NCBI GenBank assembly: GCA_016840855.1
Contig: JAEORO010000141.1
Location: 1-15,909 of the forward strand
Source of the DNA: Candidatus Thorarchaeota archaeon
GTDB lineage: Archaea > Asgardarchaeota > Thorarchaeia > Thorarchaeales > Thorarchaeaceae
Length of the DNA stretch: 15,909 nt
Direction of reading: 5' to 3'
Under the pieces are notes generated by a model. That model was not told the origin of the DNA, searched no databases, and was given only the letters and a program-made list of their open reading frames with translations. The position numbers and the translations under genes were made by a program. This document shows, piece after piece, positions 1-15,909 of the stretch. Each line of letters begins with the position of its first letter. Positions within the stretch are counted from its first letter, which is position 1.

Positions 1-606
1 ACTGAAACAAACCTTGGAATAGGTAGGGTGACTTCATCGAAAACGAACTGGCAAGCACTCCCTCCAATGCAGGATGTCCTCAGGAAGTACATGAAGACCC
101 ACCCTGAAACTCAGGATGCAAAGATTGAGGCAGTGAATGGTGGTGTTGTTCCATGTGCAGGGATAATTCCGAGGTTCACTGATGCAGGAGTTGCGCTTGT
201 TGGAAACTCAGCCGGACAAGTATCATCAATTGTCGGCGGAGGAGTTACAACTTGCCTCCATGCAGGTCAAGTTCTTGCAAAACATGCGAAAAGAATGGCG
301 GATGCTGGAGATTTCTCAAAGAACAGCGTATATCAGTATGAAAAGGAGTATAGAAAGACAAAACTGGCCTCTAACATCACTAACACGGGTAAAGGAATGT
401 GGGCAGTATCAAAGTATTCAATGTTCAACGACCCGATCGTTGCAGCAGAGGTCGTGTTGGGCCAACTTGATGCCAAGACACTGAACGAACTGATACAGGG
501 ACATGCAAGCGTTGGCACTTTGATGACTCTTATGACAGACTTCCTCCCAATGGTAGCGAGAATTGGAGTCGGATACCTTCGAGCTATCGCTGTGAGCGGT
601 CTTTAA
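1..606 (+). CDS. Geranylgeranyl reductase-family FAD-dependent oxidoreductase, 3' part (5' end outside the window)
   Basis: The frame is open from base 1 (TETNLGIG..., like the GGR 'ANVGIG' strand). It contains GGVVP and ALVGNSAGQVSSIVGGGV...AG, matching the GGR GDAAGxxxPxxGxG FAD motif, then the typical 'YEKEYR' helix. Stop TAA at 604-606. Confidence 0.8.
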   Translation, partial: TETNLGIGRVTSSKTNWQALPPMQDVLRKYMKTHPETQDAKIEAVNGGVVPCAGIIPRFTDAGVALVGNSAGQVSSIVGGGVTTCLHAGQVLAKHAKRMADAGDFSKNSVYQYEKEYRKTKLASNITNTGKGMWAVSKYSMFNDPIVAAEVVLGQLDAKTLNELIQGHASVGTLMTLMTDFLPMVARIGVGYLRAIAVSGL

Positions 607-611
607 AAAAA
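605..611 (-). terminator. Oligo-U (T7) archaeal terminator for the minus-strand transcript
   Basis: A7 on + at 605-611, directly after a small GUGA/UCAC hairpin (626-623/615-612) on the minus strand. Confidence 0.5.
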
Positions 612-760
612 GTGAGAGAGAATCACGGAGTCGAAGCAGGGGACACCCCCCCGCGCCGCCCTGCTTCGTGGCCGATGGGACCCACCGGCATGCCCTGTAC
701 CATGCCCGTTGTGGATTACCGTGAAGCATCCACCCGGAGTTAGCAGCGGACAGCTGCTTA
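605..760 (-). ncRNA. Candidate structured small RNA of unknown family (~155 nt)
   Basis: About 64% GC (90/140 over 621-760) against ~40% in the flanks. Five stems: 742-747/753-758, 711-716/728-733, 687-692/701-706, 671-678/682-689 and 632-641/659-668 plus an inner extension. Three A.C mismatches on + become G.U pairs on -. TATA box ~25-30 nt upstream and a T7 run at the 3' end. Confidence 0.55.
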
Positions 761-780
761 GTAGACACGTGGCGATGCGT

Positions 781-790
781 ATTTATATAT
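781..790. promoter_or_regulatory. TATA box usable in both directions
   Basis: Reads TTTATATA on + (782-789) and TATATAAA on - (789-782). It is the best TATA match between the structured element and the ORF at 851/872. Confidence 0.6.
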
Positions 791-871
791 CGTGTGGTTG
801 TATACAGTCATAAAGTTAGCAAAGCATGAATTTTTGAAATCTGCTCATGGATGGGTAAAGAGGTACACCTG

Positions 872-1903
872 ATGTCGCTTGATAATCGAATTTCGAAGGC
901 CCTTGAACTTTGTGGATTTATATCTGAAGATAGACAGAAGTCACGATCAATGAGTCTCCTGAGCATAATTCTCAAGCTACAAAAAGACCCACCAATTCCA
1001 TTGACATTTTCAGAGATTTATAATCGATTTCAAAAAGAAGACTCGGATAACAAACTCACAAAGGCATGGATTCATAGAGTACTCAGGTCATTGTTAGATG
1101 CCCAGCTGGTACGTGTAGAGAACCCCTCTGCTCACCGTAAGAGGTACATAGCAGATGTCAACACGGTGATGGCAGGACTTGAACAATTGAAGAGTCAACG
1201 AATACATGAACTTGAAACTCAAAAAAATGGGATTGATAGAACGATCGCGGAGGTTGCAAGTCTTGATTGTGGTGATATTGCACAGGCGTTCATCAAAAAC
1301 CTAACCGGAACACGACAAAAAATTAGTTCGAGGATTGTCAGGGGGGTTGATGAGCTTCATAGGGTTCTTAAATTCAATATGCTGGATGTCGCAAAGAAAG
1401 GAGACATTATTCGAGCAACAGCTCTCTGGCTCGGCCCATTTGTTGAAGGAGCTGTAAATCGAACTATGAGATTCATAGAAGTCGCTCAAAGGGGTGTTGA
1501 TGTCAGATACATGCTATCAACACAGGTATTCCAAATTGAAGAGTTAGCCCCTCATGTTACAATCAATATGGACCAAGCGAGGGAAGTCATACACCATCTT
1601 CATATGCTCAGAAAGAGTGGCGTAAAGTTTGATATTCGTATCTATGAAGGGCCAAAAACATACAATCAAGTGAGCATCAATAATGACAACATGGCGTTGA
1701 TAATTGCTGAGGACCCAGTCACTGCCACATGGATCACTCGAGATTTCAATCCAGACTTAATTGACAATGCAGTGAAAGCTTTTGACAGAGACTGGAGAAA
1801 AGCAAAATCGTTTTTGGAGATGACTCCGAAGGACTTGCAAATGTTTGGAGTAGAACCCGGAGGACTAATTAGTAAGCTTACCAGCCGAGATAATAAAGAA
1901 TAA
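872..1903 (+). CDS. TrmB-like regulator (wHTH + coiled coil + PLD-fold effector domain), paralog 1
   Basis: wHTH recognition helix KAWIHRVLRSLLDAQLV, a coiled coil, then IVRGVDEL, KKGDIIR, RGVDVRYM and the C-terminal NPDLIDNAVKAFDRDW. ATG 872 is preceded by GAGGT (860-864); the alternative start is ATG 851. Confidence 0.7.
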   Translation: MSLDNRISKALELCGFISEDRQKSRSMSLLSIILKLQKDPPIPLTFSEIYNRFQKEDSDNKLTKAWIHRVLRSLLDAQLVRVENPSAHRKRYIADVNTVMAGLEQLKSQRIHELETQKNGIDRTIAEVASLDCGDIAQAFIKNLTGTRQKISSRIVRGVDELHRVLKFNMLDVAKKGDIIRATALWLGPFVEGAVNRTMRFIEVAQRGVDVRYMLSTQVFQIEELAPHVTINMDQAREVIHHLHMLRKSGVKFDIRIYEGPKTYNQVSINNDNMALIIAEDPVTATWITRDFNPDLIDNAVKAFDRDWRKAKSFLEMTPKDLQMFGVEPGGLISKLTSRDNKE

Positions 1904-1926
1904 TCAAATCAAATGGGGTATGGAGG

Positions 1927-2838
1927 GTGGAAACTGAACTAAGACACGAAGAAGTGCTTGAAATCATTGGAATGGATAGCACAAAAAAAGACATGGTTAT
2001 TCTTGGAGCGATTCTAAAAGCTCAGAGGGAACCGACAGAGTTCATCGACTTCGAAACTCTTCGTAAGCAATTGGCAAAAGATGAAGGAACAAGAAAAGGG
2101 AAAGATTCCTTGGTCTATAGAAGCCTCTCATGGCTTGAAAAAGAGGGATTTGTGAAGATTGATGACAGTGGTCACAAGCATGGGTACAACTCAAGTGTCA
2201 CAAATATTGAGAGAGCCTTAGAGAAAATCATCAATGATAAGATAGCAGATATGAAGCAAGAGTTGAAACATATTGATTCCGAAGTGACAGAACTATCAGA
2301 TATTAAGCCTGAGGCTCTGGCATCACATTTGATTGATTCGGCTATAGGGAAAAGTAAAATTGAGAAGCCTCTCTTTGCACAGGGTTTTGAGAACATCTTA
2401 AAGCTGCTTGATGACAAGGTGTACAAGGGCCTCAAGAGAGGAGATGTGATAAGGATTACACTTGAGTGGTTGTCTCAAGGAGATTTTTCTAATTCAATAA
2501 GAGTGATGAATGCTGAAAAGCTCGCCAAGATTGGTGTTGAATTCAGAGCTCTTGATCATGATAGGAGCGAGAGAAAAATACGTGAAAAAATGAAACCATC
2601 TATTATAAACTGGCAAAAAGAATACAATACGATTGGTTATAGTATCCTCCCCCGAAAAGATGCAACATATCAATTCGTGGCACGAAACAACGAAGGATTA
2701 GTACTTGTGGTATCTGAGAGCCCTCTATCTGCAACGTGGCTACCAAGAGAAGTAAATCCGGATTTAGTTGATAATGCGATTGATAGTTTCGACGATGATT
2801 ATGTGATGGGAAAAAGTATTCTGGATTTTGAGGGATGA
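1927..2838 (+). CDS. TrmB-like regulator, paralog 2
   Basis: DSLVYRSLSWLEKEGFV (wHTH), coiled coil, AQGFENIL, KRGDVIR, IGVEFRAL and NPDLVDNAIDSFDDDY. GTG start with GGGGT upstream. Confidence 0.7.
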   Translation: METELRHEEVLEIIGMDSTKKDMVILGAILKAQREPTEFIDFETLRKQLAKDEGTRKGKDSLVYRSLSWLEKEGFVKIDDSGHKHGYNSSVTNIERALEKIINDKIADMKQELKHIDSEVTELSDIKPEALASHLIDSAIGKSKIEKPLFAQGFENILKLLDDKVYKGLKRGDVIRITLEWLSQGDFSNSIRVMNAEKLAKIGVEFRALDHDRSERKIREKMKPSIINWQKEYNTIGYSILPRKDATYQFVARNNEGLVLVVSESPLSATWLPREVNPDLVDNAIDSFDDDYVMGKSILDFEG

Positions 2839-3806
2839 ATAAGGTGCCAAGTAGAAAACGCGCAAGCAGTTTCGAAAAACTCGGAGTAGACATTACATCA
2901 AGTGAAATGCAGGTATTCAGAGCAGTCCTAATTGCTGCCGGAGGTATTAACAAACCAGCAAGCTACAATGAGATAGCTACAAGTCTTGAATCAATTGCTG
3001 GTAAGAAGTATACCAAAGCCTACATCTATAGACGACTAAACAGTCTAGAAGAAGATGGGTTCATAATTGTTGACACAATCCATACACCAAGAACATATAC
3101 AGTCACAGAATCGAGTGTCATAAGAGCACTTGAAACAAAAAGGGAGAGAAAATTATTTGAAAGCCTTGCAAAGAGACATGATGTAACTACAAAACTCAAT
3201 CAACTCAATTCAATCCAGAAACAAGAGCTTGCGATAATGTTACACAAACAACTGGTGGGGACTCAATCAATTGATAAATCTCAGGTGATTGAAGGAATCG
3301 AGAATGTTAGAAGCACTATCATTCGAGATTTTGCAGATGCTGCACAAAAGGGAGATCGAATTAGAATTCTGGGTCATGCAAGCACTCTAGCAGAGGGTCT
3401 TGGTCCAGGAGGTGTTACTGAGCTAAAAGTAATACAGGCGGGTTTCAGAGGGGTTAAAGTCCAAGGCCTCCTGACTCCCATTGGACAAGAAGATCTTGAT
3501 TTGAATCTGATGGCTCGCCATTTGACTCCGATGGTTGAGGTCTTTAAACAAGCAACAAAGACTGGTAATATCCAATTGAAACTTACACATGCACCAATTA
3601 ATACCTACAGAATAGTCTGTCTGAATGAGGACAAGATGCTCCTTTATCTTACACATGCAAAAGAATCGGATGTTGCAGCTGTAATCCATCGGGATTACAA
3701 CCCTGGACTCATTGATGATGCTATTAAGACCTTTGACAATCTATGGGGATCTGGTTTAGATGTGCTAGATATGGTGAAGCAAGTGCTGAAGAAGAAGACA
3801 ACTTAG
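2835..3806 (+). CDS. TrmB-like regulator, paralog 3
   Basis: KAYIYRRLNSLEEDGFI (wHTH), IEGIENVR, QKGDRIR, RGVKVQGL and NPGLIDDAIKTFDNLW. ATGA overlap with paralog 2 suggests translational coupling. Confidence 0.72.
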   Translation: MNKVPSRKRASSFEKLGVDITSSEMQVFRAVLIAAGGINKPASYNEIATSLESIAGKKYTKAYIYRRLNSLEEDGFIIVDTIHTPRTYTVTESSVIRALETKRERKLFESLAKRHDVTTKLNQLNSIQKQELAIMLHKQLVGTQSIDKSQVIEGIENVRSTIIRDFADAAQKGDRIRILGHASTLAEGLGPGGVTELKVIQAGFRGVKVQGLLTPIGQEDLDLNLMARHLTPMVEVFKQATKTGNIQLKLTHAPINTYRIVCLNEDKMLLYLTHAKESDVAAVIHRDYNPGLIDDAIKTFDNLWGSGLDVLDMVKQVLKKKTT

Positions 3807-4876
3807 GATTCAGAGATCCAATCTTTGCTCTTCGATAGAGTCACAAAAATATCATCACAAACCGCTTGGAAGTTTTCGTAGAGACCGTACTCACCACCTG
3901 CTGCATATGGGTGTCCGCCACCATTGAACATTTTCGCTGCAGCATTACATAGTACCCCATCAGAGCCTCTTCTAAATCCTAGCATACCTCCTTGACTAAG
4001 TGATAGTAAGAGGTCTGCAACCTTCAGCTCAGGATCGATAGAAACTAAGATTTCAGGATTAGATGCAAAAGTACCCATATCAGTGGATGTAAGACCACTT
4101 GGAATCTCCACTATCCGAACCAACTTCCCGTGAATTATTTGATCGCAATGTCCAGTTAGTGCTTTCCTCATCTTCTTCGTCTTCTCTTTTCGATAATGCT
4201 CAACGCGTTGGTTTAAGAGCACATCCTTGAATTTATGAGAGTCTTTATCCCAAACTCCACTCAGTCCTTCATCTGCTAATTTCGCGAGAACAGCATAAAG
4301 AGCATCAGTCACATCTTCCTTTTTGTCAATTGCTCCAAAACGGATGACGCTAACAGCATCAGTAAGAGCGTTGGCTGCTTCAATCTCGCGAAGATTGAAG
4401 TCTGTATCATGTGCAATCCGAGCAAGTTCAGTAGAAACCTCATCACGGGGCATGAGAACTTTATGTGTAATCTCTGCAGCGCAGAATTCATGATTGACTT
4501 TAAGAACCGGTTTGTTTCCAAGCGAGAGAATCATCTTGATTGATTTATCAGGCCATTGATGATGATCCAACCATACGACCCGAGAGTCTTGAGTAATTGC
4601 CCTTGTGAGCCCAGTCTGGACCATATCAATTATTGCATCATCCATTCCAAGGTCAGTTATGATGATCAAGGTATCTCTCTGCCTTGCAATGTAGGAGAAA
4701 ACTTGCTCAAAAGAACCATAGTCTGTAAGAATTGCCTTGAAGTCGAGACCTTTTTCCTTCGCGTACCTCCATACAATGGCGGCTGAAGCTAGTCCATCCA
4801 CATCCTTATCGTGCGAGATCGAAAGGAGTGAAGTGACCTTCTTCGTCGTATTATTGCTTTCTCGTTCTTCAGGCAT
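3803..4876 (-). CDS. DHH/DHHA1-family phosphoesterase (NrnA/RecJ-like superfamily)
   Basis: All family motifs are present: SHDKDVDG, ITDLG, WLDHH, HDTD and the DHHA1 motif GGGHPYAAG. Confidence 0.9.
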   Translation of the reverse strand: MPEERESNNTTKKVTSLLSISHDKDVDGLASAAIVWRYAKEKGLDFKAILTDYGSFEQVFSYIARQRDTLIIITDLGMDDAIIDMVQTGLTRAITQDSRVVWLDHHQWPDKSIKMILSLGNKPVLKVNHEFCAAEITHKVLMPRDEVSTELARIAHDTDFNLREIEAANALTDAVSVIRFGAIDKKEDVTDALYAVLAKLADEGLSGVWDKDSHKFKDVLLNQRVEHYRKEKTKKMRKALTGHCDQIIHGKLVRIVEIPSGLTSTDMGTFASNPEILVSIDPELKVADLLLSLSQGGMLGFRRGSDGVLCNAAAKMFNGGGHPYAAGGEYGLYENFQAVCDDIFVTLSKSKDWISES

Positions 4877-4999
4877 ATAGGCTCATTGACAGAGGAGTAA
4901 GATGGCTTATTTTATCTTACCGTAAGGTATTCAGCATACAAAAAAGAAGTCGAAAGTGTTTTGTGATGCCTCGTTGGTTCATAATCCGCGAGGGATAGA

Positions 5000-6856
5000 A
5001 TGAGCAAGTCCAAGCGAAATACCATCATGAGTGGAAATGAAGCCATTGTAAGAGGCGCTTTAGAGGCGGGTGTTGGGTTTTGCGCATCATATCCTGGAAC
5101 CCCCTCAACTGAGATTGCTACAGGTCTCTTTGATTTCGTTACTGAGTACGATATTCATGTTGAATGGTCCACAAACGAAAAGGTAGCAATGGAAGTAGCT
5201 GCCGCAGCAAGTTGGGTGGGAATTCCATCTCTGTGTTCGATGAAGTCCTTGGGTCTGAATGTTGCGTCGGATTTCCTCCTTAATCTGAATCTGACTGGAT
5301 CAGGAAAGGGAGGACTAGTAGTTGTTGTTTGTGATGACCCTAAAGGACATAGTTCTAGCAATGAACAAGATTCAAGATTTTATGCAAAAGCTGCCAAAAT
5401 TCCTCTCCTAGAGCCATCGACACACCAAGAGGCAAAAGATGTAACAATAAGCGCTTTCAGCCTCTCTAAGAGATTCGAGATTCCTGTACTCATCAGAAGT
5501 ACAACAAGACTGTCACATTCTAGAGGTCTTGTAGAAATTGGAAAGGTTTCACCCAAAACGCGAAAGACACACGATTTGCAGGAACATCTTTACAATGTAC
5601 CGTCGCCGCATCTCAGACATAAAGACCTTCTAAAGAAAATGGAAAAGATTGCAGAAGAGTTCGAGAAATCACCATATAATACTGAGAAGATCAGGAAAGA
5701 CAGCAATCTGCTAGTGATTTCAAGTGGGATAAGTTCACTCTATGCAAAGGAAGCGATTCATATCATTGCATCTGACAACATAAGCCACTTGAATTTGGTT
5801 ACTACTAATCCATTACCAAAGAACAAAATCGCTGAACATCTTTCGAGAGCAAATCAAGTTCTTTTCATCGAAGAAAATGACACATTCATTGAGGAGAGTA
5901 TCAGGGCACTATCAACAGAACTACAGGAGATTCCAAAATTCTTCGGAAAGATGACAGGGCACATTCCAAGTTATGGAGAAATGAATACAGACCTTGTATT
6001 GACTGGACTCTTTACATTAACAGGAAGAGAAGAGAAGGAAAAAACTGAACATGAGCCGCGCTTGACAAATCTATTGGTCGAAAGACCTCTCACTTTCTGC
6101 ACTGGATGCACTCATAGGAACTTCTACTGGGCTGTACGAACCGTGAAGAAGAGGTTGGGAGGGAATCTTGTTGTTGCTGGTGACATTGGGTGCTACTCTC
6201 TTGGAGTGTTCTATGATGAAGCAATGGACACAATGCATGCCATGGGTTCGGGCATTGGTGTTGGTAGTGGACTAGGCCAACTTCAGAGGTTTGGGTTTGA
6301 TTCCAAGGTAATATCGGTTGCAGGTGATTCGACCTTTTTCCATGCATGTATTCCTGGACTCATAAATGCAAGGCACAAAAACGCAGATCTAACATTTGTG
6401 ATTCTAGATAATGCTACTACAGCAATGACCGGCTATCAGGTTCATCCAGGTTCAAACATTCAGGATGAGAACCTAAGGAGAGTTCAGATAGAGAATCTAA
6501 TCAAAGCTGTGGAGCCAGACTTCTTCGCTATTGGAGATGCAACAGACATCAATTCCATGATTAGCCTTTTGCACTCCACAGTACAGAAAAGGGGTCTGAA
6601 AGTCCTCCTGATGAATAGCATATGTAGACTTGAGGAAGTCAAGAGAAAACCCGGGATTGTTGGTGCAACTTTAGTCAAGATAGATCGTAGTCTATGCAAG
6701 GGAGAGAAATGCAAGATATGCGCAGCGGATTTTGGCTGTCCAGCCCTGGTCTGGGACCAGACAACGAACTATCCTGTTGTCTTGGACCACGTGTGTGTGA
6801 GATGTGGTGCATGCATTGATGTCTGTCCCCATAACGCTATTGTGGAGGGAGAGTAA
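5000..6856 (+). CDS. iorA: Indolepyruvate:ferredoxin oxidoreductase alpha subunit
   Basis: MSGNEAIVRGALEAGV, YPGTPSTEI, EWSTNEKVA, SSSNEQDSR, FCTGCTHR, GDIGCY, the TPP motif GDSTFFH...LDNATTAMTG, and a C-terminal 2x[4Fe-4S] ferredoxin domain (CKIC...CP, CVRCGACIDVCP). Confidence 0.93.
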   Translation: MSKSKRNTIMSGNEAIVRGALEAGVGFCASYPGTPSTEIATGLFDFVTEYDIHVEWSTNEKVAMEVAAAASWVGIPSLCSMKSLGLNVASDFLLNLNLTGSGKGGLVVVVCDDPKGHSSSNEQDSRFYAKAAKIPLLEPSTHQEAKDVTISAFSLSKRFEIPVLIRSTTRLSHSRGLVEIGKVSPKTRKTHDLQEHLYNVPSPHLRHKDLLKKMEKIAEEFEKSPYNTEKIRKDSNLLVISSGISSLYAKEAIHIIASDNISHLNLVTTNPLPKNKIAEHLSRANQVLFIEENDTFIEESIRALSTELQEIPKFFGKMTGHIPSYGEMNTDLVLTGLFTLTGREEKEKTEHEPRLTNLLVERPLTFCTGCTHRNFYWAVRTVKKRLGGNLVVAGDIGCYSLGVFYDEAMDTMHAMGSGIGVGSGLGQLQRFGFDSKVISVAGDSTFFHACIPGLINARHKNADLTFVILDNATTAMTGYQVHPGSNIQDENLRRVQIENLIKAVEPDFFAIGDATDINSMISLLHSTVQKRGLKVLLMNSICRLEEVKRKPGIVGATLVKIDRSLCKGEKCKICAADFGCPALVWDQTTNYPVVLDHVCVRCGACIDVCPHNAIVEGE

Positions 6857-6857
6857 A

Positions 6858-7457
6858 ATGAGAGAACCCTACTCAATTTTAGTGGCGGGTGTTGGAGGGC
6901 AAGGAAACCTTGTCTGTGGAAGAATTATTGCAGAAGCTACAACAAAGCAGGGACTGCGACCTGTGGTAGGAGACACCTTTGGTGCCTCTCGGAGAGGCGG
7001 GAGCGTGTTGACACATATTAGGATCGGTACAGAGGACTGGGGCCCTCTGATACCAAAGGGAGAAGCAAACATCCTTCTGGGATTCGAACCAGTAGAAGCT
7101 CTCCGGGCTGCTCTACGTTTCGCAAGCGATAAAACAGTAGCCATCGTAAGCAACACACCTATACCCCCGTCGAATGTCACCTCAGGCAACTTGGTTTATC
7201 CTGAGGTAAGCGATATCAAGAGAGGGCTGGAATCTATTTGCGAGAAGGTGTATATGTTGGATGCAGAGCCTGTTCTGAAGAGTCTTGATTCCACAAGGGT
7301 CCTGAACTCGTACATGCTTGGCGCACTCTCAATACTGGAGGGTATGCCACTTGATTCTAGAAATTTGAAGCAAGCACTTGCAGAGGTTTTAGACTCGGAC
7401 AGGGACATGACTGCGTTTAATGAGGGTGCTAAGGCTCTCCAAGACATGAGAATATGA
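6858..7457 (+). CDS. iorB: Indolepyruvate:ferredoxin oxidoreductase beta subunit
   Basis: ILVAGVGGQG, GASRRGGSVLTHIRIG, GFEPVEALR and NSYMLGAL. ATG 6858 lies 1 nt after the iorA stop, so the ORF-track start at 6804 is probably too long. Confidence 0.9.
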   Translation: MREPYSILVAGVGGQGNLVCGRIIAEATTKQGLRPVVGDTFGASRRGGSVLTHIRIGTEDWGPLIPKGEANILLGFEPVEALRAALRFASDKTVAIVSNTPIPPSNVTSGNLVYPEVSDIKRGLESICEKVYMLDAEPVLKSLDSTRVLNSYMLGALSILEGMPLDSRNLKQALAEVLDSDRDMTAFNEGAKALQDMRI

Positions 7458-7522
7458 TGTTGTCCCCGCATTCCTTAAGTATCGGTTTGTCGCCGAAAAA
7501 TCCCACGTGGAATTGGGAGTAA

Positions 7523-7948
7523 TTGATTGCTTTGAAACGTAAGAAGAAACGAGAAACCCTAGACGACGTATCGATTGATTCACTCCTCGACGACTTACTA
7601 AATGATGAAGTCACGCCGGAAACAAGACCAGCGGATGACCCCTGGAGTGAGGAATATCTTGCTAAGCTTCACAAGAAGGAAGCAAGAAGGACTATTGAGA
7701 GATATCGGAAACCCGGACCAATCAGCACAGAAGAACCTAAGTCAAGGTCAGAACAAACGATTGTGTCAGAGAAGATACCTCCGGTGAGGAAGTGCCAGAC
7801 CTGCTATTACAGTAACAAAGCCCGGAAAGTGGGAGGGTCCTGGTGGTGTCACTGTTCGAACCCTGGACGCTCTATAAAGAGTGAATTGCAGATGCGATCA
7901 TGGGTGAAGAGCAGACTGAATCTGCCCTGTTGGAAACTGCCTGACTGA
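7523..7948 (+). CDS. Hypothetical protein: charged disordered N-terminus plus C-terminal Cys cluster (probable Zn or Fe-S binding)
   Basis: 141-aa ORF filling the gap between iorB and the Rab fusion, with Cys pattern C-x2-C-x14-C-x-C-x24-C. Start is TTG 7523 or TTG 7532. Confidence 0.7.
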   Translation: MIALKRKKKRETLDDVSIDSLLDDLLNDEVTPETRPADDPWSEEYLAKLHKKEARRTIERYRKPGPISTEEPKSRSEQTIVSEKIPPVRKCQTCYYSNKARKVGGSWWCHCSNPGRSIKSELQMRSWVKSRLNLPCWKLPD

Positions 7949-7951
7949 AGC

Positions 7952-10255
7952 TCACATTTTCGACTTCTTGTCTTCCTGATGCTTGCGCGCCTCGCGCCAC
8001 ATGACCTCTGCGAGCACTGTGAACATGTCAGCTACACCCTCACCAGTCTTCGCCGAGGACTCCATGTAGAGGAATCCTTGGTCCTCAGCCCAGCGCTTCG
8101 CCTCATCAGAGGGAACTGCTCGGTCGGGCAGGTCGGTCTTGTTACCCACACAGACCATTGGCACACGCATCCCTATAGACTCGTCTGCCTCTTGGACCCA
8201 CTTCGACAGTTCTGTGAATGAACGACGTCGGGTGACATCAAACACCAAGATAATCCCCGCAGCTCCGGAGTAGTACATCTTACGCACTGCTTTGAAACGG
8301 GCTTGGCCTGCCACATCCCACGCCTGCAGCTTGATACCAGTAGCATACTCCTTATCGGGCGGTGAGATCTGCGTCAGTTTGACAGCGAACTGACTTCCAA
8401 TCGTTGTCTTGTAGTCTCGCTCAAACACACCGGTCACGTACCGATTCACGAGCGTTGTCTTCCCGACGGCACCCTCTCCGATGACCATCGTCTTAAACAG
8501 GAACTGATAGGAGTCTGGGGCGGTTCCCGGTTGTGGAGGTTTAGGTTTCCTGCTTCGAATTTCAGCGACAAGTTGACTCTCAACATCGGACACTACAGCA
8601 GCTGTAACGGTCTCTTGCGGAGTCGGCTCAGCTGCAAGAGCCTCAATATCATCAATCTCAGCCATGGCTGCACTTGTTTCTTCGGCACCAAAGAGCTGGT
8701 CAAGGAGCTCTTCTGCTGCTTTCAAGGAATCAGCACTGTCTTGAGCCATTGTGGTATGCAGAATCTCTGAGGCCTTATCTCGCATCTCAGACCCTGCAAA
8801 CCCTGTACCCACAACAGGACCGAATGGAGATGTCGCATCAGGTGGTTCATATGTTTCTGTAGGTTCCATAGTCACTGGTGCAATCGCAGCTGGAGCAGCC
8901 ACCGCAGCGCCTTCTTCGACAAGGATAGCGGTCTCTGGAGTGGTGACCTGTCTGACCTGACCAGCCGCGTCTGTCCACATCAGTACAATAGGTCGAACAA
9001 TTACGGTTCCCTCTTCCTTTGGAGTCATCTGAACCTCAACGCACTTGTTTTCTCCTGGAGCAAGGTCAAAACGCAGTTGTTGCGGATTCACATCCATGTG
9101 GTCTTTGGGGAACCAGTATATCTTGCCAGAAACACCATTGATAGGTTGGTCACTCACATTGTAGACAGTCACTTTTCCTCTGAGTTCTGCGCCAGTTTTA
9201 GTTTCGGGGCTCACTTCGAACTTAGGAATAATCTTGTAGAGACCCTCAAGCACCTTCAACGGACCATCGGAGACTCCGACCTGAACCTCTTTTCTACCGT
9301 CGCCTCCTGCATCTCCAACATTGATGGCAAGAATCTTCTTCCCAATGTCAACCGAGGCCAACTGTTTGAGGTCAGCCATGTGAAGGCTGTAAAAATTAAT
9401 CTTGAAGTCAGAAGTGGCGACAACGATCTCATCTTGATGGTCAGCGTTGAGCTCTTCAATCCGGATTGAGAGTGCCTTCACATTCTCAAGCTTTGAGAAC
9501 AAGTCCAATTTACTCTCTTCATTGCGGTATATACGAATAGAGCCATCATGTGTTACGACGCCAAGCTCCATCTTCCGGTCACCGAGTACATCACCTGCTG
9601 CCACAGAAATAACCGGGCTTGGCAGCTCGATGACTTCTATCTGATCTACTGAGTGATCTCGAACCTTAAACACTCGAAGGGTACGGTCTCGATTTCCTGT
9701 GACAATCTCTTCGATCTCATCACCAATAACGTCACAAGTTCCGATAGCGATGGGCATGTCCTCAAGTTTGTGATTCACAAACTGAGTGATTTTGTTAGCA
9801 TTGTCCATCTGGAGAATTCTCAAGGTGGAGTCACTACCACCAACCATAATCTCGTTCTTCTCATCACCTGTCACGTCGGTGACATAGACCGCTGTGACAA
9901 AGCGATCGACTGGAAACTGAGCTAAAAGTTCGAGTTGTCCACTAGGTGCATAACGGTAGACTTGGACTGTCCCAGCCTCTCCTGGTTTCTCTCCAGGTCC
10001 TATAGCACGGCCAACTACGAGCTCCATTTGTCCATCGTTATTTGCATCAGCAATCTTGATGGAGAGAATACTACCTCCCACATCATGCTGAGCCAGAAAT
10101 GCTATCTCACTCCTATTAGCATCATAAAGACGGAGGACTCCGTCACGTCCGCCTGTACATAATTCAGCGGTACCATTCCCCGTAACATCTCCAACTGCGA
10201 TAGCGCTCGTACTCTCGTCGTCTTCTATTTGGAACAGAACTTTTGGTGAACCCAA
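7952..10255 (-). CDS. FG-GAP-type 7-blade beta-propeller + Ig-like beta-sandwich + low-complexity linker + Rab-like small GTPase fusion
   Basis: Seven ~48-aa repeats with D-x-x-G-D-x-x-x-E loops (aa 23, 70, 127, 175, 222, 268, 315). Beta-sandwich at aa ~340-447 (VTVYN...LAPGE...TP...G). GTPase at aa ~583-755 with GEGAVGKT, TTIG, WDVAGQ, NKTD and SAK. TTG start with GGAAGG upstream. Confidence 0.88.
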   Translation of the reverse strand: MGSPKVLFQIEDDESTSAIAVGDVTGNGTAELCTGGRDGVLRLYDANRSEIAFLAQHDVGGSILSIKIADANNDGQMELVVGRAIGPGEKPGEAGTVQVYRYAPSGQLELLAQFPVDRFVTAVYVTDVTGDEKNEIMVGGSDSTLRILQMDNANKITQFVNHKLEDMPIAIGTCDVIGDEIEEIVTGNRDRTLRVFKVRDHSVDQIEVIELPSPVISVAAGDVLGDRKMELGVVTHDGSIRIYRNEESKLDLFSKLENVKALSIRIEELNADHQDEIVVATSDFKINFYSLHMADLKQLASVDIGKKILAINVGDAGGDGRKEVQVGVSDGPLKVLEGLYKIIPKFEVSPETKTGAELRGKVTVYNVSDQPINGVSGKIYWFPKDHMDVNPQQLRFDLAPGENKCVEVQMTPKEEGTVIVRPIVLMWTDAAGQVRQVTTPETAILVEEGAAVAAPAAIAPVTMEPTETYEPPDATSPFGPVVGTGFAGSEMRDKASEILHTTMAQDSADSLKAAEELLDQLFGAEETSAAMAEIDDIEALAAEPTPQETVTAAVVSDVESQLVAEIRSRKPKPPQPGTAPDSYQFLFKTMVIGEGAVGKTTLVNRYVTGVFERDYKTTIGSQFAVKLTQISPPDKEYATGIKLQAWDVAGQARFKAVRKMYYSGAAGIILVFDVTRRRSFTELSKWVQEADESIGMRVPMVCVGNKTDLPDRAVPSDEAKRWAEDQGFLYMESSAKTGEGVADMFTVLAEVMWREARKHQEDKKSKM

Positions 10256-10438
10256 GTCAGCAACCTTCCTGTTGATATTGGCATTTATGGTATTAACTGT
10301 ATTTTCAGTTCTAAGTACAGCTAATGATTGAATCAGGGGCCTTTTTTTACTTTGTTGGGTCGGCCTCTACCTTGCATTTACGTGTCGACAGCATAGCATT
10401 TAACAGATTGATGGTTTCAAATCCCCTTGGTTCAAACA

Positions 10439-11236
10439 ATGCCTAAGCTCTCAGTTCGAGATATCTCAAAATCATACCCAAATGATGACTCAGGAGAAGT
10501 AGAAGTTCTTGATGGCATCTCTTTTGATGTTCATGATGGTGATCTTCTATGCTTAGTTGGACCGAGCGGATGTGGAAAAACCACACTACTGAAAATCATT
10601 GCCGGACTCTTGGAACCTGATGTGGGCAGGGTATTCATAGATGATGAAGAAGTTCGAGCAGGACACAACAGAGTAGGATATATCTTTCAGCAAGAGTCGC
10701 TGTTCCCTTGGAGGACAGTCAGACAAAACATCCGGTTTGGACTTGAAATTGCGAACGTCGATAAAACAGAGATGAATGTAAGAGTTGATGAAATCATTGA
10801 GATTGTGGGGATGGAAGGTCTCGAAGACAACTATCCTCACGAGATTTCTGGAGGACAAGCGAGAAAGACAGAGATGGCTCGAAGTCTAGTAGTATCGCCA
10901 GATATTCTGGTCGCTGATGAGGCATTCTCCAATTTAGATGCACAGACACGGAATTACCTTCAGGAGGAATTCTTAAGGATACAGAAAAGAACAGGATCAA
11001 CGATTGTCTTTGTTACTCATAATGTTGATGAAGCTGTCTTCATGGCTGACCACATTCTGATGATGAGTAATATTCCTGCAAAAATTCTGAAAGAGTACAA
11101 GATTGATATTCAAAAACCGAGGGTTAGGACATCACCAGAGTGTCTGGCATATCGTAGTGACATCCTTAGTCTTCTTAAAATTGAACAGGAGAAAGCAATG
11201 AGTCAGGCTAGACAGAAACAGTCTGCCTCCACTTGA
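10439..11236 (+). CDS. ABC transporter ATP-binding subunit, NitT/TauT (TauB/SsuB/NrtD-like) family
   Basis: Walker A GPSGCGKTT, IFQQESLFPWRTV, signature ISGGQ, Walker B ILVADEAFSNLD, and FVTHNVDEAVFMAD. ATG 10439; the alternative start is TTG 10427. Confidence 0.92.
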   Translation: MPKLSVRDISKSYPNDDSGEVEVLDGISFDVHDGDLLCLVGPSGCGKTTLLKIIAGLLEPDVGRVFIDDEEVRAGHNRVGYIFQQESLFPWRTVRQNIRFGLEIANVDKTEMNVRVDEIIEIVGMEGLEDNYPHEISGGQARKTEMARSLVVSPDILVADEAFSNLDAQTRNYLQEEFLRIQKRTGSTIVFVTHNVDEAVFMADHILMMSNIPAKILKEYKIDIQKPRVRTSPECLAYRSDILSLLKIEQEKAMSQARQKQSAST

Positions 11237-12038
11237 GCAAACGTTTCTCGATGAAGAAGAAGAAGAATGTGATGAGGAATCCAATAAGGCCAATGAGAAG
11301 CATGCTTACTATCACAGCGCCTGTACGGCCAATCTGTTGCATGATAAGAACAAGGTAGCCAAGACCAAGACCGCCCCCAATCATCTCTGCCGCAACAAGA
11401 CACATCCAGCCAATCCCGAAGCCAATCCTAAGACCAGCGAATATTTCAGGCCCAGCAGAAGGCACGACAACCTTGGATAAGATTTGGAGCTCACTTGCAC
11501 CAAAAGTCTTTGCTGAGTCTATGTGAACAGGTTCTGTTCTCTTCACACCAGTTGTTGTATTAGTGAGAATGGGGAAGAACGCACCAACCCAGATGATGAA
11601 CACCTGTGCTCCTAGCATGTTTCTGTAGAACATTAGGATGGCTAGGGGAATCCAAGCAATAGGAGGAATTGGTCGCATGGCTTCAACAACAGGACCAAGA
11701 ACCGAGTCGATAAGGCGATATCGTCCGATAGCAATACCAAGAGGGATTGCTGTTGCCATAGCAAAAGCGAAACCAATTACGACTCGTGTAAGACTCATTC
11801 TCACATGGTCAATTAGGAAGTAGCCTTCACTGTCACCTACAGTGACTAGTTGGATAAATGCAGTAAAAACCTCCTCTAATGACGACCTAGAAATTGTGGA
11901 AATGAGATGCCACAGGAGAATAATTAGTAAAACAGGAAGAACAATCCTAAGAAAAATGGTCCTAGATATATGATTCAAAGACTTCTGCTCATCTGGAATT
12001 TTCCCGGGCGATTCACTCGAATTTTCTATCGTAGACAT
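11208..12038 (-). CDS. ABC transporter permease, NitT/TauT (TauC/SsuC-like) family
   Basis: About six hydrophobic segments, RPIPPIAWIPL, the EAA-type loop DSAKTFGA, and WMCLVAAEMIG..GLG. ATG 12038; the alternative start is TTG 12047. Confidence 0.92.
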   Translation of the reverse strand: MSTIENSSESPGKIPDEQKSLNHISRTIFLRIVLPVLLIILLWHLISTISRSSLEEVFTAFIQLVTVGDSEGYFLIDHVRMSLTRVVIGFAFAMATAIPLGIAIGRYRLIDSVLGPVVEAMRPIPPIAWIPLAILMFYRNMLGAQVFIIWVGAFFPILTNTTTGVKRTEPVHIDSAKTFGASELQILSKVVVPSAGPEIFAGLRIGFGIGWMCLVAAEMIGGGLGLGYLVLIMQQIGRTGAVIVSMLLIGLIGFLITFFFFFIEKRLLKWRQTVSV

Positions 12039-12086
12039 TCTTCTCAAATAGGTTTGATTTTGTCTTACTTTTCTGTCTGTCGTTTT

Positions 12087-13082
12087 CTAACAACAAAGAA
12101 GAGGATCCTCAATGTATGTTGAATTAATGAAACCATCAAGGAATTGTGAAATACTAGACGGTACATTAATGATCAAATCTTGTGAGATGAGGAAATTCAA
12201 GTACATCTCGATGCCAGTGACGTTTACATTATAATCGAAAATTACCCGATTGAAGGCTGTTGTGACAGGTGTTTCATCCATTTCAAGCCAGTCAATGGCA
12301 ATCGCGATAGCTTCAGTTGGATGTGTAACAATCCAATCAGATGCCTCTTGGTGAATCTGTACAACTTCTTCAACAATGTCAGGATGATTTGAAATGAATG
12401 TATTTTCAGCTGCAACAACACAACAAGGATGTCTGGGCCAAATATCGCCAGATAATACCAATGGCACTGCTTTATTCTGATATTCAGCCAATGCATTGAA
12501 AGGTTCCCATGCAATGAACGCTGGGTCCTCTGGTGTTAGGGAATCGGCCATGGTGGAAATTGATGTTGTTGACCGAGGGATTATGTCATCGTAGCTCAAA
12601 CCAGACTGATTGAGAGCTAATCGAAGAAGGAAATTTTGAACAGTAGATGGTCCAGGTTGATACACCCCTTTACCGAAGAGGTCCGAAATGCTTGTCACAT
12701 GGCCAGCATCAAATTCTGACTTTAAAACCATGATTGCTGAACCTTCCAAGTTTGCTGCTGCTAATATTGTAATCATGATGTCTTGGTTCAGACGTTTAGT
12801 AAGAGCTGGAGCTACCCCCAAATACCCCATATCGATTTGACCACCAGCGAATCCATCCATCTCTTGAGCCCCATTTCCATATTGTACTAATTCAACAACA
12901 ATCCCTTCTCTTTCAAAATATCCATTTTCAAGAGCCACTCTGAGCGCAAGCTGGTGAATGTCTTTTGAGAGATAACCAATTCTAACATCAGGTGCAGGGG
13001 CGGGATTCCAGAACGCTACTAATGCAATAGACCCTAGTATAATCATAGTGATGCCAATTGCAGCAACATGATTTCGTTCCAT
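12087..13082 (-). CDS. ABC transporter substrate-binding protein, NMT1/SsuA/NrtA-like
   Basis: N-terminal hydrophobic anchor, VRIGYL, GYFEREGI, IDMGYLGVAPA, AWEPF and HPCCVV. GAGGT lies upstream of the ATG. Confidence 0.9.
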   Translation of the reverse strand: MERNHVAAIGITMIILGSIALVAFWNPAPAPDVRIGYLSKDIHQLALRVALENGYFEREGIVVELVQYGNGAQEMDGFAGGQIDMGYLGVAPALTKRLNQDIMITILAAANLEGSAIMVLKSEFDAGHVTSISDLFGKGVYQPGPSTVQNFLLRLALNQSGLSYDDIIPRSTTSISTMADSLTPEDPAFIAWEPFNALAEYQNKAVPLVLSGDIWPRHPCCVVAAENTFISNHPDIVEEVVQIHQEASDWIVTHPTEAIAIAIDWLEMDETPVTTAFNRVIFDYNVNVTGIEMYLNFLISQDLIINVPSSISQFLDGFINSTYIEDPLLCC

Positions 13083-13186
13083 AGCTGGATTACCTCAATT
13101 AACCATCTTTTGAAGCGTATTTTAGGGTTGAGTTTTAGGATTCTCATTCCATCAAATTGATTAGTTCGGAGTTGTATTCCGATGAC

Positions 13187-13561
13187 ATGTCACTCCGAGA
13201 CCGTATCCCTAACCAACTAAAGATAGGGAACGAAGTGATTGCGATAACAATAGAAGATGACATAGCGGTTTATCCAACAAGTGACTACATCCTCCTTGAG
13301 ATATCGCATAATGCCGGGAAAGTTAACATACCCAAAGTCGCAAACACACTTCGAGGTCTAGTTAAGGATGAAAAACAGCTAGTAGCAATTCGTGGTTTTG
13401 GGTTCAAGGGAATCGGACTTGCTGTTCGGGTTGCACATGAATTAAAGGTTCGAGAAAGTAAGTTTGAGTATCAGATGACTTTTGACACATTTGATGCTAC
13501 TGATCCAAAAACTGAACGACCAGTGACCAGTGTTCAAATCATAATCATGCCTCCTGAATGA
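13187..13561 (+). CDS. Divergent Alba-superfamily nucleic-acid-binding protein with N-terminal extension
   Basis: VAIRGFGFKGIGLAVRVAHELK aligns by eye with Alba V.IKARGRAISKAVDVAE, and ERPVTSVQIII with Alba ..NVSTIEIVL. ATG 13187; the alternative start is TTG 13157. Confidence 0.65.
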   Translation: MSLRDRIPNQLKIGNEVIAITIEDDIAVYPTSDYILLEISHNAGKVNIPKVANTLRGLVKDEKQLVAIRGFGFKGIGLAVRVAHELKVRESKFEYQMTFDTFDATDPKTERPVTSVQIIIMPPE

Positions 13562-13580
13562 GTATGCGTGGAAGTGGAAC

Positions 13581-14174
13581 ATGATGGATGAAGACAAAAA
13601 GAGTCCATCAATACTAAACGTGAAGCTATCCAAGATTCGTTTCCCTGAGATTTGTCCCGTCTGTTTAGAAGAGCCTGAAGATCTTGTTTTTGTGACAATC
13701 ACAGAGAAACTGCATGATGATTATCTATCGAGTTCTTGGATGAAACAGGAGGACAAACTGTCAGTTGCACTCAATGCTGCAAAAGGTGCTGCAACTTTCG
13801 CAATCCCCACCTGCATGAAACATGGTAGTAAGAGCGTACGTTCATTAAAAACAAAATTAATTGCAGCAATTGGTTTTTTTATCTTATTTTACCCAATTTT
13901 GTTCTTCCTTCTCCAAATCAACATCGCTTTGAACTATTCTCGCCCCTTGTTACCACCACTGCTAGGTTTCCTAGCTGTGTCAATGCTACTCATTCTAATG
14001 CTGTTTTATGGTTTGATTCCAAGAGCCTTAGAAAGAGCTGTTCGTTTTCAACATGTAAGCCGAACAAGGGACTCAGTTTTACTATCATTCTCTAACTCAG
14101 AGTATCAAAAGCGTTTTGTAGAGCTCAATGAAATGAATGTAGATATTCAATATGATGCAAAATCCAAGTCTTAG
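13581..14174 (+). CDS. Hypothetical membrane protein with a putative Zn site and two TM helices
   Basis: FPEICPVC ... IPTCMKH (three Cys plus His), followed by two long hydrophobic helices and a short cytoplasmic tail (FSNSEY..RF..LN). Confidence 0.75.
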   Translation: MMDEDKKSPSILNVKLSKIRFPEICPVCLEEPEDLVFVTITEKLHDDYLSSSWMKQEDKLSVALNAAKGAATFAIPTCMKHGSKSVRSLKTKLIAAIGFFILFYPILFFLLQINIALNYSRPLLPPLLGFLAVSMLLILMLFYGLIPRALERAVRFQHVSRTRDSVLLSFSNSEYQKRFVELNEMNVDIQYDAKSKS

Positions 14175-14244
14175 GATTAGTGCATTGGTAACCTTCAAGT
14201 GGGGTCATTACTACGCAAAGAATAGGTTATTGGAGGAATTTGAC

Positions 14245-15459
14245 CTGAGAAGGAAGCCTGCTATAGTGGTTTCAATAATGCTGTTAGTCTTACTTTTATC
14301 AACAGCGGCAAGTATTTTATTTCCATCAAATCAATCCAGTTTCAATTTCATTAAAGTGGATCCCAAAGGAGAATTCACGAATGCACAGTACCAAGACCGT
14401 GACCCTTTCATTATTTCGAGTAACTTGGACTTTGTCGCATTGGGTGCATCCGGAGTAGGAACGCCCTCAGACCCTTACACATTTGAGAATCTGCAAATCG
14501 CAGACCCCGAAAGTTGCATTCTTATTCGGAACACAACTGCCTACTTTGTAATCTTGAATTGTTACTTGGAATCAGGTAATACAGATTCTACGATTATATT
14601 TGAGAATGTAGAAAATGGCCGAGTGGAACAGTGCAAGATTGTTGGTGGCTCAAGTGGAATCGAACTCTCTAACACACAGGATTGTATCATTGAAGAGAAC
14701 ATTATCTTCGATGGCTGGATGGGAATTTTTCTTCACTATACTTCCACATGTACAGTCATCAATAATAGAATCCACGATAATGACAAAGGCATAGTCTTCA
14801 CTCAGTCAGACTATTGCGTAATACTCAACAACACAATCTATTCAAACCAACGACATGGGATTGAAATTGCCTTTGACTCGTATAACAACTCTGTCTATGG
14901 GAACTCAATTGGTTGGAACGATGCCGGGGGATTTGAAGATGAAAATGCATTTGATAGTGGCGAGAATAATACCTTTGATGATGGAGTAGATATTGGTAAC
15001 TTGTGGTCTGATTACAACGGGTCGGAGATCTATGTTGTTCCGGGAGGTGCAGGTTCTACAGACCAGTTTGCTCAACTATTAGAGGATACTGTGAATCCTG
15101 GGGTTCTCTCACTCACTGATATCGCAATTGATGTTGATTCAATTGGCAACGAATTGACATGGACAGTTTATGATCTATATCCTTCATACTATGTCATTGA
15201 ACAAGATGAGCAGCAAATAGTTCGTGCTACTTGGGAGGGAAGAGAAGTATCGTATGGCCTCGACCACCTTCAGGTAGGGGCACATTCAATAACGCTCATA
15301 TTAATCGATGGTGCAGGAAATACAGCATCAGATGGTGTCTTCGTAACAGTCATTTCTTTTATTTTGGGAGGCATAGGAACTGAGTTTGTAATGTTTGCTT
15401 CAGGTATCACTGTTGCTTGTTTTGTGATTATTGTGATTTTCATAAAGAAAGTTACTTAG
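14245..15459 (+). CDS. Secreted, membrane-anchored NosD/right-handed beta-helix surface protein with Ig-like domain
   Basis: Signal peptide RRKPAIVVSIMLLVLLLSTAAS, GTPSDPYTFENL cap, repeated GI.L..S..C.I.NN.I..N turns, GNLWSDY, an Ig-like D..P...W...D.AGN segment and a C-terminal TM helix followed by KK. Start is uncertain: CTG 14245 after GGAGG is preferred; TTG 14230 and ATG 14152 are alternatives. Confidence 0.82.
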   Translation: MRRKPAIVVSIMLLVLLLSTAASILFPSNQSSFNFIKVDPKGEFTNAQYQDRDPFIISSNLDFVALGASGVGTPSDPYTFENLQIADPESCILIRNTTAYFVILNCYLESGNTDSTIIFENVENGRVEQCKIVGGSSGIELSNTQDCIIEENIIFDGWMGIFLHYTSTCTVINNRIHDNDKGIVFTQSDYCVILNNTIYSNQRHGIEIAFDSYNNSVYGNSIGWNDAGGFEDENAFDSGENNTFDDGVDIGNLWSDYNGSEIYVVPGGAGSTDQFAQLLEDTVNPGVLSLTDIAIDVDSIGNELTWTVYDLYPSYYVIEQDEQQIVRATWEGREVSYGLDHLQVGAHSITLILIDGAGNTASDGVFVTVISFILGGIGTEFVMFASGITVACFVIIVIFIKKVT

Positions 15460-15563
15460 CAAAGAATATAGATTATGAAACTTGAGCAGTTCGAAGCTAT
15501 TCTTCTTGTGGATTGTAGGAGATTAAAAATCCAAAGTACAGGTGGTATCAAGAGGTTACAGAC

Positions 15564-15909
15564 CTGAAAATAAGGCAAATAGCAGCAGCATCTGTATCGT
15601 TATCATTGATAGTTCTATCACTTAGTGGTTTCCTTTTTGTTGAATTAGATAATTCAAACTTAGAATCAATTATTGTGAGGCCACAACAGACTAGTGATAT
15701 GACGCAACCCCAGAGAACTACTCCGATATGTATTAGAGATAATTCAGATTTTGTACTCTTCGGAGCGGTGGGGAATGGAACTCCTTCAAATCCGTACAGA
15801 TTAGAGAACCTAGAAGTCATGTCGAACCTCACGTGTATAATTGTAGAGGGTACAACGGCTCACTTTTCCATTTCGAATTGCATACTAGAAACAAGTGGTC
15901 GGCAGGATA
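15564..15909 (+). CDS. Second NosD/beta-helix surface protein paralog, 5' part (runs off the window; absent from the ORF track)
   Basis: Manual translation gives (L/M)KIRQIAAASVSLSLIVLSLSGFLF...TPICIRDNSDFVLFGAVGNGTPSNPYRLENLEVMSNLTCIIVEGTTAHFSISNCILE. This is colinear with PFIISSNLDFVALGASGVGTPSDPYTFENL...TTAYFVILNCYLE of the upstream gene. Confidence 0.8.
   Translation, partial: MKIRQIAAASVSLSLIVLSLSGFLFVELDNSNLESIIVRPQQTSDMTQPQRTTPICIRDNSDFVLFGAVGNGTPSNPYRLENLEVMSNLTCIIVEGTTAHFSISNCILETSGRQD

Follow-up and report, generated by a model that had tools for sequence, protein, structure and literature searches.

OxyS/oxyR, GcvB/gcvA and SgrS/sgrR are pairs in which a bacterial small RNA gene lies divergent from the gene of its own regulator. 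The thorarchaeotal locus described here resembles them in layout: what appears to be a structured, separately promoted RNA lies back-to-back with a transcription-factor gene, and a short, highly conserved control region separates the RNA from the regulator genes. It differs in its archaeal host, in its TATA promoter and in that the regulators are three tandem TrmBL2-like proteins whose control of the RNA is only putative; the RNA itself has no sequence or structural similarity to OxyS, GcvB or SgrS (no Rfam match). The second group of comparable RNAs is archaeal. In Methanosarcina mazei, sRNA154 and sRNA41 are described as intergenic small RNAs whose loops mask ribosome-binding sites (PMC5867862). 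The RNA studied here is likewise archaeal, intergenic and stably folded, in a size class of about 100 to 150 nt, and shares with them the presence of exposed loops, which in sRNA154 and sRNA41 are described as pairing with the ribosome-binding sites of mRNAs (PMC5867862). Unlike these two RNAs, which belong to a different phylum and show no homology to it, it has no mRNA complement that we could find. Its conserved exposed loop is G-rich and therefore resembles a ribosome-binding site itself, not the complement of one.

We consider it very likely that the minus strand of positions 605 to 763 of the window (the whole stretch of 15,909 nt that was analysed) carries a real, separately transcribed noncoding RNA (ncRNA) gene. 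The best explanation overall, with a probability of roughly 0.6, is a stand-alone ncRNA gene of about 155 nt that belongs to a new family and encodes a trans-acting regulatory RNA tied to the TrmBL2-like regulators. Taken by itself, the proposal that the RNA is a trans-acting regulator under the control of the neighbouring regulators is tentative, and we hold it at somewhat less than even odds; a regulatory small RNA co-controlled with those neighbours is our best guess at its function.

The span of 605 to 763 is that of the covariance model R1, which scores it at 182.9 bits; a second model, R2, gives 163.3 bits. Within this span the start at about 760/759 and the end in a U-run are both predicted, the 5' boundary from the distance to the TATA box and from the point where conservation begins. 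The GC content is 0.62 at 601-700 and 0.66 at 651-750 (intervals of 100 nt), compared to 0.38 to 0.52 in the flanks and 0.419 in the genome. The TATA box ATATATAAAT was read on the minus strand at 781-790, with its core at 782-789 (TATATAAA when 789-782 is read on the minus strand), and is backed by its identity and spacing in homologues. It lies about 25 nt ahead of the onset of conservation, and an all-A/T 8-mer begins 19 to 26 nt ahead of the model match in 28 of the 45 homologues. Mean column identity is 0.84 in the box and 0.56 in the spacer of 20 nt that leads from it to the start of the RNA, compared to 0.89 to 0.96 in the RNA body; these values come from 17 of the 22 genus rows, the 5 rows with different flanks being left out. 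The conservation of the box next to a poorly conserved spacer argues for both a promoter of its own and the proposed boundaries. An own promoter at the right distance, one of the marks of an independent archaeal sRNA gene, is thus found at this locus.

At the other end, a U7 run (605-611, minus strand) with a genus identity of 0.91 was read in the sequence and probably serves as an archaeal terminator, directly next to the convergent gene's stop codon. Runs of at least five T occur in 21 of the 25 genus copies versus 5 of the 20 copies in other genera (26 of 45 overall), so that outside the genus the RNA may continue into the reductase gene as an antisense transcript. A further conserved block (793-820, not assigned to a strand) separates the TATA box from the divergent regulator gene; it has a genus identity of 0.92 and is recognisable in other genera. 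This block is probably the promoter or operator of the regulator gene.

Folded as the minus strand, 605-760 reaches -68.0 kcal/mol, which 1 of 200 shuffles equals (z = -3.08); the plus strand reaches -56.1 kcal/mol (z = -1.95, 8 of 200 shuffles). The 10-bp stem CGAAGCAGGG/CCCUGCUUCG is part of the minimum-energy fold and continues, through an inner stem of 5 bp that contains G.U, to a GGGGGG loop, as a sequence-only reading of this DNA had drawn it. The GC island, TATA box and U7 run of that reading, like the stem, lie where it had placed them. In a 22-sequence MAFFT alignment that was not fitted to any structure, 83.0% of the cells were paired, compared to 35 to 48% with the partners slid, and 11 pairs had changed on both sides versus 5.4 in shuffles, none of the 500 shuffles being as high. 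The 45-sequence alignment gave 85.1% paired cells (30 to 40% when slid) and both-side changes in 28 of 34 pairs (0 of 500 shuffles as high), values that are biased towards structure and towards G.U pairs by the fitting of this alignment to the model. Conserved secondary structure with compensatory changes, another mark of an independent sRNA gene, is therefore present in both alignments, the larger one being model-fitted. This is the conservation and covariation among relatives on which the sequence-only reading had staked its proposal. Of the five stems in that reading, four (P1 to P4) are conserved in relatives and are supported by compensatory changes, but the small 3' stem GUGA/UCAC is not conserved. 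Its choice of the minus strand is borne out by three kinds of evidence, namely 112 G.U cells versus 21 A.C cells in the minus-strand reading, better folding of the sense strand in 42 of the 45 homologues (mean -55.7 versus -47.7 kcal/mol) and the position of the TATA box, all of which favour that strand.

The predicted RNA begins with P1 (742-758, minus strand), a hairpin of AGCAGC and GCUGCU with the loop UGUCC. All six of its pairs show both-side changes in the 45-sequence alignment, with 90.8% of the cells paired, and one genus member has replaced the stem sequence with ACAAC/GUUGU. The next hairpin in the alignment, P2 (705-738, minus strand), is closed by UCCG/CGGG and contains a conserved U.G pair, whose retention in 37 of the 45 sequences also speaks for the minus strand. 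The evidence for P2 comes from helices 2 to 4 of the 45-sequence alignment, where 93 to 94% of the cells are paired, and variants with other stem sequences were seen among the homologues. It is followed by the single-stranded linker CAUGGUACAGGGCAU (690-704, minus strand), whose conservation is apparent from column identity and from the listed homologues: positions 704-692 have a mean column identity of 0.96 within the genus, and the core GGGCRUGUUAY is retained in other genera. P3 (671-689, minus strand) is a variable and dispensable hairpin of the alignment. Both-side changes are found in all eight of its pairs, but just 63.7% of the cells are paired, and one genus member lacks the hairpin, as do several copies of 120 nt from another genus.

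The best-conserved part across genera is P4 (632-668, minus strand), a hairpin type found only once in the genome. Its stem GAAGCAGGG/CCCUGCUUC is fixed, with the same pair in 40 to 44 of the 45 copies at six positions and little covariation in the lower pairs; overall, 87.4% of the cells in the 45-sequence alignment are paired and 6 of 10 pairs show both-side changes. This fixed sequence and the sparse covariation of the lower pairs agree with recognition by a protein no less than with base pairing to an mRNA. The G-run of the apical loop (646-652) is invariant within the genus; copies from the largest other genus have CGG in place of UGA at the end of the loop. The inner 5-bp stem of P4 is compatible with the alignment but unproven, as 89.9% of its cells are paired with zero both-side changes, and shuffles do equally well. 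Downstream of P4, a C/U-rich single-stranded tail (612-631, minus strand) varies in sequence (identity 0.55) and, by eye, is pyrimidine-rich in the listed homologues. In one other genus and a few single copies, the G-run of the loop and a C-run of the tail are complementary at -18 to -31 kcal/mol, with changes that are apparently compensatory (GGGGGCG with CGCCCCC and GGGGUG with CACCCC). However, this complementarity is absent from this genus and several others, and in some genomes the C-run falls within the reductase coding sequence; a loop-tail pseudoknot was therefore rejected as a family-wide feature. An alternative pairing of the duplicated words CAGGG and ACUCCG was also rejected, the second copies being, by eye, unconserved outside the genus.

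The element is single-copy in the 3.36-Mb assembly, and R1 finds one match per genome in 45 of the 86 genomes of the same family, this genome included. A MITE- or REP-like repeat or other mobile element, against whose dispersed copies the sequence-only reading had cautioned, was rejected on these counts. Within the genus, blastn recovers the element in 21 of the 27 other genomes (E <= 2.2e-8). In a sample of the phylum, R2 matched 15 of 26 family genomes and gave one marginal match (E 0.0095) among 124 genomes of other families. The P4 motif was found in 33 stretches across 185,579 species genomes, 23 of them archaeal and 10 bacterial, and had no match in viral contigs. All 23 archaeal stretches, which are labelled Thorarchaeota (17), Promethearchaeota (3), Hermodarchaeota (1) and uncultured archaeon (2), give full-length model matches of 37.9 to 156.5 bits. 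Three of the bacterial stretches have no match at E <= 0.01 and five match the selected hairpin only; the remaining two have weak matches labelled full-length (29.4 and 22.7 bits), which we read as dominated by the selected hairpin.

No known RNA family accounted for the element. Rfam 15 (4227 models) gave no match at the gathering score in the whole window or in 10 homologous loci from other genera, and a search of 500-900 at E <= 10 returned two noise matches only (E 1.3 and 8.1), both outside the element. ARAGORN detected no tRNA or tmRNA gene in the window. Archaeal SRP RNA (RF01857), RNase P RNA (RF00373) and 5S rRNA (RF00001) are likewise single-copy, GC-rich relative to the genome and conserved in structure. 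All three were rejected, as they are found on other contigs of this genome (87.7 bits with E 4e-20 for SRP RNA, below its cut-off of 96.5 bits; 163.9 bits for RNase P RNA; 63.1 bits for 5S rRNA). In contrast to these universal RNAs, the RNA described here is limited to one family and diverges fast between genera.

Box C/D sRNAs carry a box C (RUGAUGA) near the 5' end and a box D (CUGA) near the 3' end, which form a K-turn, and C/D guides are far shorter than about 155 nt. RUGAUGA was found in none of the 45 homologues, CUGA in 11 and the two together in none, and this class was rejected. The hairpin of an archaeal H/ACA sRNA encloses a large pseudouridylation pocket, carries a K-turn or K-loop in its upper stem and is followed, directly 3' of the lower stem, by ACA. 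By inspection, no hairpin of the supported structure has a large two-sided internal loop, and neither of the two ACA triplets (RNA positions 52 and 66) directly follows the base of a helix, the one at position 66 not being conserved outside the genus; the H/ACA class was set aside as well. The marks of U6 snRNA are an ACAGAGA box, an internal stem-loop with an AGC triad, and a U-tract at the 3' end. The RNA shares with U6 (RF00026) a 5' hairpin, an unpaired linker that contains ACAGGG, a long hairpin in its interior and a run of U at the 3' end. However, ACAGGG is present in just 22 of the 45 copies and the U-run is missing in most other genera; with ACAGAGA in none of the 45 copies and RF00026 not matched at E <= 10, U6 was rejected. 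Searches of the literature brought up no description of this RNA. It very probably represents a new RNA family that is restricted to a single family of Thor-type Asgard archaea. The sequence-only reading had proposed an ncRNA of unknown family on the minus strand, distinct from tRNA, 5S rRNA, SRP RNA, RNase P RNA and C/D guides, and the searches above, the covariation and the conserved promoter all agree with it.

The predicted RNA gene always occupies the same position, between a convergent reductase gene and a divergent TrmBL2-like array. The former is the 3' part of a geranylgeranyl reductase family gene (1-606, plus strand), a full-length orthologue of which matches GGR_cat, FAD_binding_3 and TIGR02032, and it adjoins the RNA in 42 of the 45 loci. 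On the other side are the open reading frames of three tandem TrmBL2-like regulator paralogues (851-3806, plus strand; 851-1903, 1927-2838 and 2835-3806), which cluster together and are also present in 42 of the 45 loci. The AlphaFold model of the regulator has a pLDDT of 81.9, its best PDB matches are TrmBL2 chains (E 1e-10) and its Atlas neighbours are TrmB-family proteins. For two of the RNA copies (L010 and L022), no regulator open reading frame was found within the 670 and about 1,480 bases upstream that were examined, respectively.

Sequencing runs were searched for the element, and one RNA run held 4% of the sampled words. Three of the four runs examined yielded nothing. One RNA-library contig from a relative (166 nt, depth 2.8, <90% identity) covers 691-819. 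It spans the predicted start and the TATA box and reaches the conserved block, and the contigs carry no strand. Because it spans the promoter, this contig marks no RNA 5' end and counts neither for nor against a transcript; it could stem from DNA carry-over or from read-through. The loose end of the contig, 33 nt long, is similar to the P4 portion of the genus variant that lacks P3 (L015). As to possible targets, no complementarity of at least 14 nt to the RNA was found elsewhere in the genome, the best antisense matches being of 12 to 13 nt in the low-complexity (CU)n tail. The tail motif is common, with TCTCTCTC occurring 302 times in the genome, and most of the 17 listed sites of a longer tail motif seem on reading to fall within coding sequence. 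Pairing with the 5' regions of the neighbours (all 45 regulator leaders and 37 testable reductase starts) was no better than in shuffles (z from -1.82 to +2.56, none below -2), in a test that is crude because the shuffles were mononucleotide and long gapped duplexes were allowed.

In the mechanism that we propose, the RNA gene would be transcribed from its own TATA promoter (782-789), and in this genus the transcript would end at the U7 run abutting the reductase stop codon. The RNA would form a chain of four hairpins, P1 to P4, joined by conserved single-stranded linkers, with P4 as the functional head, in which a fixed-sequence stem and a G-rich apical loop are followed by the C/U-rich tail. 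It would act in trans through pairing of the linker, loop or tail with mRNAs, through protein binding or through both, and its synthesis would be tied to the TrmBL2-like regulators by the shared, highly conserved divergent control region. Protein binding might instead be its whole function, with the RNA serving as an RNP scaffold or decoy that has no mRNA target. The recognition sites would then be the P4 helix with its G-rich loop and the U- or pyrimidine-rich 3' end, and a Sm-like archaeal protein would be the candidate partner on the tail, in line with the Sm/Lsm site that the sequence-only reading had considered for the 3' oligo-U. We regard this as unlikely, though worth keeping in view. 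It agrees with the near-identity of the P4 pairs (40 to 44 of 45 copies at six positions), the unvarying G-run of the genus, the single copy at a fixed locus in each genome and the failure of both the genome complementarity search and the test on neighbouring 5' regions to find an mRNA target. However, the partners that can be named are candidates only, the neighbours encode a lipid reductase and TrmBL2-like regulators that bind DNA, none of them known to bind RNA, and most copies from other genera lack the U-run. It is quite improbable that the locus is a cis-antisense element of the reductase gene, in which collision or duplex formation sets expression and the fold merely tunes termination. 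The RNA would be transcribed towards, and in many genomes into, the reductase 3' end, or reductase transcripts would read through. In this genus the 3' end of the RNA does lie right next to the reductase stop codon, a run of at least five T is lacking in most copies from other genera, and in some genomes the end of the reductase gene contains a run of C complementary to the P4 loop. On the plus strand, moreover, no T-run is seen by eye between the stop codon and about 780, and the RNA-library contig bridges the promoter. Yet a plain antisense effect would not call for four hairpins with compensatory changes and conserved linkers, copies in this genus have a strong U7-U8 run ahead of the gene end, and the start region of the reductase gene shows no surplus of pairing.

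We give very little credence to a Shine-Dalgarno mimic, whose G-rich P4 loop would dock on the 16S rRNA 3' end, or whose tail would mimic that end and capture the ribosome-binding sites of mRNAs, to modulate translation globally. The 16S 3' end of a family member reads GAUCACCUCCU, and all of the 40 P4 loops analysed can pair with the 16S end over 5 to 8 contiguous positions when G.U is allowed, 18 of them over 8. This is largely an effect of composition, however, as shuffled loops match the observed length in 3 to 12% of trials for most genus copies and in 15 to 97% for most other copies, and the CGG that replaces UGA at the loop end in the largest other genus also speaks against it. No more credible to us is a version in which the P4 loop is a ribosome decoy with the pyrimidine tail as a built-in competitor, switched on via the TrmBL2-like regulators. 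If true, this would be a ribosome-binding decoy RNA that tunes translation initiation globally in Thor-type Asgard archaea; to our knowledge, no stand-alone ribosome decoy RNA is known in archaea. Hardly credible at all is the idea that the element is something other than an RNA: a short gene for a protein, or a feature that works at the level of DNA, for instance a mobile repeat or a palindrome bound by a protein. The hairpins do double as DNA palindromes, and a 116-codon open reading frame (418-768, minus strand) overlaps the element. Against this, the single copy with fixed synteny indicates that the element is not a repeat, and the great excess of G.U over A.C pairs argues against a DNA palindrome, which would show no such excess. 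The coding reading was rejected because the closest relatives differ within the RNA by indels of 1 and 2 nt, which disrupt any reading frame; in addition, copies similar to the 116-codon frame vary in start and end and are mostly antisense to the reductase gene.

The trans-acting regulatory RNA tied to the TrmBL2-like regulators is thus the reading that we prefer, and on present evidence the value of the locus lies in a well-supported new RNA family, not in a new kind of mechanism. Asgard archaea, including Thorarchaeota, are the closest known prokaryotic relatives of eukaryotes, and their RNA biology is little known. A structured RNA that a whole family keeps as a single copy in one place gives experiments a defined handle, and its position back-to-back with a triplicated chromatin-type regulator points to a possible RNA-regulator pair. 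The locus also offers a candidate family-specific regulatory RNA, and the covariance model is ready for the annotation of these genomes. In genera without a model match, the regulator array was retained in 4 of the 5 genomes tested. All four of these array-bearing genomes carry a GC-rich stretch at the equivalent place, and three of them (L085-L087) also have a G-run hairpin and a pyrimidine tail.

The minus-strand RNA element at positions 605 to 763 of the window is very probably genuine and represents a well-supported new RNA family. It is of a familiar kind, that of small structured RNAs from intergenic regions, and is confined to one family of Asgard archaea, the Thorarchaeaceae. It lies between two plus-strand genes: one ends beside it (stop codon at 604-606), and the next starts on its other side. 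In 100-nt windows over 605-763, the GC content is 0.62 to 0.66 versus 0.38 to 0.52 in the flanks; the genome GC content is 0.419. Folding of 605-760 gave -68.0 kcal/mol on the minus strand (z = -3.08; 1 of 200 dinucleotide shuffles was equally stable) and -56.1 (z = -1.95) on the plus strand. The landmarks described in the sequence-only reading were all found in place: the 10-bp stem with its G.U-containing extension and G6 loop, the TATA box TATATAAA at 789-782, and the U7 run at 611-605.

Comparison of homologues supports four hairpins in a row, P1 (742-758), P2 (705-738), P3 (671-689), and P4 (632-668) in 5' to 3' order. These are four of the five stems originally drawn; the fifth, at the 3' end, is not conserved in relatives. 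Covariation was examined in two alignments. In a MAFFT alignment of 22 genus copies, fitted to no structure, standard pairs occupied 83.0% of cells, compared to 35 to 48% when the 3' partners were slid by 1 to 3 columns. Double-sided changes had occurred in 11 pairs (mean of shuffles, 5.4), a count reached in none of 500 shuffles, and the covariation score was attained by 1 of 500. In a model-fitted alignment of 45 copies, 85.1% of cells were paired (30 to 40% when slid), and both sides had changed in 28 of 34 pairs (109 cells; 0 of 500 shuffles as high). Because the model-fitted alignment is biased towards structure, the MAFFT test carries more weight. The compensatory changes in both alignments answer the question of conservation and covariation in relatives that the sequence-only reading had raised.

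The four hairpins differ in how they are conserved. The sequence of P1 changes wholesale between genera, and the closing helix of P2 contains a U.G pair that is retained in 37 of 45 copies. P3 is variable, pairs being formed in just 63.7% of its cells in the fitted alignment, and is absent from one genus copy (L015, 143 nt) and from L061 to L063 and L071 of another genus (120 nt); since such natural variants occur, P3 is dispensable. P4 is the core of the RNA. Across genera, the sequence of its stem, GAAGCAGGG(U)/(A)CCCUGCUUC, hardly varies, and a G run is always present in its loop; the inner 5-bp stem seen in the genus is compatible with pairing but shows zero double changes. The best-conserved single-stranded stretch is the P2-P3 linker (identity, 0.96).

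The original assignment to the minus strand is borne out by wobble pairs and fold energies. In the paired columns of the model-fitted alignment (33 of 34 pairs), there were 112 G.U versus 21 A.C cells, or 74 versus 21 with the invariant U.G pair set aside. Independently of any alignment, the sense strand was more stable in 42 of 45 homologues (mean of -55.7 versus -47.7 kcal/mol). A genus conservation profile from 17 of 22 rows (the 5 rows with different flanks were dropped) gave identities of 0.84 for the TATA box, 0.56 for the 20-nt spacer, 0.89 to 0.96 for the RNA body, 0.55 for the C/U-rich tail, and 0.91 for the U-run. A promoter followed ~25 nt later by a start, a functional RNA, and a terminator would be expected to leave such a profile. 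In 28 of 45 homologues, an 8-mer made up entirely of A/T begins 19 to 26 nt ahead of the model match, and one is found within 70 nt in 37 of 45. Of 25 genus copies, 21 have a run of at least five T's close to the 3' end versus 5 of 20 copies of other genera, so that outside the genus the 3' end is undefined by sequence. A 116-codon open reading frame (418-768, minus strand), which overlaps the RNA and continues into the reductase gene in antisense orientation, was rejected as spurious: the closest relatives differ within the RNA by indels of 1 and 2 nt, which rule out a reading frame, and similar frames in relatives have inconsistent ends.

No Rfam 15 family matched the window at the gathering score or ten homologous loci from other genera, and the two matches obtained at E ≤ 10 on 500-900 were noise outside the element, in agreement with the earlier assignment to no known family. 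ARAGORN found no tRNA. The SRP RNA, RNase P RNA, and 5S rRNA of the genome were all located on other contigs and were rejected as identities; their recovery shows that the organism is an archaeon. Neither box C nor the U6 box was found in any of the 45 homologues. The element and its core hairpin P4 each occur once in the 3.36-Mb assembly and thus do not represent the dispersed repeat against which the sequence-only reading had advised a check. Full-text literature searches found no paper on such an RNA.

Of the 27 other genomes of the genus, 21 contained the element by blastn (E ≤ 2.2e-8; 71 to 96% identity), with no match better than E = 0.079 outside the genus. With a covariance model derived from the 22 genus copies, 45 of 86 family genomes, the host included, each had exactly one match: 24 of 27 in its own genus (host not counted) and 12 of 17, 2 of 5, 2 of 2, 3 of 7, and 1 of 7 in other genera, with no match in ten further genera of the family. 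A second model, built from 45 copies and run on an even sample of 151 phylum genomes, matched 15 of 26 family members and gave one marginal match (E = 0.0095) among 124 genomes of other families. The locus was inspected in five genomes whose genera had yielded no match. Four retain the neighbouring regulator array, each with a GC-rich stretch in the corresponding position and divergent orientation; three of these (L085 to L087) also have a G-run hairpin and pyrimidine tail, with a T-run in two of the three, and two of the four scored weakly against the model at this site (E = 0.08 and 0.14). Given these retained features, the RNA locus is probably family-wide and fast diverging. When 185,579 species, each represented by one genome, were scanned for the exact P4 pattern, 33 stretches were obtained, 23 in archaeal records (labelled as 17 Thorarchaeota, 3 Promethearchaeota, 1 Hermodarchaeota, and 2 uncultured archaeon) and 10 in bacterial records. 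All 23 archaeal stretches had a full-length model match. Three bacterial stretches had no match at E ≤ 0.01, five matched solely in the selected hairpin, and the remaining two were given as full-length at 29.4 and 22.7 bits; these matches are weak, and we read them as dominated by the hairpin used for selection. No viral contig contained the pattern.

A convergent gene lies 3' of the RNA in 42 of 45 loci, and a divergent gene array lies 5' of it in 42 of 45. The convergent gene (3' part at 1-606, plus strand) encodes a member of the geranylgeranyl reductase family (GGR_cat, FAD_binding_3, and TIGR02032; E = 1e-38). The array consists of three tandem paralogues (851-1903, 1927-2838, and 2835-3806, plus strand), for which Pfam gave no match at 1e-3. 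The predicted structure of the first (pLDDT, 81.9) best matched the archaeal chromatin protein TrmBL2 (E = 1e-10), followed by TrmB and PLD-fold proteins, and its neighbours in a protein atlas are TrmB-family regulators, with Thorarchaeota as the commonest taxon. These TrmBL2-like paralogues have a winged helix, a long helix, and a PLD-like C-terminal domain; no H or K is invariant in a 20-sequence alignment, which fits our impression that the catalytic HKD motif is absent. Four tandem copies occur in one other genus. A conserved 28-nt block (793-820; genus identity, 0.92) is situated between the divergent gene and the TATA box of the RNA; it contains the palindrome TGTATACA, is recognisable in other genera, and is probably the promoter or operator of the regulator gene. 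Two genus copies (L010 and L022) are without this block and have no regulator open reading frame within 670 and ~1,480 nt upstream, respectively; they retain the TATA-like element and the reductase gene. Elsewhere, the window encodes a DHH/DHHA1 phosphoesterase (3803-4876, minus strand) and a 2-oxoacid:ferredoxin oxidoreductase-like protein (POR_N, TPP_enzyme_C, and Fer4; 5000-6856, plus strand).

We tentatively propose, with a probability of about 35%, that the element is a regulatory RNA that acts in trans and is controlled together with the neighbouring regulators. Bacterial sRNA-regulator pairs are a parallel for an RNA beside regulator genes. The element may also be likened to the Methanosarcina sRNAs that mask ribosome-binding sites (PMC5867862). 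Antisense matches elsewhere in the genome reach no more than 12 to 13 nt; they fall in the low-complexity tail, and (CU)n words like those of this tail recur throughout the genome. Pairing of the RNA with the reductase start region and with the regulator leader was no better than that of shuffles. Since the P4 stem is conserved as sequence, an RNA that binds a protein is the main rival to a trans-acting regulator and is itself considered unlikely. A cis-antisense role on the reductase gene, whose stop codon is abutted by the RNA's U-run in the genus, appears improbable. The P4 loop can pair with the 16S rRNA 3' end (GAUCACCUCCU in a family member) over 5 to 8 contiguous positions in 40 of 40 loops analysed, as a decoy for ribosome binding would, but this pairing is mostly due to composition, and such a role is very doubtful. 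Pairing of the loop G-run with the C-run of the tail is strong and compensatory-looking in one other genus and a few copies and is absent from the host's own genus and several other genera.

Sampled words of the locus were present in one RNA run only, at 4%. Three of four runs examined gave no contigs of the locus, and the fourth gave a single 166-nt contig (depth, 2.8; <90% identity) from a relative. This contig covers 691-819, strandless, across the predicted start and TATA box, and its loose end resembles the genus variant that lacks P3. It marks no discrete RNA; carried-over DNA or read-through may account for it.

The 16S rRNA gene of one family member (L096, 1501-3911) spans 2,411 nt versus a 1,478-position model. 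That of another (L095, 1501-3038) carries additional sequence towards the 3' end, and the terminal CCUCC that is usual there was not seen. This suggests large insertions or introns in the rRNA genes of both.

Follow-up and report, generated by a model that had tools for sequence, protein, structure and literature searches.

A class-wide Asgard fusion of a beta-propeller, an Ig-like domain and a Rab-like GTPase with an unspecific likeness to BBSome and KICSTOR propellers

The window, a stretch of 15,909 nucleotides from a Candidatus Thorarchaeota archaeon (contig JAEORO010000141.1), harbors a gene whose product joins a seven-bladed beta-propeller, an Ig-like beta-sandwich, an acidic linker and a Rab-like GTPase domain in one chain (Table 1). 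An earlier note on this DNA had described these four parts within a single uninterrupted ORF, which is borne out by the ORF translation and by the AF2 model of the 767-aa fusion protein (mean pLDDT 74.8), whereby its domain coordinates proved to be correct to within a few codons. A Shine-Dalgarno-like AGGAAGG ends 8 nt upstream of the TTG start. In all four regions of the gene pN is far below pS (0.02–0.12 in the folded domains and 0.12–0.22 in the linker, compared to a pS of 0.56–0.80; 9 of 9 pairs). The fusion is real. Its neighbors serve metabolism or transport, and the genes on either side of it are encoded on the opposite strand, so that the genomic context points to no pathway; a promoter and terminator scan yielded nothing useful (3 promoter-like sites, with 2.9 expected). 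The description as a cytoplasmic Rab-GTPase fusion holds as well, given the Pfam Ras match and the absence of a signal peptide or transmembrane helix: the highest hydropathy over 19 residues is 1.54, and a hydrophobic N-terminus occurs in none of the 123 fusion orthologues or fragments, compared to 60 of 145 other hits. In this respect the protein differs from extracellular FG-GAP/VCBS and integrin-alpha proteins, which carry a signal peptide or a membrane anchor.

Table 1. Features of the fusion gene (positions in the window; aa, residues of the predicted protein)
Feature	Position	Strand	Remarks
Propeller-Ig-linker-Rab-like GTPase ORF	7952..10255	minus	767 aa plus stop, TTG start; orthologues; pN/pS
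Seven-bladed beta-propeller	9236..10255	minus	aa 1-340; acidic D-x-x-G-D-type loop in each blade; net charge -23
Ig-like beta-sandwich	8909..9235	minus	aa 341-449; conserved RPIVLMW and VTTPE motifs; no helix at propeller junction
Acidic Ala/Glu/Pro-rich linker	8510..8908	minus	aa 450-582 (133 aa); net charge -17; mostly low model confidence
Linker motif SPFGPVVGTGF	8798..8830	minus	aa 476-486; [TS]G[FY] in 107/117, SPFG in 51/117
Conserved amphipathic acidic helix LKAAEELLDQLFG	8687..8725	minus	aa 511-523; LL[DE]xLF in 115/117
Pre-GTPase segment ES..V.EIR.R.PK.P.PG	8510..8581	minus	aa 559-582
Rab-like GTPase domain	7985..8509	minus	aa 583-757; Pfam scores of 158 bits for Ras and 47.8 bits for Arf
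Short C-terminal tail	7955..7984	minus	without Cys; poorly conserved

The G-domain part of the protein was found in 78 of the 87 genomes of the host class, including 23 of the 24 high-quality ones, and each genome with a match has exactly one at E ≤ 1e-84, i.e., the gene is single-copy. Conservation was determined with the query and 116 homologues, all 117 of them near-full-length and with the GTPase motifs following the propeller. Conservation of the fusion is thus supported, as is the Asgard (Thorarchaeota-type) origin supposed in the earlier note. Mean column conservation is highest in the G domain (0.91), followed by the propeller (0.83), the linker helix (0.82) and the Ig domain (0.80). 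In a profile search (A3) for eukaryotic BBS/ITFG2 sequences, the best 120 of the 321 matches are all fusion orthologues or fragments of them. Outside the order, 190 genomes of the phylum yielded no orthologue of the front part or of the fusion. A search with a further protein (P0237) in 251 genomes gave matches to its C-terminal part and a single one to its propeller, but no orthologue over the full length. A six-frame search with PF23743 (E ≤ 1e-8) had matches in 8 of 81 Asgard genomes and none in 14 controls but missed the query itself and is therefore too insensitive.

The G domain, which spans residues 585–766 in the AF2 model, contains all five G motifs (G1 GEGAVGKT, 593–600; G2 YKTTIG, 615–620; G3 WDVAGQ, 646–651; G4 NKTD, 705–708; G5 SSAK, 733–736) together with the catalytic glutamine; the GTPase is intact and is predicted to work as a switch. 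GEGAVGKT, WDxAGQ and NKxD are present in 117/117 sequences, YKTTIG in 116 and SSA[KR]T in 115, whereby the model is of low confidence in the switch region 595–622. The strings IGSQF, KLQAW, RFKAV, YYSGA and LVFDVT are nearly invariant, and we take them, judged by the RabF consensus strings, to be RabF1–F5-like motifs. Eukaryotic Rabs carry C-terminal cysteines for geranylgeranylation, whereas a cysteine within the last 25 residues occurs in just 1 of the 117 sequences; the fusion itself has no prenylation cysteine. Animal large Rab GTPases, namely Rab44, RASEF/Rab45 and CRACR2A/Rab46, consist of a long N-terminal interaction region, a linker and a C-terminal Rab domain, and possess EF-hands, coiled coils and terminal prenylation cysteines; a long N-terminal part and a linker in front of the Rab domain are common to them and the fusion, which we regard as an analogy only. 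In Roco proteins a COR domain directly follows the Roc GTPase, whereas the fusion has only about 10 residues past its G domain. Among PDB sequences, the first match of the G domain is Thor-Rab (7EZB, E 5.5e-44), followed by Rab14. Thor-Rab (7EZB/7EZD/7EZE; Tran et al. 2024, PMC10933270) has Rab-like motifs and no prenylation cysteines, both as in the fusion, and its basal GTPase activity resembles that of Rab11B. It is a single domain of 182 aa, whereas the G domain of the fusion is preceded by 582 residues. In a comparison with 23 other GTPases from its own genome, the 11 sampled fused G domains are set apart by one branch (support 98/97). Contigs of three runs contain a 234-base joint, one side of which comprises 25 bases; it probably stems from other GTPase genes.

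In the AF2 model the propeller region consists of 28 strands within residues 6–336, i.e., seven blades in a 1+3 arrangement, and the strand count suggests that the propeller is closed by its first strand, as in BBSome propellers. Exactly seven D-x-x-G-D-x-x-x-E repeats had been claimed; seven loops are indeed present, but the literal pattern is found in four of them only (D127, D175, D222, D315), whereas D23, D70 and E268 are degenerate, yet in register. The canonical Dx[DN]xDG occurs in the D70–G75 loop alone, where it is invariant among the orthologues compared. The strand 332–336 is separated by five residues, and by no helix, from strand 342–347 (pLDDT about 87–90), with which the all-beta sandwich of residues 342–447 begins. 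The following linker is of low confidence over residues 451–556, and its length between anchor motifs is 137–165 residues in 113 of the 117 sequences. In a distant family member (P0123) the end of the pre-GTPase segment, KP..PG.P.DSY, is retained, and the linker motifs are largely replaced and hence not universal. The motif bound by GAE domains is DFGxL; a likeness of the linker's PFGPV to it was set aside, as PFG[PD][VLI] is present in just 42 of 117 sequences.

The earlier note had allowed that the architecture might sit in Asgard surveys, and this came true. Rows 2130–2131 of Supplementary Data 3 in the paper by Kostlbacher et al. (Nat Microbiol 2026; PMC12962969) list the protein Thor__MP8T_1__02831 (asCOG cog.003472), flagged as an ESP from Liu et al. 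2021, with a BBS9-like region (Q6AX60) at 11–458 and a Rab-subfamily GTPase (Q01111) at 591–782. This amounts to a front of 448 residues, a gap of 132 residues and a terminal G domain, compared to 449, 133 and 185 residues in the fusion, and the matching layout alone makes it very probable that both belong to the same family. Thus, a Thorarchaeal protein has already been catalogued with this layout and with the BBS9 likeness. The terms BBS, Bardet, KICSTOR, ITFG and propeller do not appear in the main text of PMC12962969, cog.003472 being a table entry only. In full-text literature searches, none of the listings and passages covered describes the fusion, which may be in the supplements of two bioRxiv preprints or in Liu et al. 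2021 as published in the journal.

We hold with moderate confidence that the fusion is a soluble, GTP-switched cytoplasmic adaptor, in which the propeller-Ig module stands in for a lipid anchor or an effector. The G domain would cycle slowly between GDP and GTP, like Thor-Rab, and would require regulators from outside, whereas the propeller-Ig part would serve as a platform for protein binding, which attaches to a fixed partner, such as the tail of a membrane protein or another scaffold, and thereby replaces the prenyl anchor and the separate effector of eukaryotic Rabs. The linker may serve as a leash that lets the switch reach GTP-dependent partners, with its amphipathic helix as a putative docking or autoinhibitory motif. 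Direct binding to anionic lipids is unlikely, since propeller and linker are strongly acidic. Related signal-less Asgard propellers stand alone or are joined to other C-terminal parts, which fits a movable binding module; the fusion might have arisen once, in the ancestor of the class, from a cytoplasmic FG-GAP-type Asgard propeller family and one Rab-like paralogue. Eukaryotic Rabs possess lipid anchors and known effectors, both of which Asgard Rab-like GTPases lack. In this context, a class-wide single-copy fusion presents a candidate platform for one such GTPase that is testable as one recombinant protein. Its value is lowered by the existing catalogue entry, by its presence in one class only and by the unspecific nature of the BBS likeness.

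It is possible, albeit somewhat improbable, that the fusion is instead a one-chain signaling protein unrelated to membrane traffic, a product of the domain shuffling that is common in Asgard lineages; its propeller would respond to a ligand, to Ca2+ or to a partner and thereby control, in cis, the nucleotide state of the G domain. This would fit the acidic loop in each blade and the one invariant Dx[DN]xDG loop, but the other six of the seven do not conform to the canonical calcium motif. Likewise, the confinement to one class, the lack of a trafficking gene nearby and the statement by Liu et al. (bioRxiv 2020.10.19.343400) that Asgard ESPs owe most of their multidomain architectures to lineage-specific shuffling would agree with such a protein, whereas its long, variable and acidic linker suits a leash more than a tight allosteric coupling and no GEF- or GAP-like domain is present in the fusion.

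The earlier note had proposed a BBSome- or coat-type module. In its strongest form, this means that the front part is a true relative of the propeller-GAE module of BBS1/2/7/9 (or of ITFG2/KPTN), a coat-like Asgard subunit carrying a GTPase of its own that acts like ARL6-GTP on the BBS1 propeller, and that the BBSome and KICSTOR propellers descend from this Asgard family, which we regard as unlikely. What stood is that, among solved structures, BBS and ITFG2 propellers match the propeller best. In a structural search of 48,161 chains, BBS2 (Z 34.1, rmsd 2.3, 300 aligned residues) and ITFG2 (Z 33.8, rmsd 2.8, 325 aligned residues) lie about 2 Z units above the rest (next 31.9); the first ten Foldseek hits obtained with the full model all belong to the BBSome and precede integrin alpha; and ITFG2 is the top PDB sequence match, confined to the propeller. 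A profile of 17 compact, signal-less propellers from Asgard loci and three further proteins ranks ITFG2 first and also matches BBS7, BBS2, kaptin and BBS9, whereas a classical VCBS profile places lectins and CRTAC1 first, with no BBS chain among its best 60. The nearest language-model neighbors are an archaeal cluster and then BBS2, BBS7 and ITFG2 clusters (0.90–0.93). In addition, Singh et al. (2020; PMC7018513) describe Dx[D/N]xDG calcium loops in BBS2, and bioRxiv 2026.10.28.762692 lists one Asgard-eukaryote-only structural cluster labeled BBS7/ITFG2.

However, a control profile built from 10 taxonomically unlabeled FG-GAP propeller proteins, 8 of which have a hydrophobic N-terminus (A6, which replaced the control alignment A4 that mixed Asgard-like and other proteins), scores ITFG2 and BBS2 with 77.9 and 71.6 bits, compared to 74.9 and 45.7 for the Asgard profile, and the Pfam BBS7 cut-off is passed by 20 of 26 non-orthologous propellers scanned, several of them above the 59 bits of the query. 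BBS1/2/7/9 of the BBSome with ARL6 (6VBU, 6VOA, 4V0M; PMC7018513) share with the fusion an N-terminal seven-bladed propeller and, behind it, an Ig-like sandwich, and a small GTPase is part of both; that of the BBSome is the Arf-family ARL6 in trans, whereas that of the fusion is Rab-like and in cis. The heterodimerization helix (hx) between propeller and GAE of the BBS subunits is missing in the fusion model, as are the platform and coiled coil which follow the GAE in BBS2/7/9 (BBS1 also lacks them) and in whose place the fusion has a low-complexity linker and the G domain. Protocoatomer coats have an alpha-solenoid after the propeller, and none is modeled here. ITFG2 of KICSTOR (9O5A, 25GE) is, like the fusion, a cytoplasmic seven-bladed FG-GAP-type propeller, but controls match it equally. 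A specific BBSome or coat identity is therefore not supported, and the lack of a fusion orthologue in the 190 genomes outside the order speaks against a true relationship.

The Ig domain is generic and, as far as its models can tell, not preferentially GAE-like, although it has the same broad fold as the GAE domain. With a single-sequence model (pLDDT 71) as query, the GAE of BBS9 ranked 32nd in the wide search (Z 8.9, rmsd 2.8, 99 aligned residues), where it was the sole such domain, although it is top in sequence identity (21%) among the 50 matches listed; BBS GAE and adaptin ear domains were absent among the Foldseek matches listed. Of the generic extracellular VCBS and CARDB matches that the earlier note had set against its proposal, CARDB does come up for the Ig domain, to which transglutaminase, macroglobulin, TRAP and CARDB folds fit better than the BBS9 GAE; generic Ig folds reach Z 11.2–11.4. 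The best score of an atlas search was 0.82, a lead only, and no paralogue was found in the own genome below E 0.03. OCRL1 contacts Rab8a with its Ig-like ASH domain and a single helix next to it (PMC4094338); the fusion has a conserved linker helix and a weak Pfam ASH match (22.5 bits at a cut-off of 27, E 1.3e-4), with the CEP192 ASH domain at rank 35 (Z 8.8), which again is a lead only. Overall, the front part resembles BBSome and KICSTOR propellers in an unspecific manner. A genuine kinship with BBS or ITFG2 propellers, if there is one, would have a bearing on how the BBSome and KICSTOR arose; that cytoplasmic Asgard FG-GAP-type propellers, some with a directly attached Ig domain, gave rise to those of BBS1/2/7/9 and ITFG2/KPTN, with the fusion as a Rosetta-stone record of pre-eukaryotic work with a small GTPase and a one-chain model of GTP-gated cargo-adaptor recruitment, is a doubtful proposition.

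A chimeric assembly, a two-gene read-through or a decaying fusion, for which the low-complexity linker, the lack of a single examined contig across the whole gene and a related gene on two contig ends (G025) might speak, has practically no chance and is already refuted by full-length fused homologues in many independent assemblies and by the purifying selection on the gene. The continuity of the linker is confirmed by a contig from a run of another study (X9), which is identical over 8063–9119, i.e., most of the GTPase, the whole linker and part of the Ig domain. Moreover, P0123, which is close to the split G025 gene, is fused over its full length.

The claim of the earlier note that a propeller, an Ig-like domain, a linker and a GTPase are fused in a single ORF stands, as is borne out by the reading frame, by Pfam domains and by an AlphaFold2 model (input alignment of 55 sequences). 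Pfam matched residues 1-340 with FG-GAP_3, Beta-prop_BBS7 (59 bits), BBS2_Mid and Itfg2, residues 353-418 weakly with ASH, and residues 588-751 with Ras (158 bits). In the model, residues 6-336 form 28 strands, a beta-sandwich (342-447) is attached directly to the propeller without a helix in between, and a low-confidence stretch (451-556) precedes the G domain. Sequence analysis also agreed with the reported lack of a signal peptide or membrane helix. Each of the seven blades carries an acidic loop, whereas the literal pattern D-x-x-G-D-x-x-x-E, which had been claimed for all seven, fits four of them.

Coordinates of the fusion gene, its neighbours and related genes (L, loci examined; G000, own genome)
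Feature	Location	Strand
Fusion ORF, 767 aa, TTG start	the window 7952..10255	minus
Three tandem genes, 303-350 aa	the window 851-3806	plus
141-aa protein, C-terminal cysteine cluster	the window 7523-7948	plus
134-aa protein	the window 13157-13561	plus
134-aa protein, sister-family counterpart	L026:1354-1770	
Stand-alone propeller paralogue, ~340 aa	L028:2343-3446 (G000 C152)	
Stand-alone propeller paralogue, ~340 aa	L029:7088-8098	
Stand-alone propeller paralogue, ~340 aa	L030:7127-8137	
Stand-alone propeller paralogue, ~340 aa	L032:7050-8060	
552-557-aa family, another Asgard family	L060:5314-6984 (also L061, L062, L063)	
Separate Rab-like GTPase gene (G247, complete genome)	L068:4690-5355	

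Almost all named homologues of the fusion come from Thorarchaeota. From 123 sequences (the query and 122 homologues), the 117 of 735-830 aa were aligned and six outside that range were dropped; G1, G3 and G4 are present in all 117. A profile of the N-terminal part gave matches at E < 1e-70 in 56 of 59 host-family genomes and in the one sister-family genome, but in none of the 190 other genomes of the phylum, 15 of which yielded weak propeller-only matches. The G domain search matched 78 of 87 class genomes, including 23 of 24 high-quality ones, with a single orthologous copy each; the genomes without a match are drafts and therefore no proof of absence. One contig from X9, a sequencing run of an independent study, is identical to the window over 8063-9119 and thus bridges the GTPase, linker and Ig regions, while no contig spanning the whole gene was found in the 4 of 20 listed runs that were compared. 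In 9 of 9 pairs and in each of the four regions, synonymous differences greatly exceed non-synonymous ones.

Judged by its sequence, the fused GTPase is Rab-like, with Thor-Rab and then Rab14 as closest solved relatives. Every G motif is intact, as is the catalytic Gln651, and no other part of the fusion is as conserved as the G domain. No prenylation cysteine was found in the fusion; according to the available part of Tran et al. (PMC10933270), Thor-Rab also lacks such cysteines and has Rab11B-like basal GTP hydrolysis rates. In a midpoint-rooted tree of 11 fused G domains and 23 other own-genome GTPases, computed without eukaryotic rows, the fused domains form one side of a branch (support 98/97), which fits a single origin of the fusion. 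A stand-alone Rab-like paralogue with 50-55% identity to the fused G domain occurs in genomes G003, G007, G010, G013, G015, G080 and G229, and the best other GTPase of the G000 assembly shows only 39%. The linker is acidic (net charge -17) and variable. It nevertheless contains an amphipathic helix that is conserved (LL[DE]xLF in 115/117), along with an F-x-P..TGF motif and, just before the GTPase, a proline-rich segment; these elements look like candidate short docking motifs. Given the likewise acidic propeller (net -23), the protein is unlikely to bind anionic lipid directly.

With the full model, the best ten Foldseek matches were BBSome chains, followed by integrin alpha and ITFG2. An unbiased search of 48,161 chains was led by BBS2 (Z 34.1, rmsd 2.3, 300 aligned) and ITFG2 (Z 33.8, rmsd 2.8, 325 aligned), ahead of LGI1 (Z 31.9) and an MMS19-CIAO1 entry (Z 31.8). 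ITFG2 was also the top match of the propeller in sequence searches. The Atlas neighbours comprised a single archaeal cluster, followed by clusters of BBS2, BBS7 and ITFG2. A profile of 17 compact propellers without signal (14 from Asgard loci and three others) retrieved ITFG2 (E 6e-20), BBS7, BBS2, kaptin and BBS9, a ranking which a classical VCBS profile did not give. Against a specific link speaks a control profile from 10 proteins with FG-GAP propellers, of which 8 have a hydrophobic N-terminus: it scored as well as or better than the Asgard profile for ITFG2 (77.9 versus 74.9 bits) and BBS2 (71.6 versus 45.7 bits), though it did not list BBS7 at E <= 1e-6; this control is imperfect because its members were drawn from our own profile matches, without known taxa. 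When 26 propellers that are not orthologues were scanned (one paralogue and 25 of 150 listed matches), 20 passed the Pfam BBS7 cut-off, and the best library matches beyond orthologues were large multi-repeat proteins. The Ig domain alone matched alpha-2-macroglobulin, transglutaminase, TRAP, ApaG and CARDB folds (Z 9.5-11.4), and BBS9 GAE at Z 8.9. Integrin alpha has the same order, propeller then Ig. The BBS/KICSTOR likeness is, in our reading, genuine as that of a propeller subclass, which may or may not reflect common descent.

The most likely function of the fusion, for which we see about even chances, is that of a GTP-switched cytoplasmic adaptor. Here the propeller-Ig module would supply the docking that eukaryotes get from prenylation and separate effectors, and the fusion may work like the BBS1-ARL6 pair, on one chain. 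Second comes an in-cis sensor-switch unconnected with traffic, which we consider rather unlikely. A true BBS/ITFG2-related coat-like module, as proposed in the earlier note, ranks third and is improbable. According to Singh et al. (PMC7018513, as far as accessible), BBS1/2/7/9 are characterised by a propeller, an hx helix and a GAE domain, and three of them also have a platform and a coiled coil; in the fusion the helix and the later domains are missing, which speaks against a specific link. By the features compared, the fusion does not belong to the BBSome subunits, protocoatomers, Roco proteins or canonical Rabs.

The propeller also occurs outside the fusion. Relatives without signal exist as lone propellers, also in the own genome, and others combine a propeller with low-complexity and helical C-terminal repeats. 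P0237 (1021 aa), another relative without signal, aligned with the distant fused member P0123 over the propeller and the start of the Ig domain (residues 4-409, 27%, E 2e-27). For the Ig part alone, the P0237-P0123 score was reached by 7 of 1000 shuffles and four of five orthologues tried gave nothing, so that this match is a lead only. These observations suggest a movable module, joined to a Rab in the host class. In P0237, the propeller and a probable Ig domain are colinear with P0123. Behind them come winged-helix repeats of DDRGK/PCI/UFL1-like type, a C-terminal module which is widespread in other Asgard families and which we take to be longin-like, and a zinc ribbon. The 552-557-aa family has a BBS7-like propeller (72-78 bits in two scanned members) and then a C-terminal region that is charged and contains helical repeats; an Ig domain is not evident. 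By eye, an apparent actin homologue lies ~4 kb from the stand-alone propeller gene in all three other-genome loci.

As far as searched, the fusion is already catalogued, yet undescribed. In the accessible part of Supplementary Data 3 of Kostlbacher et al. 2026 (PMC12962969), entry Thor__MP8T_1__02831 (cog.003472) has BBS9 as best match for residues 11-458 and Rab for 591-782 and is flagged there as one of the ESPs from Liu et al. 2021. Identified by layout, not sequence, this entry very probably represents the fusion's family, because the lengths agree and no other listed own-genome GTPase has a similar-sized front region before a terminal G domain. Elsewhere in that sheet, ITFG2 is the best match in six rows and BBS9 in two further Asgard ones; BBS, Bardet, KICSTOR, ITFG and propeller are absent as words from the main text. 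The available text of preprint 10.64898/2026.10.28.762692 reports one Asgard-eukaryote-only cluster, 'BBS7/ITFG2', with members unnamed, and states that clusters shared with other prokaryotes hold 93% of catalogued ESPs. The available text of the Liu et al. preprint (bioRxiv 2020.10.19.343400) does not mention the fusion.

In the family loci examined, the gene order around the fusion is kept, with IOR alpha/beta, a DHH protein and a NitT/TauT-type ABC transporter, and none of these neighbours is a trafficking gene. Both genes flanking the fusion gene are on the opposite strand. The convergent 141-aa protein gene is present in L031, and none was seen in the other-genus loci shown. The 134-aa protein adjoining the fusion gene has no Pfam match and keeps its place in the sister family (37% identity); its C-terminal half is presumably Alba-like. 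The separate Rab-like GTPase gene of L068 lies ~3.8 kb from the fusion gene. The three tandem genes apparently encode related winged-helix regulators, the third with a weak TrmB match, and the trio is syntenic across several family genomes.
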